Source: an uncultured virus (IMG/VR IMGVR_UViG_3300030508_000023)
Lineage: Duplodnaviria; Heunggongvirae; Uroviricota; Caudoviricetes
Virus record (IMG/VR): IMGVR_UViG_3300030508_000023
Strand: one strand, 5' to 3'
DNA length: 64,000 bases
In this document: in pieces, positions 1-64,000 of the stretch
Layout: each line of letters starts with the position of its first letter
Numbering within the stretch: the first letter of the stretch is position 1
Made by a program: the position numbers and the translations under genes
Notes under the pieces: generated by a model
Seen by the model: the letters and a program-made list of their open reading frames with translations, nothing else
The model's database searches: none
Told to the model about the DNA's origin: nothing

Positions 1-2876
1 AAATGATTTTTACTATTTGTGCATTTTTTTTGCAAACTCCTTAAAATAAGCACTTTACCAACCTGTTCGTCGCCGTCAAAGTCCGCAGTGAAGGGCTTTA
101 CAACTAATGGACTGATCCTAATTGAATCGCCAGTCACAATCTGTGGCTCTGCTCCCATTATGTTGAACCGGTGCAAAGATGGAGCTCGACTATACATGAC
201 CGGCCTAGCCTTCATCTCCTCCAACAAAAACCTCTTTGCATAATCGGTCTTTCTCTCCACATTCAGAGCTGCCTGACTAGATGGCATTCCGTGCTTTACC
301 AAGCGCCTCATGACAAACGGAGAATACATCTTCCACGCCATCTTTTCTGGGACCCCGATCTGATCCATATCTAGCTCATCGCTCGGGATAATTGCCCCCC
401 TCCCAACAGTCCCCACTGTATGACCAATAACCTTCCCCAGGAGAGATCCCGTCTTGGGTCCTCCACTCCCCGCTAGCTGGCGAATAAACCCTTTAACTCC
501 CTTCTGCACAAGCTTGGGATGAAGCGGGTCACCAAGCCCCATAACAGCAGCAAGCGAGTCGTACACAGCAAGTCTCTCATTGCCAGCCTCTTGATCACCA
601 AAATCTTGTTTTGATTTTTCGTGAAGATCCCTGGCTGTCATTAGGTCTTTGTATAGATAATTGGAGTCAGCACTCAGCATCATCCTCCCAGCCATAGAAA
701 TAGGGCGATATGCGGCGGGTAAAACCGGAACCTTAGTCATAAAGAAATCTTCCTTCCCAATACCCTGTTTCTTGATTCCAGAAATAATATTTAGCTTCTG
801 TACGGCGCTATTCCTAGTCGTGCTAGATCCATTGCGAATCTTGCTTCTAAGGTCTTGCTCCTCCTTGTCTAGATCAAGAGACCCCAAGGCATCAATCAAC
901 GCTTTGGGCCCAGTATTGCCATTGATCTGTCCCTTGTTGGATAGAATGTCGCGCATCTCGCTCTCAGTCAGCCCAAGTATCTTCCTAAGTGGCTCCTCAA
1001 GGATCGGATTTGGTACTGGCTCCCCAAGATTAATATAGCTCCATCTCTTTCCATCAATTCCATGCAGAGATTGATCCATTAATCCACCTGGTATGGGTTG
1101 GCCACTACTAGGGTCAATAGTCTCAGAATTCTTTACCTCTCTCTGTCCAACCAATTCATCAATATCCTTAGCTTTTAGCGCTTTGATAAAAATCTTTGAT
1201 CCCTTCCTCTCTGTATTAATACCAGCCCCCTTAAGCGTATTAATAAACTTATCATACACAAATGGGACCTTTGGGGCGGGAAGTGGGTGACCCATACGGA
1301 TTGCACGCCAAAGATCTGGGTCGCCTCCAGTACGATAGTTTTGGATATCATACAAGTTCTTTACTGCGCCATGAGACAGTAAGGCAGTTACGTCAAGGTT
1401 TCCGATTCTTTTTGCGCTACTCGTTCCGCCTGGCTTTGTGGGCTGAAAATTTTGATCCACCCCACCCTCATCAATAGCACTCCACTTAGTATCAGCTGTG
1501 TGCTCTAGTTTGTAAAACGCCTGAATACCAGTAAGAACATTGGGAATTTTTTTGCCAGTCTCTGGATCAAATAGATCTTCTGTATCGGATACGCCGTGCT
1601 TCTTTAGTTCCCCCGAGACGAACTTGTGGAATGAATCAGTGGAGAAGGAGGGCATTACATACTTTTGTCCAGTCTTGTGGGCTATCTTACCAAGCATTGC
1701 CTCGAAAACCATCATGGGATTCTTTCTGCCGATTAGGGCCGCTGGGTTAATTAAAATATCAATAGGGTTCCCATCACTATCCCTAAACATCTTGTGATCT
1801 GGAACAATAGACCCAATTACGCCTTTTGCCGCAGCCCTAGAAGAAATCTTATCAGCCTGACTTAGTGGGAAGTCAGCAGAAATATTTGCAGATAGACCAT
1901 GCCTAGTCTCTACGGCATCTGCCACCACACCAGGAACCGACTTTTCCCAGGTCTGACTCTTATCAGAGAATGACTTTTTAAGAATCTTGTGTAGATTGCC
2001 CTTGGCGCGGTCCTCAGCCCTAAGTACCCTAGGAGACAAAGACAAAAATATTGGATCTCCAGTTTGCAATGTTACGCCCTTTCTGGCCATTCCATTCTCT
2101 CCGATCTTATCCAATTGATCTTTTGTGTACCTGTTTGGGAACAGTTGCATAAACTTCGACTTGTCCGACACAACACCCCCCTTATGGTCGACATCAAATC
2201 CAATCATGTGATTAGACGTAAGTTTCTTAGCAGCACCTTCACTCACTGTAATGGCATCCTCAAATGTACCACCACCCTTTCCTGGCATGAACGCTACCCT
2301 GAGGTTCTTACTTAGAGCTAGAGTGCCATCCGGCATCACATAATTAGAGTGAGCCAATGACTGACCAGGCTTAACAACATCCCCCTCCTTCACCAAGGGA
2401 GTATCGGTAGTTTGAGTTTTCCTGTTATGGCTATAGAAGTTCCTCAGTTCTACGTTGTGCTCTTTGCCGTCAGCGCCAGCTATTAGTACATTTTCTTTGT
2501 CTACCCTCTTTATAGTCCCATGCACAGGAGACTTGACTAAGCCAACCTTAGATCCAATCACTTGTTCTAGCGGCTTGCCTGTATCATCATCCAATACCTG
2601 GACTAGCGCAGCCTCTGGATCCTTGAGCGGCAGAGCTTGATTTACGTACTTCGACCCCATGAACAATCTAGCGCCTGCCATGGTACTCCCCATTGGAGAC
2701 AAATTAGAGGCCTCAGTATACAAATGACTAGGAGACATGATCTCGTAGTCTACCTCCTTGGGGGAGGCATAGGTCAGCTTGCCCCGTCTCATTGCAGGGA
2801 TAAACTCTGCAGAGTGCGCATCAAAAGCTCCAGCCTCTTTTAGGAGGCCAGGGAACATCTGTTCAAAAAGATCCAT
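1..2876 (-). CDS. DNA-directed RNA polymerase, fusion of beta C-terminal half and beta' N-terminal/catalytic part (continues beyond the left edge of the window)
   Basis: Hand translation from ATG at 2876 (TAATG overlap with the upstream gene) stays open to the window edge. Beta motifs: ARLFMGSKYVNQALP, ADKISSRAAAKGVI, DILINP, YKLEHTADTK, KRIGNLDVTALLSHGA. Beta' motifs follow in the same frame: VPVLPAAYRP, DSNYLYKDL, GRGAI, DQIGVP, YSRAPSLHRFNI, PFTADFDGD (DFDGD at 69-83). Confidence 0.95.
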   Translation of the reverse strand, partial: MDLFEQMFPGLLKEAGAFDAHSAEFIPAMRRGKLTYASPKEVDYEIMSPSHLYTEASNLSPMGSTMAGARLFMGSKYVNQALPLKDPEAALVQVLDDDTGKPLEQVIGSKVGLVKSPVHGTIKRVDKENVLIAGADGKEHNVELRNFYSHNRKTQTTDTPLVKEGDVVKPGQSLAHSNYVMPDGTLALSKNLRVAFMPGKGGGTFEDAITVSEGAAKKLTSNHMIGFDVDHKGGVVSDKSKFMQLFPNRYTKDQLDKIGENGMARKGVTLQTGDPIFLSLSPRVLRAEDRAKGNLHKILKKSFSDKSQTWEKSVPGVVADAVETRHGLSANISADFPLSQADKISSRAAAKGVIGSIVPDHKMFRDSDGNPIDILINPAALIGRKNPMMVFEAMLGKIAHKTGQKYVMPSFSTDSFHKFVSGELKKHGVSDTEDLFDPETGKKIPNVLTGIQAFYKLEHTADTKWSAIDEGGVDQNFQPTKPGGTSSAKRIGNLDVTALLSHGAVKNLYDIQNYRTGGDPDLWRAIRMGHPLPAPKVPFVYDKFINTLKGAGINTERKGSKIFIKALKAKDIDELVGQREVKNSETIDPSSGQPIPGGLMDQSLHGIDGKRWSYINLGEPVPNPILEEPLRKILGLTESEMRDILSNKGQINGNTGPKALIDALGSLDLDKEEQDLRSKIRNGSSTTRNSAVQKLNIISGIKKQGIGKEDFFMTKVPVLPAAYRPISMAGRMMLSADSNYLYKDLMTARDLHEKSKQDFGDQEAGNERLAVYDSLAAVMGLGDPLHPKLVQKGVKGFIRQLAGSGGPKTGSLLGKVIGHTVGTVGRGAIIPSDELDMDQIGVPEKMAWKMYSPFVMRRLVKHGMPSSQAALNVERKTDYAKRFLLEEMKARPVMYSRAPSLHRFNIMGAEPQIVTGDSIRISPLVVKPFTADFDGDEQVGKVLILRSLQKKCTNSKNH

Positions 2877-3232
2877 TAGGCGATTGGTTGTGGTGGCAGG
2901 GCATTAGATACACTATCAAACACATGAGGGTTTTTGTCGATAAACTTCTTTAGAGTGTCTTGGGGAATCTTTGTCTTCAGCAACTCCATGTAGTGGGGTT
3001 GATTGGTCTTAATCCCAGAAATTACTGCAGGCTTAAGAGCATTTGCCACTAATGGACTAAGACCTGGGACATTGAGATGAGAGTGGCTAGCATTATCTAG
3101 CATCTTATTTACATCAACATTTCCTTCGTAAAGTCTTTTAATCAAGTGGGTTGCATCTTCTCCCTGTATATTAGTCTGAAGATCTGATTGCTTCTCAAGC
3201 GTGTCAAAATAAATAGAGGCGTACTTGTTCAT
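2876..3232 (-). CDS. hypothetical protein, possibly virion-associated (starts MNKYAS)
   Basis: 118-aa ORF with AAAGGA RBS, translationally coupled to the RNAP gene; K-x-A motifs. Confidence 0.7.
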   Translation of the reverse strand: MNKYASIYFDTLEKQSDLQTNIQGEDATHLIKRLYEGNVDVNKMLDNASHSHLNVPGLSPLVANALKPAVISGIKTNQPHYMELLKTKIPQDTLKKFIDKNPHVFDSVSNALPPQPIA

Positions 3233-3243
3233 GTCCTTTTAAA

Positions 3244-3272
3244 GTCTAGCTTGACCATATTATAAAGACAAG
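3244..3272 (-). promoter_or_regulatory. sigma70-like promoter for 2876..3232 and the RNAP fusion gene
   Basis: TTGTCT-N17-TAGACT on the minus strand just upstream of the RBS and ATG. Confidence 0.4.
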
Positions 3273-3291
3273 AGCGTACATAGCTGGTAGC

Positions 3292-3318
3292 TAAAAAAAC
3301 GGGAATTGTTAGTTCCCG
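3292..3318 (-). terminator. intrinsic terminator ending the accessory block
   Basis: CGGGAACT...TTCCCG hairpin followed by a T7 run on the minus strand. Confidence 0.6.
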
Positions 3319-3327
3319 CCTCTTGTA

Positions 3328-3708
3328 TTACTCAGTAACCTTCTCTAGGAATATAATGCCGCCATTATTCCCCAGAGCAATTACTTCCAGCTCTGGCTTG
3401 CCATCCCCTTTTAGACGAGCCGAATACTCATCAAGCATTTTGCTGACCTCTGCGTGAACCTGTTCCATATTCTTCCATATGGAATCTAACTCTTCAGCAG
3501 GAATATCCCTTCCATCTTGCAGTCTAATCAAGACTGACTTGAGCTCCAGATTGGCATCCGTCACTTGGCTGACGTTTCTATCGATCAGCCCCATGGTTTC
3601 AAAATCACCCTGATGCTCAGCTAGGGTTTGGAGGAGTCCTTGCGCAGCAATGAATGCTTCGCTAGAACTATCCAGCCCCCGAATTTGCTCTTCATATTTG
3701 CAATTCAC
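3328..3708 (-). CDS. hypothetical helical protein
   Basis: 126-aa ORF preceded by the conserved leader also seen at 4704-4736. Confidence 0.65.
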   Translation of the reverse strand: MNCKYEEQIRGLDSSSEAFIAAQGLLQTLAEHQGDFETMGLIDRNVSQVTDANLELKSVLIRLQDGRDIPAEELDSIWKNMEQVHAEVSKMLDEYSARLKGDGKPELEVIALGNNGGIIFLEKVTE

Positions 3709-3794
3709 TTTGTTTGTGCCTATTTACTGTTTGGCTTCAGTTTTGTTGTTTACCAAAAAGCCATGGGGGAAAGCCCCCATGGCAATTTGTGTTG

Positions 3795-4187
3795 TTATTG
3801 ATCCATTATGGTTTTTGCCAATAATGCTGAGCTTTCTAGCTCAGCTAGATATTGCGTCTCGATCCGCATCCTGTAAGAATGCAACTGTGGGTGATCCCCA
3901 TATTCCATCCTCACAAGGGCAATAACCCCAGCCAGAGCAGCGAGCCCTGGTTTTGTTTTTGCTAGATCTATATAGACCGTCCCAGATTCATCAGCACGCA
4001 ATATAGCGTGCAAGATTAAAACATTCTTATAGTTGAGAGAGTTTATATCAACCTCTCCGCTGTCCCATCGAGAGACCGTAGCCTGAGACACATTCATCAG
4101 ATTTGCAAATTGTACCTGATTCAACCCGATACTATCTCTTACCTCCCTGGGACTTGGTGGGCTATGCTTCAGTTCAAGTATGTTCAC
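3795..4187 (-). CDS. XRE/Cro-type helix-turn-helix DNA-binding protein
   Basis: VRDSIGLNQVQFANLMNVSQATVSRWDSG is a typical HTH_3 motif; AAGGAG RBS. Confidence 0.85.
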   Translation of the reverse strand: MNILELKHSPPSPREVRDSIGLNQVQFANLMNVSQATVSRWDSGEVDINSLNYKNVLILHAILRADESGTVYIDLAKTKPGLAALAGVIALVRMEYGDHPQLHSYRMRIETQYLAELESSALLAKTIMDQ

Positions 4188-4206
4188 TATTGTTCTCCTT
4201 TGTTAG

Positions 4207-4786
4207 TTGTTTACCGAAAATTATCCTGGTTTTAAAGATCCAGGAACTTTGATTATCCGACGTAGAGCAGTGGTGATTGCTCTCTACTTTGAACTGATGT
4301 CCGACTTCCACTCTGCAGTGGAAATAACGGAACCATCGTTCAGGATAACATAGTTCATATGTGTGTCTCCTTTTGTTTGTTGTTTACCGAAAATTGTCCT
4401 GGTTTTAAGAACTCCAGGAAACTAAATCTACTAATCCTCAGATACCAGATCACTAAGGATCTTCTTGATCTCATTGGGGGTTGCCGATTCCCAATCAAAT
4501 TGTGCAGAGCGCTGACGCAGATTATCTATCTTCTCCTTCAGGTCGATTTGAAGTTGCTTAGCTCCGTCTACCTCCTCTTGCTTGACTGGGTCGCTATAGG
4601 TAGCGACCTTTAGCGAGAAACTAGACACCAGCTCTGCTATCTCTTCGATCTTGTCGATAAGCTTCAGCCCATCGTCCCTGATCTCTTTTACTTTTTCGTT
4701 CATTTTGTTTGTGCCTCTTTACTGTTTGGCCTCAGGTTGTTTGTTTACCGAAAATTGTCCTGGTTTTAAAGACCCAGGAACTTTGA
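4207..4786. repeat. three copies of a ~44-bp intergenic repeat (4207-4250, 4380-4420, 4741-4786)
   Basis: TTGTTTACCGAAAATT(A/G)TCCTGGTTTTAA...CCAGGAA containing a TCCTGG/CCAGGA hairpin; each copy lies between a stop codon and the next gene's leader. Confidence 0.9.
4431..4703 (-). CDS. hypothetical coiled-coil protein
   Basis: 90-aa ORF between repeat copies. Confidence 0.7.
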   Translation of the reverse strand: MNEKVKEIRDDGLKLIDKIEEIAELVSSFSLKVATYSDPVKQEEVDGAKQLQIDLKEKIDNLRQRSAQFDWESATPNEIKKILSDLVSED

Positions 4787-5203
4787 TTAGAGACTATCCT
4801 GAAGACTCCACTCACCATCCCTAACCAGCTTCATTGGTTTGACCAAGAAGGCTGTGAGGAGTATCGCCATAACTATGGCTCCTGGGATAATCGTGGATAT
4901 CAGCACCCCAAATGCTATTGGGACGCTCAGGAAGCTTATGATAGCTGCTCCTGGGATAATCCCCACAAGAGAGTACATGGCGTTCGCCCATTGCATCTCG
5001 AAGAGCTCGCCTGGATAAGAGAAGCCACCAAGCGCCTTAAATGTCCATACCAAGGATGTTATGGACAAAACTAGCACAATACTCCCAATCACAGCAGTGC
5101 CTACTATGACACTGCCGGCTACCAAACTAGCAGCCCAAATCACCATACCCCAAATTAGGGTAAGGAACATGGACGTTGATATACTCATCATTCTATAGTT
5201 CAT
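4787..5203 (-). CDS. multi-pass membrane protein
   Basis: 138 aa with about 4 hydrophobic segments. Confidence 0.7.
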   Translation of the reverse strand: MNYRMMSISTSMFLTLIWGMVIWAASLVAGSVIVGTAVIGSIVLVLSITSLVWTFKALGGFSYPGELFEMQWANAMYSLVGIIPGAAIISFLSVPIAFGVLISTIIPGAIVMAILLTAFLVKPMKLVRDGEWSLQDSL

Positions 5204-5299
5204 ATTTCAATTGCTCGGCTTTGGTCTGTTGAGCATCAGGTTGTTTGTTTGTTGGTCGATACTAAAAATAACTTAATAATCGACTCATAATATTATGGC

Positions 5300-5325
5300 A
5301 AAAAGGGGGGTATTTTATACCCCCC
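5300..5325 (-). terminator. intrinsic terminator
   Basis: GGGGGGTA-TAAAA-TACCCCCC followed by TTTTT on the minus strand. Confidence 0.7.
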
Positions 5326-5435
5326 TCCCCACCGTGATTACTCCCCACACCAGTCTTGCAAGTCTTTCTCCGTTGCTTAATCCCATAAGTCTCCTTTTGT
5401 TTGTTGTTGTTTTACCAAGTCGAATATTATCTTAA

Positions 5436-6092
5436 TCAGTACCCGCACTTTTTATGAGCTACGTACTGGACACTAACGACGTCACCATCATTAAAGAGAT
5501 AGTCCTCAGCAGGCTTTACCCCATTAATGAGATACTCAACACGTTCTGGGCTATACCCCAATGCAGCCGCTATGTTGCGATTTTTTCTAATCGCATCGAG
5601 TCCAGCTTCACGAGGCAAACTACGGACTAGCAAAGAAGTCCCATGAAAGCTCACGTTAATGGAGGGGAAGTTCTCTTTTTGATAAGCGTCTGCATCCCTT
5701 TTGGCTTTACTAAAATGCCCTATTAGAGAATCCAGCGAATCCCTATCTACCCCCCAGCAACTATATGCTGGGTCTGTCTTGGGGATCAACAACACGCTAA
5801 ACCCACGGACCTCAAGAACCCCTCTTAGGTGATACACTAGCTCCGTTATAGTGGCGCTACCCACACCAGCAATTGCCTTCAACCCATGCTCCTGCAGGAC
5901 TATCCCGCTTGGCCCAAACCTCCCAATTACACTGGTGTGTTTTGGAACTAGTCGTCTGCGACGTCCAATCGCAATCTTACCATCCCCCTCTATTGTTGTA
6001 GTCCAGGTAAGACCCCACAACGCAGCAAGTGTGCGAATGGGGTTATCCTCACTTAAAATCGCCTTTATCGGCGGTATGATTCCTTTTTTCAC
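5436..6092 (-). CDS. protein with a C-terminal ubiquitin-like (ThiS/MoaD beta-grasp) domain
   Basis: C-terminal ~74 aa: INVSFHG...AALGYSPERVEYLINGVKPAEDYLFNDGDVVSVQYVAHKKCGY, matching the beta-grasp xxNG...LxDGDxVxI pattern. Confidence 0.65.
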   Translation of the reverse strand: MKKGIIPPIKAILSEDNPIRTLAALWGLTWTTTIEGDGKIAIGRRRRLVPKHTSVIGRFGPSGIVLQEHGLKAIAGVGSATITELVYHLRGVLEVRGFSVLLIPKTDPAYSCWGVDRDSLDSLIGHFSKAKRDADAYQKENFPSINVSFHGTSLLVRSLPREAGLDAIRKNRNIAAALGYSPERVEYLINGVKPAEDYLFNDGDVVSVQYVAHKKCGY

Positions 6093-6116
6093 AATTCCTC
6101 CTTTTGTTTGTTGTTT

Positions 6117-6455
6117 TTACCAGTCGAATCCAACATCAATTTGACTCCCATGATAGGGGTCGTCTATTGAGTTTATGCTGGATCCAAGTGTCCTGATGAT
6201 ATTGTCAGCATATGATTCTGGTTTCTCTTTGAGGACCTTGCTGACCCTTTTGACTTTCGCCCTACACAAAGCTGCCTTCCCCTTAGCAGACTTGAAGTAC
6301 CTCTTCGCGCTCTTCTTCCCAGACTCGGACTGCCTCCAGTCTTTGATGTACTTCTTGCCAGCTTCTGTAGCACTCCACCACTTTCTGTAAGCAGGATTTG
6401 GCTTCCCATTTATTCTGGATGGTGGTCTCTCTGTTGTAGCCTCAGTTTGTTTCAC
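6117..6455 (-). CDS. basic repeat protein (S/T-x-x-G-K repeats), likely nucleic-acid binding
   Basis: SATEAGKK / QSESGKKS / KSAKGKAA repeats; AAGGAGG RBS. Confidence 0.65.
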   Translation of the reverse strand: MKQTEATTERPPSRINGKPNPAYRKWWSATEAGKKYIKDWRQSESGKKSAKRYFKSAKGKAALCRAKVKRVSKVLKEKPESYADNIIRTLGSSINSIDDPYHGSQIDVGFDW

Positions 6456-6475
6456 TTTTACCTCCTTGTTTGTTG

Positions 6476-7087
6476 TTATACTACCGCTATCTGTTCGTAC
6501 TCTTTAATTGCAGACAGGTCCCATACGCAACCCCCAGTGACATCCCACCCCCAAAATGGAGATATATAGTCACCAGTATCTGAAGAGTGCAAAAGCTTGG
6601 GATTTGCCACAACTATTCCTTTGTGTTGGGCTGCTACCCTACTCCAATCAGTTATTCCAACTCGAGCCGCAAAGTCTTGCTCACTACACCCATCTTTGTC
6701 AGCTTTATCCCATTCAAATGGATCTACCATGAATTCCCGGACAAAATCACTTACATCCTCAATTGTATTGAGTACCAAGAAGTCTTGTTTGTGGAACTCA
6801 AAAAGTAGAACCCTTTTGTATATAGATAACCTTTCTTCCCCCCAGTCATCGTCTTTGATTCCAACTAGGAAGTCGAACCACTCGGTTCCGTGTGAGAACC
6901 AAATCCCCCTGGGCTTTCTTCTGGTCTTTTGCTCATAGGGATAATTGAGATTAAGGTGTTCTATCCTAGTTAGAGAAACTGGCTTGTCTTGATACATCGA
7001 CAAGCTGTCCCTAATCTTAGCCCAATACCGCTTATCAAACATATGCCTCCTCTTGTTGTTTGTTGTTAACCTCCAATAGCTGCCCAC
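6476..7087 (-). CDS. conserved viral hypothetical protein (KPxGxWxS...DWxxVA...WDVxxGCVW); real start probably at the internal MFDKRYW
   Basis: Trp-rich motif set that I recognise from large phages and giant viruses; function unknown. Confidence 0.6.
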   Translation of the reverse strand: MGSYWRLTTNNKRRHMFDKRYWAKIRDSLSMYQDKPVSLTRIEHLNLNYPYEQKTRRKPRGIWFSHGTEWFDFLVGIKDDDWGEERLSIYKRVLLFEFHKQDFLVLNTIEDVSDFVREFMVDPFEWDKADKDGCSEQDFAARVGITDWSRVAAQHKGIVVANPKLLHSSDTGDYISPFWGWDVTGGCVWDLSAIKEYEQIAVV

Positions 7088-7119
7088 CCCTATAGGGATG
7101 AGCAGACTTGATTGTTACT

Positions 7120-7596
7120 CTACTGGGGGGGGCGACCCATTGGAAGACCAGCAGGAGAGGGAGTTGTCCTTCTCGACTCATCCTTCGCTTTTTGTGTCAT
7201 CTTGGGGATCGCTTTACCTTTTAGACGACGTATGTCGAAGTCTGCAGGGTCGATCATCTCGCCAGTCTTTGGGATTGTACCCTTGGGCTGAACAAGTACG
7301 TGAACGCACCCATTGGTGTGTTCGGTGAGGCCGATTGCCATTCCTTTGAAGCCGCTAGCCTCATCCTCGACCTCTGTGCCTAGGATTTGACGTGGCATCA
7401 AATCTTCCTCAAGGGTGCCACCATTGATCCTGGAGGCAGCAATGTACTCGGGTTTCAGAGGCTGAAGGGTCTCGGGGTTTAGCCCCTTTGGCTGAAAGAT
7501 ATAGCTTTCATTTCCACTCAGGCTCACATGCTTGTGAGTCAAGCGCCCCTTGATACCAGTTGCTTTGTCCGTTACTGATGTGTTTAGTTTAAACAT
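7120..7596 (-). CDS. phage protein with two tandem SH3-like domains
   Basis: Internal duplication: VTDKATGIKG...FQPKG and VEDEASGFKG...VQPKG. Confidence 0.7.
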   Translation of the reverse strand: MFKLNTSVTDKATGIKGRLTHKHVSLSGNESYIFQPKGLNPETLQPLKPEYIAASRINGGTLEEDLMPRQILGTEVEDEASGFKGMAIGLTEHTNGCVHVLVQPKGTIPKTGEMIDPADFDIRRLKGKAIPKMTQKAKDESRRTTPSPAGLPMGRPPQ

Positions 7597-7626
7597 TTTC
7601 GTTTTCCTTTGTTTGTTGTTTTTGTG

Positions 7627-7926
7627 TTAGACGAGATCCTGCTGTTGTGGCAGGTCGTCTGCGTGTAGTCCTCTCGATATGGCATCTCGCAAGATATCTC
7701 CAATGGAAACATCCTCCTGAATGGATTGTGAAATCAGCTTTCTGAGTTGCACAATAGTTAAAGCATCAAGGTTAATCTCAACCGGCACCCAAGGCACCAG
7801 AGTTATTGACCCATCCTGATTAGCTCGAATGGTGAACTTATCCCCACATTCGATTCCCAATTCTGCCACTTCTTCATCACTGAACTGGATGAAGTATTCT
7901 TCTTTGGACTGCACAACCTTCTTCAT
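7627..7926 (-). CDS. AbrB/MazE/SpoVT-like DNA-binding protein
   Basis: EYFIQFSDEEVAELGIECGDKFTIRANQDGSITLVP swapped-hairpin motif; start reassigned to MKKVVQ after an A/C-rich leader. Confidence 0.7.
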   Translation of the reverse strand: MKKVVQSKEEYFIQFSDEEVAELGIECGDKFTIRANQDGSITLVPWVPVEINLDALTIVQLRKLISQSIQEDVSIGDILRDAISRGLHADDLPQQQDLV

Positions 7927-7957
7927 TTTTGTTTGTTTGCTTGTTTTGGTTTGTTGT

Positions 7958-8683
7958 TTACTGACTGATCTTTTGATCTGATAACCACTTGATCTGCGCA
8001 TGATCGTTGACACACTTACTGTACCTATTGACCACCCCGGCTGTAGACAATAGCGCTAGCGCACCAAACACCACTGTAAGGATAGCGGCAATCATTACTA
8101 AAGTGTCTCTCTGTTGCTGGGATGTCGTGACCCTTTTAACCATGCTTGGCCGCGCATTTTCAATAAGCGAAATGACACTCCCCACAGCTAGCCATCCAAA
8201 TAGCATAACCCCAGAGAATGCAAACAACGCTACAATCAGGTCTGTGTAAAACGCGAACTCGAACTGGTTTATGTAGAACTGCCTACTGGTCTCATCAAGT
8301 GCTGCACTGTATTCGATAATTGGATTCAATTATTCCTCCTTTTTGATTTTGTATTTGAAGACATTAACTGTTGAAGTTTTGTCCTCCTGAAGGACATGGA
8401 CAAGGACCAAAAAGTGTGTTTTGTCTAATGAGTAAACAGGGTTAGTGCTGGAAATAGTGACTTTTGTATCTTTCTCTTCAGCAGCTTCCGTCATACCATC
8501 TACAGCCTCTTTCTGAAAGGCATACACTTCGGGGTACTTGCCCTCGTCAACTTCCTCACCATGTGAGATGCTGTCGTCATCAAAGAGTAAATCCATGTCA
8601 AAGACATTGGGATCTATCACCTTGATAGCTTCTACCATCTTGAGCCTGGTGGGCTCAATTAGTATTTGTCTTAGTATATCCAT
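7958..8683 (-). CDS. two adjacent small genes: membrane protein 7958..8329 and acidic hypothetical 8330..8683
   Basis: Abutting minus-strand ORFs; the first has two TM segments. Confidence 0.55.
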
Positions 8684-8696
8684 TCTTGTTGTTAGT

Positions 8697-8771
8697 TGGT
8701 GTGCCCGACAGGACTCGAACCTATAACCAGCTCTTTAGAAAAAAGCTGCTCTTCCATTGAGCTACGAGCAC
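8697..8771 (-). tRNA. tRNA-Arg(UCU)
   Basis: GTGCTCG/CGGGCAC acceptor, GCTC/GAGC D-stem with A20, GCTTT-TTTCTAA-AGAGC anticodon arm, GGTTCGAGTCC T-arm, encoded CCA. Confidence 0.92.
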
Positions 8772-8783
8772 ACTAAAAACTAA

Positions 8784-10079
8784 TTAAGCGTCGATATCCG
8801 GCGCTTCGTTCTGGCCCTTCCACATTGCTGTGGTTTGGGGTGCAGACTGATCTGAGGCTGGTTGGTGGAGTGGCTCATCGGAGAAAATTCCGATCACCGC
8901 CTCAATAACCTTTTCCTCATCCTTGGTCTGTCCTGCACCACAGACGGCATTGCCAATGGCAGTGACGGTTGTAGCAAGGGCAAGCCCCTCCTTCGCTCCC
9001 ATCTGGGACTCGATGAATTCTGCCATTTCCTTGGCGGCATACGCCAAGTCTTCTTTTGATTTAATCATTGTTGGTGTGTTTGTTGTTACTTGGACTGAGC
9101 TGGAATTTTTCCCAGATCAGCCAATCGTTTGTTCTCTCGCTCTTCCTCACTAACACTGGCAATAGCCAGCTTTAGCTTGCTTGTGTCCTCTTCCAAGGAC
9201 TCCCTTGCTAATATCAAATACCTCGTTGAGTCATTTGGTAAATTCAAGAGGTGTTTTTTGTTCAGCTCGTTGATGCCAGCTAGTGCAGCCTCGAAATTCT
9301 TCAAGTGCCTATGCATCCTCTCGAGCCTCGACTCTTCTTCTTCTGTTGTTGCCATTTTCCTCCTATAGTGTGAACTTTGATTTACTGTCGTTATCTGGCC
9401 CAAGTAGTTCGTCCATTATTCCCTCTTCTTCGAGGTAACGTATGACGGCCTCCTTGTCCAGCTCGGGTGGGCACTCTACCTCAATGGTATCAGCAAATTC
9501 CAATACCGAGACTACGTGCCCACCCTGATAGATGAAGCGCTTAAGGATCCTCACCTAGCATTTCTCCTGTAATTGGATTTATGAATACAGACTTAGGCAG
9601 TGGTACCCTCAATAGAGAGTAAACCATCGCCTTGCCTTTGTCGGTGAGATAGAACTTCGTTCCCGTTTTGTCCCCCGCCATAGCAGCGATAAGATCCTGT
9701 CCTATTAGCTGATGCGAGGAATGTTTCCATGCCACCTTTTGGGACTCTGAGGGTTCTTCATTGGAATAGTATATATGTAGCAAAAGCTCTATATCAGCTG
9801 GGCTCCATCTTCTATCTTTCATGATCCACCTCCTTCTGAGTACTCATCCCCCCGGTCGCAGAAGTAGTTGTGAGCAGCCTTTAGGTCTCGGACAGTTTTC
9901 TCTGTCTCTGCGATATCCTCCTTGTCCAACTTGGTCTTCCCCTTTGCTTTGGATGCATCCTTGATCCACTCCTCAAGGTCTTCAATCTCTGCCTTTAGCA
10001 AAGCTGCAGTCATTGCTGTTGTATCGAAGAAGTCTGCAAACCTCTCTCCAAAACTTTTTCTTCTTTTCTTTCCACTCAT
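8784..10079 (-). CDS. run of five small hypothetical genes (8784..9068, 9086..~9355, 9363..9554, 9541..9822, 9819..10079)
   Basis: Tightly packed or overlapping minus-strand ORFs with RBSs; no recognisable domains. Confidence 0.6.
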
Positions 10080-10097
10080 CGTTTTTCTCCTTTGTTG

Positions 10098-10313
10098 TTA
10101 TACAACGGCATTTGCCGCGTATTTGGGTTCTAGTGGTCTGTACTCCTCTGGAGGAGCTATCTCGCCACACTTTTCGCACTTCATCTTTGGAATGACGTGC
10201 CTGTGGAAGTGGTGGTCATCATAACCACCGCCTTCCTGCTCGTAACCGCAGTGACATATGTACACTGCTGTAAAATCACGACGATACTGACTCTTGATGT
10301 CTTTTATTTTCAT
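10098..10313 (-). CDS. small zinc-ribbon phage protein
   Basis: RRDFTAVYICHCG...GYDD...IPKMKCEKCG. Confidence 0.75.
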   Translation of the reverse strand: MKIKDIKSQYRRDFTAVYICHCGYEQEGGGYDDHHFHRHVIPKMKCEKCGEIAPPEEYRPLEPKYAANAVV

Positions 10314-10792
10314 TCTGCTATTTCAAAAGGGTCTACCCCTTCTATGAATTCCGGTGTGTACCGACAATATGATATTGGAGGGGTACTGATTAAATAAACA
10401 GGAGTTATCTTGTCTACTGCATACCCAAACAAAAACCCAAGCACTTGCTGGGCCATAGCACAGTTCTTTTCTTCTTTATCTAAATCTGTCGAGAATGGAT
10501 CAATACGGTAAAAACAGTCTTTGAACAATTCAAACACCCAGTCATGTTTATAGATAATAATATCCATAAGCCCCATTTCACTATCAGAAAACCAGTTTCC
10601 TATTCTAGCCTTTACTGGTACATCTAGACGGAATGAGAGTATAGTCTTAAGCTGCTGCTTGAAGTACTTAGACTGATACACATGAATTGGGATAATACAG
10701 TGTGCCATCGCTTTCGCTCCGCCATCCACAGACATTATCATTGCATTTTGAATTACTGTGATTATTGAACTAATTTGATCTCGCTGCTGCAT
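10310..10792 (-). CDS. hypothetical protein
   Basis: 160-aa ORF overlapping both neighbours. Confidence 0.6.
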   Translation of the reverse strand: MQQRDQISSIITVIQNAMIMSVDGGAKAMAHCIIPIHVYQSKYFKQQLKTILSFRLDVPVKARIGNWFSDSEMGLMDIIIYKHDWVFELFKDCFYRIDPFSTDLDKEEKNCAMAQQVLGFLFGYAVDKITPVYLISTPPISYCRYTPEFIEGVDPFEIAE

Positions 10793-11102
10793 CTTGTTCT
10801 TTTAGTTTCTTTGTATGAAAGGAGCTCGATATGTGCCAGTGTGAACAATGCTCACACATGTACACTCTCAGAGCTGATGTATTTCCTTTCTTTGTTCTTA
10901 GTAAGTGATTCTTACTATCATTTGCCCCACCTTCCGATGGATACATTGTTTTTCCCGTAGTTGGGCATTTCTTCTTCTTCTCGAACTTAGGTCCGAGAGA
11001 TTCGATCAGCTCAATGGGGACATCTTTGGGTGGTAGTCCAATTTCCTTTAGGATCTTGTCTACTACCCCATTTGTTGGGCCGAGGCCCTTGACTCCTTTC
11101 AT
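10770..11102 (-). CDS. zinc-finger phage protein
   Basis: CPTTGKTMY...RVYMCEHCSHWHIS. Confidence 0.7.
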   Translation of the reverse strand: MKGVKGLGPTNGVVDKILKEIGLPPKDVPIELIESLGPKFEKKKKCPTTGKTMYPSEGGANDSKNHLLRTKKGNTSALRVYMCEHCSHWHISSSFHTKKLKEQDAAARSN

Positions 11103-11137
11103 AAATTACTCAATTTTAACCAAATTGATTTTTCTCC

Positions 11138-12054
11138 TGTTGATTGTTAAAAATAACCACAAAGCCCCTCCATGCGGAGGGGATGTGATGATTGACTATT
11201 ACACAAGAATCTATTCTGTGTGCCTACCTTTAATTTTTATCAGGACTCCTTTTTTACACCACATTCCACGACAAATAGTCCCTCTGATATTAAGAATTGT
11301 TTCAGCTGCATAGCAAATAGATAGGCAGTATGGGGGGCAAACCTCAAATCAACAGCAAAGCTCTCACGAGATGGAGAATAGATCCTGTAAACCAGCTTCC
11401 CCTCCAAAACATTAAGATTAATAGCCAAGTGCCTCATTACCAGACGCCCCCCGACACCAGCAATAATAAAATCAACCACCCTCGACCAATGCTTGCCAGG
11501 CGCTGAAGCTATCCATCGCTCCCCAGTACCCGAATAAAACTTAATCATAGCAAAAAGCCCTACTTCTTTTTTATATCCACTACGATAAAACCTAAAAGCA
11601 CGAGTAGTATAAAGATTTTCTGCATAAAAACTCTTACGACTTTTTTGTAACTCCTTTAGCTGAATTTTAAAATTTGCAATTCCAGTTGGGGAATTTATGT
11701 AAAACTTTTTGTTGTAAAATTGTTTTATAAAACTAATGCCCTCCCTTAAATATCTTAGTGCAGTACGGTGGGGGAACCCGCAATGCCTATAAACCTCTGA
11801 GATAGGAATTGGCGGCATTTCTCCAAGTCCATACACCATAGACAAAACCGTGGCTTGATTCTTAGATAACTTACATAAGCACATCTTTAAAAAATCCAGC
11901 TCAAGTTTGTCCTCTAGATCTTGCCACGGAGGTGGACAGTTGTCCGCAACACCATGCGCCTTTTCTATTTGTACCACGGTAAAGTTCATTTTCATTTTCC
12001 TTTTTGTTGATTGTTAAAAATAACCACAATGCCCCTCCATACGGAGGGGCTGTG
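11138..12054. repeat. 50-bp direct repeats (11138-11187 and 12005-12054) flanking gene 11240..11995
   Basis: TGTTGATTGTTAAAAATAACCACAA(A/T)GCCCCTCCAT(G/A)CGGAGGGG(A/C)TGTG, 47/50 identical, with a CCCCTCC/GGAGGGG hairpin. Confidence 0.9.
11240..11995 (-). CDS. protein with an N-terminal sigma70 region-4-like HTH and an unknown C-terminal domain
   Basis: LCKLSKNQATVLSMVYGLGEMPPIPISEVYRHCGFPHRTALRYLREGISFIK resembles sigma region 4; no region 2 is visible. Confidence 0.6.
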   Translation of the reverse strand: MKMNFTVVQIEKAHGVADNCPPPWQDLEDKLELDFLKMCLCKLSKNQATVLSMVYGLGEMPPIPISEVYRHCGFPHRTALRYLREGISFIKQFYNKKFYINSPTGIANFKIQLKELQKSRKSFYAENLYTTRAFRFYRSGYKKEVGLFAMIKFYSGTGERWIASAPGKHWSRVVDFIIAGVGGRLVMRHLAINLNVLEGKLVYRIYSPSRESFAVDLRFAPHTAYLFAMQLKQFLISEGLFVVECGVKKES

Positions 12055-12067
12055 TGTATTTAGTTAA

Positions 12068-12688
12068 TTACTCCTCCTTGAGACTGACACCCATCTCATT
12101 AAGCATCCTTACCAACTGCTTTGGTGTTAACCTAGTTGATGCGTAGTGGATGATGACAGACTTGCCATCGATACTGTAGGGAGAGGGATTCCCTGGAGTT
12201 GCATTGCGAATGGCCTTTGCCTTTTGGCTTTCGATCCAAGCTCTTTGGGCAGGGATGTCACGGACCTTATTCCTATCAAATACCTGGCGGCACTGATCGA
12301 ACGTAAGGTTCTCTGCGTCAATCTGCAGGATAGATACTTCATCGTTTTTGCCGACGATTAATACCTCAAGTGGACCACTCAGCAATCGGTCCTGATCACT
12401 CTTCGCAATGCGAGTCATGTATGAACAGGCTGGGTAGTTCACCGTCAATAGGATTGGGTTGAGCTGCTTGCGTCCAATCCTCTCGAGCTGGATGATTACA
12501 TCCTTACCTCCACCAGACTGTTCAGCAACTTCCTGTGCGCTCATCCCAAGATTGTCCATCATATGGACACAGACGTTTCCTGCCTCTGCAAGATTTCTAA
12601 CAGCTTGGGACAGTAATTGCCTAAACTGTGTGATGGCTTTTTGCCGAGCCTCATCCATTGTTTCTGCTACTTCTACTACTTCATTCAT
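12068..12688 (-). CDS. hypothetical protein
   Basis: 206-aa ORF overlapping the upstream stop. Confidence 0.7.
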   Translation of the reverse strand: MNEVVEVAETMDEARQKAITQFRQLLSQAVRNLAEAGNVCVHMMDNLGMSAQEVAEQSGGGKDVIIQLERIGRKQLNPILLTVNYPACSYMTRIAKSDQDRLLSGPLEVLIVGKNDEVSILQIDAENLTFDQCRQVFDRNKVRDIPAQRAWIESQKAKAIRNATPGNPSPYSIDGKSVIIHYASTRLTPKQLVRMLNEMGVSLKEE

Positions 12689-13184
12689 TTCGGTTGTTTG
12701 GTTGTGCCATTTCTGGCGGGTTGTTTTCTGACACTAATGCGCTGGACTGAAAGAATACTTTGACGCATAGCTCTGAGTGTTTTTTAGCTCTAGCCTTGGC
12801 ATTTAAAGCTATTTGATGCTCCCGAGCCCTCTCAGGGTTTTGGGCTCTCCATTTGATTGAGTGCATTTTTTGCATTTCCCGAAACCTCTCAGGATTTTCA
12901 GCCTTAAGCTTGTCGCAGTATCTCCTTCGTCTCTCTCGACGCTCCTTCCGAAGCTTCTCAGGATTTTCAGCTTTCTTTTTTTTCCACCACCTTCTATATG
13001 CCTCCCTTCTCCTCTCTAAGAACTTCTCAGGATCTCTAGCTTTACTTTTTTCGTAATGTACTCGAGCCATCTGGATCATCTCCCGAAATTTCTCGGGATT
13101 TTCAGACTTAAGTTTGTAGTAGCGTTTCCTGGAGTTCTCACTTTTCCTCTCCTTACGCTCTTCCTCAGTAAAAACTTTTCTCAT
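12681..13184 (-). CDS. highly basic ENPEK/ENPER-repeat protein, paralog 2
   Basis: Start MRKVFTEEE (ATGA overlap, GGAGG RBS); near-duplicate of 13181..13600. Confidence 0.75.
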   Translation of the reverse strand: MRKVFTEEERKERKSENSRKRYYKLKSENPEKFREMIQMARVHYEKSKARDPEKFLERRREAYRRWWKKKKAENPEKLRKERRERRRRYCDKLKAENPERFREMQKMHSIKWRAQNPERAREHQIALNAKARAKKHSELCVKVFFQSSALVSENNPPEMAQPNNRNE

Positions 13185-13600
13185 GTTACCTCCGTTGGTT
13201 GAATGTTTCCTGACACTAATAGAGATGATTGGAAGAATACTTTGACACAAAGAGCTGAGTGTTTTTTAGCTCTAGCCTTGGCATTAAAAGCTATTTGATG
13301 CTCACGGGACTTCTCAGGGTTTTGGGCTCTCCATTTGACTGAGTTTATTTTTAGCATTTCCCGAAACCTCTCAGGATTTTCAGCCCTAAGCTTGTCGGAG
13401 TATCTCCTTTGGGACTCTCGAGCTTGCTTCAAAAGCTTCTCAGGGTTTTTAGCCTTAAGCCTGTAGTAGGTCTCTCTCCCTATCTCCCTTCTCCTCTCTA
13501 AAAATTTCTCGGGATTTTCAGCCACCCCTTTGTGGTAGTATCTCCTATAACTCTCTCTTCTCCTCTCCTTACGTTCTTCCTCAGTAAGAACTTTTTTCAT
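13181..13600 (-). CDS. highly basic ENPEK/ENPER-repeat protein, paralog 1
   Basis: MKKVLTEEERKERR..., repeated K(A/S)ENPE(K/R) units. Confidence 0.75.
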   Translation of the reverse strand: MKKVLTEEERKERRRESYRRYYHKGVAENPEKFLERRREIGRETYYRLKAKNPEKLLKQARESQRRYSDKLRAENPERFREMLKINSVKWRAQNPEKSREHQIAFNAKARAKKHSALCVKVFFQSSLLVSGNIQPTEVT

Positions 13601-13736
13601 GTTACCTCCGTTGGTTGAATTTTACGGATGGATAAAGAATCCATTCCATTACATTATGGCGAAAACAAGCCCTCTTTTGACCCACCCATAAATGCACACT
13701 AGCGCACAGCTAGTATCTAAAGAAAACACTAAAGGA

Positions 13737-15167
13737 CTATACCTTTAGGAGCGACGCTGCACCAACAGGAGCAGGGATAGCATTGTGCTCAGGGATCTTA
13801 TTGCCCCTAGGGAATGCAACAACCGACTGGCTCATCTGGATAGCATTGATGTACTCAGGCTTTCCAGTGCGCTTGTTCATTACTGGGAAGTAGATGTTTC
13901 CATCACTTCCTTTTTTAGCTACTGAGGAGTAGCGCTGATCGACACCAATGTTCTTGGACTCAGAGGATCTAATAGGATCCAGCACCATTGCTTGAGATGG
14001 GGACACTGCCCTACTGGACATCGGCACCGCATCCATTGAAGTAATAGCTCCCTCACCTGTCTGCACAACTCTCTTCTGGTAGTCGTAGATCTCCATAGGA
14101 TTAATCCCAGAGATGTGGTTGCTCAAGCTATTGCCGACAATTAATCCATCTAGTTGCGGAGTAAAGTATCCAGGACGAATTCCCTTCAATGTCCTATTGT
14201 AAGTAGAGCGATGCAGAAGTGTCCTTGCTAGTTGGCCGGCATCCTTCTTAACCCTTTCTTCAAAGAGATCCTCTGGGCCCATGAAGTTCTTGTTGGCCAT
14301 GCTATCACGGTCATCCTCCTCCTCAAGCCCCTTATTGATGTTGAGCAGCTTCTGGCTAGCCCTAAGAATCAACCTAGGACTAAGGTTCTTATCAGCGACG
14401 CCAAGCGTCCTTTGAGTAACCTCAGGATCAACCTCACCTCTGCCAAGCTCTTCGAGGAGCTCTTTCTTTTTTTGCTTGTCGTCTGCGCCAGGCGTTGCCT
14501 TTCGGCCCATGAGTTTATCATAGAATTTGCCAAATGACTTGTCGTCATCATGGCTCTTATTGGCGTCCAAAAGTTGTGGACCCCAATACTTCATAATCTC
14601 CCCATCATCCATACCCATTCCCTTAAGGACTGGATATAGCTTAATGCGGCTTTTACCGATCATGACTCTATAAACACCAGTATCTGGCTCCATAAAAAGT
14701 CGCATTCCTTGGCCCGTGCCGCTAATTGTATTTATGTGACTTTCTATTTCGCCACTGTCTTTGCGCCTAGCGTAGATACCTGGCTTCAGGCGTTGTTGTC
14801 CAGCCACAAGGCTGTACTCACTACCCCCGTTGATAAAAGTCCCCCTGTGGGTCATCCAGGGCACCCTAGAAACCACCCCCTTAAATTCATCAAGCTTCTG
14901 ACCGGTTAGCTTGTCGTGCAAAGTAATTGTCCCACTAATGGGTACAGATAGCTTACCTCCTGTTAGGAGTGCTTTCTTTTCGTCGTGCACACCATATGGC
15001 TTCTTCTGGTCGTAGTGCAGATCCTTGGCACTAATAACAACCTTTTCATTCTCCATGGGGAACTTAGCCTGATAGGCACCAAGAGTCCTGTCCAGAATGT
15101 CCTGCCTCAGCCCCTCTGGATCGTCAAACCCACGGAGGGTAACTCCTTTGGGGGATGGGATGTCCAC
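13737..15167 (-). CDS. rpoB: DNA-directed RNA polymerase beta subunit, N-terminal half
   Basis: VPWMTHRGTFINGGSEY...QQRLKPGIY, DDRDSMANK, GINPME, SRAVSPSQ...DPIRSSESKNIGV correspond to bacterial RpoB GTFIING, DDIDHLGNR, QTNPL and CPIETPEGPNIGL. Confidence 0.92.
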   Translation of the reverse strand: MDIPSPKGVTLRGFDDPEGLRQDILDRTLGAYQAKFPMENEKVVISAKDLHYDQKKPYGVHDEKKALLTGGKLSVPISGTITLHDKLTGQKLDEFKGVVSRVPWMTHRGTFINGGSEYSLVAGQQRLKPGIYARRKDSGEIESHINTISGTGQGMRLFMEPDTGVYRVMIGKSRIKLYPVLKGMGMDDGEIMKYWGPQLLDANKSHDDDKSFGKFYDKLMGRKATPGADDKQKKKELLEELGRGEVDPEVTQRTLGVADKNLSPRLILRASQKLLNINKGLEEEDDRDSMANKNFMGPEDLFEERVKKDAGQLARTLLHRSTYNRTLKGIRPGYFTPQLDGLIVGNSLSNHISGINPMEIYDYQKRVVQTGEGAITSMDAVPMSSRAVSPSQAMVLDPIRSSESKNIGVDQRYSSVAKKGSDGNIYFPVMNKRTGKPEYINAIQMSQSVVAFPRGNKIPEHNAIPAPVGAASLLKV

Positions 15168-16201
15168 TATTGTGTATTTGCTCCGAGAGCAAAGCTCTTG
15201 AGGATTTGTTCTTTGTGCTTCTCGAGAGCAGCAAGGGCTTGGGGATCAAGTGCGTCAAGTTGGACATCTCCACCATTAGTCTGCAGAACAGTAGTCTGTG
15301 GGCTAATCTCAGTCACATCTCTATCCGAGAAGATTGGGCGCTTGTGGGGATTTGTTTCAGTTGGGTCTGCTCCCACAGCGGGTTCGGGTTTGTGCCCCTT
15401 ACCCATAAGAGAGGCGGCGATAGCCCCCTCAAGGATTCCACCCTCTTCTCCAGCCATCTTTGGTTGATTCGGGTCTGAGAGCTGGTCGGGCTGTTGAGGT
15501 GCAGACACAATCTTAACATACTGTGGAGTCTTCTGCATCTTTTTAGCCTCTTCGTCCTCAATGGCGCGATCAACGTCCTTCTGGCGACTGTAGTAGTATT
15601 GATGGGCAGCAACTGCAGCCAGTAGAGCTGGTACAGTAGAAAGTGAGGCAAACATCGTGCCGGCAGTAGGCTGGCTAACTGCTGTCTTTTTAAGAATGTT
15701 GAGAGCAGCTTCCTTGCGAGTAGGCTCAACTGGAGCATCCTTAATCTGCTCAGTTACAGCCAAAAGTATTCCATCAAGTGTCGGATATTCAGAAGCCTGC
15801 TTGGGAGCGAGTTCCTGACCAAGATACCCAGCATACTGTTTCTTAACCGAACCAAGCTCATCATCCATCTGCTTCTGTCGGTACTTCTTCAGGATAGAGT
15901 CAATAACTGCATATCCAGCACCACCAGCAGCCATAGCAGAACCAACGACAAGAGGGGCATCCCATGCGTACTGTCCAAAAGATGGTCCGGCAGTTTTCTG
16001 AGGGATCTGAATGACCAGAGTGTTATCCTTCTTCTGAGCGTCCTGCTGATCAACGGCATTGCTATGAAGAGACATCAAGTGAGACACAGCTGCAAGACCA
16101 GCTCCAGTTGCAAAGGCTGGAGGTCCAAATCGCATAAGTCGATCCTTGATGAGATCCAGCGTCAAGCCAGGGACTATAGTGTCAGCAGAAAGTTTGTTCA
16201 T
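15167..16201 (-). CDS. putative internal virion protein with Gly/Ala-rich hydrophobic helices
   Basis: 344 aa with multiple K-x-A motifs; coupled to the beta-N gene (TAATG-like overlap). Confidence 0.55.
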   Translation of the reverse strand: MNKLSADTIVPGLTLDLIKDRLMRFGPPAFATGAGLAAVSHLMSLHSNAVDQQDAQKKDNTLVIQIPQKTAGPSFGQYAWDAPLVVGSAMAAGGAGYAVIDSILKKYRQKQMDDELGSVKKQYAGYLGQELAPKQASEYPTLDGILLAVTEQIKDAPVEPTRKEAALNILKKTAVSQPTAGTMFASLSTVPALLAAVAAHQYYYSRQKDVDRAIEDEEAKKMQKTPQYVKIVSAPQQPDQLSDPNQPKMAGEEGGILEGAIAASLMGKGHKPEPAVGADPTETNPHKRPIFSDRDVTEISPQTTVLQTNGGDVQLDALDPQALAALEKHKEQILKSFALGANTQ

Positions 16202-16240
16202 GGTTACAGTATAAGAAAACTACTAGAGCAAGTCTATCAC

Positions 16241-16792
16241 TTACTTCTGCGTCTCGGAAGCTTTTTTGACCACATTATATCCAGTACCCTTCCTAACCAC
16301 ATAATCCACAGGCTTAGTGGTTTTAACCACAACAATGGCTCTATATCCAAGAGGGGCCTTTTCGTCTATGTGGACAGTAGGGTCCTTTAGTGGTTCTGCT
16401 AACTTAATGCCAGACTCTGGATCAAATGCCTTATCTATGATTTGCTCATACCTATCTAGATCATCTTTGTTGGTGAGATCAAATACATAGATCTTGTTCT
16501 TGGTGAGTTTTATCTTTTGCTCAACAGGATCCTTCCTTTTAATAAACTCTTGCTGAGCAGACTCACCAGCAAATCCAGCACCAGTAAATGTCTGATCCTT
16601 GGATACTTTGTTTTTGGGGTCTACCTGACCTGTAAACTCTTGGGCAAAAGATGTTGGCTTGTGCCCCATAACAACCCTCAAGGATTCCATCACGTCATCT
16701 GGGACGAGATCATCCAGTGGATTAGGGACTGGCTCTTTTGGGGGTAGTGCTGGATTTGGGGCCGCAGCGGCCTTAGTAGATTTTCTTGGCAT
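16241..16792 (-). CDS. hypothetical protein
   Basis: 183-aa ORF in the structural block. Confidence 0.7.
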   Translation of the reverse strand: MPRKSTKAAAAPNPALPPKEPVPNPLDDLVPDDVMESLRVVMGHKPTSFAQEFTGQVDPKNKVSKDQTFTGAGFAGESAQQEFIKRKDPVEQKIKLTKNKIYVFDLTNKDDLDRYEQIIDKAFDPESGIKLAEPLKDPTVHIDEKAPLGYRAIVVVKTTKPVDYVVRKGTGYNVVKKASETQK

Positions 16793-16803
16793 TGTTCAGT
16801 GGA

Positions 16804-17169
16804 TTACACAGCGCCGTCACTGGCTTGCTGGTTACCATTGAATATCTGCTGATCCTGAGCGTTTGCAAGCATTTTTTTGTACGTATCTACTTTTGCTCTT
16901 GTTGCTCTCATCTGAGGGGACTCTGACTCATCAGCTGTCTGTTCCATCTTGTGACGAAGCATAGCGGAACCAACTCCAAGTCCAGCTCCACTAGCGATGC
17001 CAAGCATCATCAGCTCTTTAGAGATGTCCACTCCACCCTGAATAAAACCCTCTGCTGTTTTAGGAGAGAGTCCAAACTCGCTCATAGCCTTACAAAATCC
17101 AAGCTTAACCGCCTGGAATGCTTGTTCGGTGTCGTCTCCTTTGATAATTAGTTCTGCAATCTTGTCCAT
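16804..17169 (-). CDS. putative virion protein with glycine-zipper helix
   Basis: MDKIA start; GIASGAGLGVGS segment. Confidence 0.55.
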   Translation of the reverse strand: MDKIAELIIKGDDTEQAFQAVKLGFCKAMSEFGLSPKTAEGFIQGGVDISKELMMLGIASGAGLGVGSAMLRHKMEQTADESESPQMRATRAKVDTYKKMLANAQDQQIFNGNQQASDGAV

Positions 17170-17199
17170 TGTTTGATTATAGTTAGTTTTTAAAAAGTT

Positions 17200-18681
17200 T
17201 CAATAGGTCATATACCCATCATTGTTCCAGATAGGTCCAGAGTTATTGTTCCCCATGCTGCTGCCTAGTGCACCACCAATAGCCATAGAAGCAATTGTTC
17301 CAGCTCCACCAAATCCCATACACTTAGACAGAACATATCCAGAAAGCATTCCTAGGCCAAGATTTTCAATCCTACTGACAGATGTCTGTCCACCAGAAGA
17401 GTTCATTGCTGTACGGGCTTGCTGAAGCAGAATGTTCCTGTCCCCAGGAGTAAGACTCGGGTCAGCACCAAGAATTCCCTGAAGTGAAATTAGATCAACG
17501 GTCTGGTTTGCCTCCTTCTCCATCTTCTCTTTCAAGCTGTGCTCGATAGCAGACTCTTGTGCATACGCTCCGTGAGCATCTGCATGGGTTCCAAGAACTC
17601 TCTTCCCATCCTTTGTGTACAACTTCCACTTGCCATCCTCTTTCCTGATGATGGCAGACTTGGTTAATTCCTCCTCGTCAGAACCTATCTTGTCTGGAGT
17701 AGGAGCAGCATTGACAACGTCTAGTGTCGTTGGATACTTAGAATAAGAGGATGGGATCTGGGGCATAACCCCAGGTTTCCATCCATTAGCATAGATCTTC
17801 CTGTCTTGTGGAGACAATCCAGATGTATTCCCAAGAGCATGATACAAACCTGAGATGCCAGCACCACCAGCACCACCAAGGAACATGTCGCTAGCAAGAG
17901 CGTTGTGATTCTGTCCAAAGAGCCTCTGGATGATATTCCTCAGCCCCATCACCCCAGCCCCAATGCCTCCAGCAATTCCAACTGACTTCAACATACTCCC
18001 GTTGTCATCAGTCCCACCAAGTGGGTATAGGAGCTTCTCTGGGGCCGGCACAATAGACTTTAACTTATCTTCGTATCCAGAAGCTACTGTAGGGATGTTG
18101 CTACCCTGTAGGTTTGAGCCAAGATTCTGACTCTCTTGATTAGCCAATCCCTGTATTGATGTTAGGTCAAACGCCTTTTTCTTGTGTGTGTCCATAATAG
18201 AACTCACAAAAGTGTCCACATCGTGCTCGGGGTTCTTTCGAGGAACAATGTGCCAATCTTCTTCGTTGTCCGAAGCTTTGGCTATGTCGAAAGTTGTATT
18301 GGTCTTGCCAGTCTGGAATGTACCGGTAATCTTACCTGAATCAGCTTTGTGTATCTGTGCCCTTCCCTTTGTGGAGTTTCCTCCCACTCCAAAGTCTTGA
18401 GATTCTGAATCTGGCAATCTTTTTGCCTTAATAGGAGCTCCCTCTTTCTCTGGCTTCTCCAGGCGGAAATTGACAGCTCTATTGTCCAGCAAGAATGATA
18501 GGATGCGTCTCTTGTCACTATCCTCAGTCATTGCATAGTCCCACATCTTGGACTTGTCGATCTTAGGGATGCCACTAAAGCTCTGTCTCGACCCCTGCAT
18601 CGGAGAAACGACAAATGACCCCATATTGACTGGGGCCAGGAGAGATCCTACATCTTTGTCGCTTAGGAGGGGGCTTGGCAT
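17200..18681 (-). CDS. putative internal virion protein with glycine-zipper segments
   Basis: 493 aa with several GxxxG tracts, K-x-A motifs and a small IRKEDGKWKLYTKDGKRVLGTH module. Confidence 0.55.
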   Translation of the reverse strand: MPSPLLSDKDVGSLLAPVNMGSFVVSPMQGSRQSFSGIPKIDKSKMWDYAMTEDSDKRRILSFLLDNRAVNFRLEKPEKEGAPIKAKRLPDSESQDFGVGGNSTKGRAQIHKADSGKITGTFQTGKTNTTFDIAKASDNEEDWHIVPRKNPEHDVDTFVSSIMDTHKKKAFDLTSIQGLANQESQNLGSNLQGSNIPTVASGYEDKLKSIVPAPEKLLYPLGGTDDNGSMLKSVGIAGGIGAGVMGLRNIIQRLFGQNHNALASDMFLGGAGGAGISGLYHALGNTSGLSPQDRKIYANGWKPGVMPQIPSSYSKYPTTLDVVNAAPTPDKIGSDEEELTKSAIIRKEDGKWKLYTKDGKRVLGTHADAHGAYAQESAIEHSLKEKMEKEANQTVDLISLQGILGADPSLTPGDRNILLQQARTAMNSSGGQTSVSRIENLGLGMLSGYVLSKCMGFGGAGTIASMAIGGALGSSMGNNNSGPIWNNDGYMTY

Positions 18682-19358
18682 TATGCGTTAGCAATAGCTG
18701 CTGAGTTTTGACCGCGAAGCTTTTCTTGAACAGCCTGCCATGCGCTACCTAGGTCTTTTCCACCATTCATTGTGTACATACCAAGGAGTCCACCAGCACC
18801 AGCTCCAACAACTGACTGACCAGTCCCACCACCCCATAGTTTAGGAATGAGACTTCCGGCAACACTACCAGCCACAAGTCCAGCAATTGGCTTGTAGTGC
18901 TCTGGCTGCTTGAGCCAATCCCAAGCCTTTTCAGCCTGATTGGCAACACCACTGGACTGAAGCCACTTTCCAACTCCAGTATTGTTCATAAAATTCTGTC
19001 CCTCTCCAGATGCAAACCCCTGAGCTGCACCCTGTTGCATAGAAGTAGGTCCTTTGCTTGCCAACCAACCCATCCCCTTGCCAATGCCACCCACTATATT
19101 GTTGTACCAATCAGCGATCTTATCCATGTCCTCTGATGCGCTCTTTGTGAGTCCTTCGCGCTCCTGCCAATTGGCCCCCTCTTCAGCCAGGTAGCGGATA
19201 AACCCGACAGCCATGAAGGGATCCATGTTTGCTTCTTTGTGTAGATAATCAATAAATCCAATACAGAAGTCTGATTGCTGCTGGGGAGTTGAAAGATCAA
19301 AGTCTGTCTTGGAGAGTGCTCCAACCTTTTCAAAGACCTTAGCAGAAAATTCGGGAGT
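18681..19358 (-). CDS. putative virion protein with glycine zipper
   Basis: Track ORF 18681..19397; the exact start is uncertain (probably an internal Met); KEA, KSAS and KIA motifs. Confidence 0.5.
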   Translation of the reverse strand, partial: TPEFSAKVFEKVGALSKTDFDLSTPQQQSDFCIGFIDYLHKEANMDPFMAVGFIRYLAEEGANWQEREGLTKSASEDMDKIADWYNNIVGGIGKGMGWLASKGPTSMQQGAAQGFASGEGQNFMNNTGVGKWLQSSGVANQAEKAWDWLKQPEHYKPIAGLVAGSVAGSLIPKLWGGGTGQSVVGAGAGGLLGMYTMNGGKDLGSAWQAVQEKLRGQNSAAIANA

Positions 19359-19415
19359 GAGTTCGAGTCGCATATACCTTATATGATAAACCGACACAGA
19401 GTAAATTCAACAAAA

Positions 19416-19661
19416 TTAAAATATTTCCTCATCTGGGACTTCAATAACCCTTGGAGGATTTAACTCCTTTAGTTTAAATGGATAGAATGCAAGATCTGGA
19501 TCAACCATGGACAAGCAGTAGTTCCTGAACTCCTGGAGTAGCATGGCTACCTCCAGGACAAAGTGCAGCTTGTGCTTAGGATATACAAAGTTGTCCTGCA
19601 TACGAAAGTACACAGGACAGAACAAGAACCACCCTTCGTGATCAAACTCTACCTTCATCAT
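19416..19661 (-). CDS. small hypothetical protein
   Basis: 81-aa ORF overlapping the stop of the portal gene. Confidence 0.6.
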   Translation of the reverse strand: MMKVEFDHEGWFLFCPVYFRMQDNFVYPKHKLHFVLEVAMLLQEFRNYCLSMVDPDLAFYPFKLKELNPPRVIEVPDEEIF

Positions 19662-21481
19662 TGTGGTGGTGGAGCAGGAGTCCCCTGTTGAGGAGTTGCT
19701 CCATCTGTCTCTGGTTGTACAGATGGGTCTCCTCCACCAGCTGGGATTGCACCATTCTGTACAATACTAGGAAGAGCTTGCTCTCCACCAACCGAGCGAG
19801 CTTGATTGCGAAGCTGCTCCATCTTCTTAAGGACGAGAGCATGCAGCGTATCGTTGCTGCTTCGGATAGATGTGAGTTGGCGGCGACGTTCTGAGTCAGG
19901 CATCTGGAGAAGCTTGCGAGCCATGTCATCGGCCTCTTGATTGACGTTCTCTGGAGTAGCTCCACCACCTTGCTGATCCTGACCATTTGGGTCTTGAGGA
20001 TTGATAAGCCCCATCTGAGACATCTGGGCCTCTTCTTGAGTCTCTTTGGAAAGTTCCTGCTCTTTGCTTTGCTCCTCGAGGATTTTCTTGTACTCCTCTT
20101 CTGGATCGGAAATGCCCATCGGGCCCATAGCAGTTGCCTTGCTGATTAGGTTGGCCTGCATGGCCTGGAGTCTCCAAGCCTTGTTTTCCAGATCGTCGAT
20201 GATCTTGACACTTTCGAGCTCGCACTCGTAGTCGCCACTACCCATATAAGAGGAAATCTTGGATACCGACTCTTGAGCAAGTAGATTGAGCCCACGCACT
20301 AGATGCGACCATCCACGCTCAAATACACGCAAGCTAACTGGAGCAGCTTGTAGTGTCATAGATGAGCGATACAACTCTGGAGGTATACCGCGCCCATTGA
20401 GCATTCGGTCCTCTTCATCCTTGATCATCTCAGTAGGAGCTAGCTGAGTCCCTTCTCCACCGATTGGCTGGTATTCCACAGGGAATGGGAAGAAGTTCCA
20501 ATCAGTTCCATCAGATCGGTGTCTAACCACTGCATTCTGCATCTCATTAGTCCAGGTACGCATCATATTGTTATAGATGCTATTCCCGTCCTGATATGAC
20601 CCCTGCTTGGGAGAGATGATACGAATGGGAACAATGTAATCCATCATCAGTACCTCGTTGTAGCGACGAAGAACCTGAAGCCTAAAGAAGTTCTTAAAGG
20701 AAGATAGAATAGATGGGAGACCCCAACCACCAAGCCAAAGACCAGCAAGGTGGGGCTCTTTCATGTGAAATAGATGCCCTTCTTTGAACTTAAACTGGGT
20801 GTCCTTCTTGATGGCCTGAAGGAATGGAAGAGGGGTTGTCCTTACGTAGAATGGATCACCAGTGGTAATTCCAGACTTGATCTCATGAGGAATGTCAGTC
20901 CAATACTCAGTATTGTGGGTCAGGCGATTGGCCTTGATTGTAATAAACTTTGGATTCCATCGTACCAACTCAATTCCCTTTGAATCCTTCTTCTTATAGT
21001 CTTTTACAAAGTGTCGCTTATCCACCTTGCACTTGGGGCAATAGGTGGAAAACGTAGCCTCACTTGAATTATACTTAAATGGGATGTGCTCGATATTCGT
21101 CTCTCTTTTGCACTCACCACATATCAGCACACGAGTAAATGGCATGGAGATAGTTGTAAAACTATTCCCGTATGTCATTAGATCATTGCCAGCAGCCTGC
21201 ATATTACCAATTAGATCAACATCGTTCTTGATAAGGTCCTCAAACTTTTTACGCTCTTCGTCAGCCTGACCCATGAACTTCAGTTCGGACAGGAAATAAC
21301 TCACAATGCGCTCAGAGGCCATTTTGTATGTAGAGTCGTTGACATACAGAAATTCACTTAGCTCAAGGGCGCTAACTATAGTCCTAGGGGCATAGGTAGA
21401 TGCAAGGTCAATCCATGGGTTCATGAATCCAGACGGATCTGAAGACCCCCCGGACAGGGATGAAATAATATCTAAATTCAT
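19658..21481 (-). CDS. probable portal protein with an inserted zinc ribbon
   Basis: 607 aa; DLMTYGNSF, FHMKE...GWGLPSI, P(V/I)EYQPIGGEG and a Q-rich tail resemble portal proteins; CGEC...CPKC insertion. Confidence 0.6.
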   Translation of the reverse strand: MNLDIISSLSGGSSDPSGFMNPWIDLASTYAPRTIVSALELSEFLYVNDSTYKMASERIVSYFLSELKFMGQADEERKKFEDLIKNDVDLIGNMQAAGNDLMTYGNSFTTISMPFTRVLICGECKRETNIEHIPFKYNSSEATFSTYCPKCKVDKRHFVKDYKKKDSKGIELVRWNPKFITIKANRLTHNTEYWTDIPHEIKSGITTGDPFYVRTTPLPFLQAIKKDTQFKFKEGHLFHMKEPHLAGLWLGGWGLPSILSSFKNFFRLQVLRRYNEVLMMDYIVPIRIISPKQGSYQDGNSIYNNMMRTWTNEMQNAVVRHRSDGTDWNFFPFPVEYQPIGGEGTQLAPTEMIKDEEDRMLNGRGIPPELYRSSMTLQAAPVSLRVFERGWSHLVRGLNLLAQESVSKISSYMGSGDYECELESVKIIDDLENKAWRLQAMQANLISKATAMGPMGISDPEEEYKKILEEQSKEQELSKETQEEAQMSQMGLINPQDPNGQDQQGGGATPENVNQEADDMARKLLQMPDSERRRQLTSIRSSNDTLHALVLKKMEQLRNQARSVGGEQALPSIVQNGAIPAGGGDPSVQPETDGATPQQGTPAPPPQ

Positions 21482-21499
21482 GGTGTGTTAAGTTCTAGA

Positions 21500-21992
21500 T
21501 TATTCGGACGCCTTGCCGTCGACGCCATCTACCTCTAAAAGTCTGATAAAAATCTTTTCTGTACCGCGATTAACTGTACCAGCCTGACTGATCTTGAAGG
21601 ATGGAGAGTCAGAAGCGGTTTTGTCATTTCCCTCAAATTCCTCTTCGGGGGTTAGGTCTTCTCTTATGATGGCAAGTTTGTCCATATTATTGTTTTGGTT
21701 GTTCTGGTTCTACCATTCCAAGTTGTTTAGCTTTCTCCTCTTTCTCCTCGTGCTTGCCATCTGGCTTTTTTTGCGTAAGGAAAGATTCCAGGTTTTGACT
21801 AAAGTCTCCACCACCCTCGTTTAAGTCTTGGAGCTCTAACTCAGGACCACCGTGGTTTTCCCCCTGATGTTCTTTATTAACGGTGTCTGGAGTGTTGGTA
21901 TCAGAAAGTACATCTGCTTCCTTTTGTGTAGGAAAAGCTAGTTTATCCAGTATTTCGACAGAAAACGGGAATTTTTGAAGTGTTTCGTTCAT
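21500..21992 (-). CDS. two small acidic proteins (21500..21685 and 21687..21992)
   Basis: Adjacent ORFs with DKLA, KTAS and KEA motifs. Confidence 0.55.
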
Positions 21993-22019
21993 TTTTTAAT
22001 GATAATTGGTATTTTCTAT

Positions 22020-22310
22020 TTAGTCCACTAATTCCTCATACGTCTCAAGAAAGATCTCATTCCTGATTGCATAGAACTCACCTTGGACACCTTTAATGAT
22101 CCAGTCGCCCTCAGTAGCAATGTGTGCAACCTTTAGGACTGCTCCATCTTCAAGAGTCTTGATCTGTGCCTCTCCCTTAGCAGTTGGATGTCTTGCCTTC
22201 ACGACATTGCCAAGAGCTTCTCCACAGAACTCCTTGAGCTCCTTTATTCCTTTGGGAGAGTATACAAATCTCACTGCTTCAATAATTACTGGTTTCTTTC
22301 TATATTTCAT
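22020..22310 (-). CDS. conserved phage protein (MKYRKKPV...GDWIIKG...GEFY family)
   Basis: Well-known small phage family motif. Confidence 0.85.
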   Translation of the reverse strand: MKYRKKPVIIEAVRFVYSPKGIKELKEFCGEALGNVVKARHPTAKGEAQIKTLEDGAVLKVAHIATEGDWIIKGVQGEFYAIRNEIFLETYEELVD

Positions 22311-23065
22311 TTCTTTCTTTTTGGTTTAAATGGTTTTGTTTTCCTGCCCCACCAGTTGTGCCCGAGGTTAGCAATCTCGCTAGACAAGTGGAATACTACG
22401 GCCTGGTCTAAAATCTGTCTCTGCTCCATGGGCCACAAAAGGGCAAATTCTACGTCACTCCACTCAGCACCAGTACGCAACTCTGGATATCTGATCTTTG
22501 ACTTAATCATGTAGTTGTAATGAAACAACTGCAAAAATCCTAGTGGTACATCTCCGTTTATCCCCCTAACCTGGAATCTAGGCATCACTGGATACGGGAG
22601 CTTAACAAAGTTCTGCCACTCCTGGATCTCATACCACCAATAGAGCCTATCCAGATCTCCAGACTCTAGCAGCTTTTCATACTGATCATATCCAGTAATG
22701 TCAAATCTATCGAATCCATATAGGGTGCTCGTGTCGCTCACTTTCTCAAACAGCTTAGATTTTAGTCCAGTCGGAAGAAGGATGTCTGCATCCAAGCACA
22801 TAATCCAATCATTGTACTTTATGTTCTGAATCCCAAGGTTTGTAGCAGCGCCCTTATTAAATACTGCACCATTTCTAGTGAATTTGTCTGTGACTAGAAA
22901 GTCTACCCCAAGATCCTGACACACCAGTTGGGTGGCTTTATCCCTAGGCGACGTTACAACAGTCACGTGATCAAGCTCCTTCTTGGCAACAGGTAGTGTT
23001 ACTTTAAGAAAGTCTGGATAATCGACACAAGTAATGATTGCGTCTATTTTGGGTTCGTACTTCAT
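22307..23065 (-). CDS. GT-A fold (family 2-like) glycosyltransferase
   Basis: AIITCVDY...FNKGAATNLG...WIMCLDADILLP with a DxD motif. Confidence 0.85.
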   Translation of the reverse strand: MKYEPKIDAIITCVDYPDFLKVTLPVAKKELDHVTVVTSPRDKATQLVCQDLGVDFLVTDKFTRNGAVFNKGAATNLGIQNIKYNDWIMCLDADILLPTGLKSKLFEKVSDTSTLYGFDRFDITGYDQYEKLLESGDLDRLYWWYEIQEWQNFVKLPYPVMPRFQVRGINGDVPLGFLQLFHYNYMIKSKIRYPELRTGAEWSDVEFALLWPMEQRQILDQAVVFHLSSEIANLGHNWWGRKTKPFKPKRKK

Positions 23066-24751
23066 GCTTGTTCAGGCGTAACAATAAAGAACACAGACAG
23101 AACAGCTCCCAGTTCAGACACTGGGATATAAATACCAGAGGCGTAGATATCAATCGTCTCCCCCCTATACTTTACCTCAAGTGTAGCTCCTCTTTTGGGT
23201 CGTACCTTAACCCTGTCCTCTTCTGGAGTGATAATAGAGAATACATTGGCGTCCCTATAGATCTCAAGAGTAGCTATAGACACTTCTGTCCATGGGGTGA
23301 CAAACACAACATCCTCCATAGGATTAAGTAGCCTTCTCTTTTTTTCAAATGTGACCTCGTCGCTTGTATCTAGAGATACATCCTCTGTATATTCTTCAGG
23401 AAGGGATGGAGAGATCACAGGTTGTGGTTTCCTCTTCCTTCTCGCCCTAGTAGTGGGCAGTAGTTCTGGTGGAGGAGTTGGAGCTTCAATAGTCTCTCTA
23501 GTCCCCTTAGTTACATCCCAAACCTCAAACTCACTAACCCCAGCGTTTTGCATTTCTGCAATCTGTTGGTTTGCCGGTTTGATTTGGGCATATCCCTCCA
23601 TTGGTGATTTTGATACTGAAGACATGTGTGTGTTGTGTTGTTACCATCCCCAGACCTGTACGCCAGTGGCGGAAGTATTGGGTCGGTTGTAATTCTGTGG
23701 ATTTTCTATCTGGTGACTTGTTATCACAATAGGTGTACTTTTGTAGTAGAACTTGATAGGAGAGTCAATCCCATTCTCACCCGTTGCGACTCTTCTTTGG
23801 TAATCAGGATCGTGGTCCCCCATCATTCCATACTGGAAGTTGACGTGGGACAAAATAGAAAATATCGCAAATAGGGTTTTAAAGATCAATGTGTCTAGGT
23901 TGTTCTTCTTCTAGGTCTTCAGAAGTCGGCATCTTAATACTAGATGCCATAGCAAAAGCAAATGGGATATCGTTCCTACCTAGTACCTCCAAGAGGGGCT
24001 TGGATGGGATAAAGAAGAACATTGTTTTGTCCCAGTCCATTGTGCCATTGCCACCCATCTCTCCAAGTGTAGTCCAGATGTCTAATCCAATTGGAACTAC
24101 CTCAAATATATTGTTCACATCCTTGGTGTCGATCTTGGATGTACCATCCACAGAGGAATTGACATAGACTATCCTGCTGAATCTAAACTTAGTAGGCTCG
24201 AACATCCTGGATGCCCAATACTTTACTCTCTTCTTAGAGTCCTGATGAGTTTGATGTACCTTGAATTCTCCAGTAGAGAGGAAGGACCTCACAAAGCCCT
24301 TTATGCCACTCATGAACGACTCAAAGGCATTACTCCTGTTCCGCACAACCATGCCTGGAGCTTCGATCTCAGTAGAGCCAGCATTGGCACTTTTCTTTAG
24401 CTCTTGGAACCAAGTACCAGAATGGGTTTGTTGTATTGGGACTTGTTGCATAGTAGGGTAGATCTCAGCATTTGACGCAGCGATCCTCCACAGCCCCGTA
24501 GTACTTCCTTGTTGCAAGGAAGCAAAGTCAAGTAGGCGCTGATAGTCAATAGGCTGAAATTGTGCATTATCTATCGCAAGGGAGAGTTGTGGTAATCTCA
24601 CGTCATCTTGTGAAAGAGCTGCCGATAGATTCCCCATACTATCTATGTACGTATTATTACCGGCAAATGAAGCCCATCCGTCTATGTCATATGGAGTATC
24701 AACTACAGATGCCCTCTGTACAGCATCCCTGATATCTTGCGCTAGTGACAT
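23062..24751 (-). CDS. three hypothetical genes (23062..23625, 23641..23889, 23879..24751)
   Basis: Contiguous minus-strand ORFs; no recognised domain. Confidence 0.6.
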
Positions 24752-25443
24752 TAGATTAGTTTTCTATCCTGCATCCTCTTGATGATGCAGGCAACTCCAA
24801 TCTGGTCAGACACAAGGGATGGGTCGAAGTGACCATCAGATCCGTACTTTCCAGCTTTGTAGTATTGAGTACCACACCAGAGATATGGAGAAAAAATAGA
24901 ATGATATAGTCTATATCCCCAGCCATTGTACGCCTCCATCTTGTAGAGTCCACCAGGGATAGACCAATCAGACCATGTGTCCCAATGATCCTCAATGAGT
25001 GCGCTCTTTGCACTAAATAGCCAGCTATACCCATTTGGTGTGTCAGGAGGAGCGATGGGTCGTCCAACTGGCTCGTCTACCGTGCGAGCGGTGAGTGGAT
25101 CCCCGTTGTACAGGTGAGCAGTAAAGTCCTGATCGCACTCCATGTGATGGAGACATCCAACAAAGTACCAAGGGGCAATACCTACCTCTTCGTAGATACT
25201 TTTATACTTTACGATTTTATCTACAACCACATCAGCTCCATCTGGGTCTGCAACAACAGCTGTGTTGAATAGGTTGATGTACTCAGTACTTGTCTGAGAA
25301 TAGATAATAGATCTGATTGGGATTTGAGCAGGCACTGTAGTAGGGACTTGAGGTGTAGGTTGAATTGTAGCCTGAGGTGTTGACTCAGTATTCTTACCAA
25401 AGATATTTAACCCAGCCAGTAAGTTTGTCCAGAAATTATTCAT
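24751..25443 (-). CDS. lysozyme-family muramidase (COG5526-like), candidate endolysin
   Basis: PWYFVGCLHHME...NGDPLTART...EAYNGWGY...SPYLW...Y..GKY..DG.FDP...QIG. Confidence 0.85.
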   Translation of the reverse strand: MNNFWTNLLAGLNIFGKNTESTPQATIQPTPQVPTTVPAQIPIRSIIYSQTSTEYINLFNTAVVADPDGADVVVDKIVKYKSIYEEVGIAPWYFVGCLHHMECDQDFTAHLYNGDPLTARTVDEPVGRPIAPPDTPNGYSWLFSAKSALIEDHWDTWSDWSIPGGLYKMEAYNGWGYRLYHSIFSPYLWCGTQYYKAGKYGSDGHFDPSLVSDQIGVACIIKRMQDRKLI

Positions 25444-25910
25444 ACGATTTTCCCCCACTTGTCAATTGGGCACTTTTCAGTAGCCATTTTTAGTTTTGCT
25501 TTAGTAGAGCATCCACACTTCTTGCAGCGTCCAGTTCCAGATAAAGCTTCAGCATCCCAGAACTCACACCCCTTGCAGATTTCCAGTCTAGCCTGGTACT
25601 CCTCAGGAGTAGTAAGCCTAAATCCAGAAGTTGCCCAATTAGCAACACTTGTTGCAGCACTCTTAGCTTGGGTAGTAATTGCTGGGTACTTTGGTGGTAT
25701 ATTTGACACCACAGGAGCGGCTTGAGTCGCACTCGCAATCTTTGGAGGTGGTACGGCACCAGAATTATATTTCTGGTACATTATGGCATAATTCTCTTCA
25801 GTTAGAATTACGTGATCACCATCTCTTGTTCCCAAGGACAGAATCTCCTCAAGATACCCAGGAGGCCTTGATTCGGCTTTTTTAACTAATGCTGCGTATG
25901 AAAATTTCAT
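25440..25910 (-). CDS. Cys-rich phage protein (RLEICKGC...CKKCGC...K...CP..KW family)
   Basis: Recognisable C-terminal Cys motif. Confidence 0.75.
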   Translation of the reverse strand: MKFSYAALVKKAESRPPGYLEEILSLGTRDGDHVILTEENYAIMYQKYNSGAVPPPKIASATQAAPVVSNIPPKYPAITTQAKSAATSVANWATSGFRLTTPEEYQARLEICKGCEFWDAEALSGTGRCKKCGCSTKAKLKMATEKCPIDKWGKIV

Positions 25911-25932
25911 ATATATCGTGGTTTAAATAAGA

Positions 25933-27369
25933 CTATGGAGGGCAGAATGCGTCTAAAGGAACACCATCAGGATATGGTGTCCACGTACCACCAACTGCCA
26001 TACAGCCAGCGAATGAATTATCGTCGCTCGTATCAGGGTCGTCCGTACAACACAATCCAATAACACAGTTATAAGTGTCGATCGGGCCAAATGCAGAAAC
26101 GTCTGGGGTATAAGAAATTCCTCCAGTCCCACTACACGGAGTAACCAGCAAGCTCATTATTTTCACCAGTTCGTTCCATTGGCAGGCACATATATCTGTA
26201 GAAGAGGATGGATGTCCTTCAGCACAAGTAGAACAAATCGAACCAGCCCCTGTCCCAGAACTCCACCTCTGTGCAAGATCTGATAACCCTATATAAGCCC
26301 CGTACAAAAAAAGATAACGGGGATCAAGGGCAATAACATCAGGGTCAGTATAATAGTCGTCTGAGTCAGATAAAAGATAGGACTCACCAACACACGTCAG
26401 TAGGGCTGGATTCCTTAGCTGACCACCAGCTCCAGATAGCCCATCCCAAATATCTCCAAGATGAGCGGCTTTTATTTCTTGGGTGACAACACCAACGAAT
26501 GCGGCATCAGCTCCGATGTTCACAAACTCAACCCACCTATAAACACTTCCTGTTGGACAAGTCGCTGGTGGAGTACCAGATATCGCTTCTGTTAATATCC
26601 CAGTGGCAGAAACTGAGCCACCACAACCAAATGGCTCTTCTGGTGTAAAACTGCTATCCCCTAAGGGATAGCACTTTGAATACTTTTGGGCTATAGCTAC
26701 AGCAGTCTTACTCATAGCATCTAGCTCATCTGGTGTTGCCCCCCAGTCAACATTCATATTACATATGCTACCGCTATTTGTAAGTGGTGGTGCGGGAACG
26801 GATGAAGAGGTGATGGGTTGAACTCTATATGTAGTAGGATCACTAATCTCCTCACCGTTGTACTGCACTGTTCTGGGGTATGTTGGCACCACTTGATTAA
26901 ATTTAAATCCAGTGCAACCAAAGCAAGGGTCATTTAGGTAGACGATCCAATCGCCAAAGATCCCACCAGACACGTAAGAATAATTAGTCCCAATTTCATC
27001 TATCCTGTCTAAAATAGTCCCACCAGTGATGATGAAGTATACCTCTTGCACTGTATGAGTGATGTCCAGTTTTACACTAAAGAAACCCTTTATGGTGGCA
27101 AGCTCTTCTATCTGCTCTTGATTGCCAGCAGATCCATACTTCACATGCGTTCCATTTCTTCCAGCTCCGGTCTCGTTATTTAGTAGATCCCAAACCTCAT
27201 TATACATCACTCTAAGCAACATCAGTCCGGTTCCACCCCCTGTATCATATATAAAATGACCTGATCCGGGGATACCCCATTTTACACAATCTCCAACGTT
27301 TGCCTCGTAGAACGAAGATGAACTAAATAAAGTTCGCCAGGGCCAAAGCTGATCATTTGTGCAGCTCAT
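25933..27369 (-). CDS. Cys/Gly/Thr-rich protein, probably a virion appendage
   Basis: 478 aa with many Cys and few Lys, located in the late block. Confidence 0.55.
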   Translation of the reverse strand: MSCTNDQLWPWRTLFSSSSFYEANVGDCVKWGIPGSGHFIYDTGGGTGLMLLRVMYNEVWDLLNNETGAGRNGTHVKYGSAGNQEQIEELATIKGFFSVKLDITHTVQEVYFIITGGTILDRIDEIGTNYSYVSGGIFGDWIVYLNDPCFGCTGFKFNQVVPTYPRTVQYNGEEISDPTTYRVQPITSSSVPAPPLTNSGSICNMNVDWGATPDELDAMSKTAVAIAQKYSKCYPLGDSSFTPEEPFGCGGSVSATGILTEAISGTPPATCPTGSVYRWVEFVNIGADAAFVGVVTQEIKAAHLGDIWDGLSGAGGQLRNPALLTCVGESYLLSDSDDYYTDPDVIALDPRYLFLYGAYIGLSDLAQRWSSGTGAGSICSTCAEGHPSSSTDICACQWNELVKIMSLLVTPCSGTGGISYTPDVSAFGPIDTYNCVIGLCCTDDPDTSDDNSFAGCMAVGGTWTPYPDGVPLDAFCPP

Positions 27370-27370
27370 C

Positions 27371-27622
27371 TTACTTCTTGATTATACGATAACTCCGCTC
27401 AATGTAGATAGTACCACCACTAATAGAGTCTTTGAACTCTACCTCCCCAATGGAGTCGTCGTAGGTGATAGACCCAGTTACTGGATGCCACACCCTAAGT
27501 ACATTGCCGTGATTGTCCATCTCCTGGATGTCTGCATTGTACTTTACCCTCTCTACATCTGACGCACATGCTCCTAGGGCTAGTAGTGAAATTAGTGCTA
27601 TTGTGATTTTGATGCCGCGCAT
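27371..27622 (-). CDS. small lipoprotein
   Basis: Signal peptide with LGAC lipobox. Confidence 0.7.
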   Translation of the reverse strand: MRGIKITIALISLLALGACASDVERVKYNADIQEMDNHGNVLRVWHPVTGSITYDDSIGEVEFKDSISGGTIYIERSYRIIKK

Positions 27623-28275
27623 ACCTGTGCTCCCTGTTGTAGCAACTTGTCGAAGTCGCTGAATTTAACGAAAAATCTCCCATTCTTCCCATAGGTAGTC
27701 CCCCAGCTGTTCACAGCAAAGAATGTCTCCCACTGTACATCTACACCATAGATAAGCCAAGCATGTCCACCCTCAAACGTAGATGTAGGTCTAGCAAATC
27801 CATCAGATCCTGGAGAGGACATTCCTGTGTACCAGTTGGTGCCTGCAACAACTGGCCCATTCTCAAAGATATACTTGGCTACGTCCTCTACGGTTGTTCC
27901 CCACACATATGTTGGGATAAATCCCTTTTTTAGCAGAATATCTGCAGCTGCCTTTACTGTAGTACCGTAGTGGGTTGGTTCAGCCCCTTCCATGCCGTCA
28001 GTTGCCTGAGCATCTGCATATAGATCAGCTGGAGTCAGTAGGTTAGACTCAGCCCAGGGAGAGGTCTGTAGGGCTTGAGTCCATGCATAGGCTACACACT
28101 GGCTGCTCTGACCTTGATTGAGTACTGGACCAATTGCCCAGGATTGTCTCATGTCGTCGCTGAGCTTGGGTTGCATAGCGTACATAGGAAACGCATTGTT
28201 TCTGATGTCGCTCTTAAAGATCAGCCCTTTTCCCACTAATGGGTGTTCGGATTTGCCAGTATTGTCTTGTGCCAT
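27598..28275 (-). CDS. papain-family (C1) cysteine peptidase
   Basis: NQGQSSQCVAYA (oxyanion Q and catalytic C), GGHAW (H), NSWG (N). Confidence 0.92.
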   Translation of the reverse strand: MAQDNTGKSEHPLVGKGLIFKSDIRNNAFPMYAMQPKLSDDMRQSWAIGPVLNQGQSSQCVAYAWTQALQTSPWAESNLLTPADLYADAQATDGMEGAEPTHYGTTVKAAADILLKKGFIPTYVWGTTVEDVAKYIFENGPVVAGTNWYTGMSSPGSDGFARPTSTFEGGHAWLIYGVDVQWETFFAVNSWGTTYGKNGRFFVKFSDFDKLLQQGAQVCAASKSQ

Positions 28276-28348
28276 GGTATGTATATTAAAACTACTTCAA
28301 CAATTTATAGTTGACCCAGAGCAAAGGTCAAGACATGATTTAATCCTT

Positions 28349-28819
28349 ATGAAGAAACAACTCATCATCACATTACTAATGGTTACTGCACTTATCTCCT
28401 TCACCGGATGCGCAGAACTCCAGAAACTCAATACCACAGAAGGATCGGTTGGTCAGACTGTTCAGGCTAGTCTCCCGTACATCTCTACTGCCACCTATGT
28501 TGCAGTTGATGTTGTACTAAACGAAGCAACAAGCCCTGCAGACAAGATTCAGAAAGCTAAGATCATCAGTGGCGTTGGAGCAGCCCTCTACAAACTATCC
28601 ACCGGTACAGCGCCTACAGTAGCAGATGTAAATACTGCCCTGAATAACGCAGTCCCAGCTGGAGTATCACATTGGAGTTTTTTGATCGACAGCATCACTT
28701 CACTGTACAGTGGCTATTTCGCCCAGGCTGGTGGAGACACAAAAGTGCTTATCCAAGTCGTGAATACTATTGCTGAGTCCCTGCAGTCTTCTACTGCATC
28801 GACAATCGCTGGTAACTAA
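28349..28819 (+). CDS. lipoprotein (one of only two convincing plus-strand genes)
   Basis: MKKQLIITLLMVTALISFTGC lipobox; followed by a terminator. Confidence 0.8.
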   Translation: MKKQLIITLLMVTALISFTGCAELQKLNTTEGSVGQTVQASLPYISTATYVAVDVVLNEATSPADKIQKAKIISGVGAALYKLSTGTAPTVADVNTALNNAVPAGVSHWSFLIDSITSLYSGYFAQAGGDTKVLIQVVNTIAESLQSSTASTIAGN

Positions 28820-28838
28820 TCTAAAAGTAAAAACAAAT

Positions 28839-28869
28839 GGCCCAGGTAGAAATACCTGGGCCTTTTTTG
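28839..28869 (+). terminator. intrinsic terminator
   Basis: GGCCCAGGTA-GAAA-TACCTGGGCC followed by TTTTTT. Confidence 0.85.
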
Positions 28870-28870
28870 T

Positions 28871-28946
28871 TGGAGCGCCGTGTAGGAATCGAACCTACAA
28901 AATCCTGTTTTGCAAACAAGTTCCTTTACCACTCGGACAACGAAGC
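28871..28946 (-). tRNA. tRNA-Cys(GCA)
   Basis: CTTGT-TTGCAAA-ACAGG anticodon arm, GTAGG-TTCGATT-CCTAC T-arm, U73 discriminator and CCA; one acceptor-stem mismatch. Confidence 0.85.
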
Positions 28947-29073
28947 TAAATAGAAAGCTGCTCCCCAATCTCTCAGGGAGCAGCCCACACACACGAACAC
29001 TACACCAACAAACAACACAACCGAAAACTGAAGGAGAGATTGTGTCCGCACTCTCCAATGTAAATTTATTATT

Positions 29074-29559
29074 TTAGGCTTTGTTAGTCAAGTGCAAAAC
29101 CAGGGGTTCTGCCATAGATGTCTCAGTAGCGATAAGAGGGAGTGGGGGATGCCAAGTAACCATTACAAGACCACGTATCTCTGTACAATGTACTTCGTTG
29201 GGGGCGTGGGTAATAGTCATCCCAGAGTAGTAGACTCGACCAGAAGCAACGTCTACAGCCTCACCAGTAAGAACATTCAGTGTCTCAGAAAATGTGTGGT
29301 AGTGTTCTGGAAGGGATCCAGATCCTTCAACCAATGCCCTTGTCCCAGAGGAAGAATCATCAATTAACATGATATTCAAACCTGACACTAGCTCAACCCA
29401 AGAACCGCGATACAAATAACGCTCAACAATATCCGATGGGTCCCCCTCATGGGAACGCATAACACGGATATCCTTAGTAATCTCAATGGCCGTATTGTGG
29501 GCAGAAGCCCTCAACCTGGCGTGTGCATCTGATAGATCTTGCTTTAGTTTATTGATCAC
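29074..29559 (-). CDS. cupin-domain protein
   Basis: PEHYHTFSETLNVLTG...APNEVH metal-binding cupin motifs. Confidence 0.75.
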   Translation of the reverse strand: MINKLKQDLSDAHARLRASAHNTAIEITKDIRVMRSHEGDPSDIVERYLYRGSWVELVSGLNIMLIDDSSSGTRALVEGSGSLPEHYHTFSETLNVLTGEAVDVASGRVYYSGMTITHAPNEVHCTEIRGLVMVTWHPPLPLIATETSMAEPLVLHLTNKA

Positions 29560-29914
29560 CTCTGCGCCTCCCGCCTATAGCAGTTTTTAATATTTCAGTA
29601 CTGGCAGTAATATGTTCTTTCAGTCTCTCAACCCCTGCATCAATCTGGTGACGGGTTTCCTGAGTACTAGCTGATAGGGCTGGTGCTATAGCTTCAATCA
29701 AATTGGTCATTGAAGTCATGGTCTCGATGTTTTCTTTGATAATTTCTAAAAGATCTTCTGCCTGTTTCTTTTCCCTTATTTTATATTCAGCTATGTCCTT
29801 TAGCAAAGAAAAAAGCCAGAATAGCAAAACAGCTATGCCCAACCCGAAGGTCTTAGCGAACTCAAGTACATTAAGTGATAAGTATGGCAACATAGTGCAC
29901 TTATTAAACAGCAT
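29549..29914 (-). CDS. single-TM plus coiled-coil protein (holin-like)
   Basis: N-terminal TM segment followed by a coiled coil. Confidence 0.5.
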   Translation of the reverse strand: MLFNKCTMLPYLSLNVLEFAKTFGLGIAVLLFWLFSLLKDIAEYKIREKKQAEDLLEIIKENIETMTSMTNLIEAIAPALSASTQETRHQIDAGVERLKEHITASTEILKTAIGGRRRGDQ

Positions 29915-30016
29915 TTACAGATAAAACTCAATCCTTTAAAGAGAAAAGGTGTAGTTCTACAGAGAGAACTACACCTTACTCTTAACGGCTTATACGTCCG
30001 ACTCTACACCTGATAA

Positions 30017-31357
30017 TTATTCGTGGCAACAACCACAGCCATCACAATAGCTTTCACCTTCTGGACACTCTTCTTCATCCTCTTCGTCCTCTCCAAAGAG
30101 ATACTCTTCCTCTTCTATTAGATCCTGAACTTCTTCGTCGATAGGATCCTCCTCTTCTCCAACAATAGGCCCCCCTGAGTCGTCTGTGAGATCTTGGACT
30201 TGGTATGAAGATGAATAGGTGCGACCACTCTTCTCAACACCAATGTGATCTGGGAATACTCCCAGACCTGATGCAGCTAGAGTAGCCTCGTGCTCGTCTG
30301 CTGCTCCATATACAGTAAAGAACTCCGAAGAGTTGATCTCTACTAGAACCTGAAATACTTTTCCTTCCATATTGTTTGGGTATTAGAGGGTGATAATGCC
30401 AAGCAAATGAGATAGCCGATCATTGTTGTTACGAGACAGATCGTCTACCTCCCTAATAAGACAAGAAAAGGGTGGATACCAATTCTGCACTGTAGCCTCA
30501 GGGGCACTGAGTGGTGGCTCAGTAGCATCCAAGATTGGGCTAAGCCTTTCATAAAGGGATGTGATTAGCTCGTCTGTTAGCTTTGCGCTACTAAAAGATT
30601 CTGCCAGCAGCTCTGAGGCTGTAGGGAAGGAATTCTTCTGTGATAGCTTAACTGACTGAGTTACAGGCCCTATACCTGCTGCATTGGATCCAATGGATGG
30701 ACGGGACATTTTCTTTTCTGATAGTGCGACGTTTGCTGACATAGTTTGTATTTGTGCTATTTACCGAGTGCAGTCTGGATCACTCCAGGTGGAACTGCGG
30801 GAGCCTCTGCCGTAGCAACGACAGCGGCGGTTGTGTTTGAAAGAGCGAGACCATCAACCTTGATGTTCGCTCCAGCACTAACAAGTACAGTCTGAATCTC
30901 AGTGTTGTACTTCTTAATAATAGTGTTTGGGATGGCATTGAGGCCAGCATCAACGATTGTCCAGATTACTCCAATGAGTACTGGGGTATTGATGTACTGG
31001 TCAATGCCAGGGATTTCCTTCGCAAGGAGGGTGGCGATAGCGGCAGCTGCAAAAGCAACTCCTTTCTGGATAATGGGTCCACTCTTAGAGAGAGCAGCCT
31101 TGACGATAGCAGTTTCAACTGCTGGTGGTAGGGACAGGGACATGGTTTTATTTTTGGGTTACTGACTTGGGTTTGGGTTGAGCTACGCCAAACATGGATG
31201 ACAATGACGAATCCGATGCTGGAGAGTAGGTTACTTGAATATTGATCTTTCCAAGTGATCCAGGATTGCTTCCTGTTGGCGGTATGGGAATGCTGATACA
31301 GCTAATCAATGAGAGTGCCAGGATAGCAATAGCGGAGCCGAGAATGAACGTCTTCAT
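30017..31357 (-). CDS. four small genes: acidic Cys-tailed protein 30017..30370, hypothetical 30383..30742, membrane protein 30757..31143, lipoprotein 31148..31357
   Basis: Contiguous ORFs; LISC lipobox in the last one. Confidence 0.6.
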
Positions 31358-31396
31358 CTCTCGAAAATATACCTTTTGTGATAGTAGTCAACAAAA

Positions 31397-32038
31397 TTAT
31401 CCGTGCCAATAGACCCCATTATATTGAGGAATAGCAATATCCTGCCACCTAGACTCTGTATCAGATTCGTTAACCCTTTGACCCACAAGGTTGTAGTTCG
31501 GACAGTACATCATCAACTTCTTATCATCTGTAAAGATATTATCCAGGACAGTAGGAGTATCTGACTTGTCATTCTCTTCTATCTTATCAATGATGTAGTC
31601 GTAGGCAGTATCCCTGATCGCCCAGAAGTGACAGCAAGGATTGAACAGCGTCCTATAGAGATGCATGTACTCTGGAGGGGAGAATTGGTTTTTGTTGTCC
31701 CAACAGTATCCATAGAGTATATCCCATGGCTTGCTCTTCACCTCTCTGAGTAGATCCTTCCAATACGCACTGAAGTCGTTCCTGAAGACAACGTCGTCCT
31801 CCATGATAAGTACACTCTTGTATCTCTTGGCACTGGCTATGTAGAGAGCCCTGAGGTGAGTCAGGAGGCAAGCCCTAGCTCCAGCAGAGTGATAGTTACC
31901 CTTTTCTTTAGTTTCTATCCCTCTGAGTACTTGTGCCTGTATCCCAACTCTGTGTAGCTCCACCTGAGCCTGCTGCAGCCGGTCAGGTCTCTTCTCTAGG
32001 TTGATGAGAAAAGCTTGGTCGAAAGTGTCGAGTATCAT
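31397..32038 (-). CDS. glycosyltransferase family 25
   Basis: FLINLEKRPDRL...GARACLLTH...VLIMEDDVVF. Confidence 0.9.
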   Translation of the reverse strand: MILDTFDQAFLINLEKRPDRLQQAQVELHRVGIQAQVLRGIETKEKGNYHSAGARACLLTHLRALYIASAKRYKSVLIMEDDVVFRNDFSAYWKDLLREVKSKPWDILYGYCWDNKNQFSPPEYMHLYRTLFNPCCHFWAIRDTAYDYIIDKIEENDKSDTPTVLDNIFTDDKKLMMYCPNYNLVGQRVNESDTESRWQDIAIPQYNGVYWHG

Positions 32039-32040
32039 TC

Positions 32041-33960
32041 TTAGGCGAGTAAAGTGCCTTTCCAGTATAAATGTGTTCCATCAGAGGTCAAACCTCCAAT
32101 TCCAGAAGATCCTCCACCAACGTCAATAGAGCCATCTGATTGGATCGTAGCAGCGCCGCCATTAATGCTGAGGCTTCCAAACCCCGCCGAATCCCCTGTA
32201 TTCAACGACTGGTCGAAAATGTTGTACTCCGTCGTCAGATACCCCATGTCATTAGCAAAGTTGGAAACATTCATTCCCACCATTGCCACGGACTGAGAAC
32301 CGTATTGAAGTCCACCATCGTCGTAGAGGGCATTGCTGCCACCGCCCAAGAAACCAGCACTTCTAAATAACGCATTACCATTACCATCTACTTCCGCCTG
32401 CCCATTAGAAAGATAAATAGAACCGTCGTTGTTTATAGTAGCGTAGCCAGATGAAAAGCTGGCTGATCCATCTAGGTTGAGCTGAGCTGCTGGTAGTACC
32501 AATGGGGAGTCTAGATATAGTGGTTCTGGTGAACCAGAAGAATCTCCCTGTAGAATATTCTTTAAGTGACCTCCCTGCCAGTTGAGTTCATATCCAACTG
32601 TGCAGATTAGACCTAGTCCATTAGCTCCACCAGTACTATTGTCAAAGCTACCAACCCTAAGAGAAGTCCCGTTAGGTAGGGAAAAATTTTCCCCACTGAC
32701 ATTTCCATATAAATCAACCCCGGCGTTACCCCAAGCAAAAACAGCACTGCCGTAATAGCCATCAAATACAATACCGCCAAGCCCATCACCGGTATCTCCA
32801 AGAGAGATCATTCCAATATTGTTGTACCCATCCCACCTAGAATAAATACTTACCATTCCATATGCAAATGAAGGGCTGTCTGTAGTATTTAAGGACTGAT
32901 CGAAGGGATTCCCACCGCCAGTTGAGTATCCTGCATCATTATAGAAACTACTGACATTCATACCAACCATCGCTACTGACTGACTCCCGTACTGCAAGCC
33001 AGAGTCATCATAGAGTGATGCTCCGCCATCAGCCCCAGGGAAGCCAAGGGAAGCAAGGATGGTATTACCGTATAAATCGATAGTAGCCCCTTCGTTAGCA
33101 AAACTAGCAGAGCCATCAGGATTAAGGGAGATTAATCCTGCTATCCCAACAACTCCAGAAGTGCTAATTTCAACAGATCCTCCTGCAAACTGAGCAGAAC
33201 CATCTGAGTTTAGTCCACCACCTGGGACATAGACGCCATTGTCGATCCACAAGGCATCCGTCTGCATATAGAAGATGCCAGGCCAAGGAGCAGTAAGAAT
33301 AGATCCCCCGAGAGTTAGAGTGGGCTGTCCAGATTCTCCATTATCCAGGATAGCATTCCCATTTAGAAATGATGCAGTGCCATCAGCGTTGAGATCTATA
33401 AAGAAGTCTCCAACCCCATTAGAGATGAGATGTACAGATCCATCAGTATTGACTTGAAGGTCCCCTCCAGCAAATAGGGCTGACCCATCGTAGCTAAGTT
33501 GAGTGTAAAACCCTGATTCTCCGTTAGTCCCTACCAGTACAGCACCATTACTGTAGATACCAGAGCTACCAGCTATTGTGAGATTTCCACTGGCGTCGAA
33601 GTTGGTACCTCCACCAAAATTAGCGGCGTTCTCTACATTGAGTGCATAAAACCATCCAGTTCCTGTTGGGTCGATATTGCCGGCTCCACCACCAAAGATA
33701 ATTTCTCCATACCTATTAACGTGGACAATTCCACCAGCCAAGTCTATGGACAAAAACTCAACGCTGTTGGTTGTATTTAGGGATTGATTGTAAGATTCCC
33801 CAGATCCACTAGGACCAGTTGGGCCGGTTGGTCCTGGATCCCCATCAGGTGGTCCTGTTGGCCCCCTTGGTCCTGTTGGACCCCTACCACCAGCTATCCC
33901 CTGTGGTCCAGGGGACTCAATCTGGATTATATCTCCTGAAATTTCAATTACGTCAGCCAT
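32041..33960 (-). CDS. fibre/appendage protein with a short collagen-like segment and DGSASF / QSLNTTDSP repeats
   Basis: GPTGP repeats near the N-terminus; Gly-rich beta repeats shared with 36809..40180. Confidence 0.75.
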   Translation of the reverse strand: MADVIEISGDIIQIESPGPQGIAGGRGPTGPRGPTGPPDGDPGPTGPTGPSGSGESYNQSLNTTNSVEFLSIDLAGGIVHVNRYGEIIFGGGAGNIDPTGTGWFYALNVENAANFGGGTNFDASGNLTIAGSSGIYSNGAVLVGTNGESGFYTQLSYDGSALFAGGDLQVNTDGSVHLISNGVGDFFIDLNADGTASFLNGNAILDNGESGQPTLTLGGSILTAPWPGIFYMQTDALWIDNGVYVPGGGLNSDGSAQFAGGSVEISTSGVVGIAGLISLNPDGSASFANEGATIDLYGNTILASLGFPGADGGASLYDDSGLQYGSQSVAMVGMNVSSFYNDAGYSTGGGNPFDQSLNTTDSPSFAYGMVSIYSRWDGYNNIGMISLGDTGDGLGGIVFDGYYGSAVFAWGNAGVDLYGNVSGENFSLPNGTSLRVGSFDNSTGGANGLGLICTVGYELNWQGGHLKNILQGDSSGSPEPLYLDSPLVLPAAQLNLDGSASFSSGYATINNDGSIYLSNGQAEVDGNGNALFRSAGFLGGGSNALYDDGGLQYGSQSVAMVGMNVSNFANDMGYLTTEYNIFDQSLNTGDSAGFGSLSINGGAATIQSDGSIDVGGGSSGIGGLTSDGTHLYWKGTLLA

Positions 33961-34214
33961 AGTGTTGAGTCCCTATTATTGCAGGACTCAACAGCTATGC
34001 CAAGTATCTTAGTCCAATTATTCTACACCCTAGCTGCCCTACTTACTTCAAATTTCTGAATCTTGCCAAACTGCCTATTGGCCTTTAGGGTGAATACCAG
34101 CTTATCTCCAGTATCCACAACAATACCCCTCTTAATGAGGGCTGTGTACTCTGGCTTGGTAAGTGGGCGCTCACCACTCTTTAGGATATTTCTGATTTTT
34201 TTAGATTTCATGGG

Positions 34215-34469
34215 TTATTCAACAGGTACTGGGGTGAAGTCTACATAGAAGGTATCCTCTGGATTGAACTTCCCAGCTGGTGCTGGATTAGTAACAGTCA
34301 TCTTCAAGGATACTGATGGAGAGTATGTGGCAAGTGTATTGTCCTCATCCGTCCCATCAGCTGGGTATGTCCCCTTCTTACAGACACCACAGAAGTTAAG
34401 TACCTCGTGGCCTCCAGCATATTTTTCAACAGAGGTGATTCGTAGTTTTGCTCTCATGTGTGCACTCAT
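34215..34469 (-). CDS. conserved small phage protein (MRAK...N.T.A.YSPS...NP...GKF...FYVDF)
   Basis: Recognised phage family motif. Confidence 0.7.
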   Translation of the reverse strand: MSAHMRAKLRITSVEKYAGGHEVLNFCGVCKKGTYPADGTDEDNTLATYSPSVSLKMTVTNPAPAGKFNPEDTFYVDFTPVPVE

Positions 34470-34479
34470 ATATTTATAA

Positions 34480-35106
34480 TTAAAATGTCCTAGTGAACCA
34501 GTACCCTACATCGTTGACAGAAGATCCAGCCTTTAGGATCAACCTACTGATCTTTTGTACCGACTTCCTGTATCCACCGAACGTAACCTTGTTCAAAATG
34601 TTTCTAGTTTTAGTCCAGGGATGATTCTCGTGGTCAGATATCATCTTTCTGAGCCTAGAGTGGCTCTCTTCTACCTCAGCCTTGGTAGAGTGGATCTCTG
34701 CCTTTAACAACTCTACGGATTTTAGCTCTCCGGTAACAAGTGTGGCACGAAACTCAATCCACCACTCATTGCCATCCTTATCTTTCTTAAGATCATAGAA
34801 GTCTACAGTAGCAGTTATGTGCTCTCTCATAGTCTCCCTGCTAGATTCTACAAAGTGTCTTGGCCAATAGAATCTATCCTTCTTTCTTCTCTCAGTCTGA
34901 ACCTCTGGAGAATCCTCAATGTATTCTCCGTGGACAACCTCAGTGTACAGATTTCCATCCTCTTCGATAGTGTACTTCGACATAGTGTTGTCGAAGTCCT
35001 TGGTCTGGAATTTTACTTCTTTCCAGTCTGTATCGGGAAAAGATGACCGGATCTCATCTGTGAGTGGTAAATCTTTCTTGAAGTAAAAATAGTCGAACAT
35101 TCCCAT
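34480..35106 (-). CDS. conserved phage protein (MGMFD...FQTKD family)
   Basis: Start reassigned to MGMFDY. Confidence 0.75.
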   Translation of the reverse strand: MGMFDYFYFKKDLPLTDEIRSSFPDTDWKEVKFQTKDFDNTMSKYTIEEDGNLYTEVVHGEYIEDSPEVQTERRKKDRFYWPRHFVESSRETMREHITATVDFYDLKKDKDGNEWWIEFRATLVTGELKSVELLKAEIHSTKAEVEESHSRLRKMISDHENHPWTKTRNILNKVTFGGYRKSVQKISRLILKAGSSVNDVGYWFTRTF

Positions 35107-35165
35107 AGTGTGCATTTGTTGAACAAGAGTATTAACACTGGTGTTTATACAGTGCAATAGGAAAG

Positions 35166-35240
35166 TGGAGCTTCCGGCAGGATTTTAACCCGCGACATCT
35201 GCCATACAAAGGGAGTGCTCTAACGCTGAGCTACGGAAGC
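35166..35240 (-). tRNA. atypical or degenerate tRNA-Thr(UGU)
   Basis: Perfect GCTTCCG/CGGAAGC acceptor and CCA, TT-TGT-AT loop. D-loop lacks GG, T-loop is TTAAAAT, and the anticodon stem has a C:C mismatch. Confidence 0.65.
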
Positions 35241-35241
35241 A

Positions 35242-35646
35242 TTAAACCCATGATGGATACTCTGTCCTAGTTGGACGAGGCTCCAGGCGATAGTCGATAA
35301 ACAACTCTTCACCCTCAGGGATATCTACACTAGCAACAACCAATCTATCTTGCAAGAGCCATAAACAGTTTGGATTCCTAGAGTGATTTATATATGAGAA
35401 CTTACTCCACCGATCACAGGTGACGCACCACTCATTATCAATCATCACATACCAACTCTTCCTAATCTGCTCTTCAGTAAGATCTGTGTATTTTAGTTTA
35501 TACCAACCATCTTGGAACAGATTGTAATCAATAATAGTCTCGCCAACAGCAAAGTTGCGACCTGCAAATAAGCCCCACCCCTCAATAGAGGACGGCTTAA
35601 CTACCGCATCTGGGGCATTGTCATCCTCTATGATAGGGGAGTCCAT
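35242..35646 (-). CDS. SET-domain protein lysine methyltransferase
   Basis: SSIEGWGLFA, YINHSRNPNC and DIPEGEELFIDY are SET motifs I, III and IV. Confidence 0.92.
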   Translation of the reverse strand: MDSPIIEDDNAPDAVVKPSSIEGWGLFAGRNFAVGETIIDYNLFQDGWYKLKYTDLTEEQIRKSWYVMIDNEWCVTCDRWSKFSYINHSRNPNCLWLLQDRLVVASVDIPEGEELFIDYRLEPRPTRTEYPSWV

Positions 35647-35651
35647 ATCTA

Positions 35652-35783
35652 TTATTGGCAACTCTCGCAGACCTCTCCACTACATCTCTCAGTAGCTTCT
35701 GGTCGCTCACCCAACTCAAAGTCAAACTCTGACTGGTCTTTACTTACTTCTTCTGTGGGTTCTTGGTTTGGTTCTGTACTCAT
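35652..35783 (-). CDS. 43-aa acidic peptide ending C-x4-CESCQ (not in ORF track)
   Basis: MSTEPNQEPTEEVSKDQSEFDFELGERPEATERCSGEVCESCQ; fills the gap upstream of the SET gene. Confidence 0.6.
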   Translation of the reverse strand: MSTEPNQEPTEEVSKDQSEFDFELGERPEATERCSGEVCESCQ

Positions 35784-35787
35784 AAAT

Positions 35788-36076
35788 TTGATCGTCTCTC
35801 CCGATAGTCACTAGTTCTTCTGTCTTGTCATGAATTCCAGCCGAAGGTCTAGTCATCGCTGTAAGTTCTTTAAAATCTCCCAACTCTATCCTAGGTATAG
35901 GAAAGCACCGCATACGCAATACGATTCGAGTTGAGACCTCCCCCAGGATCTCCCAGAAGAGGAATTGGTCCTATCCAGGGAGAACCCAAGATAGGAAAAC
36001 GGCTAGTGACCAATTCATCCGGTCACCGGAAACACACATGCGAGCAAGGAGATGATTCCGAACGCAAGTGCTACAT
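35788..36076 (-). ncRNA. putative structured non-coding RNA(s) downstream of the tRNA-like element
   Basis: No credible ORF; consecutive hairpins GGTGACC/GGTCACT, TCCTATC/GATAGGA followed by CCA, CCTCTTC/GGGGAGG, TCTCAACTC/GAGTTGGGA, and a terminal GTGACTATCGGGAGAGACGATCA. Confidence 0.5.
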
Positions 36077-36152
36077 TGGTGACAGGTAGGATAATCGAAA
36101 TCCTGACACGACAGTATGAGCGTCGTCGGAGCACCAGCCCCAGCCACCTGTG
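36077..36152 (-). tRNA. atypical tRNA with CAU anticodon (Met/Ile2-like)
   Basis: CACAGGT/ACCTGTC-A-CCA acceptor (C1:C72 mismatch), 6-bp D-stem with TGGT loop, CGACG-CTCATAC-TGTCG anticodon arm, AGGAT-TTCGATT-ATCCT T-arm. Confidence 0.7.
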
Positions 36153-36297
36153 ATAAAAGCTGCACTACTTATCGGGCGAGTGCACAACCACAGTTTTCAG
36201 AATGTAAAAGAGCGGCCCCCAGGTTTGAGCATTGTTAATAAGCTTTGGGGGCTCTGTTGCTACTACTTTCTTACATTTCCTAATGCTCGTCAACACT

Positions 36298-36338
36298 AAA
36301 AAGAAAAAGGACCCAACCTGGGGTATCAGGCTGGGCCC
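36298..36338 (-). terminator. intrinsic terminator after 36361..36621
   Basis: GGGCCCAGCCTG...CAGGTTGGGTCC followed by TTTTTCTTTTT. Confidence 0.7.
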
Positions 36339-36360
36339 AAATGATTTCTAACCTAAAGTA

Positions 36361-36621
36361 TTAGGCAAGAGCTGCAAGAGCAGCAGCGAGCTTGGTAGCG
36401 TCTGTAGCGTTAGCAGAGGCAACGATGAGGTTGATCTGAGCGACAGCAAGGGTACCGAGAGCTGTAGCGATGTCAGCAGCAGCAACAGCTGGGTTTGGGC
36501 CCTGAGCTGGTACACCATTAGCAAGGACACCACTAGCATTGGTAGCGATTCCACTAATTTGGTTTGCAAGGCTGGCGGCGGTGTTGGCTGCACGAGCAGC
36601 GGCGGTAATTGCGATTGGCAT
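36361..36621 (-). CDS. small Ala-rich protein
   Basis: 86 aa, strongly biased GCT/GCA codons, followed by a terminator. Confidence 0.7.
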   Translation of the reverse strand: MPIAITAAARAANTAASLANQISGIATNASGVLANGVPAQGPNPAVAAADIATALGTLAVAQINLIVASANATDATKLAAALAALA

Positions 36622-36808
36622 TGTTTTTTTTGACTCTTTGATCGGTAGTCTTCCGGGTTACTTTCTAAATTCTGAGTTCTTTGTAACTCCCAATTGATCA
36701 ATTGGGATAACTAAAGAGTTGTCAGGTTTAAATAAGATCTTCAACTAGTTTGAGAAAACAACCATATATTGTCAAGTGCTTTTGTGTATCGAGTAGATGG
36801 TTGGTTTA

Positions 36809-39800
36809 CTATGATATAAATTGTGCGGGAATCTTGTAGGTGCTGCCACCCACAACTATTTCGATGGTGCTGTCGCAGGTAATCGTTTCTGTGACTACTG
36901 AGTTGTTGCAATAGAGAGAGCCTCCAGAATCAAAACCGCCTTCACCGCCAGCGAACGAAGCACTTGGAGCTTGAAGGGCTAGGCCTGAGCCGTCATCGAC
37001 GGTGCTGCCAACAATAAAGTTTCCAGGGGTGTAGAGTCCTCCAGCGTAGGCTCTGCCAAAAAAGGTATCAGCCACATTGTTGTTGTTCGTCCACGATGAA
37101 AACGAGAAAATATAATCAGCAGGAACCCTGACCTGCTTGATGTCGTCGGTGATGTTTAAGGCTAAAGTGGAACCCGTATAGAAACTAAGGTTGTTTCCAT
37201 CGGTGGCAAATCCAACATTAGTGTTTTCGGTAAAAGAGTACCCAAGGCCACCATAGGACACGCTCCCGCTTTGAGCATAGACCGTGCCGTTTCCATCCAC
37301 TCCTGCCCCACCTGAAGCAAACCCAGCACTGCCGTCTGCATTTAGAGAGATCGCACCCACATTGACTCCAAGGCTCGCGAAGGTAGGGGAGTCGGTGGTA
37401 TTCAGCGACTGGTCGAATGGGTCACCACCACCAGTTGAATACCCCGCATCATTGTAGAAGCTGGATACATTCATTCCCACCATTGCCACGCTCTGAGAAC
37501 CATACTGCAACCCGCTGTCATCAAAGAGGGTGTTGGATGTTCCCGCAAACCCGAGACTAGGGACTACCGTGTTACCATACGGGTCAATGATTGCCTGCCC
37601 TGAGGAGAAGCTTGCTGATCCATCACTCCCGATAACCGATTGTCCTACTGCGAAAGAAGCCGAGCCATCAACATTTATAGTGGCTGCATAACCACTAAAC
37701 ACAGCCGACCCGTCCGCATTTAAGACCCAGTTCGAAGCAGGCCCAATCATATTGCAGGAAGGGTCTATATTAACCTTACTGCCGTAGTAGTTACCTATGT
37801 AGATATTGCCATCATCTGCAAGCTGCTGGCAAGCTAGGGAGCTGGCGTTGTAGTAATTGAATAACCCGAGAGAATCATCAAAAGATAATGATGCTCTGTG
37901 CGTACCGCTGACACTTACAGCGATCTCCCCGCCACTATTCATGGCCCAAACTTGGGGATGTCCTCCATTTGATGTAGAATGAACTTCAACATCAGTAAAA
38001 GAGGTGGTTCCACTTACAGTTAATCCACCAAATGAAGGGGAAGAGGTTGTATTCAGAAGTTGATTGAAATAATTATATTCAGTAGTGAGATAGCCAGAGT
38101 CATTTGTGAAGTGACTTAGCCCGATTCCCTGCATTGCAATAGTTGAAGTTCCGTACTTCAACCCACTAGAATCATGTAGCTCACTTCCTCCGTTTAAATA
38201 AACTCCTGCAAAGGTGGGAGAAGAGGTTGTTCCCACTGCCTGATTCATGGAGTAGAAATTAGTGGCGGAGAGGTGACCAAGCGCATCAATAGTAGCCCCG
38301 CCTCCAAAGGTAGAGATGCCTGTGACAGTTAGCCCTGCAAAGCTGGGAGAATCGGTCGTGTTGAGAGACTGGTCAAAAATGTTGTACTCGCTAGTGAGAT
38401 ACCCCATGTCATTAGCAAAGTTGGAAACATTAATCCCAACCATAGCTACACTCTGAAATCCGTATTGCAGACCACCATCGTCATAGAGGGTCGCTCCATC
38501 ACTCTCAGGGAAAGCTAGGCTAGATACCACAGTATTTCCTGATGAATCGATAGTTGCTCCGGTATTGCCAAAAGAGGCAGAGCCATCTAGGTTAAGCTGC
38601 GAGTAAGGGAGTATTAATGGAGAGTCAAGATATAGGTTTTGCGGCGTACCGGTTGAATCTCCTCCAGTAATACTTATGAGCCTTCCACCCTGCCAGTTCA
38701 GCTCGTAGCCTGGAACATCGTCAATGAGGTCCCGATAAGAGAACAAGCTAACGCCATTTTCGCCTGAATAATCGGTACCATTAAAAAAACTCCCTGTGCC
38801 AACATAAGAATACGGTGTAACATAGAGTGATGGGGCATAAATTATTCCAGTAAATTCGGCAGAAACTTCTCCGGAAATAGAACTAGAATAGTGGGTGCCT
38901 AGTATTACCCCAGAATCTACATAGACAGGGACATGGAAAAGTGCCTCACCCCCACCACTAACAACATAAAATTGAATAGCGTTGCTACCAAATGAAGCGT
39001 TCCCAGAGCTGCCTAGAGTAGTAGCTCCATCAGCAAAAGAGGCAGAACCATCATTATTTAAAACTGTGTTATAGCTAGTACCATTCCAACCAATACCAGC
39101 GTCATGGGCATAAAGATGGCTAGTCGCGGTAACAGTCCCAGTGCTAAAACTAGGTACACTAATACCAGAGAACGTACCAAGACCTGCAGCAGATATGGTA
39201 GCAGTCCCAGCAGCAAAGGAGGCAGATCCATCAGATGCATGGATTACTGCCTTTGTCGGACCTGTTCCTACAGATAGATTTCCATAGGAAAAGAGAGATA
39301 CAGCCGAAACGTTACCACTGCTATCAACCTCAGTCCCAGATCCCGTACCTAATCTTCCTCCTAGATAAGTAATCCCCTCAAAGTAAGAAGTGCCAGTCTG
39401 ATCTAGAGTTCCTGACATTGACAGTCCTCCAGTTATAACGGCACCATTTCCTATAGCTGCACCGGAGGCAGAAGCTATATATGCTGTGGTTATTTGCGCA
39501 GAATGGAGGATCCCATTATTGGATATAGTAGCAGCACCATTGGCAAAAGAGGCAGATCCATCAGCATTGAGGTGTGTAAACCCACCCGTAGTCCCAAGAG
39601 TAAGGTTTCCATAAGCATCAATAATAAACTCTCCGACAGTCAGTCCAGCGAAAGTCGGTGAACTTCCTGTATTGAGAAGTTGATTGAAATAGTTATATTC
39701 AGTAGTGAGATAGCCAGCGTCATTAGAAAAATAACTAACTCCAATACCCTGCATGGCTACCGTGCTTGAACCATACTTTAGTCCACTGGAATCATGAAGT

Positions 39801-40180
39801 TCACTTCCTCCACTTAAATAAACTCCCGCAAATGTAGGGGAATTGGTTGTATTGAGAAGTTGATTGAAATAGTTATATTCAGTAGTGAGATAACCAGAGT
39901 CATTAGAAAAATGACTAACTCCAATACCCTGCATGGCTACGACTTGCGATCCATAGTGGAGTCCGCTCGAGTCGTGGAGTGTATCGCTACCACCGCCTGT
40001 AAGTCCTACGCTTGGAAGAACTATGTTCCCATAGGAATCAACAACAAGCCCTCCAACAGTCAGTCCACCGAAGGTAGGGGAACTGGTCGTACTTAAGGGT
40101 TGATTGGGGGGAGTATATGTAAACTCCTTGTATGAACCATCAGACTGAAGCTCCTGTACTGTAAAATCACCTGTTGCCAT
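36809..40180 (-). CDS. large repeat-rich fibre/appendage protein
   Basis: Start MATGDF (TAATG overlap); repeated L(H/Y)D(S/D)SGLxYGS..VAM.G..VS.F.ND.GYLTTEYN.F.Q.LNTT.SP.F modules. Confidence 0.8.
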   Translation of the reverse strand: MATGDFTVQELQSDGSYKEFTYTPPNQPLSTTSSPTFGGLTVGGLVVDSYGNIVLPSVGLTGGGSDTLHDSSGLHYGSQVVAMQGIGVSHFSNDSGYLTTEYNYFNQLLNTTNSPTFAGVYLSGGSELHDSSGLKYGSSTVAMQGIGVSYFSNDAGYLTTEYNYFNQLLNTGSSPTFAGLTVGEFIIDAYGNLTLGTTGGFTHLNADGSASFANGAATISNNGILHSAQITTAYIASASGAAIGNGAVITGGLSMSGTLDQTGTSYFEGITYLGGRLGTGSGTEVDSSGNVSAVSLFSYGNLSVGTGPTKAVIHASDGSASFAAGTATISAAGLGTFSGISVPSFSTGTVTATSHLYAHDAGIGWNGTSYNTVLNNDGSASFADGATTLGSSGNASFGSNAIQFYVVSGGGEALFHVPVYVDSGVILGTHYSSSISGEVSAEFTGIIYAPSLYVTPYSYVGTGSFFNGTDYSGENGVSLFSYRDLIDDVPGYELNWQGGRLISITGGDSTGTPQNLYLDSPLILPYSQLNLDGSASFGNTGATIDSSGNTVVSSLAFPESDGATLYDDGGLQYGFQSVAMVGINVSNFANDMGYLTSEYNIFDQSLNTTDSPSFAGLTVTGISTFGGGATIDALGHLSATNFYSMNQAVGTTSSPTFAGVYLNGGSELHDSSGLKYGTSTIAMQGIGLSHFTNDSGYLTTEYNYFNQLLNTTSSPSFGGLTVSGTTSFTDVEVHSTSNGGHPQVWAMNSGGEIAVSVSGTHRASLSFDDSLGLFNYYNASSLACQQLADDGNIYIGNYYGSKVNIDPSCNMIGPASNWVLNADGSAVFSGYAATINVDGSASFAVGQSVIGSDGSASFSSGQAIIDPYGNTVVPSLGFAGTSNTLFDDSGLQYGSQSVAMVGMNVSSFYNDAGYSTGGGDPFDQSLNTTDSPTFASLGVNVGAISLNADGSAGFASGGAGVDGNGTVYAQSGSVSYGGLGYSFTENTNVGFATDGNNLSFYTGSTLALNITDDIKQVRVPADYIFSFSSWTNNNNVADTFFGRAYAGGLYTPGNFIVGSTVDDGSGLALQAPSASFAGGEGGFDSGGSLYCNNSVVTETITCDSTIEIVVGGSTYKIPAQFIS

Positions 40181-40473
40181 TACCAAGATCCTAGGATAGT
40201 CCTCTTCCACACGTTGGTACCAACGCATATGTAGAGATAGTTGTTTGTATAAGAGAGGGCACCTGGAAGTCCGGTAGAGTTAGTAGCGCTGGGAGGGGTT
40301 ACCCATCCAAGCGCATTGAATCCAGATAATGCATTGGACCTGAGGTAGTTGAGCGTGTTGGTACTGAAGTTAGTTGTATTTACCGAAGAGTTAGCACCAA
40401 GATTATACTTTGGGGCAGTCTGGGGAAAAGCAGTTCCAACTAAAAATAGGAATAGCGCTAGTGTTGTTCTCAT
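40180..40473 (-). CDS. small protein with a signal-peptide-like N-terminus and a fibre-type C-terminal motif
   Basis: MRTTLALFLFLVGTAFP; ends G..GALSYTNNYLYICVGTNVWKRTILGSW. Confidence 0.65.
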   Translation of the reverse strand: MRTTLALFLFLVGTAFPQTAPKYNLGANSSVNTTNFSTNTLNYLRSNALSGFNALGWVTPPSATNSTGLPGALSYTNNYLYICVGTNVWKRTILGSW

Positions 40474-40484
40474 TCGTGTTCTCT

Positions 40485-40513
40485 ATAATATGAGTAAGGT
40501 TAAGGTAAGTCAA
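40485..40513 (-). promoter_or_regulatory. sigma70-like promoter for the fibre genes
   Basis: TTGACT-N17-TATTAT on the minus strand. Confidence 0.55.
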
Positions 40514-40527
40514 GATACCTGGTAGCT

Positions 40528-40585
40528 AAAAAAAGCCAACCTGAGCGAGGAACTCCCTAAAGGGAGTTCCCCGACAGGGGCTTTT
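40528..40585 (-). terminator. long-hairpin terminator ending the right accessory block
   Basis: GGAACTCCCT-TT-AGGGAGTTCC core inside AAAAGCC...GGCTTTT, followed by a T run. Confidence 0.65.
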
Positions 40586-40590
40586 GATCT

Positions 40591-41692
40591 CTACTGAGAA
40601 GGGGATTGAAGCTCGAGCATAATCTCGCGCTCCCTCTCTGCTTTCCTAAGCTTCTGGTTAGTTTTCCTCAGGGCATTGTTCTCGACCCTCAGCACAGCCA
40701 TCTTGCCAAGCATCCTTGTGAAGTTCTCCCTGGCGAGTTTGCTTCTGTGATCTTCCCGAGACAATGCAAGCCTGAGAGCCTCTTTGTAGCCCTCTAGCCT
40801 TTCATCTACGGAGATAGCTTTGCAATCTAGTGCATGATATCCCCAGTAGTGACATGCTGCACACCTGGAACCAGGTGGCCTCACTGCCTCAGGCTTTGTC
40901 TGTAAACTTTCGTTCTTTGCTTCCATGAGTTCTTTGTAGGTGTGATTGCTGTGGCAGTCATTGCCCTGAAGCCAAACCAATCGTTGGTAATAGTTCATCC
41001 AGGACTTGCATCCACACTTGTGTTGAGTCCTAGTGCCTATCGGTTTCTGTACTTGTGTCTCCATTGGGTTTGGGTGTTTTTACTTTAGCTAGTGCATAGG
41101 AACAGACCCTCTGAATACTTCCCGCTGGGGCAGGATTCATGAGGGAGAGTTCATACACTCTTTCCAAAGCAGCGATGGCGTCAGGAACCCTATCAAGGTT
41201 GAGATCACTCATCTTTATTTCTTTCAGCAAGTAGTCTTCGTCGTACTCATTGCATGAAGGCTTAATGGGCACACTTGGCTTTATGTCCTCGAGAAACCAA
41301 TGCGCTGAGGTACATCCGTGGACACGCTTCCCAACAACCTTGTTGTGTTTGTTTACGGAGAATTTGCAACCGCATTCCCTGCATATCCCAGCCGTAGGTG
41401 GTGGATAGATACTTTTTTGCATATGCTATTCCTTCTTAGAGTCAACCAGCAGGATTGAGACAACCTCAAAGCTGTAGATCTTCATCTGAGCTCCTTCCTT
41501 GTCCAATCTCTCCATTGTCGTCTTAATGGCGTTACACACTCTTTCGCTATCGACCTGCTCGCCAGGCTTGTAGTCGATAATAAAGAGTTCCCTTTTTGCA
41601 GCATACTCAATACCTAGTCCTGCATTCTTGAGCATGCCACTGAGTAGACGGTTGCCCGTCATTACCTCTACTTTTGCTTGGTAGTGTTTCAT
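40591..41692 (-). CDS. three small genes (40591..41064 with CAAC...H...C knuckle, 41030..41422 with CxxCxC, 41426..41692)
   Basis: Contiguous ORFs with Cys/His motifs. Confidence 0.6.
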
Positions 41693-41707
41693 TGTTCCTC
41701 CTTTGTT

Positions 41708-42193
41708 TTAGTTGTTATTTGTAAACATATTTTCATTTCTTTCATATATTCTATCTATCATTTGGATATCAAACCTAGTGAGGTCTCTGTACTGACTTGG
41801 AAAAATTTGCAACTCTCTAGTCCTTGGAAACACTGATAGTATATAACAATCTTCACCGTGTGGATTATAAGATACCATAGTAATATTCTCATTAATTATG
41901 GCTGCTAATCTGGTCATTACTTTGTGTGGGGTTCCACCACTGGTAATAAACCCATACATATTTCGATTGGCAGAACACTGACTATCAATAGGGAGAGATT
42001 CACACCCCCATGCGTTAAAGCATACCTCTCGTATATGTTCGATATTATCTGCGGTAAATGATATTGGCTTTATTCTACTAAAATCAAGACCACCTTGTAT
42101 TCCAAACAAGCCATGTGGCACCGTAAGGTAAAAATCAAGAGGGCGGTGCGTAATATCTATAATCTGTAAGGTATTGATATATGGATTATTCAT
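41708..42193 (-). CDS. YubB/DUF1281-like family paralog (dispersed copy)
   Basis: INTL...LDFSRIKP...WGCES...FITSGGTPHKVMTRLAAI. Confidence 0.7.
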   Translation of the reverse strand: MNNPYINTLQIIDITHRPLDFYLTVPHGLFGIQGGLDFSRIKPISFTADNIEHIREVCFNAWGCESLPIDSQCSANRNMYGFITSGGTPHKVMTRLAAIINENITMVSYNPHGEDCYILSVFPRTRELQIFPSQYRDLTRFDIQMIDRIYERNENMFTNNN

Positions 42194-42806
42194 TCTTGTT
42201 GAGTTCGTCCGCAAATCGCTTGGCTTCTTTTATATCAATGCAATGAGCAAATAGAGTCTTCTCGTTTTTGTAAACTATGTCCTCGTTTAATCCCTTATAC
42301 CCAGCCGTATAAACATCCCTCTTCCCCTGCTGGCTATTGAGGAATTCTGCGATTGCTGTGCAGAAGATGGAGCGAACCACCTCTCGTTCATCCGCTATGG
42401 TTAAGATGAGGTTTCCGTTGCTGTCTGTAATCTGCCCCTCGCCACATGATATGAATGGGTCTGTGTATTCTGATAGTGCGGTTTGCAGGGGTGTTTTTTC
42501 TAGGTTCATAAATTACTTTCCTTGGTTGAGGGCTTCGAGTTTGGCTTTTGCGCTCCTCCACTTGGTATAATTCTCATCTGCTGGATGAGCGGGGCTTGGG
42601 ATAATCGGCATTGCCTCTACCAACTCCTCCGCAACCTTCCGGTATGCCTCGGCGCGTTCGTTCGCGGCGGCGAGTTCGGCAATAGCTCTATTGAGTCGCT
42701 TCATAGCTTCTCCTTCGTAGATAAACTTATTTTCAAGATTATCGAAGATGCTTATATCATCTCCATCTTCTTCCATTAAATACCTCGGCGTTTTTGTATC
42801 ACTCAT
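42186..42806 (-). CDS. two small hypothetical genes (42186..42509 and 42513..42806)
   Basis: Contiguous ORFs. Confidence 0.6.
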
Positions 42807-42818
42807 GGTCTTTGGTGG

Positions 42819-43154
42819 TTAGTTGGTTAAATCAATTATTATAGTTCCAAACCTATCTTCCGGTTGATGTGTGTGAGGTACTGAAACGCCGCATTTGGGA
42901 CAATTAGGTGACGCGACATCTTCTGGCCTTCGGTTCCATGCGTTTGCTGCAAGGATTCCTGCGGTGGTAGCTATCTGGCACTCAGATATAGGGAGTCGAT
43001 ATTTTACCCACGAAAAACTTCCCCCTCTAGCTCCGCACTTACCACACGCAACATACGCATTATTATCACCGTCATAAAGATATGGAATTGACCCGCAAAA
43101 CGGACAGCTTCTTAGGTCCGGCCTCAATAGTTTTTTGGCTATTTCGTAGCTCAT
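42819..43154 (-). CDS. lar: Lar-family restriction alleviation protein
   Basis: LRSCPFCGS...YVACGKCGARG...AANAWNRR. Confidence 0.8.
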   Translation of the reverse strand: MSYEIAKKLLRPDLRSCPFCGSIPYLYDGDNNAYVACGKCGARGGSFSWVKYRLPISECQIATTAGILAANAWNRRPEDVASPNCPKCGVSVPHTHQPEDRFGTIIIDLTN

Positions 43155-43158
43155 AATC

Positions 43159-43512
43159 TTACTTGGTTAGTTGGTTGTATTCTGCGCGGATTTGGTGAAA
43201 CGGCCTCAGCGGAGGGTGATTGTAGGCATCTAACAACTCATCCAGAAGCCCCCGCAGCTTTGCGTTCTCGGCCTCTAGCCCCATAATCCGTTCGTTGCAA
43301 AGCTCCGGCTGATGGTAGTCGCGTTTTATTTCCGCCACCTCCGCCTCCGCCTTCTGCGCTCGCTCAAGGGCGCGGCAGAGATCGGATTGCTCATCATAAG
43401 CATCTGACCAATATCCACACCCATATCGGATTGCTCCGTTAGGTGCTGGCAGGGCGTTGCGCTTTGCTGACCCGCAAAACGGGCATTTCTCCGGCGTGAT
43501 TTCGGTTTTCAT
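43159..43512 (-). CDS. CPFCG zinc-finger plus coiled-coil protein
   Basis: KCPFCGS...YGCG...C followed by a coiled coil. Confidence 0.65.
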   Translation of the reverse strand: MKTEITPEKCPFCGSAKRNALPAPNGAIRYGCGYWSDAYDEQSDLCRALERAQKAEAEVAEIKRDYHQPELCNERIMGLEAENAKLRGLLDELLDAYNHPPLRPFHQIRAEYNQLTK

Positions 43513-43564
43513 AATTGTTGTTGGTTTTCAGTGTGAGTTCAAGAAATAGGCGGCGCGTTCCCGC

Positions 43565-43795
43565 CTACTGTGTGTTGGACTGCTTTTCTAATTCGTCCCA
43601 CGGATGAAATGAGTCGAAATTAGGACAGGCTATTGAGTAGAGCTGATGGATCGCCTCCATGATGTCGGATTCAAAAAGGGCATCACGGGCTGCTATTATT
43701 TTCCTTGCCACATCTGGCTGGATGTCACGAGGCGCAGTCCAACCACTCACTGGAGCGAACACCTCTTGCTCGCTGGTTTGGTTATTTGTTTCCAT
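43565..43795 (-). CDS. cassette A gene (hypothetical)
   Basis: ATG lies inside attC-like site 43737-43829; ORF ends S-N-T-Q-stop across the GTTGGAC core at 43574. Confidence 0.7.
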   Translation of the reverse strand: METNNQTSEQEVFAPVSGWTAPRDIQPDVARKIIAARDALFESDIMEAIHQLYSIACPNFDSFHPWDELEKQSNTQ

Positions 43796-43829
43796 ATTTT
43801 TCGGTGTCGCTCAGTTCGGGGTGTTCGGC
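43737..43829 (+). mobile_element. integron attC-like recombination site
   Basis: R'' GTCCAAC, 5-nt spacer, L'' ACTGGAGC (extra G), GA-A-CACC stem with extra A, loop, GGTGTC, L' GCTCAGT, 7-nt spacer, R' GTTCGGC. Confidence 0.8.
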
Positions 43830-44023
43830 GAATAGCCTAGTTGCGGTATGTAGGGTTCCCAATGTCCCGTTTTACAGTGATAGGTCACTCCATCATCTCC
43901 AAGCCCCAGCATGACTCCTTGCCAAGTGCTGTCGTTTGGGGCTATTAGTATTTGGACGATTTTCGCCGAACCAGTTGATGCAGGCAACGCCTCTTGCGGG
44001 GTGGATTCGTTTTCTTCTTTCAT
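43811..44023 (-). CDS. cassette B gene (hypothetical, MKEENES...)
   Basis: AAGGA RBS and ATG lie inside attC-like site 43965-44088; stop lies inside site 43737-43829. Confidence 0.7.
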   Translation of the reverse strand: MKEENESTPQEALPASTGSAKIVQILIAPNDSTWQGVMLGLGDDGVTYHCKTGHWEPYIPQLGYSPNTPN

Positions 44024-44088
44024 ATTAGTTTCCTTTTTATTGTTGTGATGATCCGCTCTCACGGCGTACCTGATCACCAGTGTTAGAC
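43965..44088 (+). mobile_element. integron attC-like recombination site
   Basis: R'' GCCGAAC, 5-nt spacer, L'' GATGCAGG (extra G), CA-A-CGCC, loop, GGCGTA, L' CCTGATC, 6-nt spacer, R' GTTAGAC (canonical GTTRRRY). Confidence 0.85.
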
Positions 44089-44348
44089 CAACGGGTAATC
44101 CACACGACGCTTCCAAGCGGCCACCAAAGTGTCCAGTAGCGTGCCGTTCCATTTGCTCCTCCTCCCATACAAGTAAATGGCCATCTCATTCCCAGCCACG
44201 CAATGTCCACTGTTAGCCTACCAACATGGACTCTCATCAACCGATGGCCGTAAAAGCACACATTTAGATAGGGAAGTCCGTAAGTTCTGCGGTCACTCTC
44301 CGCTGAATGTGGATTTAGTATTTCGTCTATTGTGGTTTTTCCATTCAT
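44037..44348 (-). CDS. hypothetical gene ending inside attC-like site 43965-44088 (cassette C remnant)
   Basis: Reads W-S-N through the R' AAC and stops in the loop. Confidence 0.6.
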   Translation of the reverse strand: MNGKTTIDEILNPHSAESDRRTYGLPYLNVCFYGHRLMRVHVGRLTVDIAWLGMRWPFTCMGGGANGTARYWTLWWPLGSVVWITRWSNTGDQVRRESGSSQQ

Positions 44349-44439
44349 ATTTTTGTTTTGTTTCCTATGTTAATTCAAATTTAGTAGTCTGATTAATACC
44401 TATCTATTTACTAAATAACAACAATAATTAGTTTGTTAT

Positions 44440-44949
44440 TTAGTCTGTATCTTGTGATACTAAATCCATGTTTGCATCACACGACTCACCGATTGCATCA
44501 CGCACTTCACGTCGTAAATGACTATATGTAATACGACTCAACTTCATAGATCTTGTTTGTGGTTTTACCTCGAGCAGGTAAGTCTCATTAGCTCTGTACC
44601 TAAACGACACTAGGGATAGTTTTGTATTGGTTATAGCAGCCAACCTAGTCACTACTCTATGTGGAAATCCTTCTCTGGTAATGAATGTATGAATCTTTCC
44701 GTGTACATTCCACGCTCCCCGAGTAGACACATATCTGCACCCCCACTGTTCCATTCTGGCTTCATACTCTTGATGCACTATGGCGAATGGGTTTACCACA
44801 GTTCGCTTGATGGCATGAAAATCCAAATCATCTCTAGGACCCCTAAGATAAGTGGGCGACAATATATCCCGCAAGTTCGCAAAATCAATATAAAACCCAA
44901 AGGACATCAGTGCATTTACATAAACAGCATTAATATTGGGGTTATTCAT
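44440..44949 (-). CDS. YubB/DUF1281-like family paralog (dispersed copy)
   Basis: YVNAL...LDFHAIK...QWGC...FITREGFPHRVVTRLAAI. Confidence 0.7.
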   Translation of the reverse strand: MNNPNINAVYVNALMSFGFYIDFANLRDILSPTYLRGPRDDLDFHAIKRTVVNPFAIVHQEYEARMEQWGCRYVSTRGAWNVHGKIHTFITREGFPHRVVTRLAAITNTKLSLVSFRYRANETYLLEVKPQTRSMKLSRITYSHLRREVRDAIGESCDANMDLVSQDTD

Positions 44950-47300
44950 TTTCAATGTGGACATCAAAGCTCTCGACATTGGCTCGCATCTCATCTGTAT
45001 TAGACTCGAACTCTGCGACCTTCTTCTTCATAGCTTCAATGATTGCTCTTTTGGAACATTTGTTAATTTGTCTGCTGCACCCGACGACCTCAAAGGCCAT
45101 CAGGCAAGCATGGTTGTATTTAGTCTTCATGTTGATTCTGGTTCGTTCCTTCTCTAGCCCCCTTGAACACCATTGCGTGTGCGTAGCAGTCATTCAGGGC
45201 AGAGGCAACGAACCGTCCATATTCTTCCTTTTCATCCCTTCCACCCACACCGGACTCAACAGAACAAACGTGGTATCCTTTCGAGTCCAGTATCGCCCCT
45301 TCCTCACTGGCATAGTATGAGAATGGTGGAGTATACTCCAATAACTTCTCTCCTACTGTTCTAAAGTTGTCCATGTTGTTCTGTTGGTTGAATGTCATGC
45401 ATTTCTGACGTGGTATGCACATTCTTGCGTACTCCAACGAGTAATCCAAGAAGTAGGCCAACCAGCAATGCGACAAAATATATTATCGGATAACGCCTTG
45501 TTATAGGCTGCTCTTGCTCTTGCTCTTGCTCTTGCTCTTGCTCTTGCTCTTGCTCTTGTGGTTTACAAGAGTTATCAATCATTTCTACCACTTCCACAAA
45601 CAATGAACGCTGGGGCAGAAACTTCTCAGAGTCTGGGACCTTAGAGTCTACTCTGATAGAATCCCCTTCTTCGCGGTGGAACACCATTGTTCCTGCAATG
45701 GCCTCAAACCCACCCTCTTTGTTGTTTGACATCCATTCATTGCTGATAGCGTCCAAATCTGCGCTTTTGTTCCAGGGATTCTCCATTGTAGAGTTGTTCC
45801 TGTTATTGTTATACCTTGCTATTAAGGCCTTTAGTGTAGGGCCAAGAATTTCTGCTGGTGACATATGTCATTCCTCCTTTGTTGTTATCCCAAGGATTGC
45901 CTCCAACTCAGCTTCGACATCCTCTCCAACATTGTTAGTTAGGAGATCAGTTGCTTCATCTGGTGTAGCATCCCTTAGGGCTTTTATGAACTCGTAGGCA
46001 TTCCTCAATACTACATCCTTTCCGCTTAACTTATTCTCAATCTCTGCATCAGTAGGTATATCCAACGCTTCTCGAATCCCCTGTGCTGTTAGTGGGCAAC
46101 CCAGTTCTTCTATGACCTCAATAGAATCCTGCAGCAATTTTCTGAGCTTTTGCAATTCCTCAACCGCTTTCTCTACGCAATCCTCAATTGAAGGGACTCC
46201 ATAGGAATCGCCCTCAATAAACTCTTTCCCTAGGATTGGCTCCAGTAGAGCTTTTACCTTGGTGTCTGTCTCTGCCCAATCTACATGAGCAGTGAACTCA
46301 TTGCCCTTTGCTATGGCAAGCTCTTCTTCCGCTTTGTTCTTTGCCTCAAGTGCCCTTTTAAAATCAAAATCTCTAAGCTCTAACTCTGACCTCAGTGTGA
46401 AATTGGCTTCGCGTGTCTCGCACAGCTCATGACGCTCATAAGTATCTTTCTTATCCTCTTCTGTGGGTTCACACCCCGGCCAGTACTCTATACCAACTGA
46501 ATCTTCTTCCCACAGTTGCGTTCCGCACTCCCACAGATGTGGATTAACAGGCTTAGCCCCGCAGAATTTGCAGTTACTCATCGGGCTCTCCATTCTCGTC
46601 AAGGAACCCTAGGGCTATACCCTCCTTGACCCAAGATTCCTTTCTCTGTTCGTACCTCTTGCGGGCCAAATAGGCCGCTTTAAGTTGTTCTCTTGTTATT
46701 TCCATGATTGTTGTTGGTTAGTTGTGAATACCTCGCGCTGCTATAAAAGCAGCAGCTAGGGTGTCTTGCTTGGTTAGTAGCATTGAGCACTTTTCAGCTG
46801 GTGGCATCTGCCTTGCATTGAGACATCTCAACTCACGTTGGACAGCCTTGTTGTAGCGTTCTGCCTTTGCAGCTGGTGTGTTGTGTGGGGAAAGAATGTT
46901 CTTAAGGATCTTCTTGCCCCTCTTTATCGCGAGTCGCTTTTCAGCCTCACGTTGTCGTCGTGACTTGCTCATCTTAGCGGCCTAGTAGATGTAGCACAAA
47001 CGCTACAGCATCTTTCCAGAAATTAGTGAACCTATCCACTATCATCTCTTCTGGGAGTATCTCTATGGGCTCAAAGTATTGAGCCTCTATCCCGCAATGT
47101 TCTCCATCCCATTTGCGCTGAAGTTCACAGAAAACAGTTCTAGGGAGCCCCATACTCTTTCGCTCTCCCACTATAGGATCAGGGTCTGCAAACCGCTCTT
47201 CACCCAAAGCCTTGGGGTTTGTGCACTTTGATAGGTCTGGGTTTTCATAATTAATCTTAGCCCACTTGCAGTCTTTGCAGAGTCTTATTGGTTCTTTCAT
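44942..47300 (-). CDS. run of small hypothetical genes (44942.., 45120.., 45361.., 45868.., 46718.., 46974..47300)
   Basis: Overlapping minus-strand ORFs; the last (MKEPIRLCKDCKW...C...C...CG) starts at the ATG abutting the IS left end. Confidence 0.55.
45511..45558. repeat. (CTCTTG)8 hexamer microsatellite encoding a QE repeat
   Basis: Perfect tandem repeat, in frame in ORF 45361..45864. Confidence 0.95.
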
Positions 47301-48557
47301 CAAAATTTGTGGGTGGAAACCTCGGCCTTTAGGCCGACTTTTCGGGTTGCTGTTTTAGTGGTTGACGTGTTCAAGGTTTTGAAATAACTTAGTTGAAGTG
47401 AAACTGACTATCCAGATTAAACTGCTGCCAACGCCAATTCAGGCGGATGCCCTGCGTGCCACGTTGGAAACAGTGAACAGCGCCGCCAATCGCCTTTCGC
47501 AACTGGCTTGGGACGCGAAGGAGTTTCGCAGATTCCCGCTCCACAAGACCTACTACCGTCAGATTCGAGACGAGTTCCCTTTGTCCGCCCAGATCGTCTG
47601 CCTGCTCAACGCCAAGGTCGTTGACGCCTACAAGCTGGACAAGAAGGTTCAGCGGGTCTTCCGTAAGCACGGCTGCATCGCCTACGATGCTCGTATCCTC
47701 GGCTTGAACCTCGCGGCGTCCACTATAAGCATCTGGACGCTTGGTGGGCGCGAGAAGATGCCCTTTGTGTGCGGCGAGAAGCAACGTGCTTTGCTTGCCT
47801 ATCCTCGCGGCGAGTCCGACCTGATTCTCCGCAAGGGAAAGTGGTTTCTGAACATCACTGTTGACGTGCCGGAGGACAAAGAGATTGAGGCCGTGGACGT
47901 TTTGGGGATCGACCTTGGTATCGCTGAAATAGCGGCGGATTCGGATGGAAACAAATATAGCGGCGCAAAACTGAACAAGGTTCGCCATCGCAACCGCGCA
48001 CTTCGCAAAAAGCTCCAGCGCATAGGAACGAAGTCGGCTCGCAGGCTCTTGAAGAAGCGCAGTCGCAAGGAGTCGCGTTTCGCAACCGACACCAATCACA
48101 CAATTTCGAGACGCATAGTCTCTCTCGCCAAACGCACAAATCGAATGGTCACCGTTGAAGAACTCACCGGCATCAGATCGAGGGTTAGGGCTAGGAAGCG
48201 CGAGAGGACAAAGCTGCACAGTTGGGCGTTCGCACAGTTGGGTTCCTTTTTGGAATACAAGTGCGCCCGCGCTGGCATTCCGCTGCTGCGGATTGACCCG
48301 CGATTTACCAGCCAAGCGTGCAGTCAGTGCGGTCACACGGAGAAGGCAAACAGGAAGTCGAGAGACAGCTTTGTTTGCAAGTCGTGCGGCCATACGTCCC
48401 ATGCGGATACGAACGGCGCGGCCAACATCAGACTGAAAGGTCTGGCGATGGCTGGCGCGGGTGCTTTCAACCACCCGAACGTAGCGACTATTTTTTGTGG
48501 CAACATCCATAATTAGGTCAGTTACAATCCGCATCCCTTTAGGGTGCGGTAGTTGAA
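47301..48557 (+). mobile_element. non-autonomous IS200/IS605-family (IS1341-type, tnpB-only) element
   Basis: Left end: TTCAT target, GAAA guide at +16..+19, hairpin TCGGCC-TTTA-GGCCGA. Right end: CAAT guide, hairpin CCGCATCCC...GGGTGCGG, ends TGAA. GC-rich relative to its flanks. Confidence 0.9.
47398..48516 (+). CDS. tnpB: TnpB RNA-guided endonuclease
   Basis: N-terminal IKLLPT..Q; RuvC-I GIDLG, RuvC-II VEEL, Zn finger CSQCG...CKSCG, RuvC-III HADTNGAANI. Confidence 0.96.
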   Translation: MKLTIQIKLLPTPIQADALRATLETVNSAANRLSQLAWDAKEFRRFPLHKTYYRQIRDEFPLSAQIVCLLNAKVVDAYKLDKKVQRVFRKHGCIAYDARILGLNLAASTISIWTLGGREKMPFVCGEKQRALLAYPRGESDLILRKGKWFLNITVDVPEDKEIEAVDVLGIDLGIAEIAADSDGNKYSGAKLNKVRHRNRALRKKLQRIGTKSARRLLKKRSRKESRFATDTNHTISRRIVSLAKRTNRMVTVEELTGIRSRVRARKRERTKLHSWAFAQLGSFLEYKCARAGIPLLRIDPRFTSQACSQCGHTEKANRKSRDSFVCKSCGHTSHADTNGAANIRLKGLAMAGAGAFNHPNVATIFCGNIHN

Positions 48558-48564
48558 GTGTTGT

Positions 48565-48858
48565 TTATAGGCTAAACGGAGTTAGCCGGCTTGTTGCTGG
48601 TGTTGGATTGCCCGGTGGACACACCTGTTTAATCAGGATGTTTGGAGGCGTTGGGGTTGGTAGTGGTGTCGGAGTTGGTATGGGCGTCGGAATTGGTGTA
48701 GGGATCTTCGGCTTAGGGGTGACCGTAGGCTTTGGTGTCGACTTCACCTTTGGTATTGGTGTCGGCGCAACCTTAACCTTCGGTACTGGAGTTGGTGTAG
48801 GCGTTGGCGTTGGGGTTGCTAGCCCAGTTGCCAACATCAGTATCAGTATGAATTTCAT
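48565..48858 (-). CDS. secreted Pro/Thr-repeat protein
   Basis: Signal peptide followed by (PT)n tracts. Confidence 0.7.
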
Positions 48859-48859
48859 G

Positions 48860-50053
48860 CTACTTTATTGGTTCTATCTTGATCTGACCACTCAGTTGGA
48901 TCCCGTTGTCTAGCTCCACAAGTGGTCCCTCTTTAGTGTAGAAATTGTCAACATCCCACTCATATACTGATTCCCCCATTCCAAAAGTAACATGGTATTT
49001 GTACTTGTGTGGTGTTGGAGCAGGAGTCGAGTTTGTGACTGCTACTTGAGTTGCATTTATCCGATCCTCTTGGTAGTGGTTTATTCCCACAGCCATCAAG
49101 ACGATAGATATACTAACTATCATTAAGATTACTAGTCTAAGTTTCATTTAATTACTTGTTGTTAGTTGTGGTTTAGTTTTATCTGAATAGTTCTTCTGCT
49201 CCTTGTATGTTCGCAAAAGTACGTTTAGTCGGTATTCAATTTCTTGAACCAATGCTTCGATACCGCGTTCGGTGGTTCGCATTGTCCTCACATTCCAGTT
49301 GTCGTTTATCCCCTGCCGCTCGCACCAGATGCTATGACTGCCATCTTGGATTTCCTCAATGGCAGCTTTTGTTTGCTCTGGAGTAAGTCCTGCGTTGTGG
49401 TAGTCCTCAAGAGACAACCACACAATTGATGTACGAAAATAGCTTATTGGTTCCATGGTATTGTTAGTTGTCTATTCTCTCCCAGTTGCTGCAGTCAGCT
49501 ACATCAATCCTTAGATCGTAGCCGTATTCCCTAGAGAAGTTCTTAGTGAGCCATACATCACCCATGCTACTGCATCCAATGCAGCGGTATCTCTCTCCTT
49601 TGTACTCACAACTCAGGATACGGTCAGACAACCACTTGTTGTCTTTCTGGACCGCTGGCCTTCTGAAGTGCTCTAGCCACTCCTTAGCCAATCTCTCTGG
49701 TTCGTCCGTTGCAGGAGCATCGAGCCAGTCGTCTGCATGTGTCATTTCAGCCATATTAGTTGATTGTTGTCTCCCTCTAGAATAGAGGGAGGTGTTTAGT
49801 TATTGTATTATGTGGGTGTGACTCTTATCCCCCGTTTCTGCACGGGCTCCGCACACTCATCCTTTTTCTTTGCATGGATAACACCATGGTAGCACAGAGG
49901 ATTGGGACAATTTACCAGGAAGAGTGTTGAGAACCGTGCCCTCACTTCCCTCCTACACTCCCTCAGTGTACATTCAATTTCACAGCCACAGGCAACACAC
50001 TTGCCCTCCATAGGGGTGTGGCCTATCGGCAATCCTTGTTTGATAATCCTCAT
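48860..50053 (-). CDS. four small genes (48860..49147 membrane-anchored, 49148..49456, 49464..49754, 49808..50053 Zn ribbon)
   Basis: Contiguous ORFs; 49464..49754 has a phage-type S.MGDVWL...GY..R motif. Confidence 0.6.
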
Positions 50054-50605
50054 TCTTTCTTTGGGTGTCTCTTGTTGTACTCAGCCATATAAGCCTCTTG
50101 TTTGGCTATCCTGACACTGAGCTCTTTATTAGTTTCTTCGCGATTGCGATATACGGTTATCTTGTAACCAACTCCTGGTCTCTCCTCTGCATCAAAAAGA
50201 CTGTCTCCCACAAACTGCAGGATACTCAGAGATAGATAGGGACCATCCAGAATCACTACCTCTTCGGTTTGGACATTGATCTTCTCCCTATGTATCTTAA
50301 TTGGGTACATGTATGCTCCCATATTGCTCCTCATTTAATTTGGTTGGATGTCTCTTGTTGTACTCAGCCATGTAAGCCTCTTCTCCAGCGACTCTGGATT
50401 TTCTTTCTTCGTTGGTCTCCTTGCGGTGACGATATACGGTTATTTCATAACCCGTACCTACTTCAAAGACCTCTGCATCAAAGGGGTCATCACCTACAAA
50501 CTGTAGGCCCTCTAGAGTCAGAGTGCCTTCCAGCCTCACTACCTCGTCGAAGTAAACCGTCTGCTTCGCCTTGATTATTCTTATTGGGTACATGTATGCT
50601 CCCAT
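50050..50605 (-). CDS. tandem paralog pair (50050..50322 and 50297..50605), MGAYMYPI...EAYMAEYNKRHP
   Basis: Shared N- and C-terminal protein and DNA sequence. Confidence 0.8.
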
Positions 50606-50640
50606 ATCACTTCTCCTTGTTGATTGTTATTTGCATAGTA

Positions 50641-52599
50641 CTATGGTACAGTTTGATAGATGTCCGTAAGTAACTCAGCTGCCCTCTTCTCGATAAGCTC
50701 GAGCAGCCCTAGGGCACTCTCGTAGTATCCACTGTGTACAGCTGAATAGAACTTTCCTCCCAAATCAGCCAAGTCCTTATCCCGAGGCATGCCAGAAGTA
50801 TCTCGTGGGATCTGATCACATTGGTTGCCACAGGCACAAGTGACCCAATTTACAGCCATCTCTGACTTCTTATACCGATCCATGCGAGTTGGACTCTTTC
50901 TTACTGCAGCCTCCAACCATTCCTTCCAATTGAACTTGGACATTTGTTTGCTCTCTGCGTATGTTTTCCCCATATCACTCCTTTAGTTGTTACTCCAGCC
51001 TTAGAACCTTATCCGCTATCTTTCGGAATAAGCTCCTTTGATTCAGTATTACAGCAGATCGCTCTTCGATCATACAAAGTACTCTCTTGGCCCTTCCCCA
51101 TTTGCAGGTAAAGATGTGGCGTGCAAACTCTGAACCCAAATCCATCAGAAGCCAATCATCAGGCATACCCTTCTTGTCTCTTGGAATAGCTGCACATTGA
51201 TTACCACAAGCACAAGTAACCCAGCTCAAAGCCTTGTCGATTGCGAACTCATACTCGAACCTGTGAGAGTCCTGGGTGTACTTGCCAGCGACTGCCTTTG
51301 CCAAGAAGGATGTCCAATTGATTGTACCTTTCAGTTTCTTTTGTGAATAGGTAATCATTGAATTTCCAATTCGTACCCAATCTCTGCTAGAGACTCGGCA
51401 GCTTCTTTGATCCTTCTCTCAACCTCTTTACTGATGAGTTTGGCAGAACACTTCTCAATCTTGGATAGCGCGGATTTTGCCCCTTTCCACTGCCCATTTT
51501 TGATTGCCTGGTAGAATTTTGTTCCCAAATGACGCAGCTCTTCATCGAGTGGTCGTCCATCATACGAATCTCTTGGGATGATTGCACACTGATTTCCACA
51601 GGAACAGGTAACCCAGCTCTTAGCCCTCTCCGCTGCAATGTGGCACTCCCTATCCCAAGGACTATCAAAGTCCAGGTTAGTAGGAAATACCCTTTTATCC
51701 GCGATCACTTTATCCAGCCACTCGTTCCAATTAAATGGCTTGCAACCACAGGCCTCTGCATAGGTGATATCTTTCTTGTTCTTTGTTTTCTTCATGTTGT
51801 TTGAATGGTTAATCTTCTATTTGTAGTTCGTACCCAGCTAAGGCAAGAAGCCTTGCTGCTTCTTTCTTGTTGCTGTTGGTGGCCCTTTGAGTCAGCTCAG
51901 CAGAGCGTCTCTCAATAATGCCAAGGATCCTTTGTGCTGTTTTGTAATTGTAGCTTTGTACCGCCTCCGTAAAATCCAGGCCTAGAGCCAGAAGTGTCTC
52001 GTCCACTGGTGTTCCATCCCCATGCCTTGGAATGACTGCACACTGATTTCCACAAGCACAGGTTATCCAATTTGCGGACTTACTGGATAGTTCGTATTCT
52101 TGGGCCACCCTCACGGCTTCACCATCATGAGTTCCAATCAGGTAGTCCAGAACTGAATGCCAGTCGAATGACTCACACTGGCGAGTTTCTGAGTATGTCC
52201 TTACAAATATATGCTTATTCATAATCAGAGTACGTTGCTCAGGATTCTCCTGATTATCCCCTGTTCTTTGATTAGCTTTGCCGACCTCTCCTCAATCTCC
52301 ATTAGGATACATTTAGCGTTCTGCCACCTACCTTCGTTGATAGAATGACTGAAGCGAATCCCAAGAATAAGTAACTTTTTGTCCTCTGGTGCACCCTCAG
52401 TATTCCTCCTAGGGATTACTGAACATTGATTTCCACAAGCACAGGTTACCCAGCTAGAAGCTTGAGCACTTGCTATTCTATACAGTGGATGAAATGTTAT
52501 TTCGTCTGCGTATACAGGGATTTCTTCTTTTATTGCCCTATCGATGAACTCGTTCCAATCAAACTCAGGCAGTCCACATTTCTTTGTATATGTTCTCAT
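50641..52599 (-). CDS. five tandem paralogs of an uncharacterised W(V/I)TC(A/S)CGNQC family (50641..50973, 50990..51358, 51355..51795, 51809..52222, 52225..52599)
   Basis: All share TY...(F/I)(N/D)W...W(V/I)TCxCGNQC..IPR...G.P.D..L..LG..F...IE...A. Confidence 0.9.
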
Positions 52600-52622
52600 T
52601 GTTGTGTGTGTTGGTTTAATTG

Positions 52623-54308
52623 TTACTCTTTGTGCTTTTTGATCATTGCACTAACGATCACTAATATAGTGCCTATTACCCAAATGATAGACATGAACGC
52701 AATAAAGAAAATAGTCTGCGTAGGGAGGATAATCAGCTTCCCCAACAGAGTGTATTCGCGCCATTGTTCCTTGAGTATTTCAATAAAATCGATACCTACC
52801 TCAACAGTATCTCTATAGATTTTGTTAAATACCTCTTTCATTTAGTTGTTTTTTGTTTTGTTGTTTCCAAACTCGTACGTACATTTGGTAAACCCCCTCT
52901 CCATAAACAGGATATCTCTTCACTGCTCTATGGAGAGAGGGATATTGACTTACCCAATGGTTAAACATATCCCTCACTTGGTGGACTGTTGTTAGTAAGC
53001 ATCTTTCACCAATGCAGCCACTTCTTTGACGCTTACGGTTTTGTCTTTTAGTAGAATCGGAGTAGCTACCGACTCCATAAGATTCTTTTTGAACTCAGCT
53101 GCTGCCTCGTCAGTTGCTTCGCACAAGACCCCTACACAAAATTGAAGAAGCTTGTCGCTTACATCAGGAGGCAACACCATGCTGATAGATGTGGTCTTAT
53201 TATCAAATATCACTGTTGACTTGAACTTGCCTTTGTTGTCGCCCCAGAGCTCGCGCTTGACCTCTAGGGAATTTAGCAAAACCATCTTTGGATCATCCGG
53301 TGACATTTTTTCCTTTTTCTGTAGTTGGGACTGTCTCCCACACTGGGTCTCCTGAATAGAACCTTCCATTGGCCCTATATAGCTTTTTGTAATACGCTAT
53401 TTCCTGGCTGACGTTGCAGTCAGGACAATATCGATGGAAACAACTCACCCTGTTCTGCCCAGATATAATTCCTGGAGAATCCCCAGGTGCATACATCCAG
53501 CTGTGCTTATGCTTGAACAATCCCTTGCCATACCGCATAACTGCCGTCAAAAGACGAATGCATGCAAAGAGCAGGAATATTGAGCATATCACGCATGCCA
53601 CCATAAATGGATATATCATGCCTGGTTGCATCGTTGCTAGTATCATGGCAATAGCGTTTTGTTTTTCTCAGCCTCTCTCTTGCTCTTGAAGCGTTCGATG
53701 ATACTGTTCCCAAGCTCAAGTCCAAATGCCACTAGATGTCCTAGCACTGCCAGTAACGCCCCAAAAACTATAACTCCAACTACTATCATAAGTAATCCTA
53801 ACATATTTTTGTTTTCCTTTTTTGTTGTTTGTTTTTATTTAATCCCGATACCGACTTTTACTACCCCCCTCAAGGTGTGCAATAAATAAGATGATAGCTA
53901 CTACCAATAAGACGAATCCAGCTACACCACCCACAACCTGAGGTGATACCCCACCAGCCAATGCAGCAAGTCCTGAACAGACAAAACACAAAATAGACCC
54001 AAGGACTAATTTGTTTTGTTTGAGGTATTGAATTATATTGTTAGTTATTTCTTTCACGATTGTTTTTATTTTTGATATTAGCTCCAGTATTATTGTCGTT
54101 AATCATCAGAGTGTTTAATCATGTGCACTACAAACAACACAAAGGCTGCAATCAGTAGAAGCAACCCAGTTGTGGCACCGACAATCTGGTATGGGGGATC
54201 ACAACGCACCAATGTACTAATGTTTGCTAATACTAAACACACAAAACACCAAACTGCTTGGGGGTATTCTGCGGTTAGTTGTTTTATCTTACTAAATAGT
54301 TCTTTCAC
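52623..54308 (-). CDS. small genes, mostly membrane proteins (52623..52841, 52992..~53306, 53293..53646, ~53630..53805, 53839..54057, 54099..54308)
   Basis: Hydrophobic ORFs; 53839 and 54099 are paralogous two-TM proteins with matching GTGAAAGAA starts and leaders. Confidence 0.6.
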
Positions 54309-54673
54309 GATTGTTTTTGTTTTGATTCTGCCTCACACAGCTCACACGGTATCCCAGATTTGCTCCAGGAGTGTTTGCTGCAAGTGAAGTAGACTCCTTG
54401 TTGGAATTTTGATGACTCTGGCTTGTCTGGATAGATGAACCCTAACTCAGACAGGCCATACTCGATCATGTTAAGCGCCACATTCTTATTCTTAAGCTGC
54501 GACCTCTCTGACCAGCATGAGGCCATAAGGCCAGTTGGGATATGAGTAATAGTAACAGCAAGAGGGTGAGGCATCCCACAGGTCTGCCCACCAATGCGCT
54601 CTTCGCTTCTCACCACCTTAAGCTCCCCATGCTTGTGGGACTCGATCTTTAGATCTGAAGGATCAATGTTCAT
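54305..54673 (-). CDS. stand-alone class-1 release factor catalytic (GGQ) domain with a C-terminal Cys/His tail
   Basis: IDPSDLKIES...GGQ...AVTITHIPTGLMASCWSERSQLKNKNVAL matches RF1/RF2 domain 3; tail CSKH...CELC. Confidence 0.85.
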   Translation of the reverse strand: MNIDPSDLKIESHKHGELKVVRSEERIGGQTCGMPHPLAVTITHIPTGLMASCWSERSQLKNKNVALNMIEYGLSELGFIYPDKPESSKFQQGVYFTCSKHSWSKSGIPCELCEAESKQKQS

Positions 54674-55946
54674 ACCTAGACTTGAGTGTTTTGAGCAGAG
54701 ACAACTCTCTCTTCCTCTTTGCCTCTGCTCTCTTCTGGGCAGATACCTGACCAGCGTGCTTCGCTCGAGCCTCACTGTCGAGCCTATCCTTATACTCTTT
54801 GTCTGTCTCAATAGACTCGTATCGGACCTCATAGACCATATAACGATCTTCGTAATGGCTTTCCTCATAGTAATGAGTAAAAGTTACGGTTTCCTGCTCT
54901 TCTTCCGTAAGATGTCCTATGGCATCCCTGATCCTATTTTGGATACGCTCAGCAGTACCATCGAAAAAGTCGTCACCTTGGTCAGGCAACCGCCTGGTTA
55001 TGTATTTCTTTTTACCTCCCATTGTAGTCATTTACCTCCAGTTTGATTTCATTTTCAGTAGCCTTCTTGAGGACTTTCTGTTTCATCGGTCCGCCTCTGT
55101 CCCAATCTTTGTTGTCGTTTTTGCCAAAGTATCTGGCATAGCCATTGTTCTCTTCCATCCAAAGCTTTAGATAGTGAAGCTCACTCTCTGCGTCTCCATT
55201 TGGAATAAACTTTTCAGTGACATAAGCAGCCTTGTAGGCAAACTCCACCATGTAGTCGGGTACTTTGGGGTAGTATCTATACCTGACAACATTCTTGCTG
55301 CCATAGTTCCTATAGAGCTCTCTGACGTAAAACCACTTATTCCTAAAAAAAGGAGGGAAGTTCTCTTTGTCAAATTGCTCCTGACTTATACTCACGAGGC
55401 CTTGACCATCCTGAATATAAGTAAAAAAGCTATCTCTCCCGCTGCCAAATCCGACCTCCGTACGAGCTTTGTAGCTCTTAGGAGAATGCTTTTTACCTAA
55501 TACCCAGTGATCACATGCATCAACCACTTTCTGGACTTGCTCCCCAATGGAACTTCTCAGAACGTCATCCCTAACTTTGAAGTGACGCCAGTGACCTACA
55601 AAAATCTTGTTTTCAAGAGGTACGCTAATTCCTCTCATATCTCGATATAGCTCATTAATGCGCTCCGCGACTTTCCGAATATGCTTCAAAGAAATTTCCT
55701 TCTTCTGCTTCTTCATCTCTTTGTGTTGGTGTTGTTGCTAGCCGCCGCTTTGCGTTCAGCCTGCATCTTGTTAAAATCTCTCCTGGCAGCATTGAGTTCA
55801 TGCCTCTGGACAGACTCAGTGCGAATGCGATCAAACGTCTCGACTGGATACCATACATCAGCTCCATCTTTCCCGTATCGCTTCCAAAAGCGCTTCTTGC
55901 CATCTGGGGACAGATCCCCTCTCTTGTATCGTTTCTTTTCTTCCAT
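54663..55946 (-). CDS. three hypothetical genes (54663..55031, 55012..55716, 55713..55946)
   Basis: Overlapping minus-strand ORFs. Confidence 0.65.
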
Positions 55947-56005
55947 TGATAAGTATGTTGACCAATAAGGTCCATGGGAATTCCCATGGACCCATTGGAT
56001 GTTAA

Positions 56006-57166
56006 TTAGCTAGCTGGTACTACACCTTCAGTCCCGTACAGGATCTGCTCCAAGGTGGTGTCGGAGTGAGTTGCAATGTAGTTTGTAATAGCTACAATGC
56101 TTTGCAGTGGGGCGTGGTAGTCGCTATAAAGAGCTGTAAAGCTGGTATTAGCTTCCTTATTCCCCAACTGCAATACCTCATTGGCATATACAGTGAGCAT
56201 CTGAACATGGACCTCAAAATGATCTAAGAACTCCACAATCACAGGGGATTCAAAGCTCAGATCATATCTGGGGCCAAGGCCACGAAATACACCATCGTTG
56301 TAGATCGTAGAGAAAGCATCAGTGATCAAAAAGACACTATACATGATCTCTTTGCAGCACTGGTGAATCTCCTCTTCCGAGATGGGAGAATCAAAGTGTC
56401 GATTACCAGACACCAACTCCACAAGGTCTGCAACAGCATCCATGAGAGTAAGTGACCACCGAAGCCGCTTCTTGTACTGAGTCTCGCTGGATGAGGTCGA
56501 CACTCTCAACTTAGCAATTAGAGCGTAGTAAGGTACCCCCTCAAGCCTGAAGTATTTTTCTCCTGGACCAGAGTATCCGGCCTTTACCTGAGTCATGCCC
56601 GAACCCCCAAACATGTGATCGTCGACAGTACTTCCAATTTCCACCCTCTCCTCTCCGACCTGAACACCATTCTCATAGATTGGTATAACCTCGTACACCG
56701 CCTCGCTTTCAGGAGTGTTTAGGATGAGCTGATATGCTTCATCAACAAGGTTCTTCACATTAGCGCAGCGCTCGTAGTCATTGTCTTCCATAAGAATGAC
56801 AGTACGATTGAAGTCTGCATAGATGAAGTCTTCCAACACAGAGATCACATCCTCAATCTCCAAGTATGAGAACCCTGGAATCTCAATTACAAGGTTGGTG
56901 TCCATCGATATGACGATCTCAATCCTTGGATCCGTTTGGAAGGTGGCATCAATACTCTCACAGACTCTCTGCAGCAGATGCTCCTTGCACCCCTCTTCAT
57001 CACGGATATCCAACGGCTTGAGTTCCACCTGGGTGACTTCACCCACCTCCACCACAGCCGTCTCTGTTGTTGCAGTAGCGGCAGGTTTCCCTACCGCATT
57101 TTTATCATCCACCTTGGCATCCTTGCCTTTGGTGTCTTTCTTTTGTTTTTCTTGTGCGGTTGCCAT
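56006..57166 (-). CDS. acidic 386-aa hypothetical protein
   Basis: Long ORF followed by the hairpin GGTCCATGGGAATTCCCATGGACC. Confidence 0.8.
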   Translation of the reverse strand: MATAQEKQKKDTKGKDAKVDDKNAVGKPAATATTETAVVEVGEVTQVELKPLDIRDEEGCKEHLLQRVCESIDATFQTDPRIEIVISMDTNLVIEIPGFSYLEIEDVISVLEDFIYADFNRTVILMEDNDYERCANVKNLVDEAYQLILNTPESEAVYEVIPIYENGVQVGEERVEIGSTVDDHMFGGSGMTQVKAGYSGPGEKYFRLEGVPYYALIAKLRVSTSSSETQYKKRLRWSLTLMDAVADLVELVSGNRHFDSPISEEEIHQCCKEIMYSVFLITDAFSTIYNDGVFRGLGPRYDLSFESPVIVEFLDHFEVHVQMLTVYANEVLQLGNKEANTSFTALYSDYHAPLQSIVAITNYIATHSDTTLEQILYGTEGVVPAS

Positions 57167-57199
57167 AGTTGTTCTTTTGGTTAGTTGTTTGTTTTTTAA

Positions 57200-60100
57200 T
57201 TAAAAATAATTGATATTAGCTCCATACATGTTGCTGATTATTCGCCTTATGACAATATCAACACTCCTGTAATCTATTGATAGCGTACGCACCATTCTAT
57301 TTCTTGGTCTGACACTTAACCGATAAGTCTCATCAGGCCTTGCATTTGGCCTATATGAAACCATATCAATAGGTAAATTAATTATGGCTGCTAATCTGGT
57401 CATTACTTTGTGTGGAGTTCCACCCTTAGTAATGCATGCCCATACCATACCACCTTGTGATACGAAGCTATGCATAGGTAGTGATTCACACCCCCAATCT
57501 CTTAAATAAAGATCTTGCAACTGCCTATCGTCCATTAAGAATGTATCAACATCTAGTTGTTTAATTTCACCAAAAAACATGCCATACCTCTCCTCAAACA
57601 TACTTTCTGGCACTGCATCTTCAATCCTGTATGGAATTAGGTTAATAGCATCTAAAACTGTTACTGCGTTAATGTAATAATCATTCATTTGTGTTCTCCC
57701 AATTACCCCAAGTAGCCATAGTTCTGTGCGTCCTAAAGCGACCACGCCGTTGCATAGCGTTCCGAATAGTAGTGTCTGGGGGTGATGGGAGTTCGGAAGT
57801 TTTCAGTCCAACGCTCCCTATTCCTATCTAACTCGACTTGAAACGTATCAATGGAATCCCTTGACAACAAGTCATCGCCCACTAAACGCAAGTTCATCCT
57901 TGCCCTGAATGGATTTACGAAAAGATGGTAGTAATCATTTATATTTTCTGCACTCTTAGAGACCATATTCACCTCAACGTTCTTTAGTGCAGCAACCCTA
58001 GAGAACACCTTTGTGGGTATTCCACCCTGAGTTCTGAACACCATTCTAGTCCCACCAATCAGCATCCGAGCCCTAATCCCGTCTGATCTACACCCCCACT
58101 TGCTGAAAGCGTCCTCAAGTAGTTGATCATAAGGCAAAGTTAATAATGGCTTTATGCGGTAAAATGCGATCAATAAATCGTCATTCATAAACTCCCCAAT
58201 GACATCACGCACAAGGGGAATAGACGTATTTCTTGATCTAAAGCTAACTATATTTACAAACATTGTTTCGTTATTCATCCGGTTCTTCTGGTCCTTCTGG
58301 TTCTTGTGCCAGCTCCTCATCATATTGATTGATTAGATTATCTAGTGCGACAACATGGGGCTCTGGTAACTGCTCCCACTCCCTCTCCATAATTCTGTAC
58401 AGCCTGGCAGATGGAAATATAAGGGTCTCATAGTATCGCCCAGTATCATAGCAATAAGTATACATCTGCAAGTCGCGCATACAAAAAGTAGCCATCTTTT
58501 GAATGACCTTAATCGCTGCACCACCCCGTGTTCTCATTGCCAACATCTTGGGATCGTTAGGGTCTATATACGACGCCATAGCATTCGCTGTGGCCCCCCA
58601 CCTATCAAAAACGAACTCTTCCTGATTGCGCCACGGCAAACCTATTATTTCATTTATGTATATTGGGACGACATCGCTGAAGTCTATAGGGTTTTCACTA
58701 TTAAGATAACTCCCAATAGCATCTCGGATGGGAACAGCTATTACCCCGTATTGCAGATTGCCGAGGTAGGTACTTGAACCAAGAGAAAATACACTTAAGT
58801 AATTTTTATTATCCGTATCCATATATAATATTAGTTATCGGCCCTCGATAGAGTGTTTTGGAGCTTCTCACGAATCTGATTGGGAAGGGTATACCCTTGT
58901 ATCTGGATAAGCCGATGCCGTCTTTCGTATGGCTTAACAGAATATTTGTAATAATCGTTTGACCCATATGCTCTAAAATATAATCCAATATAATTGTTAG
59001 TAATAGCTGCTAGTCTTGACATTACCTTGGTAGGTACTCCATCCCGAGTGGCAAATGCTAGTGAGTATGGATCATCATACTCCGTAAAAAATTCCGGTGT
59101 GGTCCCACACCCCCAATGACCAACAAAATAATCATAAATCCCTCCCAGTGGAATTTCCTGTAAAAGTACGTCACGGGGTTTTATAGCGTCAAAGTCAATA
59201 ATATTTCGTGGAGTGTGAGTGAACACACTAGGGAACTGCTCCCTTATATTAATTAACTGGGGGGTGAGGTGTGTGTACCTCATCTCCAATAAATTTGCAT
59301 ATATCATATTTTTTAAAATTGTTTACATCACTAATCTTTGTATCATACGATAACATTCCACTGGAAACGAAACTGGTTGCAGCTGGCATATACTATGCTT
59401 TCTTAGATTTATTGTTATTCTGTACCTGTAGCTCTCAGTAGTGATTGAGTTGCACGAGCACAACCATATATCCTTGTTGATGATTGCGGCTAACCTAGAT
59501 ATGGCCTTAATTGGCATTCCGCCACCTGTCATAAACCCATAGGTCTCTTCACCTGGCTCGTTGTTAAACTGGGGGTTTGTAGCTATAGTGTAACTTCCCC
59601 AAACGCCTAGAGCACATTCCGTCCTTGAATATCCTGGTATTTCAGGAATCTGCCGAATGCGATTAAAGTCGAGACTCTCGCCACGAAAGAACTGTGGATA
59701 TTCCTGAGCTATATTTATTTTCTCTGGTCCACCTGAGTGGGCCCAAACTATAAGTGCATTTTTAAAAATCTGCATTTGTTCTTATATTTTCTGGTTCTGT
59801 ATCCCCATCCCGCATAAACAAACCAATCATATCCTGCATTGCTGAAAACACGCGGGTAGGTATCCTATACGCATTATTTCTATGAAAGCTTTGCTGTCGT
59901 GTGTTTGGGTTGACAAGAAACGCAAAATGCTCGTCTACGTCGCTATACCAAGACCACATACCAATTGTACGATTAATCAAAGCAGACAGCCTTGATATAA
60001 CTCTTGTTGGAGGAAAACACTCTGTCTGAAATGACAGGACTTTGGGGTTCCCTCTGCCAACATCACTGAGTCTAAAGAAGTTCCCGGCGTTGGCGCACCC

Positions 60101-62380
60101 CCACTGATCAATCAAATCCTGTGGGGTGACAAGATCAACATTGGATAACGGCTTAATATTGCTAAACAAAAGCGCACAGTCATTCCTATATGTTGATGGT
60201 ATAGCCTCCAGGATAGGGGCGTATTGTGTAGGAAAGTCACCACCATCTAAGCTAACTGACAATGCATTAATTACTATTCTATTCCTCATGTTAAGTTGTG
60301 TTGTGTATTACCACTTTGTTTTAATAACTTATATATTTATTGGCGAACATTTCTTGTGATGTCGATTCCTAGCAACTGAAGACGCCGCACTATGGCATTT
60401 TCGGTTTTTGCGCTTAATACCCCAAAAACGACTATATTACATTTGTATCTCCTTTCTCTTGGCTTATACACATGTTGATATATATTCCCAGAATCTGGAT
60501 AATATGATGTCATAATAATATCCATCCTAAGCTGGGCAGATAGTTTTGATATTACCATCCATGGTACTCCATCCGCTGTTTGAAATGTCAGTCGGTCCGG
60601 GTGGGTCCCTTCATTTAAAGCAAAGTTCATGCCGCCCCCACAGCACCCCCAGTTCCTCATCATCCAACTCCCTATTTCAATGGGTCTCATGAAGACATCA
60701 TTTGGTATTGGCTTCAAATCGTCAAACAATACTTGACCATTTCTAAAAAATTCTCCTAGCCCCTCTCTGATGTTAATTACATTTCCATGTCCATCCCATA
60801 CCGAAAGTACATTAATTATTGTGTTCACGCTGGTCCTCCTATTTAAAAATTAAATGGTGGGGCATCCCTACCCCAAATCCCTAAATACATCTGAAAAAGT
60901 TTCTTCCATATTTAATCAGCCGGTGGTGTGGCTCTTAATCGCTCTTCAATAGCGGCTCTAGTTTGATTAGAAAGATACAACAAATCTGGTATTTTTCTGC
61001 ACCAATACAACCTATTAGCTGGATCAAATGATTGATAATAGATGTCTCTAGATGTACAAAAATATGACACTAACTCTATATTCTTTTGGGTTAATACAGA
61101 AAGTCTAGAAATCACCTTGTTGGCAGTTCCATTGTGTGTATCAAAGGTCAATCGAGTGCCTATATTATTAATAACAAAATTATCTCCAGATCCACTAGAT
61201 CCCCAATGCATATGTATTAAGTCCTCAATATCTTCTGGCCGACCCCAAGGTGTATACTGTATTGGCTTTACTCGTCCAAAATCTATTCTATTGTTACTAT
61301 AGTACTCACCTAGCGCATCTATGATTTGAACAAACCCATCATTTTCGCTATGGGACATTAAGACGTTAATAACTCTTGTTGTTCTCATGCTGGAGCTAAT
61401 GGGCATAGGCGTCGCCGGAATGCTGACGGAATATCTAAGACGTTTAGAATCCTAGAAAAAGATTGCTGCCTAATTGCTGGCAGAGTCTCAAAAACATAGC
61501 AACTATCACTGTCTGAATACCTAGAGAACAATTTAGCAACAAGTCTCTTTTGCGCAGAGATCCTTGATATTATCTTTGTTGGAATTCCGCCAATTGTCGT
61601 AAACTCCAGGGCTCTGCCACCGCAAATTATTCTAAAGGCATTGCCAGTTACCTGGCAACCCCAGTTTTCCATGTTCCATTCCCGTAGATCTTCAATGGTC
61701 CCAATAGTACGCCAATCTACTGGTTTTACGCTATTGAAATCAATGCAGCCATGTCGGTCCATGTACTCACCTAAAGCATTTTGTACCCCAAGCGCCTCTC
61801 CTGCTAATGGAGAGTAAATAACTAAAACATTTAAAAAATAATAATTCATTATGTGTAAGATTTTCTACTCGTCTTCTTCTACATCTTCCTCTGCATCACC
61901 GTCATCGTCCCCATTCTCATTGTCCTCATACCGCAGGTCTTCATCCAGGTCATAAATTCGTCCTGCAATATCCGCAGGTACATCCTCATTATCGATCTCG
62001 GAAATTTTTTGCAACCGACTAAAGGGGTTTACTTCTGTTAAAAAGTGTTCATCCGTATGTCGAAAGTAAGAATACATTTTTAGTTTTCTTTGCACCAGAA
62101 CAGCTAATCTGGAAATAACCTTAGTTGGAATTCCTCCATCAGTGCAGAATATAATTTTCTTCCCTGAATCAAATTGACTCTGCCTTTCTGGTGCGAAATA
62201 ACACCCCCAATTGTTCATATTCCACATCATTACCTCATCAAATCGCATTACTGGGGGCTGTGGCTTAATCTGATGAAAAGCTATATATCCATCTGCAGTT
62301 ATATACGGATAGCACTCCCGTGTTAGTTGTGTGTGACCGCCCGTCCTGGTTCTACCAATAAGTGAATTTATGATTTCCAT
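57200..62380 (-). CDS. ten tandem YubB/DUF1281-like paralogs (57200..57688, 57733..58278, 58271..58822, 58831..59307, 59323..59775, 59762..60289, 60337..60828, 60912..61388, 61385..61849, 61865..62380)
   Basis: Each ~150-185 aa with N-x-L near the start, (I/L)xF..IKP, WG(C/S/A), and F.T.(G/D)G.P.KV(I/M)SRL(A/S)A. Confidence 0.85.
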
Positions 62381-62493
62381 CTTCCCTTAAGTTAACACTC
62401 TAATTATCTGTTGAGAGCACGCTCGTAAGCACGACCCCTCATGTCTAAAAGGTCCATCAAAATAGGCCCGTGAATAAAATTTGCATGTATTTT

Positions 62494-63744
62494 CTACTTT
62501 GCATCCTCTTTGTTCTTCCTCCTTAGTGGGCCATACTCTTCCTTAATCTTCCTGAGAGCTACTGGGTCGTGCTTTTCAAGCTCCTCTGAGAGCTTGTGAT
62601 TAAACTCTCCCAACCTATGTAGGCTATTCTTTAGCGCATCAATTGTATTGTGTAGTTGTTGAATTCCAAACATATGTTTTGTTTTTAGCCTCTGGTAATA
62701 ATTCTGGATTTCTCCACCGTCGCCTCTTCTTTCTGAGAAGTAATCCAATCCACAAGATCCTGTGGGTCCTCAAAAGAATTTGTCATAGACGAAGCTACAA
62801 CTGCAACTGTCTCGTACCCATCTTTTGTGCTATATACAAGCAGCGCCAGGGTGGGATCATTTGTACTAGGCTTCATTAGTACCGTCTGGAATCCATTGGA
62901 CTTCAAGAAGTCAATTAGCTCTACTCCATTGCCTTCTGGCTCTTTGGTTTCTGCTGTTTCTATATCGCTCATTGTTTTGTTTTTGTTTCTACTTACGTAG
63001 ATTTTTCCACCACTTGTCTACTCGATTGCGATCTGCTTTGTTGAATATCCAAAACAGAGGTAATCCGAACAGGAGTGGGATGAGGATTTGTGACACGAAT
63101 AAAAATAATATTAGTGTCGTTATAAACAAGTCAGTTGTGATTAATAATCTTCCCATACTATTCGTCTTGGTACCTTACGTTTTCGTCATCGTTGTCGAGA
63201 GGAATTCCGCCTACCGAAAGGTAGGCATCCCCTTCTTCCCAATGACCATTGTTATCTACGACGATACATAAGCTAAGCCCACCATCGTCGACAGCAACAT
63301 CTGAATCAGCTGGTAAGGACTCAGCCCAATCCAAAAGCTCTTGTCTTGAAATCATGAGTTGTATCTTTTTGAGGACTTCCTCGATCTTATTAGTTGGCAA
63401 TCATTGCACATACACTTGGCATCAATGATCTGAAGCTTGAGGTCTTCGAGGGTTGTAGTCATGTTGTTATGACTTCCTCCCCATACTAAACAATACGCAT
63501 TTATTTCCTCGTCGATAATACTCAATGCTTCAAATTGCTTCTGTAGCATTGGCTTTTCAACAACCTCACCCACTGGGCCAAGGTTAACAATAGTTACGAC
63601 TGGATCTCCAGGAAGTGGTTTGGGGGGGCTACCATAAGTAAATATACTGTAATATCTTACACTTCCCTGCACAAGTTGGTGTATCAATCCAGTCTCTTTG
63701 TTTTGTTGCCATGGGAAATGTATTCCCAAAGTATCTAGAGACAT
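62494..63744 (-). CDS. small hypothetical genes (62494.., 62685..62972, 63158.., 63352..)
   Basis: Minus-strand ORFs near the window edge; starts uncertain. Confidence 0.5.
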
Positions 63745-64000
63745 TCTTTCCCACCAAGGGAGATAGTCTGAAACAGCTTTTTGCCCCGCATAACTAAATG
63801 CAAGCAGATTTGTTTCGCGACTACCTATACAAATTAATTCATTATCCCTGTTCTCTAGTTCAAAGAACTGAGTTGAGTTCTTGCCTTTGTATTTTCCAGT
63901 AGTGCCACGAATGGTAATCTGGAACAGGACTTTGAACTCGGGATAGTACCAAGCAGTGGAGATATTTAACTCCTTGAATCTTTTAAATACTTCTTCAATA

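Follow-up and report, generated by a model that had tools for sequence, protein, structure and literature searches.

Positions 43547-44348 of the DNA analysed here, a stretch of 64,000 nt from an uncultured virus (hereafter the window), probably hold a cluster of attC sites lacking an integrase (CALIN), built by IntI-type recombination and carrying inverted genes that cross the sites in frame. Two complete sites and one truncated site in this jumbo-type phage would delimit two cassettes of ~250 bp. Site-specific recombination at G/TT between sites folded from single strands, the mechanism of IntI tyrosine recombinases, would have assembled the array. The genes lie on the attC bottom strand, in the same direction as phage transcription. 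In each ORF the R'-box AAC is an Asn codon; the frame then crosses the recombination point and stops a few codons further on, in the neighbouring site, whose variable loop supplies the start codon of the next gene. The data show the anatomy of the sites, their support by a covariance model, the swapped R boxes, the strand and frame of the genes and the recurrence of the layout in other phages. We infer the enzyme, its present-day activity and the benefit, the shuffling of small accessory genes; a host IntI is the probable enzyme because no recombinase is encoded in the DNA available.

The window belongs to a large, jumbo-type phage that is known from metagenomes only. All of its genes in the window lie on the minus strand, and they include pieces of a split multisubunit RNA polymerase (PF00562, PF00623, PF04561). 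An IMG/VR fragment (G001) comes from the same phage, is 100% identical to window 34001-42670 and ends at 42670. Downstream of the block formed by genes A, B and C (Table 1) lie a gene for a 117-aa protein and a Lar-like gene at 42819-43154 (PF14354 at 29.6 bits, cut-off 28.6). Genes A, B and C matched no family in Pfam or PHROG, a megablast search with the block as query matched none of 50,697 phage records, and Rfam gave just weak matches to unrelated families over the block region. The AlphaFold models of gene C (pLDDT 50.6) and gene B (69.8) were both too poor for fold searches. GC content over 43150-44350 was mildly raised, which is not decisive.

Table 1. Positions in the window of the attC-like sites, the predicted cassettes, their inverted repeats and the genes of the block.
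Feature	Position	Strand	Description
Truncated site 0	43547-43580	+	7-bp hairpin TAGGCGG/CCGCCTA (43547-43567), 6-nt spacer, R' GTTGGAC (43574-43580)
attC-like site 1	43737-43829	top strand +	matched by strict template and model R3
attC-like site 2	43965-44088	top strand +	matched by strict template and model R3
Predicted cassette A	43575-43823	+	249 nt; edges G/TT at 43574/5 and 43823/4
Predicted cassette B	43824-44082	+	259 nt; edges G/TT at 43823/4 and 44082/3
Inverted repeat 1	43574-43583 / 43734-43743		GTTGGACTGC / GCAGTCCAAC; 10 nt, 100% complementary
Inverted repeat 2	43823-43832 / 43962-43971		GTTCGGCGAA / TTCGCCGAAC; 10 nt, 100% complementary
Gene A	43565-43795	minus	76 aa
Gene B	43811-44023	minus	70 aa
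Gene C	44037-44348	minus	103 aa; first gene of the block

A sigma-70 scan found no excess of promoter-like sites and nothing within the gap at 44349-44439, upstream of gene C. This gap is AT-rich, and perfect 12-nt inverted repeats occur at it (44410-21/44433-44 and 44310-21/44457-68); the gap may serve the block as an operator or promoter. Elsewhere on the minus strand, the window encodes a SET-domain protein (35242-35661; PF00856, 4.4e-14), a 167-aa protein with a (QE)n run (45361-45864) and, at 54305-54868, a protein whose match to the RF-1 domain fell just under the cut-off (34.2 vs 35 bits). A motif of ~55 nt, ttcctgga.ttcttaaaaccagga.aattttcggtaaacaac.aacaaaaggaga, occurs in two copies (4190-4260 and 4375-4440, minus) flanking a tiny ORF, and looks like a phage promoter/RBS module.

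The initial annotation had described two sites with attC anatomy and a third, truncated one. Both complete sites were recovered by a strict template, and the truncated site has its 7-bp hairpin, 6-nt spacer and GTTGGAC box. Site 1 reads, in order, R'' GTCCAAC, CACTC, L'' ACTG-G-AGCGA, a 48-nt loop, L' TCGCTCAGT, TCGGGGT and R' GTTCGGC. Site 2 reads R'' GCCGAAC, CAGTT, L'' GAT-G-CAGG, an 84-nt loop, L' CCTGATC, ACCAGT and R' GTTAGAC. The loops carry the gene starts, as had been proposed: the ATG of gene A lies within the loop of site 1, and the loop of site 2 contains the stop of gene C together with the RBS AAAGGAAA and the ATG of gene B. The final 15 codons and the stop of gene C fall within site 2. 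The two sites share a strand and are separated by 136 nt. Both have an L stem with an extrahelical base on the '' arm, with spacers of 5+7 (site 1) and 5+6 (site 2), and the alignment to covariance model R3 shows the same L-stem register as the template. The extra base is a G on the top strand in the window sites; in canonical attC sites it is a C on the top strand and a G on the bottom. Of the five boxes, three conform to the consensus RYYYAAC/GTTRRRY, namely R'' GTCCAAC, R' GTTAGAC and the site-0 R' GTTGGAC; the other two, GCCGAAC and GTTCGGC, deviate from it at position 4.

The truncated site lacks an R'' box, and recognisable attI features were not found there. Its hairpin folds at -6.9/-7.2 kcal/mol (z -1.2/-1.6). 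On the gene strand the hairpin resembles a terminator, because it begins with the TAG stop of gene A and is followed by TTTCTT; a terminator scan flagged it on the + strand only.

The strict template began with a 7-nt box whose last three bases were AAC, followed by a 5-nt spacer and an 8-nt arm containing a single bulge; after a loop of at most 130 nt came a 7-nt arm, a spacer of 6-7 nt and GTTNNNN, and at least 5 of the 7 R positions had to pair. Searched over both window strands (128 kb of strand), it gave four sites, including sites 1 and 2; the other two, at 19385-19478(-) and 4241-4359(-), are unrelated and look fortuitous. Dinucleotide-preserving shuffles (n = 200) contained a mean of 0.41 and a maximum of 3 template sites, none reached four, and none had two sites at most 400 nt apart on one strand.

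Covariance models were then scored against the window and against control DNA. Model R1 described the compact 53-58-nt sites of contigs L028 and L010, and R2 was a phage-only model of seven sites. The home-made model R3 was built from 22 sites, none of them from the window: 10 from phages and 12 from an Opitutales genome (G010), the latter being biased towards this site type because a phage-derived model had picked them. Run unfiltered over the whole window, R3 ranked site 2 first (43965-44088(-), 27.4 bits, E 7.9e-5) and site 1 second (43737-43829(-), 14.6 bits, E 0.19), in support of the annotated sites and with their coordinates unchanged. Nine matches in the 64 kb had E-values up to 10, and the remaining seven all had E of at least 1.4, these values being based on a shortened calibration. 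The window matches lay on the minus strand, which corresponds to the attC bottom strand. R3 also matched the bottom strand of both attC sites at the TJE1 locus (attC1 and attC2, 28.0 and 23.0 bits) and of six attCs of a phage-borne integron of Vibrio anguillarum (15.4-21.9 bits).

The narrower model R2 left the window sites undetected (best 5.3 bits). R1, run on G001 and three further records (G002-G004), had no match in G001, an outcome of little weight given that neither R1 nor R2 detects the window sites. Both models ranked TJE1 attC1 first in 180 kb of control phage DNA. In an alignment of 13 sites the L-box helix was 95.7% paired, with six of nine pairs changing on both sides, and the observed covariation was reached in 0 of 500 shuffles. 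GAAC/GTTC was invariant in this alignment, and the three outer R positions were mostly unpaired locally.

A pattern scan of 185,579 species genomes returned two loci, L056 and L057. The model did not confirm L057. L056 led to G010, the one true bacterial carrier, where the integron-integrase model TIGR02249 exceeded its cut-off in four matches, one of which contains an in-frame stop. In the 20-kb stretches beside three of its intI genes, R2 found 16 matches on the array side and none on the other side. All 16 were on the strand opposite the cassette ORFs, so that what the phage-derived model captures is the bottom strand of attC. The same genome contains ~30 copies of a 318-aa open frame with a partial integron-integrase match (about 111-113 bits + 67 bits), which suggests a tyrosine-recombinase element present in many copies across this genome.

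The boxes of the window are exchanged between neighbouring sites. In each complete site, R'' is the exact complement of R' of the preceding site and not of its own, and it is because of this arrangement that IntI-type assembly appears probable. Cassette A starts TTGGACTGC, and the exact complement GCAGTCCAA(C) lies in its own attC; cassette B starts TTCGGCGAA, which is exactly complementary to the R'' arm of the same cassette, TTCGCCGAA(C). The 10-nt complementarity between R'' and the cassette start was thus as originally described, exact in both cases, and one position needed correction: the first arm begins at 43734, and 43737 is the start of the 7-nt box. A third exact 10-mer in the window lies at the end of gene A.

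The same footprint was found beyond the window. Across the arrays of the window, L028, L010 and L011, 7 of 10 consecutive site pairs had exactly complementary 7-mers, and the variable positions were complementary in 32 of 40 cases between consecutive sites, compared with 29 of 56 within sites. When the same boxes were re-paired at random, the sum was reached in 2 of 20,000 draws. The V. anguillarum integron (L042), used as a positive control, showed an R'' that was the exact complement of the previous R' in most consecutive attCs. The swapped-box footprint of IntI recombination claimed for the window thus recurs in other phage arrays and in a true integron. Counts of exact 7-mer partners within 900 nt (9 of 27 boxes on the expected side, 5 of 28 on the wrong side) are weak by themselves; within 250 nt, eight partners lay on the expected side and none on the wrong side.

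Folding of the sites depended on the form considered. In array form, sites 1 and 2 folded as single-stranded DNA no better than shuffled sequences (z -0.45 to +0.31), with energies of ~-10 kcal/mol for the site of cassette A (z about -0.3) and ~-11 for that of cassette B (z about 0). No pairing forms in their loops (48 and 84 nt), which sets them apart from typical attCs; for comparison, TJE1 attC2 folds at z -7.7. When the ends of each cassette were joined in silico, the attC fold reached -17.4/-18.1 kcal/mol for cassette A (z -3.9/-4.2) and -19.8/-22.6 kcal/mol for cassette B (z -3.4/-4.5), and was the minimum-energy structure of these circle-form sites. This is in line with the proposal that the cassettes would rebuild paired attCs on circularisation.

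The coding arrangement is inverted and crosses the sites in a fixed frame. Genes A-C are on the minus strand, antisense to the attCs, as the initial annotation had noted. Within 13 loci comprising gene B homologs and related loci, all 17 R3 matches were on the gene strand, as were both matches in the window; the phage genes therefore lie on the attC bottom strand. Genes A, B and C all read the core AAC as an Asn codon (QSN-TQ-stop in A, SPN-TPN-stop in B, WSN-TGDQ... in C), and the tail and stop come from the adjacent site, again in line with the original description. This in-frame coding recurs elsewhere. The frame that reads AAC as a codon was open for at least 25 codons upstream at 18 of 21 phage sites, compared with 6 of 19 bona fide attCs, for which the count was near those of the other two frames (4 and 3). 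Two of the three exceptions among the phage sites have a stop directly before AAC in the same frame. Tails after the Asn at phage sites are 1-23 residues long. At TJE1 (L041), the minus strand upstream of attC2, which is the attC bottom strand, contains a 124-codon open frame with AAC in frame, opposite the annotated orf3; this may reflect chance or a strand mis-annotation.

Protein families related to genes A, B and C have their boundaries at the same residue. In family A (5 of 5 members), a conserved core runs from 'GWTAP' in arm 1 to an invariant Asn74 in arm 2, and the leaders before 'GWTAP' and the tails after 'QSN' are unrelated between members. In P0005, one of the homologs from families A and C, a W-to-C change in arm 1 is accompanied by an S-to-R change in arm 2, which would be compatible with compensation. 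In family B, 8 of the 11 aligned lineages have a conserved Asn at the end of the core, 'KI[IV]QILIAPND..WQG..GLGDDG.TY..WEP'. An Asn occupies the boundary column in 13 of 18 members of family C, again followed by unrelated tails. That three unrelated families end their conserved cores at an AAC-encoded Asn suggests that genes and sites have long been co-adapted, as opposed to stray capture.

Homologs of gene B were found in 7 viral and 26 metagenomic loci, on phage and metagenome contigs only. No relatives of gene B turned up when 185,579 species genomes of bacteria and archaea were scanned by pattern, and the scan gave no sign of exchange with bacterial integrons. Neighbourhoods of the homologs differ among lineages; in L010 and L028, for example, they lie downstream of a DNA polymerase gene. 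A relaxed template scan found junction sites of the same type on the gene strand in several of these contigs, and L028 has an array of sites in which each AAC box is complementary to the preceding GTT box. The stem that brackets the start of B across an 82-93-nt loop covaries among the window (GATCAGG/CCTG(C)ATC), L028 (GAACAGG/CCTG(C)TTC) and L025 (GGATCAC/GTG(C)ATCC). Junction cores are conserved between phages (GAACGC..AG...GTTG...CG...GTTC), and L028 and L051, two contigs with no other sequence in common, have one 49-nt site core at 100% identity.

Two further features of the related loci were noted. Many loops in the compact sites of L028, L010 and L056 contain GCGAAGC or CCGAAGG, and an unpaired T before the 3' arm is conserved; these sequences correspond to the GAA mini-hairpin, known to be unusually stable as single-stranded DNA. 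In L007, L008 and L009 (3900-4170), the B homolog has no in-frame ATG, GTG or TTG start, and it is overlapped, in a different frame, by a 24-codon ORF lying upstream (MNKIKSKSKP...). This could reflect a frameshift, an atypical start codon or decay of the copy.

No tyrosine recombinase (PF00589) was detected among the 62 largest ORFs of the window, consistent with the original report of no integrase there, nor in G001 or in G002-G009, records that are partial except for G005, which has terminal repeats. The phage was also recovered from two other samples (L015 and L016; 99.8% identity, collinear), which are identical across the block, and therefore no gain or loss of cassettes was seen. L015 is 99.8% identical to window 42483-45523. 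From window 42483 downwards (L015 3042-3210), the two diverge sharply in the N-terminal part of the gene at 42186-42509, a diverged allele.

Alternative readings of the block were weighed against these data. The structures might act in mRNA only, as hairpins enclosing start codons (translational coupling) or as RNase III-type processing sites, with a convergent likeness to attC; the 10-nt repeats would then be long-range RNA helices closing each cistron, and the ribosome finishing the upstream gene would open the hairpins. Several observations accord with this. The folded strand is the gene strand, with one L-box pair occurring as G.U at 7 of 13 sites and as A-U at the remaining 6; the RBS and start codons are in loops, with upstream stops within the 5' arm or ahead of it; as single-stranded DNA, the window sites form only weak hairpins; and a recombinase was found neither in the window ORFs nor in G001-G009. 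An RNA function does not, however, predict the invariant AAC/GTT with attC spacing, or R boxes that pair with those of a neighbour. Models trained on such sites find arrays adjacent to integron integrases, and the TJE1 attCs, in a single orientation, and a 49-nt site core is shared intact by two otherwise unrelated contigs. We therefore regard an exclusively RNA-level role as unlikely; RNA and DNA roles could coexist.

PeSL modules of T4-type phages carry promoter and terminator direct repeats, and their shuffling has been proposed to be driven by homology. Similar homologous recombination between junction hairpins, giving modular shuffling that needs no integrase, would fit the missing integrase and the conservation of junction-core sequence between phages, including the core common to L028 and L051. 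The direct repeats that should flank each ORF in such modules were nevertheless not seen: the longest within 43400-44500 measure ~13-20 nt at most, are 75-92% identical and do not bracket the genes. Homology would also leave unexplained the complementary boxes around each gene and the match to bona fide attCs, and we judge it improbable as the origin of the array. Chance resemblance, selected by scanning many windows, would account for the two fortuitous-looking template matches elsewhere in the window, and inverted repeats of 10 nt at most 200 nt apart are not rare, at an estimated ~12 per 64 kb. Against this, the adjacent pair arose in none of the 200 shuffles, the independent model R3 placed exactly sites 1 and 2 on top, and the layout recurs in other phage contigs, so that coincidence seems very improbable indeed.

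Integrons are regarded as bacterial devices, and their cassettes as self-contained genes read from the top strand. An integrase-less array of the kind proposed for 43547-44348 would place an attC site type in integrase-free phages, with the coding strand inverted, the crossing fixed in frame and the starts set in the variable loop. If the sites are active, such phages would shuffle their own small genes by means of host integron integrases, which would extend integron biology and explain in part the mosaic accessory regions of phages. The window sites provide a concrete, testable set of substrates. It is also conceivable, and we offer this tentatively, that uncultured lytic and jumbo phages share a pool of their own, made of bottom-strand, one-frame mini-cassettes of ~250 bp that host integrases join during infection. 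The standard frame of this pool would read AAC as Asn, take its stop from the next site and put the following start codon in the loop. Cassettes could then be combined in any order and still be translated, and small accessory proteins, possibly with anti-defence roles, would be shuffled combinatorially, apart from the bacterial pool.

The array can be placed beside systems already described. The block has small accessory ORFs in a plastic phage region, with structured junctions on either side thought to promote shuffling, much as in PeSL modules; unlike these, it has junctions built like attC sites, with complementary boxes exchanged between neighbours and no long direct repeat in common. Sedentary chromosomal integrons, including the V. 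anguillarum phage-borne array (L042, MK672802) and the arrays of G010, share with the window the AAC/GTT boxes and the bulged L box, and in L042 also an R'' complementary to the previous R'. Sites within the genome of a sedentary integron are alike, a trait in common with the window type. In contrast to sedentary integrons, the window has no intI, attI or Pc, its cassettes measure just ~250 bp and its coding strand is inverted, genes of the window type being on the bottom strand and those of L042 and G010 on the top. The combination that makes a complete integron (intI, an adjacent attI and a Pc promoter) was accordingly not present; what was found is the arrangement of a CALIN, with two attC-like sites in the same orientation at most a few kb apart and no integron integrase detected close by.

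Bottom-strand, frame-standardised cassettes were not described in the texts accessible to a full-text literature search. Clusters of attC in virulent phages were published in 2023, and that paper (Qi et al. 2023, PMC9892861) lists 17 CALINs in phages and reports that IntI1 recombined 5 of the 6 phage attCs tested, a panel to which the TJE1 sites correspond. On this account, phage-borne attC clusters are already known. The window resembles these phage CALINs (PMC9892861) in having co-oriented attC sites between small ORFs without intI, and the R3 scores of its sites are in the same range as those of the two TJE1 sites. TJE1 genes, however, lie on the attC top strand, whereas those of the window and the related contigs lie on the bottom strand; the window also differs from these CALINs in that its ORFs run through the recombination point in one fixed frame, in that start codons lie in the loops, and in that its phage is of the jumbo type and known from metagenomes alone. 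Judged from its sequence, the block is a real integron-type cassette array, of which the inverted, frame-standardised coding would be the new part.
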